DNA of 64,000 bases, from positions 124,001-188,000 of the forward strand of contig NIVC01001752.1 of assembly GCA_002269645.1 (NCBI GenBank). The letters run 5' to 3'. This document shows positions 1 to 64,000 of the stretch, in pieces. The number at the start of each line of letters is the position of its first letter. Position 1 is the first letter of the stretch. The stretch comes from Macrostomum lignano (Eukaryota). The notes beneath the pieces were generated by a model, which saw nothing but the letters and a program-made list of their open reading frames with translations, was not told the DNA's origin and ran no database searches. The position numbers and the translations under genes are program-made.

Positions 1-429
1 TGAATTAAATTTATTAAAACTTATTAAAATTAAAATTGATTAAGATTGCCAGGATCCTTCCTTACAGAATTGTGGTCCCTTGACATTGAAGATTCTTGGT
101 TTCATTGTTTTTTTTAATTTTATTGTTTCTCATAATTTATTATATTGTATATGGCAGACTACTGGGTGCTGCAGTGCACTGCTGTCTCTTATCTAGTCAA
201 TCCAGCAAAAAGACATTCTAGCAATAGACAATCTGCAGATCCAGCAACAGTAGGCAGGCATTGTTATAAATTGTCACGATTGACAATTGTCATGTCATGT
301 GCCTAAAAACTAGCATTATAATGACATTGCTCTGCTCACATACATGCCTAACACCTGGTTACCTGTCCAAACCAGACAGGTGAAATGGCTGCCAGCCAAG
401 GTAAGTTGCAAAATTAAAAATGCAAAAAA

Positions 430-545
430 ATTGGAGGAAGAAAGAAAGGAGAAGAAAAGGAAAGGAAAAGAAAGAAGGGATAAGAGAGAGAAGGGAAAGA
501 GGAGAGAGAAAGACAAAGAGAAGAAAAGAGAAAAGGGCAAGAAAA
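430..545. repeat. Purine (GA)-rich low-complexity tract
   Basis: Near-pure A/G run; explains the K/E/R-rich and F/S/L-rich ORFs at 316-605. Confidence 0.7.
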
Positions 546-1470
546 ATCATATACAAAGTAAAAATTAAGTTGCAATTAAAGGAACTTAGTTCCTCCCGAT
601 TGTGACTAAGTCACAAAACTAGACAAATCTAAGTCACACTGGACAGGTAAAATTTTGAGGTTGGGTATGTATGTCTACTTATTGGCCAGACTCTGGAGGG
701 TTACATGTATGCCAAAAAATTCTGGCATACAAATGACACCTTTAAAAGTTGGCATACAAATTCATACATTTTTTTGCATACAAATTTTGGTAAAGAATTG
801 ATGCTATGCATGAAAATTTTAATGTAATTGTAAATTAATGCTTTAAAATAAAATAAAGGAAAATTTGTATAGTCTATATACAGTTAGTAATTTACTTTTT
901 GCTTCTGCAAATTTAACATAATTAAAATTAGTAAAAGTTATTGATAAAAATCTAGATTTTACATTATTATTTTTATAAGTATAATTTAAGTTTGTTTAAA
1001 AACAAAAATATTTGTAATATTTAAAAAAGATATTTTGTACAAAAGCTTTGCTTAGAAAACTCAACTTATGAAAACTAAATGACCTTTTAGGGCAAATTTT
1101 TAGCATACATTTTAAGGCTTTTTTTGTTTTTGATATACATTGGCATATATTTAGCCAAGATAGGATTCTTGTTCTGTGTATACTATTACACAATCTAAAC
1201 CTTGGCTCATTGGTTTCATCATATATGCATAACCTTAGGAATCACTTGTTTGTTTCTATTGGCAACACATACATATAAGTTGCTATTGGCTAAGAGTAGT
1301 CATATGACTTACTAGTTTACTAGCACCTGTTTTTCTAGAGGTATTGAATAAGATAAAAATATATAGTTAAAAAATATATCAAGAGTTTGTTTATACTAAA
1401 TATATGCTAAAGGCACCTAGGCCTATCCTTAGTTTATTTTTATAGAAGCTCCATAGTCCAGATCATGCTG

Positions 1471-2021
1471 GACTTACGCCGGAAGAAAAATCCAACATTT
1501 TTTGGCACTTACGCCAGACTTACGCCAACCAAAAAAGTCCCTTTGACTTATGCCACCCAAAAAAGGTCCTTCACAATTCTTGTGAATAGAATACAATAGA
1601 ATAGAATAGATGATTTACATTTAATCGGTGATTAATTAAATTAGAAGTTGCAACTGTTTAAAAATCTCACAAGTTGCAAATTCTGAATCAAGAATCAAAG
1701 TAAACATCTTGAAGCTAAAAAAACTTTTGCTATCCTATAATAGATATTCTGCTATCTCATTTATACAAACTGCAATATTTTAATGAACTTTGTTTTAATG
1801 CTGCTCTTTAACATCATAATTAACACAAATGTGTAATGTTCTATAGTGATACATTTGATCGTGAATGATCTCATTTGTGCCAACATTTACGCCACTTGAT
1901 TTATGACATGTACTTATGCCAAGCACTTACGCCAAGGCACATTTTGGCCTATACTTATGCCAAGCACTTACACTAGCCTCCAATCCCAAACCAGATTTAT
2001 GCCAGAGATCTCTGGCGTAAA
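1471..2021. repeat. Two clusters of a dispersed ~9-bp motif (ACTTAYGCC-like), ending in a 26-bp near-perfect palindrome
   Basis: About 11 copies (1471, 1506, 1517, 1545, 1884, 1911, 1924, 1952 and others); tttatgccagagatctctggcgtaaa at 1996-2021. Confidence 0.55.
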
Positions 2022-4748
2022 CGACATGATCCGGACTATGGTAGAAGCTTATATTATAAAAATTAAAATTATTAAAAGGTTTTTTTATTATTGCAACTGC
2101 AAAAAGGTCCTTTATTGTTATAGCTGCAATTGGTATTAGGCTTATCAGAGTATATTTTCTAGCTTCAACATGCATTGGTTCAAAACATTCTGGCATGCAC
2201 TTAGCAAGATAACTAGGCCTACTTGCAGAAGACTGCCATTCCAGATCAATAGCCATTAGAAAATGGGTTCTAGTGCTGGAACCCTAGCCATTACCTGGCC
2301 ATACACACCTGGCATGCACTTCATAGAATCATGTGGAAGAGTTAGTATTTAGTAGAAAAAATATAGAAACAAGGAATTTAAACTGTAGTTGTAGATAATA
2401 TAAGTAAAAAAGATAAACAAACAAGCAACCAAATTATGTGCCAAAAGGAACATTTATGAAACACAAAAAACCATCTATACAAAAAAGGTCATTTGCTATG
2501 GCGATGCAAAAAAGGTCATTTATTATTGCAACACCAGCATAGGACTAGCCATAGATTTGATTTTGAGTGTGGGCATGCTGCATCTGCATGTACTATAATT
2601 TTTTGGAATGCATTAGTAACTATTCAATATTTGTTTGGGTGTGCACCAAGCATGATCCAGACTAGGCCCTAATGCACTTTAAGCCTCAAAAATATAAATT
2701 ATAAATTCAAATCAAATTATATTATATTTCACAATTCACCTACCAATTTTATCAATGTCTTCAATGTGTCCATTGAATGTGTCCATGCGCAGCAAAGTAG
2801 AAGCAGAAACACTTCCTTCTGTTGCATTTTGGCTTAACTGTGTATAGGACATTTTTACGCGAGAAAATGGTTAATAAATATATAAGGAATTGGGGCGATA
2901 TATTAGAAGAAGACGAAGCATTTGAAGGGCAATCGATATTATTTAGAAAAACACAAGTCAAAAAGTTAGATCATGTTTCTTAGTTTGAACTTTTTTCACT
3001 AAGTTAAACAAATATATAAGCATAATTGTCCATAAAAATATAACGTTTATACTTAAAATCAAAAAATTCAAATATAAAGAGTTATTATAGGTTTCGTTTT
3101 AGAATAGTTTAGTAATACAGTTTTTTATTTTACGTTGATTAATTATAACCGACTGTTAATTAATGATCATGATCATGATCATGAAAAGGAAAACACTTTA
3201 GTATGCTTAAATAGATTTCCAACATTAGAACGTAAGCTGCATCCGTCTTTAAAAAAGCAGACCTTCATCTAAAGCATCTGGCTGCTTGCATTATTACATG
3301 TAATCATTTTATATACTTGTTTACAGATAAAAACTTCTGAAGTTATATGCAATATTTTGAGCAAAGCACATGTGCGTGCAGCATGTACAGTGTTACGTGT
3401 AAATTGTTTTCCCTATACCAAACGCGGTGAAATAAACGAAATGCATGTACACAGTCATGAAAACGTGTGCAACCCTAAATTAGAAATCCCTAAACTCTAT
3501 TTTATCTCTGGCACCGACAAGCGCACGCCGGGCATACATGCATGTAATGTACTGCGCACAAGCATGCTGCATGAATGTGTTAGGCTGTGCTACTGTTGTG
3601 GCGTCTACAGCAGGCCTGGCCATCAGCATCATATAATATGTATATGCAGGCAACGGACCTACGAAATCATGCCAACCTCAAATTGAGGTACTAAAAACGA
3701 ATGAAAATGTTCTAAGACGAGCAAAAGCTGCTGATATCCGGCCACTCGCTTCTCTATGATCAGAACTTCTAATCATTTAGAAGAATTGCAGAATTGCGGC
3801 CTTTAATTATTGATGCATGTCGTCTGCATGGCAGAGCCCGACAGTCTTCAAAGTGTTTTTACCACTGATCCCGACACTATACAGCCGCAATGGCAATGAA
3901 CATACAGCAGGCGGAGGTCGACGTCAGCTAGCATAGCCACAAGGGAGACACTCTTCGCTTGACGCGCGTCGACAAATGCATTTTTGCAGCAGAAAAAGTT
4001 ATCGTCGCACACATGATATGTATGCAAATACTTGTATTAATTGTTTCAAATTCGAAATTAGTTTGTACTAGCAATCTAGTGCGGCTAGTTACAAACAGAA
4101 GTAAAATCTCATTCGGTACTAACCAAAGGGAAATATATATGCAAACTGATCGCTAGTTATTTGTGCGATGATTTTTCAATTCCATTGACGCGATTGCGAA
4201 AACTTATCTATGTATTTATAGTTGGGTTTAATAAACACGTATAAACTGACACAACATAAACATTACTGGTACATAGATTTTGTACCCTCTTATAAAATAT
4301 CTGGTGTTGCTATAGAGCTAGTTTTGTGCAATGTTGATTTTGAGGTGCGATCAATCAAAAAAATAAAATTACAAGCTAAAAGCTAAACACGAAAAGGACG
4401 TGACAAAAACAAATTAAGATATAGATGTACGTTTTTTATGAAGCATTGTTTCTTTGTTTCGGTGTTTCAAACTTTTGGTGTGTATTACGTAACGCAAAAA
4501 CGCAGCTTACTTGTATCTAATATATGAAATATTTGTATAGTTTTGCTTTATACAGTATAAGGTGCAGTTCCTAGGGTATATTGTGCATGGAGCGCAAGTA
4601 TTTTTGTACGTCGTAGAAAAATAGTATTAGATGTAATATTAGAAAAATTAATTTCAAATTTAAGCCGCGAATTGAAAACATGATTTTTAAAGTTTGTCTA
4701 CTGACAAGACTGACAAATAGTCGAATTAGAAATATAATTCTTAGAGTC

Positions 4749-5092
4749 TGGGGGCATCGCCACCTGGGGCTACAGGGGTGGACATGTCCTCCCAGTAAAA
4801 GCTGTGGTTGGCATGCCAATGCTTTGTCCCCCCACCCACCTTGTTTTTTACCCTAGGAAACGAATAAGTTTGCTTCAGGGCGCCAAAATAAGTTTTGTCC
4901 GCGGAGCTAAAACGAGTGTCTGTGGAGCTAAAATGAGTGCTTGAGGAGCTAAAATGAGTGTTTGCGGAGCTAAAACGAGTGTCTGCGGAGCTAAAATGAG
5001 TGTCTGACTGCGGCGCCAAAAGAATCAAATTTAGTCATTTTTCTTGGCTTTGTCCCCCCCCCCATTCACAAGTCCATATGGCGACGCCCAAG
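4749..5092. mobile_element. Degenerate hAT-type MITE copy with a short 21-bp repeat array
   Basis: Ends ggggcatcgccacctgggg ... atatggcgacgccc match the copy at 58099-58939; internal gcggagctaaaatgagtg units. Confidence 0.65.
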
Positions 5093-5119
5093 TTGCGTAG
5101 TGTTTGTGAGCTATACCAA

Positions 5120-5426
5120 CCCGCATAGCAAAATTACGTATCCAATAGAAAGTGGGACGTCTCCAATACGTAACTTTTTTGGTTGCAGGAACGTCCTTGA
5201 TACGTATCCAATTTTTATGATTCTCTAAAGAAGCTCGCTTCTACAAAAATGGTGGAATAAATAATTAATAAAATTACAAGCATCATCTGTTCACCATTTT
5301 TGTAGAAACGAGCTTCTTTAGAGGATCATAAAAATTGGATACGTATCAAGGACGTTCCTGCAACCAAAAAAGTTACGTATTGGAGACGTCCCACTTTCTA
5401 TTGGATACGTAATTTTGCTATGCGGG
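5120..5426. mobile_element. Foldback MITE with ~135-bp inverted arms
   Basis: cccgcatagcaaaattacg...aaaaatggtg is inverted as caccatttttgtag...gctatgcggg; flanked by CAA on both sides (possible 3-bp TSD). Confidence 0.8.
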
Positions 5427-5507
5427 CAAGTGTACATGTACATGTAATATATAGTTACATGTGTGTGAAACAAGCCCTTGCAGTTACAAATCGCAGTTCT
5501 CGATCTG

Positions 5508-6659
5508 TCAGGCTGCTCGATCTGGAGCTTGAGCCACATTAGCACGGCCGCCTGCTGCGTTCGACTCCCGATGAGACATCAAATCTGCCATCAGCTTTGA
5601 AAAGTACACACGAAATTGCGGATTTCGCCGCAAAACTATTGGAAAACTGCATGACTGGCCGATCAAAGACAGGGATCCAATGATAGCTAGAGAGTTCACC
5701 ATTGTCCGCGAGGTATCATCAGTTGGATCAGCAGAGTAACCCCGGATTGTCAGGGCCCAGTAGAGAGCGACTGTAGGAAGCTGAGCAACCAATCTCACCA
5801 TTGCCAAGAGCAGCACAACAATGGCTCCGTTTACTCCGTCGTGTCCTGGCGGCCCGGTTGCACTGCTGAGTGCATTGGCATGCCTTTCGAGGTTGTGCTT
5901 TCTTGCCCAGACAAGTCTCGTAATGAAGAACAGCAGGCCCAGATTCAGTAGCAGAACCATAACCAGAATTACAGTCGGCGGATTGCAGATTAGACTCCAG
6001 TAGAGCAAGGCAAGATTGTTGTTCGTTTCGAAGAAGCAGGCCACGATTATGCTTCCATTTGAGTTTGTAAAAGACCTTCGTTTGCCAGCTAAGATAGGCG
6101 GTATGGACAGCAAAGCCGATGCGAGCACAGCTACCAGCATTGCCCGCAAGGCGGTCTTAGGACCAAAAGTTCTGAATCGAAACGGCGCCAAGAATGACAT
6201 TGTTCTGTCAGCTACCATCATCAATAGTACCGATGCGGACATCAACGGGCAGACAGTGATGATTGCCATGTACATTTTGCAGCCCAAATATCCGTCATTC
6301 TGCATGATGTAGCCAACAGTGCCACCGCTGAGCCAGGGAAGTCCTCTGCTCAAAAAGAAGTTCACTAAGCCGAACACAGGCATGGATACAGAGTCTACAA
6401 GAGCGACACCGCCAACGTAGACATTCTGCCGATTGATGGGTCGGATTTTTACCAGCATGCCGTAGGCAACAAAGCCGTTACCAAGGAAACCAAGAAGGAT
6501 GATGAGCGGAAGCAGACAGCCGCAGGCAATACCCGCTATCTTGGCCGTGATGCAACGAATCTGCCTAACCGAGTAGCCTCCAAAGCATTCGACTAGCAGG
6601 ATGAACATGTTGTGATAGTAGATTATTCCACCCAAGGAGCTGGCCGACGTCGAATTCAT
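5508..6659 (-). CDS. Intronless class A (rhodopsin-like) GPCR, orphan/peptide-receptor-like, 383 aa
   Basis: Seven hydrophobic segments; TM1 GN (GFLGN), TM2 ALVD, TM3 CK...ADR (DRY-like) followed by P, C-terminal NPQFR. Confidence 0.9.
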   Translation of the reverse strand: MNSTSASSLGGIIYYHNMFILLVECFGGYSVRQIRCITAKIAGIACGCLLPLIILLGFLGNGFVAYGMLVKIRPINRQNVYVGGVALVDSVSMPVFGLVNFFLSRGLPWLSGGTVGYIMQNDGYLGCKMYMAIITVCPLMSASVLLMMVADRTMSFLAPFRFRTFGPKTALRAMLVAVLASALLSIPPILAGKRRSFTNSNGSIIVACFFETNNNLALLYWSLICNPPTVILVMVLLLNLGLLFFITRLVWARKHNLERHANALSSATGPPGHDGVNGAIVVLLLAMVRLVAQLPTVALYWALTIRGYSADPTDDTSRTMVNSLAIIGSLSLIGQSCSFPIVLRRNPQFRVYFSKLMADLMSHRESNAAGGRANVAQAPDRAA

Positions 6660-7367
6660 GGTGGGTACTTTTCTACGGAAAATTGTTTTAAACGAGAAAA
6701 ACTGATGAAACTAAAGACTTACGCGTTTGAAGATGAATTAAGACAGCTTCTGCCGTTCGTGGTTTCCTTCTAGCCCTTGGACCAGTCAAGCCAGGTTTAG
6801 CAAGTTCCAGTTTTCCCATTTTATTGGATAATGGAAAACTATTGGACACTTTAATTGGGACGGTTTTTGTCTGTTGCCTATTTCGGTAATGGATGTTTTC
6901 ACTAGTCCAGTAGTACTGCATGTAGTCCTAGTCAGGAACAAATCTCCTCCAAAGTACAATTAGTCCGCCGGAAATTTTCATCAGTACCATGAGGGTCTCT
7001 GACAGTTCTAATTAGTTTTTAATAGCTCTAATAAGTAAACTCGACATGCTGGTTGTGCCAAAACACGGGGCCATCATTTAATTGCTCTCTAGCTCTAAGT
7101 AAGTCTAGGAGTCTGATTAATTGAATTACGAGGTATTTTCACTTGACGACCGTCCAAGTCAACAAATCCGACTAAGTGGTCGACTTTTCAATTTATTAGA
7201 TGCTGTTTATTTCAGTTCAATTGCGACGACTCAACCAGTTTGGATAATTATTCTGTAGCTGGTTTTATTAACAAATTCTCCCTTGCTTCAACACTCTGCC
7301 TTTTGCAATCAAAATAATGAAATCAAGGGTCGAAAAACAGACCTAAGGCAAGGGCTACTAAAGTAAA

Positions 7368-7852
7368 AGGACGCGACACTCGAAATCTATGAAAAAATGT
7401 TTTGAAGGCCATTTTTCTCCGAAAAATACACTAAGGAGATAGAAGGTTTTAATTTTTGTCAGCACAAAATTGCTATTGCTTTCGATAGTTCATATTTTGA
7501 TATGTTGTGCCTTTTTCATAGCTCTATTGATATTCGTAAAGCTTTTCGTTAAAAAAATAGAATTCTGTGTCAATTTTTTATTTAATGTACATTTCCTTTC
7601 ACCTAAAATTCATAAAAATGCGTGGCACAGCTCGAATCTAGAATCCTAATTTTCTGAACGTAAAGCTTTATGAATGTCAATTGAGCTAAGTAAGGCACAG
7701 CATATAAAAAAAATAAACACTGGGTATGTCTCCTATCGAAAGCAATAAACGAATTTTGTGCTGAAAAATGAAAGCTTCCTATCTCCGTAGTGTATTTTTC
7801 GGCGAAAACAGGCCTTCAAAACTTTTCCCATGAAACGTGAGTGTCGCGTCCT
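7368..7852. mobile_element. Non-autonomous TIR element (MITE) with ~120-bp imperfect inverted arms
   Basis: aggacgcgacactc ... gagtgtcgcgtcct termini; the same right end recurs at 47268-47517. Confidence 0.7.
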
Positions 7853-8815
7853 GTACATACGTTGCTTTAGTTGTCCTTGACCAAAGGTATAGCGACACAA
7901 TGCCAGATTCTTGACTGATTGCAACCATAAGCCATAAGTCAGTTCTCAAAAGCCGATCAGCTGCAGAAGCCGCTCTCAGCCAACTGAGCCCATTTATATC
8001 CCAGCTCTTCGAGTTGGTGTCGGTGCCCGTTCCAGAGCCAGTCCAAACAGAGCCACAAGGCAACTGCCACTCGCTTCTCCTGGGGGTCCGTGGACTGAAG
8101 CAAAACGAGTGTGAAAGCAATTTTTTACAAATCGAAGGTTATATGTATGAATTATGAGTTCTTGGCTCACAGAATCAATGCATGAGGCCGCCGAGGGTTC
8201 TGTCTGTTCATCCTGGTTCCTCTTCGTGCGTGGAGTATCGGAGGACCTGATCAGGAGTCAATTTGACTGTTCCTTAAGGACTTTGATGGTGATTCTTGTA
8301 GTGTTAATTAACTCTGCTTAGCTTTAAAAAAGTCATCTAGTCTAGATCTAGATTCTGAGTACTCTGCATTCGTGTCTATCAGATAGATTGGGTGTTGTAG
8401 TTGAGCGGAGAATGTCTACAGTCAAGTCTGTTTTCGATTTCGAGACAGTTGGCAGAGGGTTGAGCCATAGACTAAGTTTCATGAGAAGAAGACCTTGTAC
8501 TCGTAGATGTCCTTGGAAGACAGTGAAAGATAATTAGACTTTTTCACTTTAATCTGAGGAGGGACGATAACAGAGTTTTGTTTGCACAGCACTCTGATCT
8601 GCTTACTACGTCCAGATAATCTTTCTACCAACTTTTTGTTTGTCAAGATTATAGATGACTATGGGAAATTCGAGACTAAATTTTAATTATTGATTCCCTG
8701 AAAAATTATTGTTCACGGTCTGATTTTCTTGTAATAGAAGTTCGGTTTATTCAGAATACTCAGACTCAAAAGCTTTCCTTACTAACCACACTGTACTCAC
8801 AGAGGTTTAAAGCCT

Positions 8816-9170
8816 TCATCTTTCCTGCTGCAGGCACTCTCGCAGCACAAGCCACTGAGCCAGACGAACGGCTACCAGCAACGGTAGACGCCTCATCTCC
8901 GTTCTACTCAGAGGCAACTCGGACATAAATCCTCGGATTAGCGGTCCAACCACGGATCGAAACGGATCTACGATTGCCGGCGAGTGAGCACTCGACAGTT
9001 GGAGAAGCCTTCTACTGGCCAGCATGACTAGCAGAGCCAAGTCGAAGGACCCCCGTCCGGAGACGGACTGCAGCCACGGTCGGACTGTCTCCGCGCTCTC
9101 GATTGTGGCAGACGGTTTGGTGATGTTGTCAACACGTGGGTACTGCCACATGCCTGCTGCGTCCTCTGGA
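8816..9170 (-). pseudogene. Hydroxylysine-kinase/aminoglycoside-phosphotransferase-like C-terminal fragment, probably degenerate
   Basis: FDLALLVM...GPLIRGFMSELPLSRTEMRRLPLLVAVRLAQWLVL resembles, from memory, the HYKK C-terminus; polypyrimidine acceptor near 9170; no intact HGD or DFGD motif; stops before the next donor. Confidence 0.45.
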
Positions 9171-11559
9171 GTGAGAGAAGAATCAATTTTAGACTACGAG
9201 CTACGATGAGCTATGGATTTTCAGACTATAAAATGATACTTTAACTGAATTTGTTAAAGTGCACTCTTTCATCCTTATGATGAGGACGCACTTTTTCCCA
9301 AATCCCGCGCTAGCACATGGGCTCTAAACTTACTAGCCTACTGACAGCAGGCTAAGGGCATTTTTATTCTTTTTCTGCGAATTTTCATAAAATCTATACT
9401 AGATATAATGTCTGGTCATACTAGTAGTCATAATAACATAGGCGCAGCATTTTGGGTCATAAATCATCGCTTTCGAAGCTGGTCTGACAGCCACCTGCGC
9501 TTCACTCAGTGTTGAGGCGGGCGCCAGATGTCTGAGAGGATGCGGGCGGTAGCTTTTTTCTCATCATTTTGACAGGCCATCAAGATTTATGAGGTCAGAG
9601 CCTATTGTTCGTGTTCACTCAAGCGTGTGACAGCTTTGACAGCTATGCGTTTTACCCCTAAAAGTACTTTGGGATTAGCGATTAGCGATTTCTCTTCATT
9701 ATCTTCACTTTCTATTTAATAAGAGCTTTCTAATGTATATTTTTTCATTAATTTCCGTCAATCCTACGCGAAAAGTCATAAATCATTTTGTTGCGATTTT
9801 GAGTGATTTATGGCCGCACCTGTCATCTTTTTACGACCCTGTGGAAACTGATAGGATCTTTCGGTCACGTGATTCTGGGTAGCAACAAGCTTAGCCAATC
9901 AGAAAATTCGGCGCTCATTTTAACAAAACGGCTCAGCCAATCAGAATCGACGTGTTCCATTATAACAAACTGCGGTCCAGTTGGCGGCTATTTGAACCGG
10001 TGTTTTTGGCCCGCTCGGACCGGTACCTGTTCCGACTCTGGCCTGGTTCCTACTCCACCGGCCCGGAACTGACCGTCGTTTCTTGATCCCCGGATTGCGA
10101 CTTCCCCCCATCATCATCAAGGACGAGTCCCCCGGTCATCAGCAGCGAACATCAAGTTAAGAGCATCACCTGCTAGCTAACAGCGAAGATTGTGACAGCA
10201 TCATCCCGAGTCTACAGCTGCAGAGCATCGAGCCGATTCGGTCACTGTGGATTACCTGGTCTCCGGCTGTTGAGTTTCTGATTGGTTGGGTGAGAGGCTA
10301 CCTAGACAATTGCTTGATTGGGTGATCCCTTTTCTGTCCCCTGTTGCAGTAGCTGAATTAGGCGCACACTTTTGCTCATTTTGTTCAGCAGTGCTGTTGC
10401 TGAGGCAGAAATCATTCAATAATACTGCTAGTAGTCTAAGACTCCAATTCAATCTGAAGTGTGAAGTGAACTAAGGATAATGTTAAATCTAACAGTTATT
10501 TTTATCGGTTTTATTTCTTTGTTCGCCGATGGCTCAGATGAGTAGCTAAGCTAGTAGGCGCCGGTCATAGTGGACCAATGGCAAGGCAGTTCTCAGTCGA
10601 CCAATCTATCAAATCAGTGAGCAAAACTGCCAGAAGTGCAGAATCGGCGCCAGAGATGTACTTTGTGCACTCTAGGGTAGCCAAGCGGCTCGGGTAAATG
10701 AATCATGCGGTCTCTGAAGTTCGAGTTAGTCTATCATCAGCGCTATGAGAGGCTAGTTGGCGCGTTGAAGGCCAAAAGTACATATCTTCGTATTTAGCAA
10801 TGTAATAGTACATGTAGCTACCCCATAGACTCGCCACCGCAAGAATCCCCTGCACAAGTCCCCTCTGTACCTGCATGGCCAATGCGATCTAGTCCCAGCA
10901 GTGTCCCTTATCATCGGCTATGACTTCGAGATTGACAGCAAAAAGACACTAGTTGGCAGGTAAGTGCAAAGCCCCTTCTAGTCGGAAGCCCGATTTCGAG
11001 AGTCCCGGTGTGGTGAGCCAGGGCGCACGGGCTGGTGGCAGCAAGTTAGTTGATCTGCGGATTAGCTAATTTCTTCTTTCAAAATTCTCCCTGCTCGTCT
11101 CTCGCTGTCCCTCTCTTAGCTATAGGACCTAGACTGCTGGCCACACGATCAAGCTACCATGGGGCTGACCATCTGACAGGAGTAGGGGGCCAGGACTCTA
11201 ATTGATTTATTTCTGAGCCTGAGGCCCGAAGGCTTCCCTAACAAGGAGCCCGAAGGTCGAAACCCATCACTTAAATAAAATTAGCTTATTTACAATAAAT
11301 TTGTTCAAATGATTATAGCTATCCAGTTTGCATGGGTAGTAGTACCGGATCCTGTAGACCAGATTTCCAAACATGTTGGCCCTGAAATGCGACGCTTCCA
11401 CGACACTGGCTAGTCAACAATTCAATGCACGCAAGAAGCAACCTATTATAAAGTTCATCCTGTCACTAAATTACAAGTAAAGGATGGATGTCTTACAATA
11501 GCATACTCGTAGAGTTAATCATTGTTAAAAAGCTATTAAAAGTACAGTGAAAGTGTAAT

Positions 11560-11808
11560 TGTTCTGTTGTTGAATTAACGAACGCAGAAACAAGATAGAT
11601 AATTATCCGGGCGCTCAGTGGCACCAAAAGAAGGGGTTGGCCAATAGGAGGGCGGCTCGTATATTTATGCACGCGGGGAAGGAAAGTTCTAGAAAGACCG
11701 GGGAAGGAAACTTCTGGAACTATGCGTAAACAAGTCCGCGGTGGAAGTTTCTAGAAACGCTGTCCCCGAACTACCCCTACGCCTCGCATGCCTTTGCAAT
11801 ACACAACA
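11560..11808 (-). repeat. 3' LTR
   Basis: Direct repeat of 13982-14230; preceded on the minus strand by the polypurine tract at 11809-11825. Confidence 0.95.
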
Positions 11809-11856
11809 TTCTTCCCCTCCTTCAAGGAGTCCAACAGTCCCCAAGCTTCACTTTAA

Positions 11857-12591
11857 TCAGTCCCAGCGGCAGTTCATGAAGCGTATCGGCGGGTGCCTGG
11901 CTCGCTCAGATCGGCGGGGCGCTGCTGTTCTTGCCGGAGGCTCCGCCGCCGGTGCCGCCGGTGCCGCCGTGCCGGCTCCGGTCGTTGGCGCCGAGTCCAC
12001 CAGTGGGTCGAACCGCTCTCTCGGCTGCGCCGGGTGCGGCGTTCGGATCAGCCGCTGCTGGTTCCATCTGGTGCCGTCGCTGAGCTCGACCGCGTGGTGT
12101 CCCGCCTGACGGAGCACTTGTAGTGGCCGTGAGAGGCGGGTACCCAGCTTGCCCTTCTTGGTGGGCCGTCGGATTCTCACCCAATCGCCGGGGTGGAACG
12201 TCTCGGGGCGGGCCCTTCGTCTGGCATCGGTGTAGGCCTTGATCCGCTGCTGCCGCGCCTCGATTTGCTGCCGCAGTGCCTGAGGCGTCGCCTCGGTCAT
12301 TGTCATTCCCCCTCCGGGAGACAGCATGGTGATCGCGGTGCGCCACTTCCGACCCAGCATGAGCTCGGCCGGTGACTTGCCCGTCAGGCTGTGCTTGGAG
12401 CTCCGGTAGGCAGACAAGAAGTTGGTCACGGCGTCTTGAAACGGCCTGTTCTCCACCATGGCCGCTCTGATGCTGGCGAGTAGCGACCGATTGAGACGCT
12501 CCGTCTGGCCGTTGGTCTGCGGATGGTAGAGGCTGGTCTTGACGTGCCGGATGCCCTGCTCGGCCAGGAAGTCCGAGAACTCGCTCGATGA
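11857..12591 (-). pseudogene. Integrase C-terminal remnant
   Basis: Frame reads SSSEFSDFLAEQGIRHVKTSLYHPQTNGQTERLNRSL...YRSSKHSLTGKSPAELMLGR; the HHCC motif and first catalytic Asp residues are missing. Confidence 0.9.
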
Positions 12592-13969
12592 TGCCGTCCT
12601 TCTCTATCTTGTCGAGTTCGGCACCGACCTGCTCCTGTCGCATGAGGGGCAGGCGGCGGAGTGGCTGCTGGACGGGTCGCGCTGCTGGGTCGACCTTGGG
12701 CTGGTGTACAGCGCCGGCGCAGCATCCTATCGCACCGCTGAAGGTCGTTGGGTACCGCGCCTGCAAGTCCGCCGTCAAGTCGCTGACCTCCGCGATTCCG
12801 GGCGGCTGCCCGCTAAGGTCGACTCGGAAGCCCAGCTTCTCCATCAGGTCTCTACCGACGATGTTGTCGCCGCCTGGCGCAACGAAGAACCGGTGCTGCA
12901 TCGCCTTGTCGCCGTAGCGCACCTCCAGCTCGGTGACACCACTTAGCTGGATCAGCAGTCCACCGTAGGCACGCAGCTTCGTCGTGGTGGGAGAGGTGAC
13001 TGCACCTGAGATCCGGTCGGCGGTCTGTCGGGACAGCAGCGACACCCTTGCGCCGCAGTCCACCATCAGGCTGACAGCGGTCCTGTCCGGTCCGAGTTCC
13101 AGCGTCGCCCGGACCTCCCTGTCGCCACCCGGCACTGCGTAGACTGTGATCACCTCGTCCGCGGCATTGACAGCAGCCTTCTGGCTTCGACAGCAACTCC
13201 GGAAGTGGTTCTTCTTGCCACAAGCGTCGCATGTCTTGCCCTTGGCCGGACAGGGGGTCGTCGGTCCGTGGTCTCGCCCACAGCGTGTGCAGGCGCCGCC
13301 GGGTTTGGCTGTCCTGCCAGCTGGTGCTGGGCGGTGCCTCCCCTTTGCAGCGACCTTCTGGCCCCTCGGCTGTCGGATCGATTGGACGGCTGCCGTGCTC
13401 GAGGTTGATGGCGCCATCGCCTTGGCTTCTTTGGAGGCTTCCTCGATGGAGACCGCGATGCTGAGTGCTTTCGCCAGGTTGAGGTCCTCCACCTTCTCCG
13501 TCAGCAGCCTCTCTCGGATTCTGGGGTTACTGGTCTTCTCAGCCAGCTGGTCTCTGATGAGATCGTCCTGTATCGCGCCGTAGTTGCACAGCTCCGTCAG
13601 CTCCCTCAGGGCTGCCACGAAGGTCTTGACGTCCTCGCCGGGTAGCTGCTGGCGCTGGCGGAAGCGATATCTGGCTACCATCACGTTGGGCTTCTCGCCG
13701 AAGATCTTCTCGAGCTCCGCCTTAGTTGCTGCGAACGTGTCGTTCTCCTTGATTGCTTGGCGTGCTCGAGCAACCCGCTGACCTTCAAATCCAAGCAGAT
13801 GGAGCAGAAGGCTCCTCTTCAGCGGTTTCGCCTCTTCCTTCCCTTCGGGCTCCTTGAATTGGGCCGCCTCGTAATAAAATTCAAAGGCCTCAATCCATCG
13901 GCTCCATGGTACTGTCGGTGATCCGCAGTTCGCCAGGAAGGGCGTGGGTGCAGGGATGCTAGCCGCCAT
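12592..13969 (-). CDS. Gag plus aspartic protease plus first residues of RT (ORF then runs out of frame to 11906)
   Basis: ATG at 13969 inside the PBS; two Cys/His knuckles CTRCGRDH..CPAKGKTCDACGKKNH; protease VDCGA; RT start PVQQPLRRLP...GIIERV. Confidence 0.9.
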
Positions 13970-13981
13970 CCTCGTCGCCAA
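13967..13981 (-). promoter_or_regulatory. Primer-binding site complementary to the tRNA-Ser(GCT) 3' end
   Basis: TGGCGACGAGGATGG immediately follows the 5' LTR; matches the tRNA-Ser(GCT) end ...CCATCCTCGTCGCCA as recalled. Confidence 0.75.
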
Positions 13982-14230
13982 TGTTCTGTTGTGGAGTTAA
14001 CGAACGCAGAAACAAGATAGATAATTATCCGGGCGCTCAGTGGCACCAAAAGAAGGGGTTGGCCAATAGGAGGGCGGCTCGTATATTTATGCACGCGGGG
14101 AAGGAAAGTTCTAGAAAGACCGGGGAAGGAAACTTCTGGAACTATGCGTAAACAAGTCCGCGGTGGAAGTTTCTAGAAACGCTGTCCCCGAACTACCCCT
14201 ACGCCTCGCATGCCTTTGCAATACACAACA
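13982..14230 (-). repeat. 5' LTR
   Basis: Direct repeat of 11560-11808; followed by the GTAAT TSD. Confidence 0.95.
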
Positions 14231-14269
14231 GTAATTATTACTCAAATCAAAACTAAATACATTAATTGA

Positions 14270-14450
14270 TTACACCTGGCCTAATGGGCAGATATGCACC
14301 AACAGCTCAGCCGCAGCTATTGTGTGGCGCATCTGAAGGCAGAGTTAAGTGTCTTGCTCAAGGACACAAATTGTTCCAGTGAGATCGGAAATCGAACTCC
14401 CGACCTTCAACTCGTGAGTGCGACGCTTTGACCCCTGGGCTGCAACCCCC
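14270..14450 (-). mobile_element. tRNA-derived SINE, internally deleted copy
   Basis: Reverse complement gggggttgcagcccaggggtcaaagcgtcg...gttcgatt (A/B boxes), gtgtccttgagcaagacacttaac, and a 3' part shared with 17228-17510. Confidence 0.8.
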
Positions 14451-15488
14451 GTAGGCTACAATCCCGAATGTACACGTACTTCCGTTTTTTGTATTTAAAC
14501 AAATTTACTGTAAAATAAGCTATTTTAATTTTAGGATGAAATACTATAGGCTTCGCCCCCCCTTCATGACTCAGTCTTTAAACATAACGAAAATATTCTG
14601 GTTTCTGATCATATCTCTTTACTGTTCAAAGCAACAGGCCGGGAGTTCAGATTTTTGCTGCTGAACTCTCTGATTGCTGACGAAAGCAAGCCTGAGGAGG
14701 CTCTGGGAGGATACTGGGAAGATCCTCACAGCGTGCCCAGCGGCAGGCTTTAACTCAGAACTGAAGAAAAGGTATAAGGCTGTTGGCTAAGGTGAGGCAC
14801 TTTATCTAAAATTTCAGAGGGACAGCGTCAGCATCTCAAAACCAGAGCCCGTTACCCCCTTCCCTCTCTTGAGCCCCTATTTCACAGTGCCTGCCAAGCA
14901 GTCCTTAGAGAAACGCGAATGTGAGCGTAAATTTGTCTTAAGAATCTCAAATCTAATGAAATTCTAACATCGGATGATGACGTGAGAAGTAAATAGTGTG
15001 GCAGGAAAAAGCAACAGAGAATGCAATGAAAAAATCTGCACCGCTTTTGCTAACGAAAGCAGCAGAAAAAGCAGACAGTTGAGACTGAAAAACTCTAACA
15101 ATGAGACGCTGACGGATTAAAAAAAATTGCAAAATTCACGCAGAAATGCATTTGAACAATCCGAGCGCTGCACTGGGATTCTACGCGTGAAGGAGCAGCC
15201 ACTGGCAGCAACCCAGCCTCCCAAAGGCATCGCACAGTAAACCGTTTTCTCTGTCGCTATGGCAACACGACGCTGAATTCAGCGCAGACAGCAACAGAAA
15301 GACAACAAAGAAGACAACAAAGCTTCATCGGGAACGACTGGCTCGACTCTGCGCCCCCGCGCTGCCATCGCAACGCCCGCCACCCCAAATGGGGAGTTGG
15401 GAAACTGCATAAAAGCCGCAGTCGTGCAGCAGGCGAGAGACACAAAAGCGACAAGCACATCCCATCTCTGTAAGACTCTCCACAGACC

Positions 15489-16550
15489 ATGCAGACTTTG
15501 TCAATTCTGCCGCTGATTCTCTGCTGCTGCATCGCTTTCGGCCACTCGCTAAGCACTGAATTCGGCCTGTTAGGCTGCTTTGTGGACACCGCAACTCGAG
15601 ATGTCAACGGTCTGGATGGCTGGTCCACCATCGGGCCCTACTCGGTGACGTGGAGCTCCGGGGGGACCGTCACACTCAGCAGCATGACTGTGCAGCTTTG
15701 CAGCGAAATCTGCGCCTATGGAAAATTCCGCTACTTTGGCGTTCAGTTTTCAAGTTATTGTTTCTGCGGAAACTCATATGGCCGACACGGCAAGGCAGCT
15801 GACAGCCACTGCAACATGGCGTGCGCTGGCAACTCCGCCCAAATCTGTGGAGGGGCTGATCGAAACTCCGTGTACCGGCAGATCTACTATCGTCAAGGTG
15901 AGCGTAGCGGAATCTACAATCGGCACTGTTCTAATTCAAAATGTACATGCACTTCTCCCATTGCACTGGGCATAGCATCCATGGTTTAACACGCATTTAG
16001 ACACAAATAAATCAATATTTTCCGGAGAGCTGCGGGCGCCCTGGTGAAACATCGTCCCACAACAAAGGTTTAGCTCGTAGTCCATTTTCAGCCCGTTCCG
16101 CTGAGTCCTGAGCTCGTACAAGAGCACTTATACTGTATGCAGGCACGCACACATGACACACGCTCACTCAGGGCGCACAGCATGCCAACTTTTTGAAAAA
16201 CAATATAACCTATGAATGCAGGTTTGGCATGTGATCAACAGACGTCGACATGTCGAACGAAGCACTCGTGTTGGTCTCACCAGAGTAGCGACGCACTCGA
16301 TATCTCTTTTGTCATTCCAGAAGGCGAATACTTCACTTTGGTTGACCGAGACTACGTGAACGTGACCTCTACCAGCGGGCCCTTCTACCGCACCGAGCAG
16401 CCCGTCAGGAGTCTAGTTGAGTGCGTGTATCGCTGCGAAGCTGACTGCCAGGCCGTGCTGTTCCACCTCGACGCCTGCCACCTGCTGAGATTCCCCGTTC
16501 TGCCGCACGAGCTGAAGACCGTGGCTGGGAAGTTCGCCATCCGTGTGTGA
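15489..16550 (+). CDS. Secreted WSC-domain protein with a C-terminal PAN/apple-like module; exons 15489-15897 and 16321-16550
   Basis: Signal peptide; WSC pattern LGCFVD...MTVQLC..IC..GKFRYFGVQFSSYCFCGN...CNMACAGN..QICGG; phase-1 donor G|gtgagc and acceptor ctcttttgtcattccag|; exon 2 has SLVECVYRCEADCQAV...C. Confidence 0.85.
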
Positions 16551-17227
16551 GGGACCGCTTGATTCGGAGCAAGGAGTCTCGGTTGCTGAAGCCTTCTGTG
16601 ATTGCTGCAACTCTCTGATTGCTGAAACTCGAATCATGGTTAATACGCACTCTACTCGTACGCTCGTACTCTAGATAAGTCCCCTGGGTTCAAATAAAAT
16701 GAAAATTTTCACTGCCGAAAAGAACAAATTTTAGCGGCTTTGTGTGCATTACATTTTTGCCAAATGAACTCCCTGTTTTTTTATTTTGATCCGTTGAAGC
16801 AGTTGCAGCATAAACAATTCCTGTAGCAACCAAACCATATCGACTCTAGCATTTATCAGCCACAACAACAGCAAATTAAATTCATAGGCCGCTCAATTCA
16901 TGGAATGCGGTTTCAGCTCTTGCGATTCACATATTAACGCCAATTCAAGAGGTGCTATTTTGATTTTCACCCAGCGCAACATATAAGCTGTGTGCATCTG
17001 ACGTTTCTCTGCATCGGATTACTTTTCTGCCTCCATAAGGCGCTCTAGCATCTCAGAGGTTGCGGAATAACGGAAAGTTATTTTTTAATTTTACATCATT
17101 TTCCATATGTTTTCCTCGTGTAATACTCAGTTCATTTTTTTCTTTCAATTTCTCAGCTAAATTGTGCAGCTAATGTCTAGTCCTTAAGTCCTTAGTCCTT
17201 AAGTTCTTAGAAACTCGTATATATGAA

Positions 17228-17510
17228 GGGGTTGCAGCCTAGTGGTTAGAGCGTCGGACTCACGACTTGAAGGTCGGGGGTTCGATTCTCGACCCACTCG
17301 GAGCAATTAGTGTCCGTATGCAAGGCACTAAACTCTGCAATGCTTCAGTTTACCCAGCTGTAAAATGGGTGCCAGCATTAGCTGGGGTAATTGAGCGTGT
17401 GTGTGGCGACCACCCCCCCCCCCAGTTCTTGGACTGAACAGCCGTACGCAGCCTTCAGATGCGCCGCACAATTGCTGCGGCTGAGCTGTCGGTTGCACAT
17501 CTACCCATTA
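17228..17510 (+). mobile_element. tRNA-derived SINE with a conserved central (Deu/Nin-like) domain
   Basis: tRNA-like head ggggttgcagcctagtggttagagcg...gggttcgattc; central tttacccagctgtaaaatgggtgccagc; tail shared with 14270-14340. Confidence 0.8.
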
Positions 17511-18719
17511 ATAGGGCATTATTTTTATCCGTATGTAGAAAATTTTACTATAACTTTACTTGAAAAATTATTCTTCGTTGAAAACGGTCCCAATCTTCTG
17601 GGTGTTATACGTAAGTGCTTAATAAATTCTTATGAGTGTTTAACCAGCTAAGGTCTCATTCATACTGTGTCTGAGCGTCAGTCCTAGTGTGTTTGACATC
17701 TATTTTATCGTTCCAGTGCTGTATAGTATCCTTCTAAATTGGGGCAACGACTCAAAAAGGTTTGGCTTTCAACGTTGTTTCAAGCAAAAAAGCACAAACC
17801 CGTGACGCAATCGGACAGGCGTCGATCGAATTCCTGAAAAATCTCGGTCGCCATACACCGTCGGGCGTCGCCGCCACGCACGTGATGGCACAGGGTTGCT
17901 AGGCGGGCGGCGCCGCTCCCTGACCACGGATTGAAGCTGGACAATGGGGATGAGCTGCTGGCGGATAACGTTTCCCTCATGTTCCCCCGCGGAAACTGCG
18001 ATTGGTGGGCTGTTTGAGACCGGCTACTCAACGCTTGAGCTCGACCGATCTGCTCAAGCATCAGCGGCGTGAGCGGCTGCGTTTCAAATCCTGACTGGTC
18101 GGCAGAGACGTCGAACAAATTGAAATTGTCGTCCAAAAGACTGCGAGTTTCAGCTGAATCGATCATTCGGGAGGTATTAAGCAATGTCAAATATTAAAAG
18201 ACTAATTGTTGAAATTCAGCAAACTCTTTGCCAGAACTTGACACCACCACCGATACGGTAGATAAATTCAGTCAAACTGTTCTGCTTCTGAGTAGTCCCT
18301 GAGTCTTGCTTTGAATTGAAGCTTTATAGCCTTTTTCAAGAAGTCCACATCACGGATGGAATATTAATTTCGTCACTGCTAGCTAATCAATTGAAAATTC
18401 CGTTTGTTTTGCTTAATTTCTCAAGGGACAGCTGCCATTTAAAATCACGGTCCTGAATGTTTAAATAGGAAAGTGCAAATTGATGAACTTTAAAACTTTG
18501 ATTTCATGTGGTGATTTTTAATATTTTCAGATAAATATGAAAAATAGAAAACACAAGAAAAATTTAGAAAGTTCGAGAGAAGAGACAGGGAGATGTTCTC
18601 TTGGGAGTTAGGAGAGTTAGATACAAAAGAGACAGTCGACGGGAGGCAAGAGCCGTCCATTCTGACAACCCCTGAAGATCCACCTGGAGAAATATTTACC
18701 AAGGGGTCATATTGCAACG

Positions 18720-18965
18720 AACTCTACAGTACAGAGACTACTACAGTACTTAAGACAGACTCGTCTGACCAGCTGTCTGCCGACGCACTGAAGCGTGCCC
18801 AGACTGTTTTTAGTGACCCCATTCTGATTCTAATTTTAAGCTCTGCCAGGTACAACGCTGTCCGACTTTCTACCGGTGAGTAGATCAGTCTGTTCAAGCA
18901 GCCGTTGTCTTCTCTAGTTGCTATGGAAGGGTCTCGCGAGCATCGGTCACCAGCATGAGAACGCA
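18720..18965 (-). pseudogene. Possible decayed ankyrin-gene fragment
   Basis: Minus strand reads VLMLVTDA (compare VLMLVADA at ~20860) and, in another frame, SRTALYLA. Confidence 0.3.
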
Positions 18966-20305
18966 ATTATTATCTTCATGAGTTGTTGTAACCAACTGAC
19001 ACGTCGCCCCCAGCTTTTGTATCTGACGGAAGTCACCTTATGATACGTACAAAAACAAACTGGACGACTTTTCCACCTTTACTTTTCTCAAAGGAGCTCC
19101 TGCAGCTTCGTTGTTTGTGATTCTTGGGTAGTCATAATCTACCGTAGGTAGAAATTCTTTCCCAGAGTGAGATTAGTTAGAAAAAATCAACTTTACATAG
19201 CAGCAGCTCTGTTGCAGTTGTTACATCTATTTGGTTGGTACGGAAAGCGTTTGGTTTGCTCATCTCTGAGGATCGACCGAAGGTTTGATTTTGAGATGCG
19301 TACCCTAGAAGACATTGACTTGTTGATTCTTAGCAGATCTTGTCTATCTTCTTGGGTTGCTGCGCAAGTACTTGCAAGAACGTGCAAGATCTTCGCTATA
19401 ATAATAATTAGGTAAACTTACCAGATCTGGGCGACTTGCTACATCGTACAAGATCTTAGCTTTTATATCTTTTTATAGCTTTGAATCGCATATTTTCTTA
19501 AATTTATTGTCCCTTTTTGTCATAAAATAAATATAGTTCAGCTAGAACACTTTAGCCAAATGAATAACAAAATGTATTTCCCATCTTAGAAGATCCTGAA
19601 AAAAACGAGCAGATTGAGAAGATCTGCTCAGAATGGCACAGAGACAAGATCTGCTAAGTTTGAGAATCAGAATGTCCTCTAGGGTACTAACAGTAGAATG
19701 AATGCAATTTACAAGCTATTAGCTATTAAGGGCTTTTAAGCTGCCAAAATTGGCATTCTTATCAAGGCTGTACCATCAATAAGTTTCACACAATCTGGCC
19801 ACATAAGGCCGCAAAGTCACAAGCCGTAATTGCATGCAGGAATCGAACCCCTAATGCGTACAGATATGTAATGTAGACATTACATAATCATATGCACGTT
19901 AATATGTAATTTATGCAGAATATAAGAATCCACAGTAGTACGCACAGATACTATAAAGATTTTATTTATTTCGATTGTAATTGCATCTTTTCTACAGTTT
20001 AGTCAGTCATTGTCCTAGCTTCCATGGATCATAATTATAAGCAAAATTATGTCAAGACCATATGGATCGCTGAGACGATCTGTAAATCCAATCAGCATGT
20101 TCAAAACAACAAGTTTTTTAAAAGTCAAGTTAAGTAAAATCAAGTCAAGTGTGTTAAAACTGACTGTCAACTCGCTCCTGCTCGAGATGCTCATCGAAGA
20201 AATTTATTCCTGTTGTGCTGTAAGTTATGAATAAGATTTTTAGTGCCAGAATTAAATTCACGAGATCAGTTTAACTTGGCCTTGGTGACTTACTAACGCA
20301 GCAGC

Positions 20306-20910
20306 TCAGCCAGTTGGCTCTTCCCTTTCTCTGCGGCCTAGTCTCGAAGTTTTGTCTTTCCCGCGTCTTACGGCACTCCAGTCCGACCCTGCGTCCAGCA
20401 GAACTCGATCAACTGCTGCTGTGGCGGCGTCTGGCGCCTCAACGGCTACCCACAACAACGGTGTAGCTGGCGTTCGATGTAGCTGGCCAGCACTGAGTGG
20501 TCGTTGAGCCTTCGCCGGGTCCAACGCTGTCCGACCCACGAGGTTCTTCATTTCAAGCAGCCGTTTCCTTTTTGAGCTGCGGAGCTTTCTGCACTCGTTG
20601 AACCTCCCCTGCCTGAGCATCTCCAGCTGTCAGTCCGCGCCGCCTCCATCAGCCGAGTGGGGCCCCGTTGGTTCTGCAGCCACTTGGCTTCAAAAGGCAG
20701 CTGCGCCAGAAGCCGCAGGTGGTCTCGCCGAGCTGCCAGGTGCGCCGCCGTGTCACCCGCGCCGTCTTGTTCGTGGGCATTCGCGCCTAACTCAAACAAG
20801 TACAGAATGCACTTTTCAGACAGAACGGATGTCCTGGAAGCGTCAGCCACCAGCATGAGGACGGTGTGATGATCTTCATCAGTCTTTGCGACCTGAATTG
20901 CCGAAGTCAC
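20306..20910 (-). pseudogene. Ankyrin-repeat gene fragment with a frameshift near 20630
   Basis: GANAHEQDGAGDTAAHLAAR...NQRGPTRLMEAA in one frame continues as QLEMLR...NLVGRTALD in another. Confidence 0.75.
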
Positions 20911-21229
20911 CTTGAATTACTGACTGAGAAATTTTCTGAAGCTGATGTGTTCAGACAGGAATGATAGTTCGATGAGTTCAATGTAGCTCAAATCAAAAAG
21001 CAATGTCAGTTGGAATTTATTTTACCATACCTCCAAATTGCACGAAGCGCAAAAAGAGACATTTAGTTTGAGTAAAGAGCCTCAAGTCGTTTTAGCTAAG
21101 CGAAAGAAGAAAGCTGACTCAGTGCTTGAGAATTTCTTTAAGAGTTTTTCTCTGCCCATTTTTATGTTATTTATACGAGTGAGGGCATGGTGCTTCTTTT
21201 AGACTCACTTGTACAACTTGTACACTTAA

Positions 21230-22370
21230 CAGTAGAAGGACCATGGGGGTGTATTTCAAATACACACATTTTTCTTTTGTCTGGATCTCCGAAAATATTC
21301 AACCAATTGCCATCAAAATCCAGAACACAGGCTAAAATTTTCCGCTCTATTCGATGAAGCAACTCCGAGAATCACGAAAAACCGGCATCGTCAAGATATT
21401 CAACGATTCTCCTCGGGTGTCCGGTGGGAAAAACCACCAACATTGGCAAATTTTTTCTGTTCACAAAATCTCATCATGAAACCACGTCGGCTCAGGAAAC
21501 TATGCATACCAGTCCTAAAGGCCTTTCTTCTTAGCATCCCAGGAACCAGGGTCCCCTTCATCACCGTCTGGAGCATCGGCAGCGACCGTCGGGACCTTCA
21601 ACAAAAGCACCCGATCGGCATCGCAGAGACGGCTGCGTTCCCAAAACTGAAATGGAAGAATCCTCTTCTGCATGCAGCATTCGTTCAGTAGACATAATCG
21701 GTGAATGAAATGGAGGAGGCGACCCTCTAGGTTGACCTGTAGACATACAAGCGACCTTCGGGACCTTCAACGGAGTGCCACCACGCGGCCCCGACTAGCT
21801 GGCACCCCCAACATCGTGATTTTTCTGTCAAGGCACCAAACCAGGCATGTTGGGGGTTCCAGCTAGTCGGGGCCGTGTGGTGGCACTCCGTTGAAGGTCC
21901 CGAAGGTCGCTTGTATGTCTACAGGTCAACCTAGAGGGTCGCCGTCGTCCATTTCATTCACCGATTATGTCTACTGACTGAATGCTGCATGCGATGCCGA
22001 TCGGGTGCTTTTGTTGAAGGTCCCGAGGGTCGCCGCCGATGCTCCAGACGGTGATGAAGGGGACCCTGGTTCCTGGGATGCTGAGAAGAAAGGCCTCTCC
22101 GACAGATGGATCCAGATTATTGAGCCAATATGGATTCACCATAAAGGTTTATACAGTGTAGTGTTGGTTGTCCTTGCCACCAGTGTCTTCGACAAGAATC
22201 GTTGAATATCTCGACGATGCTGATGTCGGTTGACTTTGAAAGTTTATTCGTTGGAAAGAGGGGGAAATTTTGATCCAAATAGTGGACTTTTACGAAAATC
22301 GGTTATTCGGTTTGCGAGCTATGGTGAAATTGGTTGGGTGTATTTGTAATACACCCCCATGGTCTTTCCC
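21230..22370. mobile_element. ~1.1-kb foldback (long inverted repeat) element
   Basis: 21519-21812 is inverted at 21848-22100; outer arms also match (gatattcaacgattct/agaatcgttgaatatc; ccatgggggtgtatt/aatacacccccatgg). Confidence 0.85.
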
Positions 22371-22729
22371 CCAGGAAAGAGGTTTGCAAAAAATGACCTA
22401 ATAAACTAGACTAGGCTTTGATAAACTACATTAAACTGCATATTATACAGAGAATGTAGAAATAGTTTAAAGTGCGAGTCTTATAAGTGACAATATATAT
22501 AATGTTAATACTTCACTGCCATGTACCACTTTAGCCTTATCTAACAAATTAATAGATTGACAATAGTAACCAATGCCTAATAAGAATACAAGGGGTCGCT
22601 TCCACAAACCCTGAATTTCACATTTTCGCAAGACACAAACTTCACAAGCTCTAAATTTCATAAACCTTAACTTTCACAACGCCTAAAAGCACTATGGAGA
22701 TACAATATTTTAGAGCTTGTAAGATTCTG

Positions 22730-22945
22730 TAAACTACTGTAAACTACTGTAAGCTACTGTAAACTACTGTAAACTACTGTAAACTACTGTAAACTAATGT
22801 AAACTACTGTAAACTACTGTAAGCTACTGTAAACTACTGTAAACTACTGTAAGCTACTGTAAACTACTGTAAACTACTGTAAACTACTGTAAACTACTGT
22901 AAACTACCGTAAACTACTGTAAACTACTGTAAACTACTGTAAAAT
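22730..22945. repeat. 10-bp tandem repeat (ACTACTGTAA)n
   Basis: About 21 near-perfect units. Confidence 0.95.
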
Positions 22946-23413
22946 ACTATTAATATAAACGAGAGACGAAATGGCGCTTGGGTTTGAAACAAAACACTGC
23001 CCGTTCTGGCGCCCATTCTGCTGGTGACGGCGCCCATTCTGCTGGCTACGGCACCCATTCTGCTGGTAACGGCGCCCATTCTGCAGGAAATCGCAAGGCA
23101 GATGGAAATCAAGAAAAATCAGCCAGGTCTAATATCAATCATTAGCACTGTTCTGATGAAGAGAGTCCAGTCAGAGGCTACTGACTGCTCAGTGCTGCAG
23201 AATGAGGACCCAACAGAGATTCTGGAGCAATCGTTTCCGACATCACTGGCAGAGATGCTGGACAAAGTGGTGCGTATATTGCCGCAGTGATTGTTCAATG
23301 ATTGGAGGTGCTCAAACCTCTCAGTGCTGTAACTGCCCCAATCACAAGTGCAAGCTTATTTATAGTCACACTTATTTTCTGCCAAGTTGTTCTTGAAAAT
23401 GATTGCTAAAATA

Positions 23414-24015
23414 CACTCAGCAACAGTCAAAACCGCCACCCTACCGAGAGAGGCGACTTCTCTCTCACCTCAACTGCAAGTGACGTAACTTGCGCCACGG
23501 CGTGGCTAAAGCTGGGTGAGAGTCGGATGATCTGGGCACTCAAGCTGTTGCCCCATCTGCTTCTTTCACCCCACATTAGACAGAGCAGGGTGGCTGGCGC
23601 GGTCGGAGTTCGCCTGACAATCCGCAGCAGACGTCGATTTGCCCTGGCTGTTTAGCCGCGGAGATCATGGCGCTGGCTGTCTATGGCTGCGTGCTGAACA
23701 CTACCAGTCTCTTGGGACTTCGTTAACAGCGCTCGAATTGTTGAACCTGATCGGCCAAATTGGCGAGCAACTGCGCTGATGGATGCACCAGCTTCTAGCA
23801 TGCCAACAGCGCGCCATCGTCCAGCGTCTGTCATATGCCTGACCATTGTCACGTGTACTGTTGCACCCCAACCCCAGTCCCTTTTGTACTCTCACCCTGG
23901 AATTCACTCTCACCCAGCTTTAGCCACGCCGTGGCGCAAGTTACGTCACCTGCAGTTGAGGTGAGAGAGAAGTCGCCTCTCTCGGTAAGGTGGCGGTTTT
24001 GACTGTTGCTGAGTG
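23414..24015 (-). mobile_element. Tc1/mariner deletion derivative
   Basis: ~110-bp TIRs starting CACTCAGCAACAG, flanked by TA on both sides; internal transposase N-terminus RAVGMLEAGASISAVARQFGRSGSTIRAL...TGSV and RRLLRIVRRTP; no DDE domain. Confidence 0.9.
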
Positions 24016-24019
24016 TATG

Positions 24020-24347
24020 CAGCGGCGTCGCCATGGATTTTATGGTGGGGGACAAAGCCAAGAATTTTACATGTGCATGTACGTGACTATACATTTCTAC
24101 ATTAATTTCAGAATCGATCGGGTGTTGACTGCAGCACAGCTCATTGTAGCGCCGCACGGCCGCAGGCACTCATTTTGCCAGGCACTGGCGCAGGCGCTAT
24201 GTTTCGTCGCCCTGCAGCAAAATTATAGATTTCCATACTTCCATATAGCGCGGGTCACAAACAAAAGGTGGGGGGGACAAAGCATTGACATTCATGGCTC
24301 CCCATATCTACTGTGGGGAAATGTCCCCACCCCCGATGACGCCCTTG
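24020..24347. mobile_element. hAT-type MITE copy without the minisatellite array
   Basis: cagcggcgtcgccatggattttatggtggggg ... gatgacgcccttg; the left end is shared with 27602. Confidence 0.75.
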
Positions 24348-25535
24348 TGCATGTACCGTGTAAACTCGAACCAGTTAGATTGTGAAGGGAAGGGATGGTT
24401 AACTGACTCACTAATGTACATGTACCATTAATTGATGTCTCGTCCTTTTCAATTTTCCATTTTCGATGATAATGTCAGCCTCGCTAATGCTATTAATATT
24501 TTTAAAAGTACATACTGAACGCGTATTATATTTTACAAGTCTACATGTACATGTTCATCACTTGGTGCAACCCTTGCTACATCATTTCAGTTCAAATGTG
24601 ACAATGGATTTTAGTAAAATTATTCGACATTAAATAACTAGCTAATTAGCAAACTAAAACAAAAATAACCCAGAAGGAAAAAGTTAACTATAAGAATGCA
24701 AACAAGCAAGAAATACATCATATCCGTATATTTCTGTAAAAGAAATAAATTCCTAGAACCTGTGAAGCTACCACGCTCACAAAGCGTACATGTACACTGC
24801 ACACACACGACATTTACATGTACTGCATGCATGTATAGCTTGATAATATGGCCAGGGCCTTTCACCGGAACCAATTAGAGATGCAGTGTTTCTACGAGTA
24901 TATGTCATTGTGTATATTATTTCGGAGTTATGTTTCGAAAATTATGAACAACCTTGGTTCCTTATTGAAATATTTATATTGTGTAAAGTTTAATTTATGT
25001 ATAACTTTGGTATTGGTTTCATTTTACACGTGGAAAGCATCGTGAAACTCATAAAAATCGATTGCTCAAACTAACACTATGCAGTCAATTCGAATTGAGT
25101 TAAAATTACTTCGGTGGCAGGTGCATCGCGTCTCGCAGCTGGGTGATCGCCTTCCTCACCACCTGCTCGCTGGAGTTGTCGCTGCTCATCGCCCTGTCCA
25201 GCGGGCCGGAGACGCTGCTCCGCTCGCGCGCAACTCGACGCTTGAGCACGAAACTCGGCTGTCTGGATGACGATTTTCCGGCTTTAACGATGCCGGTAGA
25301 GGTGGAATTGTCCGGCTGCGTCAGCACGTTCGAGTAGATCACCTGGCTGAACGGGTAGCGCTTGCAGAAACCGCTCAATTCCGCTGATGGCATCGCCTGA
25401 TCATCGGGTTGTCCGTCTGTAGCTGCTGCAGCAGGAAATTGCTTCTTTGTGTGAGTTGTGTAATAGCGAGCCGTTAGCAAGGCGTTGGGCGTCAGTGAGA
25501 GACTCGTCTGCAATGTTTTTCGGAGAAGTTGATGT

Positions 25536-26417
<882 letters not shown>

Positions 26418-26614
26418 GGTCCTGCTCAGAACTGAAAACTGACATACTTTATTTCCAAACAGAGAAAAATAATTAGCGCATATATACACTAGCATAAAAC
26501 TATTTTTTCTTTCTTTTTTGATAGTTCAGTTTCTTTTATAGTAGTAGCTAGGCTTTTTCAGCTTCGGGTGTCGACTAAATTCTCCATGGATAACTCTGCC
26601 CTAGAAAGGGCGAG

Positions 26615-27198
26615 AGGAGAGAGAGAGATGGAGAGGGAGAGAGAGAGATGGAGAGGGAGAGAGAGAGATGGAGAGGGAGAGAGAGAGATGGAGAGGGAGA
26701 GAGAGAGAGATGGAGAGGGAGAGAGAGAGAGAGATGGAGAGGGAGAGAGAGAGAGATGGAGAGGGAGAGAGAGAGATGGAGAGGGAGAGAGAGAGATGGA
26801 GAGGGAGAGAGAGATGGAGATGGAGAGAGAGAGATGGAGAGGGAGAGAGAGAGAGATGGAGAGGGAGAGAGAGAGATGGAGAGGGAGAGAGAGAGATGGA
26901 GAGGGAGAGAGAGATGGAGATGGAGAGAGAGAGATGGAGAGGGAGAGAGAGATGGAGAGGGAGAGAGAGAGATGGAGAGGGAGAGAGAGAGAGATGGAGA
27001 GGGAGAGAGAGAGATGGAGAGGGAGAGAGAGAGATGGAGAGGGAGAGAGAGAGATGGAGAGGGAGAGAGAGAGAGATGGAGAGGGAGAGAGAGAGAGATG
27101 GAGAGGGAGAGAGAGATGGAGAGGGAGAGAGAGAGATGGAGAGGGAGAGAGAGATGGAGAGGGAGAGAGAGAGAGATGGAGAGGGAGAGAGAGAGAGA
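26615..27198. repeat. GA-rich compound repeat (GAGAGAGAGATGGAGAGG-like)
   Basis: Variable-length GA runs punctuated by ATGGAGAGG. Confidence 0.95.
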
Positions 27199-27601
27199 GT
27201 TTCAAAACTGGTTTTGCGCGAGACCTCCAGAAGACGCAATATTGGTCCCGACTGCGGTCTTTTCTTTCCCAGCCGCCTGCCTGCTTTGATTCTAACGGCC
27301 TTTATAGTAGACAGCTTTGAATGGGGTATTAGTGAATGCAAGCGGGTGTTGAGATACGTAATGCGCTCTGACCTCTATAAAGTACTCAAGAAAGACAGAG
27401 ATGGAGAAAGAGTCTGGGGAGAGCCTATAAATTGTCTGCTATGGTGGACACAGGCACAAAAACAAATAATATGGACTTGTGAAGGTGATGCCCTACAATA
27501 CAATACAATACAACCATACAATATGGTTGAACCCACACTGTATGCCCTCCGATATGAAATACTCAGCCCTTGTATAAGACATTTAGAACCTCCGCGATCC
27601 A

Positions 27602-28562
27602 CAGGGGCGTCGTCATGGATTTTATGGTGGAGAGGGGACAAAGCCAAGAATTTTAAAAGTGCATGTACATGACTAATAAGTTCCTACTTGTACAATACAT
27701 GTATTTTTTAATCAGTGTCGCCAGCAATCATTTTAGCGCTGCAGGCACTCATTTTAGCGCAGCAGACACTCATTTTAGCGCCGCAGGCACTCATTTTAGC
27801 GCCGCAGACACTCATTTTAGCGCTGCAGACACTTATTTTAGCGCCGCAGACACTCATTTTAGCGCAGCAGACACTCATTATAGCGCCGCAGGCACTCATT
27901 TTAGTAGAGCCGCAGGCAGTCATTTTAGCGCCGCAGGCAGTCATTTTAGCGCAGCAGGCAGTCATTTTAGCGCCGCAGGCACTCATTTTAGCGCCGCAGA
28001 CACTCATTTTAGCGCCGCAGGCACTCATTTTAGCGCAGCAGGCAGTCATTTTAGCGCCGCAGGCACTCATTTTAGCGCCGCAGTCACTCATTTTAGCGCC
28101 GCAGGCACTCATTTTAGTAGAGCCGCAGGCACTCATTTTAGTAGAGCCGCAGGCAGTCATTTTAGCGCCGCAGGCAGTCATTTTAGTAGAGCCGCAGGCA
28201 CTCATTTTAGCGCCGCAGTCACTCATTTTAGCGCCGCAGGCACCCATTTTAGCGCTGCAGGCACTCATTTTAGCGCCGCAGGCACTCATTTTAGTAGAGC
28301 CGCAGGCAGTCATTTTAGCGCAGCAGACACTCATTATAGCGCAGCAGACACTCATTATAGCGCAGCAGGCACTCATTTTAGCGCAGCAGACACTCATTTT
28401 AGCGCAGCAGACACTCGTTTTGGTGCTACAGGCGCTATATTTTATTTTGTCGCCCAGAAGCAAAATAATTTATTTTCATAACAGGTCAACAAAGGTGGGG
28501 TGTGGGGGGGACAAACCGCTGGCCCCCTTGTCCCCCTGTCCCTCCTGGTGGCGAAGCCCCTG
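27602..28562. mobile_element. hAT-type MITE carrying ~33 units of a 21-bp minisatellite
   Basis: caggggcgtcg ... cgaagcccctg TIRs; internal (CACTCATTTTAGCGCCGCAGG)n at ~27720-28430. Confidence 0.85.
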
Positions 28563-28624
28563 GCCATCGATCCATTCTCAGACCTTTCTTGATGAAGAAG
28601 GAGCTCAAGAATCCGCATTCACCC

Positions 28625-29050
28625 GGTCACTCTGCCCATCAGTCGTCTGCATCTCAGCGCTCAAGCAGATCCTCTCCGATAGCATCTCGTGCAGCCAGTC
28701 GGGCACGCAAGCAACGATCGCATGCAGTTGACGCTTCAACGCTTCCCGTCGAAAGTTGTCGTCCGGACCGGGAGTCAACTGCAGCAGGTCGGCGGTGGCC
28801 TGTTGTACTGCCGCCAGCACTTCAGGCTCGTTCGACAGAGTGTTGCAGACGAATTCCACCATTGAACGGGCGTGCAGGCGCTCCCAGCGTTGGAGAAATC
28901 GTGCGATGAGTTGGCGAAGTTTACTGTCGATCAGCTGATTGTTGGAACTCACTGCCGTGTTGCTATGACGACGACGAGTTACGCGTGAAAATTGCTGGCT
29001 GTCCGGTGTGGGCACTGCGCCGTGCATGTCGAATATGAGAGGGCAAGATC
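28625..29050 (-). CDS. Hypothetical coding exon, unknown helical protein
   Basis: Open GC-rich frame bounded by acceptor tttttataaatag| and donor |gtgaat; no recognisable domain. Confidence 0.35.
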
Positions 29051-29439
29051 TATTTATAAAAATAACCAAAGCTTGAAGTTGTGTCTGTTGATAGCTCGTA
29101 TCGAACGCTTCAAATCCCTACGTTGGTGAATGGTGTGTTTCCGGGATGTATTTTTACCATAGACATAAATCTCAGGGTTAGATTCAGGTTAGGGTCAGGT
29201 GACGCATTGTTAAAAACAATTCAGTTTGTTCCAATCACAACTATAAGGGAGTCACTATGTAGCGTACTTAAAATCAATTGTTAATAACGACGGAGCAGTT
29301 ATTGAAGTTAAAATTTTCGGAGATTCTGTATGGCTCATCTCCTAGCATTAGGCGATTCTTTGTATGTAATCAAATTAGCGCAGTATCGTGCACAGATATA
29401 AAAACACTAGACATTTCACTCCGCATTGAGTTAAGACCT

Positions 29440-29850
29440 TTTTGTTTATTCGATTGCCTATTTTTTTATTTGATTGCCCTTTTTGTTTATTCGATTGCCC
29501 TTTTTGTTTATCTGATTGCCCTTTTTGTTTATTCTATTGCCCTTTTTGCTTATTCGATTGCCCTTTTTGTTTATTCGATTGCCTTTTTTGCTTATTCGAT
29601 TGCCCTTTTTGTTTGTTCGATTGCCTTTTTTGCTTATTCGATTGCCCTTTTTGTTTGTTCGATTGCCCTTTTTGCTTATTCGATTGCCCTTTTTGCTTAT
29701 TCGATTGCCTTTTTTGTTTATTTGATTGCCCTTTTTGCTTATTCGATTGCCCTTTTTGTTTATTCGATTGCCCTTTTAGTTTATCTGATTGCCCTTTTTG
29801 TTTATTCGATTGCCCTTTTTGCTTATTCGATTGGCCTTTTTGTTTATCCA
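29440..29850. repeat. 21-bp minisatellite (TTATTCGATTGCCCTTTTTGT)n
   Basis: About 19 units; degenerate relatives at 38650-38940. Confidence 0.95.
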
Positions 29851-30214
29851 AATGCTCTTATTGTGATAAATATTCATTGAAATTATTATTGTTTAGGATT
29901 GCATAAACATTGCAATAAATTTTACAATTTTAATACTAATATAGTATATCATTTTTAGTAGGTAACAGGTGGTTTATCGGTAGTCTCTGAAGGCCTCTCA
30001 CGCCAACTACCTTACACGCCTGCTACCCCTCTGCCACGACAGACAGAAGCTTCGAAGAACTGAGACAAGTCCTTTTCTTATGTTTGAGCTCAAACTCTAC
30101 TAAACTCGGCAGTGAAGAGCCTCGGCTCTTTCAATTGCATTGTATTTATAATGCTCGGCATTGTGCTCGGGGGCAGTGTTGGGGTGGTGGCGTGATATTT
30201 TTCGTTAGATACTG

Positions 30215-30715
30215 GTGTCACCTGTTAGATACTGATGTCACCTGTTAGATACTGATGTCACCTGTTAGATACTGATGTCACCTGTTAGATACTGATGTCA
30301 CCTGTTAGATACTGATGTCACCTGTTAGATACTGATGTCACCTGTTAGATACTGATGTCACCTGTTAGATACCCATGTCACCTGTTAGATACTGATGTCA
30401 CCTGTTACATACTGATGTCACCTGTTAGATACTGATGTCACCTGTTAGATACCCATGTCACCTGTTAGATACTGGTGTCACCTGTTAGATACTGATGTCA
30501 CCTGTTAGATACTGATGTCACCTGTTAGATACTGGTGTCACCTGTTAGATACTGGTGTCACCTGTTAGATACTGGTGTCACCTGTTAGATACTGATGTCA
30601 CCTGTTAGATACTGGTGTCACCTGTTAGATACTGATGTCACCTGTTAGATACTGGTGTCACCTTTTAGATACTGATGTCACCTGTTACATACTGATGTCA
30701 CCTGTTAAATACTGA
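30215..30715. repeat. 20-bp minisatellite (GTCACCTGTTAGATACTGAT)n
   Basis: About 25 units. Confidence 0.97.
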
Positions 30716-31329
30716 TGTAAAGTGTCGCTGGCAAACCCAACCGACCATTCTCCATCCGTTTCGAGTTCAGCAACAGAAAATCCTCAGTTATAAGCATTTT
30801 TCTGCAAAATATTTGCCATACAATTGCAAACTGAATTGAAAATCGTCAGAGAGCTCCGCTTGGTTTCCAGGCCTCAGCCCTGCCCTCCCTCCCCTCTCCA
30901 TCTCTCTCCCCTCGTGTCTCAGCTTCCGCCCCTTCACCCCTGCCCACTGGCAATGCACTTGCTATGCCGAGCACGCAGCCACAGTCAGCTCTCATTGTTT
31001 AACTCAGCAGAGCTCGCAGCATCTCACTGCTCCTGCATCTCTCACCCCGCTGAGCAGAGCAGCTGCCGGGCCCCCTGGCACCCAATGAGGCCTCAAACTC
31101 AGCCGCTGGGTCAGAGAAGAGAATCGGCCTCAGTCCATTTAAACAAATTTCTCTGCACAGGGAGAGCTCAGAGATTTCAGTCCGTGACAGCCGGACTTTT
31201 GCTGCTGCTGCTGAGCTGGCAGGCAAATTCGCTTGAAGAAGAGCAAAGCACTCAGTTTGAAGCCGTGTGGAACAGCTGCGGCAGACAGCAGATCGGCAGA
31301 CAAGCGCTGCTAGGAGAAGCAGTGTAGCC

Positions 31330-34300
31330 ATGGCTACAGAGATGGAGCGGAAGCTGAGAGCGGCGCTGGAGGCTGGAGACAGCGAGGAGCTGCAGCGACT
31401 GTGCGGTGAGGTCGGCAGCAACATCGAGCTGGAGGTGGGCGGCTTCGACAAGCAAGACTTTCCCTTTGAAGAGCTTTGCAAAATTCCGCTGGCCCATCAC
31501 GTGGCCTGCAAGCCGGTGAGCTCGTCGTGCCTGGAGCTGCTGATTGACAGATTCGGACCCGACTGTCTGACATATGGAAATGGTAGGCTTATTCGTGAGA
31601 CTCCAGTGCACTTGGCTGCCCAGCATCAGGACGAATCTTGGATGAAGCTGGTTAAAGAGAAGGGAGGCAGAGGCTGCTTGAGAATTGCCAATGAAGATGG
31701 AAAGACAGTCGCTCACTTTGCCGCTATGAACAGAAAAAGCAACTCTTGTCTGAAGTGGCTGGTGAAGGAGCTCGGCAGCGACTGTCTCACAGTTCCTGAC
31801 AAATACGGTAACACGGCCGTCCATTTGGCCGCTCAGCATCAGAGCATCGAGTCGCTGGAGTGGATCAAGAGACAGATCGGAACTGACTGCTTTCGGCTGA
31901 AGGGATTGTTGGATAGAACAGCATTTCACTTTGCTGCTAAGAAGTCTGACAATTCAAATCTGAAGTGGCTGGTGAAGGAGCTCGGCAGCGACTGTCTCAC
32001 AGTTCCTGACTCTAGAGGTGACACGGCCGTCCATTTGGCCGCTCAGCATCAGAGCATCGAGTCGCTGGAGTGGATCAAGAGACAGATCGGAACTGACTGC
32101 TTTCGGCTGAAGGGATTGTGGGATAGAACAGCATTTCACTTTGCTGCTAAGAAGTCTGACAATTCAAATCTGAAGTGGCTGGTGAAGGAGCTCGGCAGTG
32201 ACTGTCTCACAGTTCCTGACAAATACGGTGACACGGCCGTCCATTTGGCCGCTCAGCATCAGGGCATCGAGTCGCTGGAGTGGATCAAGAGACAGATCGG
32301 AACTGACTGCTTTCGGCTGAAGGGAGATTATGATAGCACAGCATTTCACTTTGCTGCTCGGAAGTCTGACAATTCAAATCTGAAGTGGCTGGTGAAGGAG
32401 CTCGGCAGCGACTGTCTCACAGTTCCTGACGAATACGGTCACACGGCCGTCCATTTGGCCGCTCAGCATCAGGGCATCGAGTCGCTGGAGTGGATCAAGA
32501 GACAGATCGGAACTGACTGCTTTCGGCTGAAGGGATTGTGGGATAGAACAGCATTTCACTTTGCTGCTGAGAAGTCTGACAATTCAAATCTGAAGTGGCT
32601 GGTGAAGGAGCTCGGCAGCGACTGTCTCACAGTTCCTGACAGATCCGGTACCACGGCCGTCCATTTGGCCGCTGAGCATCAGGGCATCGAGTCGCTGGAG
32701 TGGATCAAGAGACAGATCGGAACTGACTGCTTTCAGCTGAAGGGAGATGATGATAGAACAGCATTTCACTTTGCTGCTGAGAAGTTTGACAATTCAAATC
32801 TGAAGTGGCTGGTGAAGGAGCTCGGCAGCGACTGTCTCACAGTTCCTGACAAAGACGGTGACACGGCCGTCCATTTGGCCGCTCAGCATCAGCCAGTCGA
32901 CTCTCTTCAGTTCATTTTTGACCAAATCGGAGCCGAAATGTTCAGCTTGAAGAACAACAGGGGCGAAACACCGGCTGATGTTGTTGAGAGTTGGCGGTGC
33001 GAAACAGACGAGTCAGCAAAGCGGGCCTGGATTTCCTCCACGCAGCGGTGGCTCGAAGCCTCTCGGCCTCCCGCTGGCAGCTCAGCGCCGACTGCCGCCT
33101 CAGCTGGGTGAGTCCTGACTGAGAGCTGCTGCCTGACACTGAAAATACTGAAAATATTGTTTGGCGAAAATTCATTGCGCTTTGATGATCGGCGCCCTGA
33201 AATTCTCAGCAGCGCCGCAGTCAAGCGAGGGCGTCATGAATCTGTCAGTGCAGCTCCTCATGGCGCCTCCAACTCTCCATGGCGCCTCCAATCTCCTCAT
33301 GGCGCCTCCAACCTCCCCATGGCGCCTCCAACCTCCCCATGGCGCCTCCAACCTCCCCATGGCGCCTCCCAACCTCCCCATGGCGCCCCCAACCTCCCCA
33401 TGGCGCCTCCAACCTCCCCATGGCGCCCTCAACCTCCCCATGGCGCCTCCCAACCTCCCCATGGCGCCCCCAACCTCTCCATGGCGCCTCCAACCTCCCC
33501 ATGGCGCCCTCAACCTCCCCATGGCGCCTCCAACCTCCCCATGGCGCCCCCAACCTCCCCAGGGCGCCTCCAAACTCCTCATGGCGTCTCAAATCTCCCC
33601 ATGGCGCCTCCAATCTCCCCATGGCGCCCCCAACCTCCCCATGGCGCCCCCAACCTCCCCATGGCGCCTCCCAACCTCCCCATGGCGCCCCCAACCTCCC
33701 CATGGCGCCTCCAACCTCCCCATGGCGCCCTCAACCTCCCCATGGCGCCTCCAACCTCCCCATGGCGCCCCCAACCTCCCCAGGGCGCCTCCAAACTCCT
33801 CATGGCGTCTCAAATCTCCCCATGGCGCCTCCAATCTCCCCATGGCGCCTCCAACCTCCCCATGGCGCCCCCAACCGCCCACCCACATCTCAATCTGCAG
33901 TTTTTAAACACAAAGCATCAGCGAGTTCAAGTGCCATCAAACTCTTCGAAGTTTCAAACTCTCCGATTTTAGTAGGAATGTACTTGGTGTGATGTTGAAA
34001 ATATTGGCACTTGAATGATTTGAGAGCCTCCAATCTCTTCGTGGCGCCGCAATCTCCCGATCGCGCCCCCAATGTCCATACAGCGCCACCCAAAGCTCAA
34101 TCTGCAGGGGCTTCTTATTTACCAGAGGGTATGTACATGTACAAGATTTACTTCGACAAGCCTCTGGCACTGGCGTGAGTTCATTCAGCCCACACAGCTA
34201 CAGCACACAGCTACAGCACACAGCTACAGCACACAGCTACAGCACACAGCTACAGCACACACAGCTACAGCACATACAGCTGCAGCACACAGCCACAGCA

Positions 34301-36317
34301 CACACAGCTACAGCACACAGCTACAGCACACACAGCTACAGCACACACAGCTACAGCACACACAGCTACAGCACACACAGCTACAGCACACACAGCTGCA
34401 GCATACAGCTACAGCACACACAGCTACAGCACACAGCTACAGCACACACAGCTACAGCACACAGCTGCAGCACACACAGCTACAGCACACACAGCTACAG
34501 CACACAGCTACAGCACACAGCTACAGCACACACAGCTACAGCACACACAGCTACAGCACACACAGCTACAGCACACAGCTGCAGCACACACAGCTACAGC
34601 ACACAGCTACAGCACACAGCTACAGCACACAGCTACAGCACACAGCTACAGCACACACAGCTACAGCACACAGCTACAGCGCACAGCCACAGCACACAGC
34701 TACAGCACACACAGCTACAGCACACACAGCTACAGCACACACAGCTACAGCACACACAGCTACAGCACACACAGCTACAGCACACACAGCTACAGCACAC
34801 ACAGCTACAGCACACACAGCTACAGCACACAGCTACAGCACACAGCTACAGCACACAGCTACAGCGCACAGCCACAGCACACAGCTACAGCACACACAGC
34901 TACAGCGCACAGCCACAGCACACAGCTACAGCACACACAGCTACAGCACACAGCTACAGCACACAGCTACAGCACACACAGCTACAGCACACAACTACAG
35001 CACACAACTACAGCACACACAGCTACAGCACACACAGCTACAGCACACACAGCTACAGCACACAGCTAGAGCACACAGCTACAGCACACACAGCTACAGC
35101 ACACACAGCTACAGCACACAGCTGCAGCACACACAGCTAGAGATCACAGCTACAGCACACAGCTGCAGCACACAGCTACAGCACACACAGCTACAGCACA
35201 CAGCTGCAGCAGGCACAGCTAGTGATCACAGCTACAGCACACAGCTGCAGCACACAGCCACAGCACACAGCTACAGCACACAGCTACAGCACACAGCTAC
35301 AGCGCACAGCCACAGCACACAGCTACAGCACACACAGCTACAGCATGCAAATTATCCTCGTTGCTTCAATTCTCATCCACTCAGACCCGAAGGCCCCCCG
35401 TTCCTGGAACGCTGGGACACTATTCGCCTCATCGGCCGCGGCGGCTTCGGCGAAGTCCACGAAGTTCGAACTGACACGGGCGTCACGTGCGCTGCCAAGA
35501 CTCTCAGACTGCCTGTGCAGCTCGGTGATGAGCTGCCCTCTGTGAGCACAGAGATCCACAAAGCTGTCGAGAGCGAGAGAAACCTGTGCCGACTGCGACA
35601 TCCCAACATCGTCAGGTTCTTGCACATCGCTCAGCCGGAGCCCGCAACAGTCGTTGTGTTCATGGAGCTGCTGGACGGCCGGAGCTTGGAGAGGTTTATC
35701 GACAAGCCGCTGGACGAGCTGACGATTCGAGACTTCAGTGAGCAGGTGAGCATTGTGCATCCTTGATGCTCCTGTTCCATGTTCCCATGAATGATGACTG
35801 CTCACTGACCGACCGCTCGCAGATCTGCCGCGCGCTGCTCTACCTGCACAGACGGCAGCCGCCCGTGATCCACAGAGACATCAACTGCTCGAACATAATT
35901 GTTTGTGCTGACAACACGCGAATCAAGCTGATCGACTTCGGCCTGTCAATCAAGCTGGAGCAGTCAGTCAGCCACATGTCAGCCTCCACTCAGGCACCCA
36001 AAGGCACTCTGAACTTCATGGCGCCAGAGCTACTCGGAGCAGGAGAGTCGGACAGCGTGCAGTACAGCAGAGAGTCGGACATCTGGGCGTTCGGCTGCTC
36101 GGTCTTCCAGATGGCCTCCGGCGCGAGGCCCTTCAGAGGCAACCAAAGCGTCTATCAGGTCGCCTTGAAAATTGCAAACAGTGGCGCCCCAGCCCTGCCG
36201 GACGGCCGGTCCGCAGAGCTGAGGGATTTCTACAGCCGCTGCACCGCCAAGGACCGCAGGCAGAGAAAAGCCGCACGGGAGTTGCTTGAGCACGAGTTCC
36301 TGAGGAAAAACCTCTGA
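31330..36317 (+). CDS. Ankyrin-repeat Ser/Thr protein kinase (STE11/MEKK-like), 3 exons: 31330-33107, 35385-35745, 35823-36317; ~877 aa
   Basis: Phases match (GG|gtgagt ... ctcag|A CCC; CAG|gtgagc ... gcag|ATC), total 2634 nt; exon 1 has ~13-14 ANK repeats; kinase motifs GRGGFG, AAK, HRDIN, DFG, GTLNFMAPE, DIWAFG. Confidence 0.9.
31741..32890 (+). repeat. Coding tandem array of 210-bp units (two 35-aa ankyrin repeats each), ~5.5 units
   Basis: Units start at 31741, 31951, 32161, 32371, 32581 and 32791; identical apart from a few codons. Confidence 0.97.
33240..33880. repeat. ~20-bp minisatellite (CAACCTCCCCATGGCGCCTC)n in intron 1 of the ANK-kinase
   Basis: Tandem units; source of the PPHGA/MAPP ORFs. 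Confidence 0.95.
34190..35345. repeat. 12/14-bp minisatellite (CACAGCTACAGCA[CA])n in intron 1 of the ANK-kinase
   Basis: Tandem units ending ~40 bp before the exon 2 acceptor. Confidence 0.97.
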
Positions 36318-36829
36318 CTCTCAGTGCTGTCTCAACACTGTCGGGAGATTTTGGAGCTTTATGTTGGGCGTAAATCGAATGAGAACAAAATTTCTTTTTC
36401 TAAAATTAGCCTACACTTCAATCCTTTTAAACTCTTCCTTATTTTATCTCCATGGTGCTTTAATTGCTATGAAAGCATGTTCCTTTTTAGAGCGTAGCTG
36501 GCCATTCGAAAAGCTGAGAAACTGCAAATTTCTCGAGTAGACAGTGAGAAGACAAAAGAGGAGGGCACCAACCAGCACCCAACACTCACACAGCAACAAA
36601 GCAACCGAAATCATTTCCATTCTTCATCACAGCTCATGATCTCCATTCTCCATCAGATGCATCGAGTTTGTCATATCGGTAATTTATCAAAGCTACTCCA
36701 GCCTGAACGTGAGCTGTCACTTGGACTGCATGGATATTAGGCCACATGGGCATTACTTGTGCTCAATCCGATTTGCTAGCATGGGCACCGGCAGGGCTTC
36801 TGATGGAGCTCTAATTTTTCTCCATTGGA

Positions 36830-37260
36830 ATTGATGGAGAATGGAGAAGCTGAGCTGGGATCTGATGGAGAATAGAGAAGCTGAGCTGCGATCTGATGGA
36901 GAATAGAGAAGCTGAGCTGGGATCTGATGAAGAATAGAGAAACTGAGCTGGGATCTGATGGAGAATAGAGAGCTGAGCTGGGATCTGATGGAGAATAGAG
37001 AAGCTGAGCTGGGATCTGATGGAGAATAGAGAAGCTGAGCTGGGATCTGATGGAGAATAGAGAAACTGAGCTGGGATCTGATGGAGAATTTAGAAGCTGA
37101 GCTGGGATCTGATGGAGAATAGAGAAGCTGAGCTGCGATCTGATGGAGAATAGAGAAGCTGAGCTGGGATCTGATGGAGAATAGAGAAGCTGAGCTGGGA
37201 TCTGATGGAGAATTTAGAAGCTGAGCAGGGATCTGATGGAGAATAGAGAAGCTGAGCAGT
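36830..37260. repeat. 31-bp minisatellite (GAGAATAGAGAAGCTGAGCTGGGATCTGATG)n
   Basis: About 14 units. Confidence 0.95.
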
Positions 37261-39242
37261 CGAGTTGACAAATCTCAGCAGTGAAATGCTGAAGTGACGG
37301 TCACCGAGTGCAAAACGCAGTAAAAACGACAGGCAGCCACAGTGCACAGATAAACTGTGGAATTCAACATCAAAATATGTGAGTCCCGCACTGTCCTGGG
37401 CAGGCACCGAGCTGATGGCTGATGGAATCTGAGCTGGAAATGGTCTAAGAATGAGAGATAGTGAAATAGGATGATCTGACAAGAATTATTTCTGTTTAGC
37501 AGAGCAGAAGGCGGTCAGTGCGGAGACACAATGGGCTGCTCAGAGCCTCTGCAGTGAGGAGGCTGTCAGCTCTGCGAGTAAGTGATGCAGAATGAGGTGT
37601 CAGCCCCTAGCAGGAATTTGAATTTTTTTATTAGCCTAGACTTCTCACCGGTTTCAGAGATGTACTTCTAAACATTTTTTCTACATTCTCTGTTCGAACA
37701 CCAGCCGGTCCCAGTCCCAGACCCGCCCTATAAAATGTGTTTCATTTACCTGCCACATTCTGTCTACATGACACAAATTCGCAATCACACTGGCCTCCAA
37801 AGGCCCAATTATGAGTGCCAGACTCGCATCTGAAAACTCGCAGGCAGCGAATTTTACAGTCATTGAGCACAGGCGCAATGCAAAGCTGTGAATGGTTTGA
37901 GCGGGGCAGGGTTAGCGCTCAAGCAGTTTGTCTCTGTGCCACCAACCCCCAGCCCAAAGCCTTTGAGTCCTCTTTTAACACGCGTTCGCATGCCGCTGTC
38001 TCGGCCCTCAAACCTCAGCTTCGCCATTGTCCTCTGGGCATTGAGCTTGGCTGGTCTGGAGCTGCTTGGACAGCTGGGGTCGGGGTGAGTACAGGCCTCA
38101 TTCTTTTCGCTTCGATGTGCTCACAGCCCCAACCCCAGCCCTCAACTCATGGCTGAGCGCCTCAGAGGAAGGAGAGACAGGAGGAGATGCAGAGGCCGCA
38201 CACAGCAGCCCAGCTGCACACAGCGGTGCCTCATCAGCTCTGCCCCATTGTCCAAAACCCCTGCACAAACCTCACCAGCTGTGCACCTGCCTCTACTTGC
38301 CGAATGAGCTCAGCATCTCTGCTGCATCAGTTTGAGCTCTGACAGATGAAGAGCGAATGGAGGCTGGGAGAGGCAGGGAGTGGCTGCGAATTTGCTGACG
38401 CAGCTGCTAAGGACAGGTGGGGCGAGCGGAGCGCAGAGAACCTCGAACTGAGCGGCCCAGCAACTGAGCTGAGTGAGAAATTCTTAGTGACTTGCAGCTG
38501 CTTAAGCCTTCTGCAAGGGAAGGAGATGGAGAAGGGGGTGGGTGAGAGGGAGATAGGGGAGAGGAAGATGGGTGAGAGGGAGATAGGGGAGAGGAAGATG
38601 GGTGAGAAGGATATATGTGAGAAACACAATACACACAAACACAAAGTTTTGTTTACCCGATTGACCTTTTTGTTTAGCTTATTTGTTTTCTATTCGATTG
38701 CTCTTCTTGTTGTCTAATTACATCTTTTGTTTATTCAACTGCGTGTTTTGTTTATTTGACTGCCTTGTTTGTTTAACTGATTAGATTTCGAATTTTGAAT
38801 TATCGTTTTGTCTATCGATCACCTGCTGCTACCCGATGCCCGGATCAGTTATCCAATCACGGTTTCGCTTATTCGGCTGCGATTCGGAATTCAAATTTTA
38901 TTTATTTGACTGCCGGGTTTGTTTTACCGGTTGCTCCTTTCAATTAATGAGACATTTTTGTGCTCACTCGAGTGCCATTTCAGTTTCAAGCTGATCAATG
39001 TTGATTTTGAAACTCTGGCACAAAGCCAATCACAATTTCCCCAATCTGCTCAGACTGCTCAATACCTACTCCAGATTTTCTGTTGCCAAGAATTTTTCAC
39101 ATTTTTCAGCCACCGGTTTGGCGCTTTTTCTGACACTGATTTTTGTATTTGATTTTTGGACTGACTTTTTATTAGCAACTGTTGGAGCAGGAAGTCCAGC
39201 GCTTACTCAAGAGTTCTCAGTTAAATATAAAGCCACCGCTTG

Positions 39243-39416
39243 GCTTGCCGTGACCCGCTGTGTCCTGACTTGCCGTGACCCGCTGTGTCCTGACTTGCCG
39301 TGACCCGCTGTGTCCTGACTTGCCGTGACCCGCTGTGTCCTGACTTGCCGTGACCCGCTGTGTCCTGACTTGCCGTGACCCGCTGTGTCCTGACTTGCCG
39401 TGACCCGCTGTGTCCC
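39243..39416. repeat. 25-bp minisatellite (TGACTTGCCGTGACCCGCTGTGTCC)n
   Basis: About 7 perfect units. Confidence 0.95.
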
Positions 39417-40094
39417 ATTTCATATTTCAATATTTCGCAGCTTCATTTCTGAGCCTCACTCAGTGCAATCCACACAACAGTGCGGGGAGGGCAGAGCTGA
39501 TGAAGCAGGCATGCAGTGAAGCTGGCCATTGTTTTCAAAGGGCTTGCAGAGTGTCTTGAGGTCTGAGGCTGCCTCACGGCTTGGCCCCTAACGCAGTGAG
39601 CAAAGAGATGTGCAGAGTTCTTAACTGCACAGACGCTGCAGAGCTTCTCCAGTTGCCATGGCGATGGGGGAGACTTCAGCTCAGAGAGAGTCTGTGGACA
39701 GCTGAGCAATGTGCTCACCCGGAGGCTGGGTGGTGCGGCTTGTTGCTTCATCTGCACAAAAGTGAGTTCAAACGAGCATCAGCCATTCTGTGCATCTCTT
39801 TTGAACAGCTGATGCTGCATCAATGATGCTGGCAGACACTTGAGTCTGTGCTCACTCAGTGCACTGTGAAATGTACATAAATAAGTGTTTGCAGTGGCTT
39901 CGCATTGCATTGAACTGAGACAATGGCGGGGCATGAGGGGCTGCTCAGCCACCTCAGCGGGGGCCGCTGTTTTGAGCAGGAAAATGAGAATAGAACCGCA
40001 TTTCTGCTTTCATTTTTTACCGAATTCGGTGGGAAAACACTTTTGAGACTACTCTAGATAGCAGAGTATGGTTTTAAACTGAATGCACACTTTT

Positions 40095-40815
40095 GCTGTT
40101 AGACATGGTGGTGTCCTGTTAGACATGGGAGTCTTTTGTTAGACATGGGAGTCTCCTGTTAGACATGGGAGTCTCCTGTTAGACATGGGAGCCTCCTGTT
40201 AGACATGGGAGCTTCCTGTTAGACATGGTGTCCTGTTAGACATGGGAGTCTCCTGTTAGACATGGGAGCCTCCTGTTGGACATGGGAGTCTCCTGTTAGA
40301 CATGGGAGTCCCCTGTTAGACATGGGAGTCTCCTGTTAGACATGGGAGTCTCCTGCTAGACATGGGAGTCTCCTGTTAGACATGGGAGTCTCCTGTTAGA
40401 CATGGGAGTCTCCTGTTAGACATGAGAGTCTCCTGTTAGACATGAGAGTCTCCTGTTAGACATGGGAGTCTCCTGTTAGACATGGGAGTCTCCTGTTAGA
40501 CATGAGAGCCTCCTGTTAGACATGGTGTCCTGTTGGACATGGGAGTCTCCTGTTAGACATGGGAGTCCCCTGTTAGACATGGGAGTCTCCTGTTAGACAT
40601 GGGAGTCTCCTGCTAGACATGGGAGTCTCCTGTTAGACATGGGAGTCTCCTGTTAGACATGGGAGTCTCCTGTTAGACATGAGAGTCTCCTGTTAGACAT
40701 GAGAGTCTCCTGTTAGACATGGGAGTCTCCTGTTAGACATGGGAGTCTCCTGTTAGACATGGGAGTCTCCTGTTAGACATGGGAGTCTCCTGTTAGACAT
40801 GAGAGTCTCCTGTTT
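40095..40815. repeat. 20-bp minisatellite (GTCTCCTGTTAGACATGGGA)n
   Basis: About 35 units; shares the CCTGTTAGA core with the 30215 array. Confidence 0.97.
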
Positions 40816-41243
40816 GATATGACAGTCTTCTTTACTCTTCTCTCTCACTCTCCTCTCTCCTTCCTACCCTCTCCATATCCAGCAAAGTTATCGAAATTTT
40901 CTAGTGGGAGAATGATTAATTCATGCATTTGTCATGTCGCTTTGTCCCCATCTTTGTGAGATTCTGGTGAATCTCGGGTGAGATTCTGGTGATGGTAAGA
41001 TCAAGGGAAAGGGCATAAAATAGGAGGTACAAGGGGGTTCGTAGGTTTCATGCTATTGTTAATTTTGATCGATGAATTCATGTACTGTTTATGACCGATT
41101 CTTCATAGCTACCCTACATGTGCGAGTTATGATCATGATTGTCTATGATCTACATGTACTGAGTATGACCGCAATCGCCTATGACTATACTATGACCGTA
41201 ATTGTCCATGACCTAAATTAATGCCAAAGACTTATAATCCATT

Positions 41244-41595
41244 ATGGAGGCCACAGTTGGTGAACTCTTCAACACCTGCAGCCTGAGCGCAGGCAACCAG
41301 CCAAAAGGCACCTGGCACTTCATAGCCGCGGAGATGATCATGGGCGAGGGCGATTCGATTCCGTACTCAGCCAAGACCGACGTGTGGGCCTTTGACTGCA
41401 CCGTGTATGAGCTGACGGCCATGCAGCCTCAGGATCACCGTGCTGAGGTGCGGAGGGCGGGCGATGCCTCGGATTGCGGACGGGTTCTCAGCCGACATGA
41501 AGGATTTCTACCTCAGGTGCGTAGACTATGACCCGAGGAAGCGAGCGGACACCGCGGAGCTGCTGCGGCACAGCTTCCTGAGTGCCTCATCGTGA
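41244..41595 (+). pseudogene. Protein-kinase C-lobe relic, paralogous to ANK-kinase exon 3
   Basis: PKGTWHFIAAE...YSAKTDVWAFDCTVYEL, then a frameshift to MKDFYLRCVDYDPRKRADTAELLRHSFL*; N-lobe and catalytic loop absent. Confidence 0.8.
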
Positions 41596-42616
41596 CTGCG
41601 AGAGCGATGGGTTGTGAGGGAGCGGAGCGACTCTTGGAGCGGGCGGTTTTGCTTGCTGACGTTGTCTACTTTTTTGTTATAGTCTATGGCTACGGCGCAT
41701 GGCAATAAAAATCGATAGTTGCTCCAAAAATGAATTTTGACGCAGGGCAGATCGTCTGACGCATCCATGTTCGTTCACGCTAACAAGAGTGAACTATCTA
41801 GGGATATAGTATCTGTGGTATCGTGTTATTTTTGCGGGGTATTTCGGAGTCGACCAATAATGACCAGCAATTGATGCCCGCCTCGAATGTCTATGGCCAG
41901 GAGCTCCGTGAACGACAACCGTGGCCGTAGATTGCAGTATACAGCTCGTATTTTAGCAGATATCAACTGTAAGCATGTGAAGAACCTATTTCTATTAAAT
42001 CCATGCGTTACTGTTACAAGCTTATCAACTAAGTCGAGAATCCGTCCAAGTTGTTCTCAGACATCCGGACACTTCCGTTTCATTCACAGCCATTCATAGC
42101 CATTCATAGCCCTTCATAGCCATTCATAGCTATTTATAGCTATTCAAATTCATTCATTTCCATTCATAGCCGTTCATAGCCATTCACCATTGTATCAGAC
42201 AGAATCACCCGAATATAGATACGATGTATTGATATGAGATGAGCAAGTATATTATGTAGAAGATTAAACATGGACTTTTAAGGGATTTATAAAAGTACAT
42301 GTAGCTTCGAAATCGCATAATGTTTAATCCCATAAAAAATTAACGTAACAATTCTCCCGAAAAATATTTGAATATAACCGAATAGAATTACTTAGAAAGG
42401 AGTCAATGTCTATAATATGTGATCAACAACTGTCCGTCATATATTTATTCAGTTTCCCGCTAATCTAAATCATTTACTAAGTGTCTGTAATAAATAAACG
42501 GTGTTAATTAGTATTTGCTTGTTGAAAGATGCGCGCAACTTTGCTGCCATTCGATATCTTAATCAAATTCATATGGCTTGTAAACTACTACTAGTAGTTT
42601 AAATGAGTTTCCAATT

Positions 42617-43111
42617 CTATCCAATTCTGTCGGTGAGCGGCACCACAATCACTGGCCGGTGCGCATGGTGAACAGCATAGTCCGATACGCTGCCGAGCAT
42701 GGTTCGTTGAAGTCGTTTCAATCCGCGAGTGCCCATTAGAATGGCGGCAGCGTCTAGTTCTGTTGCCATGGCAACAATCGCCTTGCCCGGTTCGGCTCCG
42801 TACTTGTCAATGAACTTGACGGAGTCTGCTGGCAAGCCCAGCTGTTGGCAGAGTGCCAAACAGCGTTTGCGCAACCTGTCGATCTGGGCTGACGATTCTT
42901 GCATCAGCTGGGTGTACAGCTCTGTCTTGGACATCTTCAAGGTCGTGTTGCCGCGCGGCAGCGGCGGGGCTTCAACTGAATAAAAGATCACCAGCTGGTG
43001 TCGAATGTCTCTTTCAGCATTGAGTCTGGCGAACCAGCTCAGAGCCGCCTGGCTGTTCTCACTGTTGTCGTAGGCGAGTAGAAACACGGTGGGCTGCTGG
43101 GGCGAGGTCAT
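42617..43111 (-). CDS. Universal stress protein (UspA family), 164 aa, intronless
   Basis: N-terminal LAYDNSENSQAAL; C-terminal PGKAIV...AILMGTRG...LGSVSDYAVHHAHRPVIVV (USP ATP-binding GxRGx9GSV-type motif). Confidence 0.93.
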   Translation of the reverse strand: MTSPQQPTVFLLAYDNSENSQAALSWFARLNAERDIRHQLVIFYSVEAPPLPRGNTTLKMSKTELYTQLMQESSAQIDRLRKRCLALCQQLGLPADSVKFIDKYGAEPGKAIVAMATELDAAAILMGTRGLKRLQRTMLGSVSDYAVHHAHRPVIVVPLTDRIG

Positions 43112-43389
43112 GGCCTATGAGCAGTATATGAGCAGCTTGTGATATCGCTTAGCATAAAACTCTTTAGTGTTACATTACTTATAAATTAAAATCTCATAAC
43201 AAACTTTCTCTCGTTCGAGATCTGATAAGAAAAGAGCTGCTGGTTCGGTCTTATTTGTATTCGTACTCGATACGGTTTGAACAAATTTGAAACTCGAGAG
43301 CTCTGCACGCATGTTGCACTGACATAAACTGCACACGATTCAAAGGGGACAAAAAAGCAGAAAAACAAAAACGAACCGTAAATTGCGAG

Positions 43390-44625
43390 CCGGAGAAGGG
43401 GAGTGAGGAGGGAATAGAGATAGGAGAGATGAGTGAAAAGGAGGAGAGGAAAGAAGAGGAGAGATGTAATTGATGAAGGAAGAGAAGATAGGAAAGAAGA
43501 GGAGAGAAGGGAGAGAAGGGAGAGAAGGGAGAGAAGAGAAGAGAAGGGAGAGAAGGGAGAGAAGGGAGAGAAAGGAGAGAAGAGGAGAGAAGGAGAGGAA
43601 AGAAGGGAGAGAAAGGAGAGAAGGGAGAGGAGGGGAAAGAAGGGAGAGAAGCGGAGAGAAGGGAGAGAAGGGAGAGAAGGAAGAGAAGGGAGAGAAGGGA
43701 GAGAAGGGAGAGAAGAGGAGAGAAGGAGGGGAAAGAAGGGAGAGAAGGGAGAGAAGGGAGAGAAGGGGAAAGAAGGGAGAGAAGCGGAGAGAAGGGAGAG
43801 AAGACGAGAGAAAGGGAGAGAAGGGGAGAGAAGGGAAAGAAGGGAGAGAAGGGAGAGAAGGGAGAGGAGGGGAAAGAAGGGAGAGAAGCGGAGAGAAGGG
43901 AGAGAAGGGAGAGAAGAGGAGAGAAGGAGAGGAAAGAAGGGAGAGAAGGGAAAGAAGGGAGAGAAGGGAGAGAAGGGAGAGAAGGGAGAGAAGGGAGAGA
44001 AGGGAGAGAAGGGGAAAGAAGGGAGAGAAGGGAGAGAAGGGAGAGGAGGGAGAGAAGGGAGAGAAGAGGAGAGAAGGGAGAGAAGGGAGAGAAGAGGAGA
44101 GAAGGAGAGGAAAGAAGGGAGAGAAGGGAGAGAAGGGAGAGGAGGGGAAAGAAGGGAGAGAAGGGAGAGAAGGGAGAGAAGAGGAGAGAAGGAGAGGAAA
44201 GAAGGGAGAGAAGGGAGAGAAGGGAGAGGAGGGAGAGAAGGGAGAGAAGGAAGAGAAGAGGAGAGAAGGGAGAGAAGAGAAGAGAAGGGAGAGAAGGGAG
44301 AGAAGGGAGAGAAGGGAGAGAAGGGAGAGAAGGGAGAGAAGGGAGAGAAGAGGAGAGAAGGAGAGGAAAGAAGGGAGAGAAGGGAGAGAAGGGAGAGGAG
44401 GGGAAAGAAGGGAGAGAAGGGAGAGAAGGGAGAGGAGGGAGAGAAGGGAGAGAAGAGGAGAGAAGAGGAGAGAAGGGAGAGAAGGGAGAGAAGGGAGAGG
44501 AGGGGAAAGAAGGGAGAGAAGGGAGAGAAGGGAGAGGAGGGGAAAGAAGGGAGAGAAGGGAGAGAAGGGAGAGGAGGGGAAAGAAGGGAAAGAAGGGAGA
44601 GAAGGGAGAGAAGGGAGAGAAGGAG
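43390..44625. repeat. Purine-rich (GAGAGAAGG)n degenerate repeat
   Basis: About 1.2 kb of almost exclusively A/G. Confidence 0.97.
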
Positions 44626-44904
44626 TCAAAGTGTTGTATTTGTCCAGCTGGCCCACTTAAGCGAGAAAAGTCAGAGATTTCCCAGGAAATTTGGTAAAAT
44701 TTTACACAGCAACATTTTTTGTCAATGTCGCTCACTGCAAGGAGCAAATTTACCTGACACTGCATGCTTACTGGCAGATTCCGGTTTTATTTCGGAAAAC
44801 GCTGGAATAACAAATTTAATAATCTGCTAATAGCCCTTATATTGTATCTTAATCTTCTGTCCAAGTGTGTGTCTTTGTGTCAGTCTGTTTTTGCACCTGT
44901 CTGC

Positions 44905-46193
44905 CAGCGCCAAAACGAGTACATTTGGCGCAAAAATGAGTGCCTGCGGCGCCAAATTGAGTGCCTGCGGCGCCAAAATGAGTGTCTGCGGCGCCAAAAT
45001 GAGTGCCTGCGGCGCCAAATTGAGTGCCTGCGGCGCCAAAATGAGTGCCTGCGGCGCCAAAATGAGTGTCTGCGGCGCCAAAATGAGTGTCTGCGGCGCC
45101 AAAATGAGTGCCTGCGGCGCCAAATTGAGTGCCTGCGGCGCCAAAATGAGTGCCTGCGGCGCTAAAATGAGTGCCTGCGGCGCTAAAATGAGTGCCTACG
45201 GCGCCAAAACGAGTGCCTACGGCGCCAAAATGAGTGCCTGCGGCGCCAAAATGAGTGCCTGCGGCGCTAAATTGAGTGCCTACGGCGCCAAAACGAGTGC
45301 CTACGGCGCCAAAATGAGTGCCTGCGGCGCCAAAATGAGTGCCTGCGGCTATAAAATGAGTGCCTGCGGCTATAAAATGAGTGCCTGCGGCTATAAAATG
45401 AGTGCCTGCGGCTATAAAATGAGTTCCTGCGGCGCCAAAATGAGTGCCTGCGGCGCTAAATTGAGTGCCTATGGCGCTAAAATGAGTGCCTGCGGCGCCA
45501 AAATGAGTGCCTGCGGCGCTAAATTGAGTGCCTATGGCGCTAAAATGAGTGCCTGCGGCGCCAAAATAAGTGCCTGCGGCGCTAAATTGAGTGCCTGCGG
45601 CGCCAAAATGAGTGCCTGCGGCGCCAAAATGAGTGCCTGCGGCTATAAAATGAGTGCCTGCGGCTATAAAATGAGTGCCTGCGGCGCCAAAATGAGTGCC
45701 TGCGGCGCTAAATTGAGTGCCTGCGGCGCCAAAATGAGTGCCTGCGGCTATAAAATGAGTGCCTGCGGCTATAAAATGAGTGCCTGCGGCGCCAAAATGA
45801 GTGCCTGCGGCGCTAAATTGAGTGCCTATGGCGCTAAAATGAGTGCCTGCGGCGCAAAAATGAGTGCCTGCGGCGCTAAAATGAGTGCCTGCGGCGCTAA
45901 AATGAGTGCCTGCGGCGCCAAAATGAGTGCCTGCGGCGTTAAAATGAGTGCCTGCGGCGCTAAAATGAGTGCCTGCGGCGCCAAAATGAGTGCCTGCGGC
46001 GTTAAAATGAGTGCCTGCGGCGCCAAAATGAGTGCCTGCGGCGCCAAAATGAGTGCCTGCGGCGCCAAAATGAGTGCCTGCGGCGCCAAAATGAGTGCTG
46101 ACAACACCGATTCTCAAACTAATTCAGGAATTTAGTCAATTCTTGGCTTCGAGTCCCCTCCCCTACCATGAAATCCATTGCGATAAAACCCTG
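44905..46193. mobile_element. hAT-type MITE copy with ~56 units of the 21-bp minisatellite; left end not resolved
   Basis: (GAGTGCCTGCGGCGCCAAAAT)n to 46095; right flank acaacaccgattctcaaa...ccatgaaatccat matches the end of the 58099-58939 copy. Confidence 0.75.
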
Positions 46194-46515
46194 CATAATG
46201 CGAACAGTAAACAAAATAATAGTGACTGTGTTTTTGTTAACAGATGTTGTCTTCTGCTGCTATCAGTTCAATGCTAAAAATGAGTCTCTTTGTTATTTTC
46301 GTCATAATTGCAATCTAGAAAGCTGTGGAAATGCCGATCTGCTCAAATTTTTTTCAGAGCCCAGCTGAATCGCTGGCTGCCAGTCAATTCTAGCCCACAA
46401 TTTATGCACCTGTTTGTTCCATTAAGGTTCATATAAAGACGCATTAAAGTCTACTCTAATAAACTGCTAGGTGCATACCGGAGGTAACCTGTAGTTTTTA
46501 TCATTTCTCCATGAA

Positions 46516-46908
46516 ATGGTGCGCCAAAATTTGGTTGCCCAAATCAAACTGGCCTTTTTAGCCCTGATTGTCAGCATATCGACCATTTGCATCGTTTCTA
46601 CGGTCAGAAAGAACCAAAATTATCAACAGAGAGCATGCTTAGCAAATAATCAAACAACAACTCAGTCAAGGATGACGACAGCAATGAGAAATTTCAGCAC
46701 CACTACTGTTCCTACCGTGAAACCTCTAAGACCAGTCAGACCTCCCAGCTGCGACTACCACCAGGAGCTATCGACGCTGAACTTCCTCAAAGACGACTCT
46801 CTGCGCTGGAATTTGTGTCGAAAAGTTGATGCAGCTGAAACTTCCCAGCCTACAATATCCGTCGTGGGCGATTCCCGTTGTGCCGACTGGTTGACAGTTT
46901 GCCGATAG
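46516..46908 (+). CDS. Putative N-terminal exon (TM anchor plus Thr-rich stem), possibly of the FkbM gene
   Basis: Hydrophobic LAFLALIVSISTICIV followed by a T-rich stalk, typical of type II membrane enzymes; no convincing donor identified. Confidence 0.4.
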   Translation: MVRQNLVAQIKLAFLALIVSISTICIVSTVRKNQNYQQRACLANNQTTTQSRMTTAMRNFSTTTVPTVKPLRPVRPPSCDYHQELSTLNFLKDDSLRWNLCRKVDAAETSQPTISVVGDSRCADWLTVCR

Positions 46909-46965
46909 CCGTGATGAAGGTTCGATTTGTCGAATTGATTTTTTTACACAATAGGACACAAAACG

Positions 46966-47517
46966 CAAAATTTCTCAATATTCAACACCAAAATAGTGAT
47001 TGGGTCTCTTAACAGTGTCAGAGAAAGTTCTAATCACACTATTTTGTGCCTCACAGGCTGCTCTAACGACGCATTAACCGATTCTTAGTGTTAAATTGGT
47101 CTTGTCATTATTTTAAACGTTTTTTCAAGTAACAGAACAATTTAACAAAAAAATCATTTAATGCGTCGTTAGAGCAGCCTGTGAGGCACAAAACAGTGTG
47201 ATTAGAACTTTCTCTGACACTGTTAAGAAACCCAATCACTATTTTAGTGCTGAGAATCGTGAAATTTCCTATCTCCGTAGTGTATTTTTTTGGTGAAACC
47301 TGCCCTCAAAACATTTCTGAACGAAAAGCTTTATGAATATCGATAGAGCAATAAGAAAGGCACAACATATCAAAAGATGAACACTGGATCTGCCTCCTAT
47401 CAAAAGCAATAATAATTTTTGTGCTGAAAAAATTAAAACCTCCGATCTCTGTAGTGTATTTTTCGGCGAAAAGTTGCATTCAAAACATTTACGATAGATT
47501 TCGAGTGTAGCGTCCTA
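46966..47517. mobile_element. Foldback segment (46966-47270) joined to the right end of the 7368-7852 TIR family
   Basis: ~100-bp inverted arms (aaatagtgattggg...acgcattaa / ttaatgcgtc...cccaatcactatttt); ends gagtgtagcgtcct. Confidence 0.7.
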
Positions 47518-47875
47518 TATATATGCTACTGGAGTAGTCCTTGTTACTGGAGTAGTCCTTGGTCATAAAGCATCGCGTACGGAAAGCCATTGAAGAGGAT
47601 ATCCGAATTAAAAAATCCTCCACAACCAGCACTGACGGCAATTCTGTCCAGAGCACAACCACTCGATCACTGGCCAATTTACGTGCACAAAGCTCCAAAA
47701 TTAATGTCAACGCTCACGGAATCACTCGCGGTAATTTTACCACCGATCTGCTCTGCACTTGAGGATATCCAGATGCATCAATTAGAGACATGACTTTTCA
47801 CTAAGCAGCACTAGAAGTGATAGGTTTAGTACCTTGTAACTACATGCAAGCATTAAAACTCGCTTAACATTGCAG

Positions 47876-48709
47876 GAAGTATCCAAACTAGCAGTTCAAT
47901 TGAAGCTTCATAACATAGCTACGAATCGTTTGATACCAATTTACGGCTACAAAAACGACTTTATCTCCCAAACGATTGCCAGACGACACACCTGGGAGCC
48001 GGTCCTTGTCCATCAGTTGATCCACATCAGCCTCAATTTGAAAGGAAACGGCCGCACCGTCTCCTTCCTGGACGTGGGCAGCAACATTGGAGTGTACAGC
48101 CTGTCTGCACGAGACGCCGGTCTGATCACGGTGGCAGTGGACGCAAATTTGCGCAACCTCGCTCGGATTCGTCTGGCAGCTTCGGCCATGCGGTTGCCCT
48201 CGTCCGATCCTCACCTGGCCCTCGTGTGGGCCTACTTCTCCGACCGGGTCGGGCTACGCTACCTGCAATTCTCTACAAAGTTCTGCAACGTCGGAGGAGC
48301 CAGCGCCGAAAATAAGTTCGATGCGGAAGGCGGCTTCTGGGCCACCGACACCGTGCCCGTGATGACAGCCACCGGAGACGACCTCCTGCCGCTGATTTCA
48401 ACAGACCTGGTAGTGGCAAAGATTGACATTGAGACCAGCGAGAACATCTTCCTGAGTACGGGCCAGCGACTCTTCAGTGAGCATCGCATTGTGGTAGTGC
48501 AGATGGAGTGGTGGCGGGCGAGTCATTCAATTCCGGCGTCTGAGAGTCCGAACTACCGCACGATAGTCGAGTTCTTTGCAAGGAGAAACTACACCCTGCT
48601 GTCGGCGACCACACGGCAACGGCTGAATCTGAGCAAATTTTACGACTGGGATACTTTGTGGGTTCGAGGAGACTACCTGAGCATTGTGGAAGCCATGCTG
48701 CGAAGATGA
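47876..48709 (+). CDS. FkbM-family SAM-dependent methyltransferase (main exon)
   Basis: DFISQTI...WE, FLDVGSNIGVYSL (motif I), VAVDAN, AKIDIETSE, QMEW; acceptor cttaacattgcag| at 47875. Confidence 0.88.
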   Translation, partial: EVSKLAVQLKLHNIATNRLIPIYGYKNDFISQTIARRHTWEPVLVHQLIHISLNLKGNGRTVSFLDVGSNIGVYSLSARDAGLITVAVDANLRNLARIRLAASAMRLPSSDPHLALVWAYFSDRVGLRYLQFSTKFCNVGGASAENKFDAEGGFWATDTVPVMTATGDDLLPLISTDLVVAKIDIETSENIFLSTGQRLFSEHRIVVVQMEWWRASHSIPASESPNYRTIVEFFARRNYTLLSATTRQRLNLSKFYDWDTLWVRGDYLSIVEAMLRR

Positions 48710-49129
48710 CGACTAGTAGGTTGACGGATGTACTGGATACTCCTTGTAAACTGGAGAGCCAATATTTCGATTTAAGTGGTACTAGGAGGTTAAGGGTTTG
48801 TTAAAGTTGGCTACAAACTTGGAAGTGCATTTGCTTGCTTTTAGTTCTAAACTAGCAATCTAGTGCGGCCCCCCTTCGGGGCGCCCAATAAGAAAGGAGC
48901 AAAAATAGTTCATGGAAAACAATAAAAAAACACATTTTCTTAAACACTAATTCCTTCTTCACATTTTAAAAATCACCTTATTCGTGTAAAATTGTCACGG
49001 ACTAAGATGTTTGCAAAATTAAAAAATCACTTTTTCTCTAAAATTAACAAACAGTCAACAAAATATCGTTTCACTAAATAGAAAATATTCCCAAGACAGC
49101 AAGCAACCCCCTCCAAAAGTGAACAATCG

Positions 49130-49520
49130 CAGATAGCAAGCATCCTCTAATGCTCATAGCAAGAATCACCACAGATAGCAAGCATCTGCAGATTAGCAAG
49201 CACCCCCCAGATATTATAGAAGCATCCACCCAGATAGCAAGCATCCACTCAGATAGCAAGCATTCTGCAGATATCAAGCACCCCCAGATATTATAGAAGC
49301 ATCCTGCAGATAGCAAGCACCCCCCAGATATTATAGAAGCATCCACCCAGATAGCAAGCATCCTGCAGATAGCAAGAATCCCTAAATAGCAAGCATCCTG
49401 CAGATAGCAAGAATCCCTGAATAGCAAGCATCCCTGGATAGAAAGAATCCCATGCATGTAGCCAGTACCCCTCTCCCAAATAGCAAGTATCCCCCCTCGA
49501 GAGCAAGCATCCACGAGACA
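49130..49520. repeat. Degenerate minisatellite (CAGATAGCAAGCATCC-like)
   Basis: About 18 imperfect units. Confidence 0.85.
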
Positions 49521-49639
49521 GCAAGTAGCTAGTGCAAATGTTACTTCCGCTAATGCAATAATCGCTTTCTCAGGTTGTGCAACAATCCACGTCTCAGCGA
49601 GCGCAATAATCTCTTTTTAGACAGCGCAGTAATCAGCTT

Positions 49640-51740
49640 CTCAGCTAGTGCAATAATCCTTGGTTTATTAATAGCAATAATCCTTGATTAATCAAGTGCA
49701 ATAATCCTTGGTTTATCAAGTGCAATAATCCTTGGTTTATTAAGTGCAATAATCCTTGGTTTATCAAGTGCAATAATCCTTGGTTTATCTAGCGCAGTAA
49801 TCCTTGGCTTATCAGGTGCAATAATCCTTGGTTTATCAAGTGCAATATTTGTTTATCAAGTGCAATAATCCTTGGTTTATCAAGTGAAATAATCCTTGGT
49901 TTATCAAGTGCAATAATCCTTGGCTTATCAACTGCAATAATCCTTGGTTTATCAAGCGCAGTAATCTTTGGCCTATCAAGTGCAATAATCCTTGGTTTAT
50001 CAAGTGCAGTAATCCTTGGCCTATCAAGTGCAATAATCCTTGGTTTATTAAGTGCAATAATCCTTGGTTTATCAAGTGCAATAATCCTTGGTTTATCAAG
50101 TGCAATAATCCTTGGCTTATCAACTGCAATAATCCTTGGTTTATCAAGTGCAATAGTCCTTGGTTTATCAAGCGCAGTAATCCTTGGCCTATCAAGTGCA
50201 ATAATCCTTGGCTTATCAAGTGCAATAATCCTTGGTTTATCAAGTGCAATAATCCTTGGCTTATCAAGTGCAGTAATCCTTGGCCTATCAAGTGCAATAA
50301 TCCTTGGTTTGCCAAGAGCAATAATCCTTAGTTTATCGAGTGCAGTAATCCTTAGTTTTCCAAGTGCAGTAATCCTTGGTTTATTAAGAGCAATAATCCT
50401 TGGCTTATCGAGTGCAGTAATCCTTGGTTTGCCAAGAGCAATAATCCTTGGTTTATCAAGTGCAATAATCCTTGGTTTATCAAGTGCAATAATCCTTGGT
50501 TTATCAGATGCAATAATCCTTGGCTTATCAACTGCAATAATCCTTGGTTTATCAGATGCAATAATCCTTGGCTTATCAACTGCAATAATCCTTGGTTTAT
50601 CAAGTGCAATAATCCTTGGTTTATCAAGCGCAGTAATCTTTGGCCTATCAAGTGCAATAATCCTTGGTTTATCAAGTGCAATAATCCTTGGTTTATCAAG
50701 TGCAATAATCTTTGGTTTATCAGATGCAATAATCCTTGGCTTATCAACTGCAATAATCCTTGGTTTATCAAGTGCAATAATCCTTGGCTTATCAAGTGCA
50801 ATAATCCTTGTTTTATCAAGCGCAGTAATCTTTGGCCTATCAAGTGCAATAATCCTTGGTTTATCAAGTGCAGTAGTCCTTGGTTTATTAATATCAATAA
50901 TCCTTGAATAATCCAGTGCATTAATCCTTGGCTTATCAAGTGCAACATTCTTTACTATCAAGTGCAATAATCCATGGCTTATCAAGTGCAATAATCCTTG
51001 GCTTATCAAGTGCAATAATCCTTGGTTTATCAAGTGCAATAATCCTTTGTTTATCAAGTGCAATAATCCTTTGTTTATCAAGTGCAATAATCCTTTGTTT
51101 ATCAAGTGCAATAATCCTTGGTTTATCAAGCGCAGTAATCCTTGGCTTATCAAGTGCAATAATCCTTGGTTTATCAAGTGCAATAATCCTTGGTTTATCA
51201 AGCGCAGTAATCTTTGGCCTATCAAGTGCAATAGTCCTTGGTTTATCGAGTGCAGTAATCCTTGGTTTTCCAAGTGCAATAATCCTTGGCTTCTTGAGTG
51301 CAGTAATCCTTGGTTTGCCAAGAGCAATAGTCCTTGGTTTATCGAGTGCAGTAATCCTTGGTTTTCCAAGTGCAGTAATCCTTGGTTTATTAATAGCAAT
51401 AATCCTTGGCTTCTTGAGTGCAGTAATCCTTGGTTTGCCAAGAGCAATAGTCCTTGGTTTATCGAGTGCAGTAATCCTTGGTTTTCCAAGTGCAATAATT
51501 CTTGGCTTCTTGAGTGCAGTAATCCTTGGTTTGCCAAGAGCAATAGTCCTTGGTTTATCGAGTGCAGTAATCCTTGGTTTTCCAAGTGCCGTAATCCTTG
51601 GTTTATTAATAGCAATAATCCTTGATTAATCAAGTGCAGTAATCTTTGGTTTGCCAAGAGCAATAGTCCTTGGTTTATCGAGTGCAGTAGTCCTTGGTTT
51701 ATTAATAGCAATAATCCTTGGCTTATCGAGTGCAGTAATC
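49640..51740. repeat. 24-bp minisatellite (CAAGTGCAATAATCCTTGGTTTAT)n, ~2.1 kb
   Basis: About 85 units with blocks of variant units. Confidence 0.98.
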
Positions 51741-52816
51741 TAAGTGTTTTTATTTAGTCCTTTAATAAAACCTTTTAATAAAAATTTTTACACTACTACT
51801 TTTAAACTATACTTAGATTCGAACCTAGGTCGCTGCATTAGCAGTCTGGTCTGTTCAGCTCTAGGCTAGCTCTCATCGAAGTTATCAGTGATGTTGTACC
51901 ACTTATATAATTCAACACTCACACCAAGTCAGGTAGAGTAAAAAGTCTCACGAAGCAGTTATGACATAATCAATTTCTTAGGCAAGTCAGTACCAGTGTC
52001 TATGAAAGTTTACAATATGGTTACGTAATATAAATTCAGTACTGCGCTATGCTTTCACACTCAAAGCTGTGACGCAATTCAATTGAGTGTCAAATTCAGC
52101 CAGTACACAGACGATAAATAAAGTGTATTGTGATGCAATCTATTTCAGAATCAGAATTCAACCAGTCAGTTTTTCTGCTAGCATTCTTACGATGCATTTC
52201 AAGTCGAAAGAGCTGCTTGACCTTTGCAAAAAAGCATGTTTTTCGAATATTTAATCCCTTTAGCATCAAGCAATTTCTTAGCCACGATGCATGTACTGTC
52301 ACGGGAAAATTTCTGATCGAACAGTGCAAGTTCGAAGAAAATCGGTTGAGCCGTTTTTGCTAAAATCGATCACACACACACACATACACACACACACATA
52401 CCGACAGACCATTTTTAGTATATTGGATCTAAAGAAAACTTGCAAAGCTGGTTTTGATGTTGAAGAAAAATTTTGCTGATGCCATCAGTTTTTCGATGTC
52501 TGAATTTGTTTATTTGCTAGGCAAACTCAAGATTCTTTTTCATTTAAAACTGTGGTTGTATTTTTTGATTAAAGAGAAAAACACGCGCTGTTTCGCTGCT
52601 AAAACTCGACCGGAAAGGTGAAAGGCGCTGCGCATGCACACACAGGTGTGCGCGTGACTTCTGCCAGCCAGTCATGAAGTAAACAAGCCAGTTCCAATTT
52701 AGCTTCACACCCTCATAGGCTTTCTGCCCCAGTAAGCCCTATAAAAATACATTGAATCAAGCAGGTTGCGGTATAAGAGAAAGTCAAACGGCTCCGCAGG
52801 CGCGCCTGAAGTCCAG

Positions 52817-55800
52817 ATGGGCAACTCGGCGTTTGTGCAACGAATTCGCGAGCGTGAAGAGCTGCGGAGGGAGAGCAGACGCGAGGAGCTGCTGGCATTT
52901 GCCGAAAGCTGCCAGCATTTGCAGGCTGAGACAGTCGACAATGCCAAGGCACTACTTGGTCGGCAGTTGCTGAAGTCTGCAGAAGGCAGTGTTGCAGAGT
53001 TTGCCAATATCACTCGGTAAGAAAAAAGTACTTAGAGTCATTTGTAGTGACGTGTTTCACTATTGCGCAGTCTTTTCGAGCAGTTCATGCACCTGAGAAC
53101 AGATCGCTGAAGCAGAGTATGTGCTGAAGCAAACTGACGAAAATAAAATCAAGTCTTGGAGGCTGCTGTACTACGCTACTGTGCCTGAAATTTGCAGGTA
53201 CATTGTACGTGCATTGTACAAGCATTAGGCAGGATTTTTTATTGGGGTAGGGAAGCGCAGGTGTTCGCAATAGTGAGGGGTTTTGCACCAAGGAGTTTTG
53301 CACCAAGGGGTTCTAGCACCAAGGGGCGCCAGCACCAAGGGGCGCCAGCACCAAGGGGCGCCAGCACCAAGGGGCGCCAGCACCAAGGGGCGCCAGCACC
53401 AAGGGGCGCCAGCACCAAGGGGCGCCAGCACCAAGGGCGCCAGCACCAAGGGGCGCCAGCACCAAGGGGCGCCAGCACCAAGGGGCGCCAGCACCAAGGG
53501 GCGCCAGCACCAAGGGGCGCCAGCACCAAGGGGCGCCAGCACCAAGGGGCGCCAAGCACCAAGGGGCGCCAGCACCAAGGGGCGCCAGCACCAAGGGGCG
53601 CCAGCACCAAGGGGCGCCAGCACCAAGGGGCGCCAGCACCAAGGGGCGCCAGCACCAAGGGGCGCCAGCACCAAGGGGCGCCAGCACCAAGGGGCGCCAG
53701 CACCAAGAGGCGCCAGCACGAAGGGGACATTGCATTGGGACACCCTTTGTAATGTACTTCATTAAAAAAGCAACGAAAACCGTTAAAAAACACTATTGCG
53801 AATCTTGAAGTCATGCAAGTAAAACAAACAAAACTGCTCATCGAAATCCACTGAACAGAGATCCGAAATCGAACTCGCTCGATGGCAGCGAAGCCGATGA
53901 CAATGAACTCGGGGACTTCACCGACTTTGCTGGCGCTCCCAATCGGCTGGACCCGCTGGTAGAGAAGCGAATCGAACGGCTGAGACGAGAGAGCCACCGA
54001 GATGAGGTGGAGAATCTGGGCGCAGCTACGGGTGTGGGCTACTACGATCACGGAGACCTTGGCAGGGAGGATCCGACTAGGAATCGCGGTGAGCAGTCCA
54101 ACCGAGAATATGGTAGTGATTTGCCTATTGGTGAAAGACTAATACCGATGGGACAGGCTATCGATGGGACAGGCTATCGATGGGACAGGCTATCGATGGG
54201 ACAGGCTATCGATGGGACAGGCTATCCATTAGATGAGCTACCGATGGGACAGGCTATCGATGGGACAGGCTATTGATGGGACAGGCTATCCATTAGATGA
54301 GCTACCGATGGGACAGGCTATCGATGGGACAGGCTATCGATGGGACAGGCTATCGATGGGACAGGCTATCGATGGGACAGGCTATCGATGGGACAGGCTA
54401 TCGATGGGACAGGCTATCCATTAGATGAGCTACCGATGGGACAGGCTATCGATGGGACAGGCTATCGATGGGACAGGCTATCGATGGGACAGGCTATCGA
54501 TGGGACAGGCTATCGATGGGACAGGCTATCCATTAGATGAGCTACCGATGGGACAGGCTATCGATGGGACAGGCTATTGATGGGACAGGCTATCCATTAG
54601 ATGAGCTACCGATGGGACAGGCTATCGATGGGACAGGCTATCGATGGGACAGGCTATCGATGGGACAGGCTATCGATGGGACAGGCTATCCATTAGATGA
54701 GCTACCGATGGGACAGGCTATCGATGGGACAGGCTATTGATGGGACAGGCTATCCATTAGATGAGCTACCGATGGGACAGGCTATCGATGGGACAGGCTA
54801 TCGATGGGACAGGCTATCGATGGGACAGGCTATCGATGGGACAGGCTATCGATGGGACAGGCTATCGATGGGACAGGCTATCCATTAGATGAGCTACCGA
54901 TGGGACAGGCTATCGATGGGACAGGCTATTGATGGGACAGGCTATCCATTAGATGAGCTACCGATGGGACAGGCTATCGATGGGACAGGCTATCGATGGG
55001 ACAGGCTATCGATGGGACAGGCTATCGATGGGACAGGCTATCGATGGGACAGGCTATCGATGGGACAGGCTATCGATGGACAGGCTATCGATGGGACAGG
55101 CTATCGATGGGACAGGCTATCGATAGGACAGGCTATCGATGGGACAGGCTATCGATGGGACAGGCTATCGATGGGACAGGCTATCGATGGGACAGGCTAT
55201 CGATGGGACAGGCTATCGATGGGACAGGCTATCGATGGGACAGGCTATCGATGGGACAGGCTATCGATGGGACAGGCTATCGATGGGACAGGCTATCGAT
55301 GGGACAGGCTATCGATGGGACAGGCTATCGATGGGACAGGCTATCGATGGGACAGGCTATCGATGGGACAGGCTATCGATGGGACAGGCTATCGATGGAC
55401 AGGCTATCGATGGGACAGGCTATCGATGGGACAGGCTATCGATGGGACAGGCTATCGATGGGACAGGCTATCGATGGGACAGGCTATCCATTAGATGAGT
55501 TATCGATGGGACCGGCTATCCGTTAGATGAGTTACCGATGGGACAGACTATCCATTAGATGAGCTACCGATGGGACAGGCTATCCATTAGATGAGCTACC
55601 GATGGGACAGGCTATCCATTAGATGAGCTACCGATGGGACAGGCTATCCATTAGATGAGCTACCGATGGGACAGGCTATCAATTAGATGATCTACCGATG
55701 GGACAAGCTATCGTACATAAAGGACATGCCATACATGGAGAAACTTTTCATTTATAAGATTTTGAAGTGGCCGCATCGGCGGAGGCTGCGGTGGCTGCCG

Positions 55801-58800
55801 CTGCGTGTCCTTCGCTTCTTTCTGGACTTCACCGACTTTGCTGGCGCTCCCAATCGGCTGGACCCGCTGGTAGAGAAGCGAATCGAACGGCTGAGACGAG
55901 AGAGCCACCGAGATGAGGTGGAGAATCTGGGCGCAGCTACGGGTGTGGGCTACTACGATCACGGAGACCTTGGCAGGGAGGATCCGACTAGGAATCGCGG
56001 TGAGCAGTCCAACCGAGAATATGGTAGTGATTTGCCTATTGGTGAAAGACTAATACCGATGGGACAGGCTATCGATGGGACAGGCTATCGATGGGACAGG
56101 CTATCGATGGGACAGGCTATCGATGGGACAGGCTATCGATGGGACAGGCTATCCATTAGATGAGCTACCGATGGGACAGGCTATCGATGGGACAGGCTAT
56201 TGATGGGACAGGCTATCCATTAGATGAGCTACCGATGGGACAGGCTATCGATGGGACAGGCTATCGATGGGACAGGCTATCGATGGGACAGGCTATCGAT
56301 GGGACAGGCTATCGATGGGACAGGCTATCGATGGGACAGGCTATCGATGGGACAGGCTATCGATGGGACAGGCTATCGATGGGACAGGCTATCGATGGGA
56401 CAGGCTATCGATGGGACAGGCTATCGATGGGACAGGCTATCGATGGGACAGGCTATCGATGGGACAGGCTATCGATGGGACAGGCTATCGATGGGACAGG
56501 CTATCGATGGGACAGGCTATCGATGGGACAGGCTATCGATGGGACAGGCTATCGATGGGACAGGCTATCGATGGGACAGGCTATCGATGGACAGGCTATC
56601 GATGGGACAGGCTATCGATGGGACAGGCTATCGATGGGACAGGCTATCGATGGGACAGGCTATCGATGGGACAGGCTATCGATGGGACAGGCTATCGATG
56701 GGACAGGCTATCGATGGGACAGGCTATCGATGGGACAGGCTATCGATGGGACAGGCTATCGATGGGACAGGCTATCGATGGGACAGGCTATCGATGGGAC
56801 AGGCTATCGATGGGACAGGCTATCGATGGGACAGGCTATCGATGGGACAGGCTATCCATTAGATGAGTTATCGATGGGACCGGCTATCCGTTAGATGAGT
56901 TACCGATGGGACAGACTATCCATTAGATGAGCTACCGATGGGACAGGCTATCCATTAGATGAGCTACCGATGGGACAGGCTATCAATTAGATGATCTACC
57001 GATGGGACAAGCTATCGTACATAAAGGACATGCCATACATGGAGAAACTTTTCATTTATAAGATTTTGAAGTGGCCGCATCGGCGGAGGCTGCGGTGGCT
57101 GCCGCTGCGTGTCCTTCGCTTCTTTCTGAAAGCCGTCGCTTTTTATGCAGCTCTTTGGTCAATTGCCCTAGCTGAGCGGCCAGAGCGTCTTTGGCTGCTG
57201 CCGCTGCAGCCACAGGTGTTGGCACTCATTTAGCAGTGGAACAATTTCTTGAGAATTTCTTTTCTCGCTTGTCAATTTGTGTACTGAACACAAAAACAGT
57301 ATTTTATTAAATTATCAAATCTTACCCATGGGGAAAAATAGCGTGGTCTTTCTACTGTTAACCGGTTAGTGCGTTAGTGCAGATGCAGGAATGTTTTTAT
57401 CAAATATATTATATGCTACTTAAAGTAGGCAAAATGAGCGACTGGAGATTTTCATAAAAAATTCTTTTTTGCTAAAAGTAAGTAACTGAAAGCAAATTGC
57501 AGAAATCCTGATTTACCCTTGCCCATTTGCAGGAGTCACCACCAAAAACTAATATTTTGAGTAGCCGATCCATTAGATCGATTTGCTTCCGCTAATCCCC
57601 AAGGCACCTGCAACAGATTCTAGTCGATGTGTCTGAAGAGATTCAATTAAATCTGAAGAGATTATCCCCTTTTTGCAGAGTTTTATCCTCGGAGGGCAGA
57701 ACTAACGGAATTTAAGCGGTATTATTTCAGCTAAAACTCGTATGTAATTTAAATTTCGATAGCTTGCTCAAATGAGGACGAGCTGATCCCTGCTTGCACT
57801 GGCAGGACTCTGAGGCGCACTCTAACTCCGATTGAAATCCGATCAGAATAGTTGCCATAGAAACGGAACAATTTACATTAGATGGACATGGTAATGCAAA
57901 AGGTTTTGACTGTAATGCAGCTTTATTGTCGATCAATGATTGACAAGAGGTTGTTATGCTTGTACAACAGTGAGACTCCTACCCGTTCGTCTCTTTTAAA
58001 CCGTTTCATGTTTCCATCAAAGCGCTTAGTGACTGCATTTCTGATCCCGAGAAGTTGTTTTTTTCCCAAAGCCGGCTTACACATAGCTAGATCCCATGCA
58101 GGGGCGTCGCCACCTGGGGTACAGGGGGGATCTGTCTCCCCCCTCCCGAGTAAAAGCTATAATTGGACATGCCAATACTATGCCCCCCCCGCCCAACCTT
58201 GGGATCCATTATGGAAATCAATAATTTTGCTTCAGGGCGCCAGTATATAGCGACTTCAGCGCTAAAATCAGTGTCTGCCTCTAGCGCCAAAATGAGTGCC
58301 TCTGGCGCCATATTGAGTGCCTGCGGCGCCAAAATGAGTGACTGCGGCGCCAAATTGAGTGCCTGCGGTGCCAAAATGCAGTGCCAAAATGAGTGCTTGA
58401 AGAGCGAAAATGAGTGCCTGCGGCGCCAAATTGAGTGCCTGCGGTGCCAAAATGCAGTGCCAAAATGAGTGCTTGTAGAGCGAAAATGAGTGCCTGCGGC
58501 GCCAAATGAGTGCTTGCGGCGCCAAAATGAGTGCCTGCGGCGCCAAAATGAGTGACTGTGGCGCCAAAATGAGTGACTGCGGTGCTAAAATGCAGTGCCA
58601 AAATGAGTGCTTGTAGAGCGAAAATGAGTGCCTGCGGCGCCAAAATGAGTGCCTGCGGCGCCAAAATGAGTACCTGCGGCGCCAAAATGAGTGCCTGCGG
58701 CGCCAAAATGAGTGACTGCGGCGCCAAATTGAGTGCCTGCGGTGCCAAAATGCAGTGCCAAAATGAGTGCTTGTAGAGCGAAAATGAGTGCCTGCGGCGC

Positions 58801-61103
58801 CAAATGAGTGCTTGCGGCGCCAAAATGAGTGCTTGCGGCGCCAAAATGAGTGCTATTACAACACCAATTCTCAAAACATTGTGCATGTAAAATTTTTGGC
58901 CTTGTCCCCTCCCACCATAAAATCCATGACGCGCCCCTGATCCCATGCATTGCTTTGCTTGCCTTGCATATAAGATAGCCAACTTTATTCAACAAATTTA
59001 CCGCTAAACTAATTCACATTTGCTCAGTCCTCATCTCTGTTATCCAAGCATGTTTTACTTGCTCGATCAAGTCCTATCGCCATTACGTGCACTTTAACAG
59101 CCGCTTAACTATCAGTCCCAGCCTCTCTCTCGTTGTCATTCATCCTGTTAGCCAAGCTCGCAGAACACTCCAACTCCAAATTTCCTATAGTCGCCCCCCC
59201 CCCTTTCCGCGTCAATCGGTTTCCACCGATTTCAAGCCCGTTAGCTCGTAAAAGTCCTCTCTGACCCTCCCCGCATCGCTAGCCAGCCTGAGCTGCAGTG
59301 GGGTTGGCAGGCTGCTAGGACCATGCAGTCTGCTTTGGCTTGGGGAGAGACGCAGACCAATGCTTGTGTTTCCCCTATGATGTGACTGGGCTATGCTGTA
59401 CGCTCAGGTGAGAGAAACCCGACCCGTAGCATAACTATTAGTTGCTAGAGTGCCCACCTCCCCTCTGTCTGAAGCCAATCTCCGGCTCTCTCATTTCCTA
59501 TTCTTCGTTCCATCTCTTCCCCCCCCCGCAATGTCTCAAACTACCTCCACCCCCGAACGTCGCCATTCGTTCGCCATACATCTGTTTCTTTCAAATGAAG
59601 CTAGATATAGCTACCACAGCTCCCAATTTTGGCTATCCAATTTTAAAAGAAACAATGCCGTATTTTGGAATAAATTTTCCACGAAATCACTAGGTAATTT
59701 GCTAGCGTCGGACAACAAATGACTTCAGTGAGTCCAAGCATCACAGCAGAGCAACTGTCTAGCCAATTACGCCAGCTGAGCAAATGGCTTGCTCAGTGCA
59801 AACTGCTTACTAGGTACATAAGCAGTAGTCTGCAAAGCGGATCTGAAGCCAACATTCGAGGCGCTTCTCAACAGGTGAATGAGAAAATGTCTCCAAATGG
59901 TAACCATGTCTTGTATCTCTTTATGCTGGGAGGCTGCAAGCATGGACTACTCAATGACTAGAGACGGGAAACTGCAAGAATTGGAGGCCAATTTATTAAT
60001 AACTTAGTCCTCGAAAAAGCATAGTTTCAATAGGTTTCTACCACAGACGCAAAGTCACTGACTACAAGGTAAAACCTATCTACGCTCGTAAGTAATGCTT
60101 TTCGAGGACTAAGTTATTATTAATAGATCAGCCTCCAACTTCTGTAGGTAGTTTCCCGTCCCGAGTATTGAGAAGTCCCTTGCTGCAAGATTGTCACTAG
60201 GGCTGGGGCCAACGCAGGCCAACCCCCCAAGGCACACAGAGATTAGAATGTCAGGTCCGCTGTACATCCTGTGTGAGCGTGTGTATGAGTACGTACCTGC
60301 GTACAGTATTGGCGCATTTGGATGTGCTCAGAAGTCAGTGAAATGTCAGTAAATCTGGACGCAGTGAAAGCGCACTACCTTATATCCTACAGCACGCGTT
60401 AGGACACAGTTCACATAAATTTTAGCAACTTTAATTCACTGAACAGGTGGCAGAGGTCTGGTCTCGCCTGCTCGCAGCCCTGACTGTCACAGCGGACAAT
60501 GCCCTGCCAACAGTGCAAGCCCAGCAGCAGCTGCAGCAGCGCCGGGCTCAAAGCAGCGATGCCGATGGAGATGGCGAGTCGTCCGCTTGGCGCGACTGGG
60601 AGGCGAGATTTGCAACTCTGCTGCAGCTAGCCGAGTCCACTGGAGACAACATGCAGCGAGCTCTCGCACTGATGGAGCTGGGGCCTAAAAGGCCTGTTCA
60701 GACTGGTCTCGGACCAGCTGATCGAAGGTTCTTCAACGTGACGATGAGCGGCAATGCTGCAAGGCAGAGATGCGCCATCGCTGCTGCAGCCCTGCCCGGT
60801 GAAGTCACACCTGCTGACGAGCCAGCAAGCTCGGGAGCTTCTGCCACTGCCGGCCCGTCCGAAGCGATAGCTCGACAACTTCGTCGAGACGTTCAAGCCT
60901 GCCGACGACTGGTGGACAGACTGCAGTCCGGAGTTCGAGTCGCGCATTGGACAGTTCAGTACGACTGCGATCTGGATTCGATCGCGAGAGAGAATGGAGA
61001 GCTGGACGATGATGACGACTGGGAGACTTTGGTTCTCGCTAATGAATCTGCCGCTGCTTCTTCTGGAGGCAAAGCCAAATCCTGTCTGTGCATACCTTGC
61101 TAG
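52817..61103 (+). CDS. Hypothetical orphan multi-exon gene; candidate exons 52817-53016, 53859-54088, 57072-57215, 60447-61103
   Basis: GC-rich open frames with canonical splice sites; exon 1 to exon 2 phase matches (CG|gtaag, cag|A GAT); exon 2 to exon 3 phase does not give an open frame; no known domain. Confidence 0.4.
53310..53720. repeat. 16-bp minisatellite (GCACCAAGGGGCGCCA)n
   Basis: About 25 units. Confidence 0.97.
53914..57128 (+). repeat. Tandem segmental duplication (53914-55824 and 55825-57128), each copy with a 16-bp (ATCGATGGGACAGGCT)n array
   Basis: Unique flanks are identical in both copies; junction tttctg|gacttc at 55824/55825; arrays at ~54145-55705 and ~56057-57010 differ in length. 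Confidence 0.92.
58099..58939. mobile_element. hAT-type MITE with a perfect 8-bp TSD and a 21-bp minisatellite showing higher-order structure
   Basis: ATCCCATG at 58091-58098 and 58940-58947; TIRs caggggcg / cgcccctg. Confidence 0.92.
59951..60170. mobile_element. Small MITE-like element with ~40-bp imperfect TIRs
   Basis: gacgggaaact...ttggaggc is inverted as gcctccaa...agtttcccgtc. Confidence 0.55.
60220..60390 (+). mobile_element. Diverged partial copy of the 62119-62479 SINE family
   Basis: gccaaccccccaagg ... ccgctgtacatcctgtgtgagcgtgtg is shared with the reverse complement of 62270-62345. Confidence 0.55.
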
Positions 61104-62118
61104 CGTTGTATGCGCACAGTATTGCAGAATTGAAGTAGTGCGCATGGTTTTCTGTAACTGCTCCGATGATAAACTTGACATTGAACGTCTCTTTTGACAT
61201 TGAAGAAGTTTCGTTGTCTAAAAGATGCACCTAATCCTAAAAAATGCGCCTAATTGCCTGCAGAGATTTTACAAGCGAATACATTATATTCCAATTCGTA
61301 AAATTTCCTCTTTTGTTTGCTGTGTCTTCTATGCCTAAACAGGCATTGCGAAATGCTTTGTTCTAAATGTAAATGACACGTTTCTCAAATGCGAAGACCA
61401 CTGCGATAATATTTCTATATGACGTAAGTACAATACATTCCATGAGAAGTTAAGCTGTGTTAAGAACACTCTTAGTTAATAACCCAATTCGTTGCAAAGT
61501 TGAATTACTTTTCCTCAATACATTCAGACAGAGCAGGAGTACTGCATGTACCGGTATGGGGAATATGTGGCTCGTGTATCAGACTCCGAATAAGCAAAAA
61601 AGTCCGAAGAAGCATTCGTGCAGTTTTCTGTCGATATTGATCGAGAATGTTGATTGAGATATGCGTCGAAGAAAACTGAAAACCGTAGAGATCTCTGCCT
61701 TGCTCTAAACTCGGAGGCTTTTCCCTGGCCTACCCCAATCTGCTACCTCCTGAGTACACGCAGCCTACCATCCCGGATGCAGATGCTTCTCTTACCAGTC
61801 TTTTGTTCCCCTTTTTCTGCAGAGTTATCGATTGTTCTGCATTCTCCATGACTGGTTGCTATATCTGTTCTGTTTAACTTACACCCTTATCCATCCTTGC
61901 TATTGTCTAGCATTGCAGATTTATTCAAATATTCATGCCTCTGCTAGACCATGAGTACAATTGGCGTAGCATAGCAACCCAGGATATCAATTTTCAGCTG
62001 TACAGAAAATGCACTTTTCAACCACGCCAAGTTTGGACTGAGTTTGAAATAATTTGTTTCGGCATCGTATGGATTATTACGCTGCCTCACCCCGCGTAGT
62101 TGTGAAATGATGTTATTT

Positions 62119-62479
62119 ATTTTTTTATTAGAGGCAGGGGGGTTGTGTGCACCCTGGCGCACTTTAAGCTCTACATGGGCACACAACCGGCGAGAGGCAT
62201 TACTGCCCATTCCGCCGACTCCCCTGAGCAGGCATACAAGCGCGCGGATACGTACGCAGGCACACACTCACACAGGAGTGTACAGCGGCCCTAACTTTAT
62301 ATTATCGTTAGGCATGTACACTTCACTGCGCCTTGGGGGGTTGGCTCTCAAGGCCGTTAATTGCACGAGCAGAGCCAAGCCGAGATTCCAATTCAGCCCC
62401 AAATTAATGTGGCTACACTTGGAATCGAGCCTGGGTCGCTTGCACCAGAGCAGCTGCTACCGCTGGGCTACGGCCCCCC
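62119..62479 (-). mobile_element. tRNA-derived SINE, full length, with an 18-bp TSD
   Basis: TGTGAAATGATGTTATTT at 62101-62118 and 62480-62497; head gggggccgtagcccagcggtag...ggctcgattcc; A-rich tail. Confidence 0.9.
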
Positions 62480-62920
62480 TGTGAAATGATGTTATTTGGA
62501 TCATCAAAACGAGAGATGTAATAAAAAATACGAACGAAATACTACTTTTGGGACAGCCCTCCTATTTACTCAGTGACTACTAAATACTCTTTACTAAGTA
62601 TTACTAAGTAAGTAAATCTAAATACTAAATGTTATTAAGTGTATGTGCGTATCTATCTCTGTGAAAGATCATCTACCGGAGTACAAAAAATGTCCCGCGC
62701 AACTACTGAACTTTGACTTTTATCAGCGGAGTAGTCAGCTCAGAAACCTTTTTCCATTCATACGAAATCTTCAGTCTATGGTCCGTGTCAATGGCCTGCG
62801 AATTAAGTACGAAGCTAGCGTGTTAGCAGAGAATTTCTCTTCACGTTTCCCTAAGTAGTTCCCCGCACCGCAGGCACTATAGAATTCACTATTTCAGCCA
62901 AGGCAATATAAGCCTGCACA

Positions 62921-63808
62921 ATGGTAAACCACCAGGCGGATGCATCAGTCGACAGAATCAGGGAAGTCAGACGAAGACTTGTCCAGGACCTACTCAATGG
63001 CATTGAGCCTGATCCCAGAGCGTTAGACCCTACAGCGGATATTGAAGACAACCGTCAATTCAGCTCGCCAATTCTGCAAAAGCTGTACACCACGGTGGAG
63101 CAATTCGGTGCTAGGAGCACCATACACGGTTTGCAGCACATCTTCCATTCCAGGGAGCTGACTCGCCGGATATTCTGGCTGGTTCTGATGCTGGTCGCAT
63201 TGTGTCTGGGCCTGGCGCACATGCACGCTACTGCGATGGAATTTCTAAGCAATCCACTGACTTCCCAGCTGAAACTAATGAGCGAGCAGGTGAAATTTCC
63301 AGACATCACTTTGTGCAACTTGAAGCCAGCCTCCGAGTCGATGTCTCTGGCTCCGGAGTTTCGCCAGTACATCCGCGATAAATGGGGCTACTTCGACAAT
63401 TGGTATGTCGAAGAGAGGAAACGAAGAGGGAACGAGAGCAAAGTGAACTTTTATGAACGAGCGCGGCTTGTGTTCGGCCGGCTGTTCCAGATCCTGTGGG
63501 TCTCTGGTGACTCGCGCGATATCGGAGTCCTGGACGTCACCCTTCTTCTGGATTGCTCCTACAACAGCATGAAATGTCACCAAAAGAACTTCAGTCTGAG
63601 GCAGAATTATCGCTTTTGGAATTGTTACACGTTCTTCGTGCACAAGGACAACTTGGTCACGGGAAAGGGCGGCAAGGGGGCCGAACTTGACTTGGTGCTG
63701 TTCACTGACAACCACAACACCGTACGACTCGAGGATTTGGACGGCAGCGCTAGGCAGAAAAATCTCAGCACTGGAATCTATAAGAGAAGTCGGCAGACGG
63801 AAGAGCAG
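62921..63808 (+). CDS. DEG/ENaC (amiloride-sensitive Na+ channel family), first coding exon; the gene probably continues past the window
   Basis: FGARSTIHG (HG motif), RRIFW TM1, KFPDITLCN, DCSY...C, NCYTF; probable donor CAG|gttaat at 63808. Confidence 0.92.
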
Positions 63809-64000
63809 GTTAATTTTATTAATTTATTTAACCTCAGAGGTGCTACTTTCCTTTAGGGAGGCAACAAAGAGGGAATAAATTTAGAAATAAAGATACTCCA
63901 TATGAAAAGGGCCTTGAGCCAGTGCATCTCTGAAACCAATCCTTAAGCCATGGCTTAACTATAGAGCCTTAAACTAGCTCTTCCATTGATTCTTTGCATG

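Follow-up and report, generated by a model that had tools for sequence, protein, structure and literature searches.

The 64,000-nucleotide stretch of Macrostomum lignano DNA analysed here (the window; assembly GCA_002269645.1) carries a gene for an 877-amino-acid ANK-kinase, in which a long ankyrin solenoid containing a tandem array is followed by a C-terminal protein kinase domain. The gene belongs to a large family, and its ankyrin repeats and those of its paralogues vary at a few codons on a near-identical background. We consider that this pattern probably reflects concerted evolution together with positive diversifying selection, the latter acting on the face with which a recognition module coupled to kinase or caspase outputs binds its ligand.

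Exon 1 joins in phase to the two kinase exons, the first base of exon 2 completing a glycine codon (GGA) begun at the end of exon 1 (Table 1). The sequence-only reading had proposed this splice from the phases, and the ANK part meets the kinase at the same junction in the closest paralogue, P0002; the M. lignano annotation that carries P0002 was built from RNA-seq (PMC5730564). The paralogue proteins begin at the same MATEMERKL as window exon 1. No signal peptide or transmembrane segment was found in the 877-amino-acid protein, which is predicted to be cytosolic, in keeping with the intracellular location proposed earlier. The open reading frame enclosing the array (31267-33111, + strand) is unbroken across it. 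An exact look-up of the ankyrin open reading frame gave no match in the public assemblies or the gene collection. Intron 1 holds minisatellites at 33254-33880 (20-mer) and 34191-35345 (13/28-mer). Outside the array, the patches in the two single-copy ankyrin repeats at the N-terminus were hypervariable among the paralogues, with indels included in the first.

Table 1. Features of the ANK-kinase locus, in window positions. Hot codons in each later array unit are found by adding 210 per unit to the unit 1 coordinates.
Feature	Position	Strand	Description
Upstream 20-bp minisatellite	30204..30718	.	GTTAGATACTGATGTCACCT, 25.8 copies; ~600 bp before start codon; TRF
Exon 1	31330..33107	+	Start gccATGg; whole ankyrin solenoid (~14 repeats) and linker start; ends GG before gtgagt, phase 2
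Hot patch, single-copy ankyrin repeat 1	31573..31599	+	YGNGRLIRE before TPVHLAA; per-codon piN, 7 loci
Hot patch, single-copy ankyrin repeat 2	31687..31704	+	ANEDGK before TVAHFAA; per-codon piN, 7 loci
Tandem array	31741..32892	+	Five full 210-bp units and a partial sixth; TRF, unit-by-unit codon table
Hot codons unit 1, repeat A positions 2, 3, 5, 13	31801-31806, 31810-31812, 31834-31836	+	
Hot codons unit 1, repeat B positions 2, 3, 5, 13	31906-31911, 31915-31917, 31939-31941	+	
Last ankyrin repeat and C-terminal cap, then Pro/Ser/Ala-rich linker	32893..33107	+	Hot patches NNRGE, VESWRCETDE
Intron 1	33108..35384	+	gtgagt...ctcag
Exon 2, kinase N-lobe	35385..35745	+	Glycine loop GRGGFG, AAK lysine, alpha-C glutamate
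Intron 2	35746..35822	+	77 nt, gtgagc...cgcag, phase 0
Exon 3, kinase C-lobe	35823..36317	+	HRDINCSN, DFG, APE; ends at TGA stop
3' flank accompanying the K1 kinase cassette	36833..38366	.	Homologous to P0028 locus L009; blastn
3' flank common to K2-type paralogues	38647..41034	.	blastn; 25-mer array 39241-39415, 20-mer array 40096-40814 (TRF)
K2-type kinase last-exon remnant	41262..41592	+	Frameshifted, APE to AAE; pseudogene fragment outside transcript; tblastn, sequence

Tandem Repeats Finder (TRF) identified a 210-bp period at 31749-32892 (5.4 copies, 94% matches). The unit comprises 70 codons, or two 35-residue ankyrin repeats, A and B. The five full units showed a pairwise identity of 91.0-97.6% (mean 94.3%), and the nucleotide difference was 1.0% with the hot codons set aside. 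Eighteen of the 22 variable nucleotide columns fell within eight codons (24 nucleotides), namely those for ankyrin positions 2, 3, 5 and 13 in repeats A and B (hypergeometric P = 4e-17). In-frame translation from 31741 reproduced exactly the strings given by the sequence-only reading, PD-[KY/SR/KY/EY/RS/KD]-G-[N/D/D/H/T/D]-TAVHLAA-[Q/E]HQ for repeat A and KG-[LL/LW/DY/LW/DD]-D-[R/S]-TAFHFAA-[K/K/R/E/E]-K for repeat B, as well as LWDR in both unit 2 and unit 4, followed downstream by K in one and by E in the other. The accompanying claim of near-identical units with one synonymous difference held in part: AGC/AGT is the sole synonymous difference inside the array, but two at the edge of unit 1 (AAC/AAT and TCT/TCA, 31741-31746) and three single non-synonymous differences (S/G at codon 35, R/Q at 52 and S/F at 69) had gone unlisted. 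Codon 3 of unit 1 also shows C versus N. The differences among units were codon-structured and not of the indel type.

The ankyrin part matched Pfam Ank_2 in seven stretches (E = 8.8e-49), which agrees with its initial recognition, and its sequence matches in the PDB included NOMPC, Espin, TRPA1 and DARPins. In the AlphaFold model (mean pLDDT 83), paired helices were present in every ankyrin repeat with a pLDDT above 90, and linker residues 580-595 had a pLDDT below 50. In an ankyrin repeat, the ligand-binding groove is lined by positions 2, 3, 5 and 13, which occupy the beta-hairpin loop tip and the end of the inner helix. The hot residues were located in the loop preceding helix 1 and at the C-terminal end of helix 1 of the model, and alignment to NI3C (2qyj) equated them with these four positions, which are randomised in DARPin libraries, as had been suggested. 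Their placement on one face was derived from the secondary structure of the model and canonical ankyrin numbering. This DARPin-like variable surface was found in the window and in the family, positions 14 and 33 being constant in the window array type.

Selection was analysed in 36 DNA units from seven loci, using pairwise or parsimony counts on recombining sequences and not a likelihood site model. The hot codons had a piN of 0.40 against a scaffold piS of 0.033 and piN of 0.023, and required a minimum of 5.9 non-synonymous changes per codon, compared with 0.57 in the scaffold. Non-synonymous and synonymous counts were 41:5 at the hot codons and 34:16 in the scaffold (Fisher P = 0.014), and the seven most variable codons were all among the eight at positions 2, 3, 5 and 13 (P = 7e-9). 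A mutational hot spot was rejected, since hot codons 21 and 29 kept a fixed third base in 36 of 36 units, whereas four states occurred at their first positions; the third position of hot codon 65 varied once. The single-copy N- and C-terminal repeats were hot at the same positions, with a whole-region omega of 1.2 and 2.4, respectively, the latter in the region of the last repeat and C-terminal cap. The 215 nt upstream of the ATG were 96.7-98.6% identical among the paralogues, compared with 92-97% for the coding N-terminus. A second array type (L007, L008) gave a hot-codon piN of 0.41 against a piS of 0.024 and a piN of 0.005 for the rest. Across the loci, the hot-site piN (0.40-0.68) was 4-12 times any synonymous or flanking divergence. 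The scaffold piN/piS was 0.70, so that over so shallow a divergence the scaffold shows no clear sign of purifying selection. By these counting methods, the repeats show positive diversifying selection at predicted ligand-contact sites, so that the selection suggested earlier for the array has its signature in codon counts across the family.

The scaffold distance within arrays (0.021; p-distances 0.010-0.035) was about the same as that between arrays (0.027), and the scaffold piS was approximately three times lower than the kinase piS. There were 21 A-patches and 25 B-patches, forming 34 combinations, and 34 of the 36 units differed in their patch combination. Each patch variant was almost always encoded by the same codons, and the same patches recurred in different paralogues. 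The comparison of the 36 units within and between paralogues therefore favours the earlier suggestion of a homogenised scaffold and shuffled variants, the reshuffling taking place among units and also among paralogues. The evidence for homogenisation is moderate, because the paralogues differ in the scaffold (2.7%) about as much as they do in the 5' flank (1.4-3.3%). The number of array units ranged from 3 to 13, and the NLR-type combination of highly internally conserved repeats with variable repeat number was observed across the paralogues.

The two kinase exons span positions 3-107 and 105-263 of Pfam PF00069, a full-length match, and Foldseek gave a TM-score to target of 0.63-0.83 against solved kinases. 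The catalytic motif set is incomplete: GRGGFG, AAK, the alpha-C glutamate, HRD, DFG and APE are present, but asparagine replaces the catalytic-loop lysine (HRDINCSN). This loop was kept in all three K1-type genes compared (window, L001 and L009), and K2-type genes have HRDIKSSN. As the canonical lysine is absent, the K1 type may be a weak kinase, an atypical one or a pseudokinase. The kinases are constrained (omega 0.40-0.57).

The description of a complete, MAP3K-like kinase in the sequence-only reading stood for the full-length domain and for MAP3K5 as the top sequence match (E = 1.5e-27), but was too narrow otherwise, with STE20-type, WNK and MAP2K kinases nearly equal and the loop lysine replaced. 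Among the best 60 of 116 PDB matches by sequence, MAP3K2, TNIK, WNK1, SLK, MAP2K5/7 and PAK1 lay within about four orders of magnitude of MAP3K5, and among the top 50 listed by fold, TNIK, WNK3, MST3 and MEK1 were the first kinase matches. The best matches, ASK1/MAP3K5, the STE-group kinases (TNIK, MST3, MAP4K4, MEK1) and WNK, had E values of ~1e-27 and 25-29% identity, with no group clearly closest; unlike ASK1 and its relatives, the window kinase has HRDINCSN in place of HRDxKxxN and no ASK1 regulatory domain. From its sequence, the kinase would best be called STE-group-like with an atypical catalytic loop, "MAP3K-like" being only approximately right. Ankyrins and a kinase also share one polypeptide in ILK and TNNI3K (N-terminal ANK, the same domain order as the window protein) and in RIPK4 and ANKK1 (C-terminal ANK). 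In contrast to the window gene, these four are conserved, exist as single copies and have few repeats, which are divergent and not hypervariable, and none appeared among the listed PDB kinase matches (the best 60 of the 116 sequence matches and the 50 top fold matches). Membership of any of them was rejected, as the kinase type and evolutionary pattern differ.

Approximately 55 M. lignano ANK-kinase proteins matched at E < 1e-40, and additional searches gave further members. The family is young, large and seen almost only in M. lignano: the sampled matches of at least 38% identity whose source was looked up were all from this species, bar two at 37-40%, and P0208 (Logan SRR28338163/4) was the only clear relative outside it. 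The window was 93-97% identical in nucleotides to the paralogous loci L001-L006, which points to M. lignano or a very close relative as its source, the six paralogous arrays in GCA_002269645.1 carried the same units and patches, and the ankyrin exons were open with intact frames in seven of seven cases examined. No mention of the paralogue gene IDs with expression data was found in papers or in the supplements of three papers.

Array types and output domains were variously combined. The second array type was common to L007, which is kinase-linked, and L008, which is caspase-linked; P0046 combines ANK with a caspase, and P0222/P0045 combine ANK, kinase and caspase (Peptidase_C14). The window gene lacks a caspase and ends in the kinase and a stop codon. 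No Pfam match to NACHT or NB-ARC (NOD) was obtained in the window protein or the 15 relatives scanned, and the window protein has no room for a NOD domain between the ankyrin solenoid and the kinase. Profile scans of the window protein and its relatives found no death-fold or TIR domain. The window gene is a kinase-module recombinant with a K1 cassette from another subfamily. Its 5' and 3' parts match K2-type loci, and 34738-38366 matches the K1-type locus L009 (blastn); the left breakpoint falls in the second satellite of intron 1, between 34118 and 34738. The downstream K2-type fragment was considered as an alternative 3' exon and rejected, being frameshifted and having wrongly ordered flanks. 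The size of the family, the caspase-linked relatives with like arrays and the kinase-module recombination all go beyond the sequence-only reading.

The closest analogue of the family is the group of fungal NLRs with highly conserved repeats, in whose ankyrin repeats the same evolutionary regime was documented in 2014 (PMC4986451). The two have in common near-identical tandem repeats of varying number, positive selection restricted to a few concave-face positions (inner helix and beta-hairpin), exchange of repeats among paralogues and combinatorial assortment of recognition and effector domains; the effector domains listed for fungal NLRs include a kinase (PMC4986451). Unlike the fungal proteins, those of the flatworm have no NACHT or NB-ARC (NOD), carry the array N-terminally and fused via a linker straight to the output domain, occur in an animal host and use a double ankyrin of 70 residues as the unit; fungal RIP mutagenesis is not applicable to them. 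DARPins (NI3C, 2qyj) share the constant consensus scaffold and hypervariable positions 2, 3, 5 and 13, which are randomised in the library. The flatworm array differs in being natural and enzyme-fused, with 35-residue and not 33-residue repeats and a repeat B loop of varying length; position 33 is constant in the window type, and position 14 is constant there but variable in the second type and the last repeat.

Platyhelminth ANK-caspases and an M. lignano 'kinase pro-domain' caspase have been described (PMC11463336). They belong to the same superfamily, P0046 and P0222/P0045 sharing an array or kinase type with the ANK-kinases, although the window gene has no caspase; repeat homogenisation, hypervariable sites and the ANK-kinase expansion are not described in that work. 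TAL effectors also place specificity in a few repeat-variable residues of near-identical tandem repeats, but have a different fold and bind DNA one base per repeat. Lamprey VLRs draw a repertoire from shuffled repeat modules, with an LRR fold and somatic assembly; the germline arrays of the flatworm family are complete and in frame. No earlier description of a hypervariable ANK-kinase array in flatworms was found in the literature, as the sequence-only reading had supposed, nor of an animal ankyrin family evolving likewise or of a NOD-less variable array fused to a kinase or caspase.

Concerted evolution coupled with diversifying selection in repeat-based recognition domains is characteristic of the non-self recognition systems of fungi (HET/NLR genes), plants (NLRs and receptor kinases) and jawless vertebrates (VLRs). 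In the mechanism we propose, the array would be the recognition module of a protein consisting of a long ankyrin solenoid, a flexible linker and a C-terminal STE-group-like kinase. Unequal crossing-over and gene conversion, acting both inside an array and from one paralogue to another, would hold the 70-codon scaffold near-identical, alter the number of units and reshuffle them. Positive diversifying selection would at the same time drive apart the residues at the beta-hairpin loop tip and inner helix end (2, 3, 5 and 13), giving each paralogue a different binding surface on an unchanged scaffold. The recognition modules are paired with two kinase types, a caspase, or a kinase and a caspase, the pairing arising through recombination in introns rich in satellites. 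Each protein would most likely have a fast-evolving protein ligand of its own, bound on the concave face, and binding would most likely lead to phosphorylation or, in the sister genes, to proteolysis or cell death. The family may thus act in conflict-driven recognition, in innate immunity, in defence against parasites or mobile elements, or in self/non-self recognition.

The same diversifying surface could instead track fast-evolving self proteins, in reproduction or sexual conflict, or recruit substrates in germline or stem-cell signalling. The selection signature is silent on the identity of the partner, and canonical immune domains were absent in the Pfam scans. Macrostomum lignano is an outcrossing hermaphrodite, and reproduction-related genes are reported to evolve rapidly in Macrostomum, which also counts in favour of an endogenous arena. 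However, in the sister genes the same arrays are joined to caspases, a better fit to cell-death outputs than to reproductive signalling, and we regard such an arena as rather unlikely, if a serious contender. Directed diversification of the hot codons, by templated patch conversion from divergent family members or by mutagenesis or recombination that is targeted or somatic, as in lamprey VLRs or chicken immunoglobulins, appears improbable. It would account for multi-nucleotide differences on a near-identical background, for patches that recur across paralogues in the same codons and for transcript-derived models with fewer units than the genome (five in P0010 and 13 in L004). Yet the invariance of third positions at codons 21 and 29, with a single change at 65, points to selection and not local hypermutation. 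Many variants lie a single step apart, the germline carries complete arrays, and short-read collapse of repeats is the simplest explanation for the short transcript models.

A neutral origin, in which a repeat-prone genome duplicated a coding segment with unconstrained exposed loop residues in a perhaps decaying family, would be in line with more than 20 minisatellite arrays in the 64-kb window, the 15% of the M. lignano genome that is tandem repeat (PMC5730564), the scaffold piN/piS and the nearby kinase pseudogene fragment; it is largely refuted and very improbable, as the excess of hot-site piN over synonymous and flanking divergence is beyond relaxed constraint, all seven ankyrin exons are in frame, the kinases are constrained and the second array type repeats the pattern. 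Mis-assembly or consensus error in the long reads, affecting the array or its copy number, is unlikely in the extreme, given that the frame is intact throughout, the differences are codon-structured and six paralogous arrays carry the same pattern, even though tandem 210-bp units with 94% identity pose difficulties for assembly and the exact open reading frame is absent from the public gene collection.

With concerted evolution and diversifying selection on a recognition module as the preferred reading, a wider hypothesis may tentatively be put forward, which we hold to be possible but short of probable. Macrostomum lignano may have an NLR-independent germline repertoire of intracellular receptors, made of shuffled, near-identical ankyrin modules in which a small number of repeat-variable residues would determine ligand specificity, with directly attached kinase and caspase outputs interchanged via satellite-rich introns. 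It would be an animal counterpart of the fungal NLRs with high-conservation repeats and of plant receptor repertoires, serving in immunity, in allorecognition or in defence against mobile elements. Should the family be such a recognition repertoire, a natural DARPin-like library would have arisen independently in a flatworm, and the arrays would offer a tractable system for studying the origin of new specificities from shuffled repeats and from modules swapped at the exon level. RNAi and transgenesis are established in M. lignano. The natural variants are evolution-filtered ankyrin surfaces of interest to protein engineers. A repertoire of this kind would also be a candidate sensor layer for platyhelminth innate immunity and cell-death signalling, which operate without DED caspases and FADD (PMC11463336).

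The neighbouring open reading frames comprise a GPCR, which reached only 40% identity to M. lignano proteins, a WSC domain protein and an ASC channel, with one gag/protease-like fragment 17 kb off. The possibility that the gene rides on a transposon was rejected in view of these neighbours and of a duplicated unit without transposon hallmarks. The upstream 20-bp minisatellite was common to three of the six paralogous loci compared by blastn (L001, L003 and L006).

Tandem Repeats Finder located a 210-bp tandem array within one open reading frame (Table). Cutting the array into 70-codon units from 31741 gave two 35-residue ankyrin repeats per unit, repeat A reading ...LTVPD-xx-G-x-TAVHLAA-x-HQ... 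and repeat B ...FRLKG-xx-D-x-TAFHFAA-x-K..., and reproduced the alignment of an earlier, sequence-only reading of this DNA. The window units are 91-98% identical overall and 99% identical outside eight hot codons (21, 22, 24, 32, 56, 57, 59 and 67 of the unit), which contain 18 of the 22 variable nucleotide columns (P = 4e-17 under a uniform spread). AGC/AGT is the sole synonymous difference inside the array, as had been read, but three isolated replacements (S/G, R/Q and S/F) were absent from the earlier list, as were one C/N and two synonymous differences at the unit 1 edge.

The predicted spliced product has 877 residues. As had been proposed, the splice phases join the ankyrin exon (Pfam Ank_2, E = 9e-49) in frame to two exons that share a protein kinase domain between them (profile positions 3-107 and 105-263). 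The splice of the window copy itself is predicted, with transcript support at the level of a paralogue: P0002 (BOX15_Mlig029208g1), the protein of the closest paralogue, has the identical ANK-kinase junction (...TAASAG/PSDPPFLERWD), and its annotation drew on RNA-seq together with assembled transcripts (PMC5730564). The window protein lacks a signal peptide and any hydrophobic segment (maximum Kyte-Doolittle value over 19 residues, 1.16). The paralogue protein P0012 has an N-terminal extension, MGNTRSVAK, ahead of the common start; its resemblance to an N-myristoylation motif hints that some members may be membrane-anchored.

Features of the window, in window positions
Feature	Position	Strand	Detail
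Rhodopsin-type GPCR ORF	5508-6659	-	
Gag/aspartyl-protease-like ORF	11906-13981	-	
WSC-domain ORF	15489-15989	+	
20-bp minisatellite GTTAGATACTGATGTCACCT	30204-30718		25.8 copies
Segment matching K2-type loci	30204-34118		promoter region, ankyrin exon, first part of intron 1
Open frame with whole array	31267-33111	+	
Start codon	31330	+	first ATG, good context gccATGg
Tandem array	31749-32892		210-bp period, 5.4 copies, 94% matches
Acidic repeat-B loops GDYDS, GDDDR	32326-32352, 32716-32748		residues 333-341, 463-473
Exon 1 donor	33107/33108	+	consensus GG/gtgagt
Intron 1 satellite CACAGCTACAG	34191-35345		13/28 bp
K1 cassette	34738-38366		
Segment matching L009	34738-36328		intron 1 end, both kinase exons
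Further L009-matching blocks	36833-37257, 37469-37573, 37739-38366		
Acceptor	35384/35385	+	ctcag/A; frame restored, GG+A = Gly
Second intron	35746-35822	+	77 nt, inside kinase
Catalytic loop HRDINCSN	35868-35891		
Kinase alpha-G region	36126-36185		
Stop codon	36315-36317	+	
Distal 3' flank matching K2-type loci	38647-41034		
K2-type kinase last-exon fragment	41262-41592	+	frameshifted; APE -> AAE
Amiloride-sensitive channel exon	62921-63856	+	

For the spliced protein, AlphaFold with a 29-sequence family alignment gave a model with a mean pLDDT of 83. The ankyrin solenoid was continuous (pLDDT mostly >90), the linker at residues 580-595 disordered and the kinase well folded; with a pTM of 0.53, the model does not fix how the domains are oriented to each other. 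In repeat A of unit 1, the hot residues K158, Y159 and N161 lie in the loop preceding helix 1 (163-170) and Q169 at the helix end, while L193 and L194 of repeat B lie in the loop preceding helix 1 (198-202) and K204 just past the helix. TAFHFAAKK aligned with TPLHLAARE of the consensus DARPin NI3C (PDB 2qyj), which places the hot sites at ankyrin positions 2, 3, 5 and 13 and bears out the claim that they are the positions randomised in DARPins. From ankyrin complexes and DARPin design, we take these to be the finger-tip and inner-helix binding groove; judged by model secondary structure and canonical numbering, the hot residues would line it. They are mostly D, Q, K, E, L, R, S, Y and W, a typical interface palette. 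The acidic repeat-B loops had a pLDDT of <50, and the hydrophobic variants GLLD and GLWD were modelled with confidence; the loop variants may differ in order besides chemistry.

The analysis of selection was performed on 36 complete units, read at the DNA level from the window and six paralogous loci of GCA_002269645.1. The hot codons (alignment columns 18, 19, 21 and 29 of repeat A, 53-57 and 65 of repeat B, and 71) showed a piN of 0.40 (0.27-0.68 at the seven hottest) and a piS of 0.18, compared with 0.023 and 0.033 in the scaffold. The minimum number of non-synonymous changes per codon on a spanning tree was 5.9 in hot codons and 0.57 in the scaffold, and the non-synonymous to synonymous counts were 41:5 and 34:16, respectively (Fisher P = 0.014), in agreement with the diversifying selection previously proposed. 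All seven codons of highest variability are among the eight that correspond to ankyrin positions 2, 3, 5 and 13 (P = 7e-9). A local mutational hot spot was rejected because the third base of hot codons 21 and 29 (alignment columns) is identical in all 36 units; their first position takes four states, as selection on amino-acid change predicts. Relaxed constraint was also rejected, since it cannot make replacement diversity at the hot sites exceed any divergence at silent or flanking sites by a factor of 4-12.

The single-copy end repeats of the solenoid are hypervariable between paralogues too, at the same structural positions, with a whole-region omega of 1.2 for the N-terminal and 2.4 for the C-terminal repeats; the K2 kinase, a control for the array analysis, gave 0.40. 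Between paralogues, the coding N-terminus diverges faster than its own 5' flank (92.2-97.1% identity over the 420 coding nt at 31330-31749, and 96.7-98.6% over the adjacent 215 nt before the ATG, 31115-31329). In a second array type, with the scaffold LKWLVNECGTDCLSVRDQ-x-G-x-TPVHLAA..., nine hot codons had a piN of 0.41, and the remainder a piS of 0.024 and a piN of 0.005. Near-identical units of this type were present in a kinase-linked (L007/P0016) and a caspase-linked (L008/P0046) locus.

The scaffold distance was 0.027 between arrays and 0.021 within arrays, with no obvious positional orthology of units between arrays (36 units, 7 loci). Scaffold piS was about one third of the kinase piS (0.08-0.13), and array size ranged from 3 to 13 units across loci. 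The hot-residue combinations of single repeats (21 A-patches and 25 B-patches) formed 34 distinct pairings in the 36 units, and a recurring patch almost always used the same codons; patches are therefore inherited and recombined, not reinvented, which substantiates the suggested shuffling. The low distances, low scaffold piS, range of unit number and patch reuse together indicate concerted evolution, with unequal crossing-over and gene conversion turning units over both inside a locus and across loci. Support for active homogenisation rather than mere family youth is moderate, as the similarity of the 5' flanks is close to that of the scaffolds. The paralogous locus L004 contains a recently duplicated multi-unit block. 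Genomic arrays exceed those of the annotated proteins (13 units at L004, 3415-6360, compared with 4-5 in P0010; five at L002 compared with four in P0001), the annotated CDS skipping genomic units. Collapse of short-read transcripts most likely explains the missing units; repeat-skipping or somatic change may be an alternative.

Two kinase types were identified in the family, K1 in the window and K2 in most genes with the window's array type. The window gene is a recombinant: its 5' part and distal 3' flank match K2-type loci, and the intervening kinase segment matches L009, a K1-type gene with an ankyrin domain unlike the window's. This arrangement indicates DNA-level exchange of recognition and output modules. 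The K1 cassette swap has its left breakpoint inside the intron 1 satellite, and intronic satellites may serve as recombination substrates for module exchange.

The best solved sequence relatives of the window kinase were ASK1/MAP3K5 (E = 1.5e-27) and MAP3K2, with TNIK, WNK1/3, SLK, MAP2K5/7 and PAK1 close behind, and the top fold matches were TNIK, WNK3, MST3, MEK1, MAP4K4 and ASK1. Given these mixed matches, the kinase is STE-group-like; the original label of MAP3K-like was reasonable, as ASK1/MAP3K5 leads by sequence, but not specific, as TNIK, WNK and MAP2K are near and TNIK is first by fold. Membership of ILK, TNNI3K, RIPK4 or ANKK1 was rejected, none of the four being among the best 60 of 116 sequence matches or the top 50 fold matches to solved structures. 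The catalytic motifs are complete but for one, the catalytic loop having Asn where Ser/Thr kinases carry Lys. The change is present in all three K1-type genes compared (window, L001 and L009), which are nevertheless constrained (pS 0.08-0.13, omega about 0.5); HRDIKSSN is retained in K2-type kinases. In the alpha-G region, the window has RPFRGNQSVYQVALKIANSG, L001 RPFANAKSMLGMAQLIDRRG and L009 RPFANAKSLLEMAQLIDRRG; a version resembling the window's recurs in P0014, in its second kinase, so two patch variants are mixed in the kinase domain as well.

About 55 ANK-kinase proteins matched at E < 1e-40 in a protein search, and M. lignano was the source of each; outside this species, identity fell to about 30-35%, in the kinase part only. 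Queried with the ankyrin part, a second search gave nearly exclusively M. lignano proteins once more, and many further clusters came from an exhaustive search by HMMER that took the kinase domain as query. Sampled hits of at least 38% identity whose source was looked up were from M. lignano in every case except two, a short metagenomic protein and P0208 (L010/L011; Logan SRR28338164, SRR28338163), an 877-residue protein with ankyrin repeats and a K2-like kinase (40% identity). The ankyrin repeats of P0208, the sole clear relative from outside M. lignano among the hits sampled, are ordinary, divergent and non-homogenised, which suggests that the ANK-kinase architecture predates the homogenised hypervariable arrays. 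In caspase-bearing relatives, the caspase follows the ankyrin array (P0046) or the kinase (P0045, P0222). A published survey noted 'ANK caspases' in platyhelminths, and in M. lignano a caspase whose pro-domain is a kinase, with the repeats unanalysed there (PMC11463336). Literature searches on hypervariable ankyrin repeats, on ankyrin proteins of M. lignano and on invertebrate ANK-kinase expansions gave no prior description, consistent with the sequence-only reading, which knew of none in flatworms.

The best-supported explanation is a diversifying recognition module linked to an output in signalling or cell death, in which the ankyrin groove would diversify by positive selection on a recombining constant scaffold. 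Behind it stand the observed anatomy, splice phases, family, site-specific replacement excess and module exchange. We infer that variable protein ligands bind in the groove, that the kinase is controlled or targeted by this binding, and that the setting is a biotic conflict, be it over immunity, parasites, mobile elements or allorecognition. The leading alternative shares this molecular logic and sets it in a reproductive or otherwise endogenous conflict. Directed diversification of the hot codons is less likely, as is neutral decay, against which the 4-12-fold replacement excess stands. Assembly error is also less likely; the hypervariable array is real and statistically strong, and is replicated at other loci of the assembly and in the second array type.

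Fungal NLRs whose WD, TPR and ANK repeats are highly conserved follow a regime of concerted evolution and positive selection, and Podospora ankyrin repeats show five positively selected positions on the concave face and repeat-number polymorphism (PMC4986451). The evolutionary regime of the window gene family matches theirs, but the window gene is not one of these NLRs: Pfam identified no NOD domain in the window protein or the 15 relatives scanned, the domains stand in reverse order and the gene belongs to an animal. By its sequence, the window array would be best classed with repeat-based diversifying recognition modules.

Downstream of the gene, the K2-type kinase fragment is 60-88% identical to K2 of P0001 and is what remains, as a pseudogene, of another copy of the family. 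The 20-bp minisatellite, about 600 bp before the start codon, is at the same place in L001, L003 and L006, and not in L002 or L005. Each unit includes TGATGTCA, which differs from a CRE/ATF site by one mismatch, so the minisatellite might be a regulatory array. The 64-kb window contains >20 minisatellite arrays, with periods of 4-42 bp.
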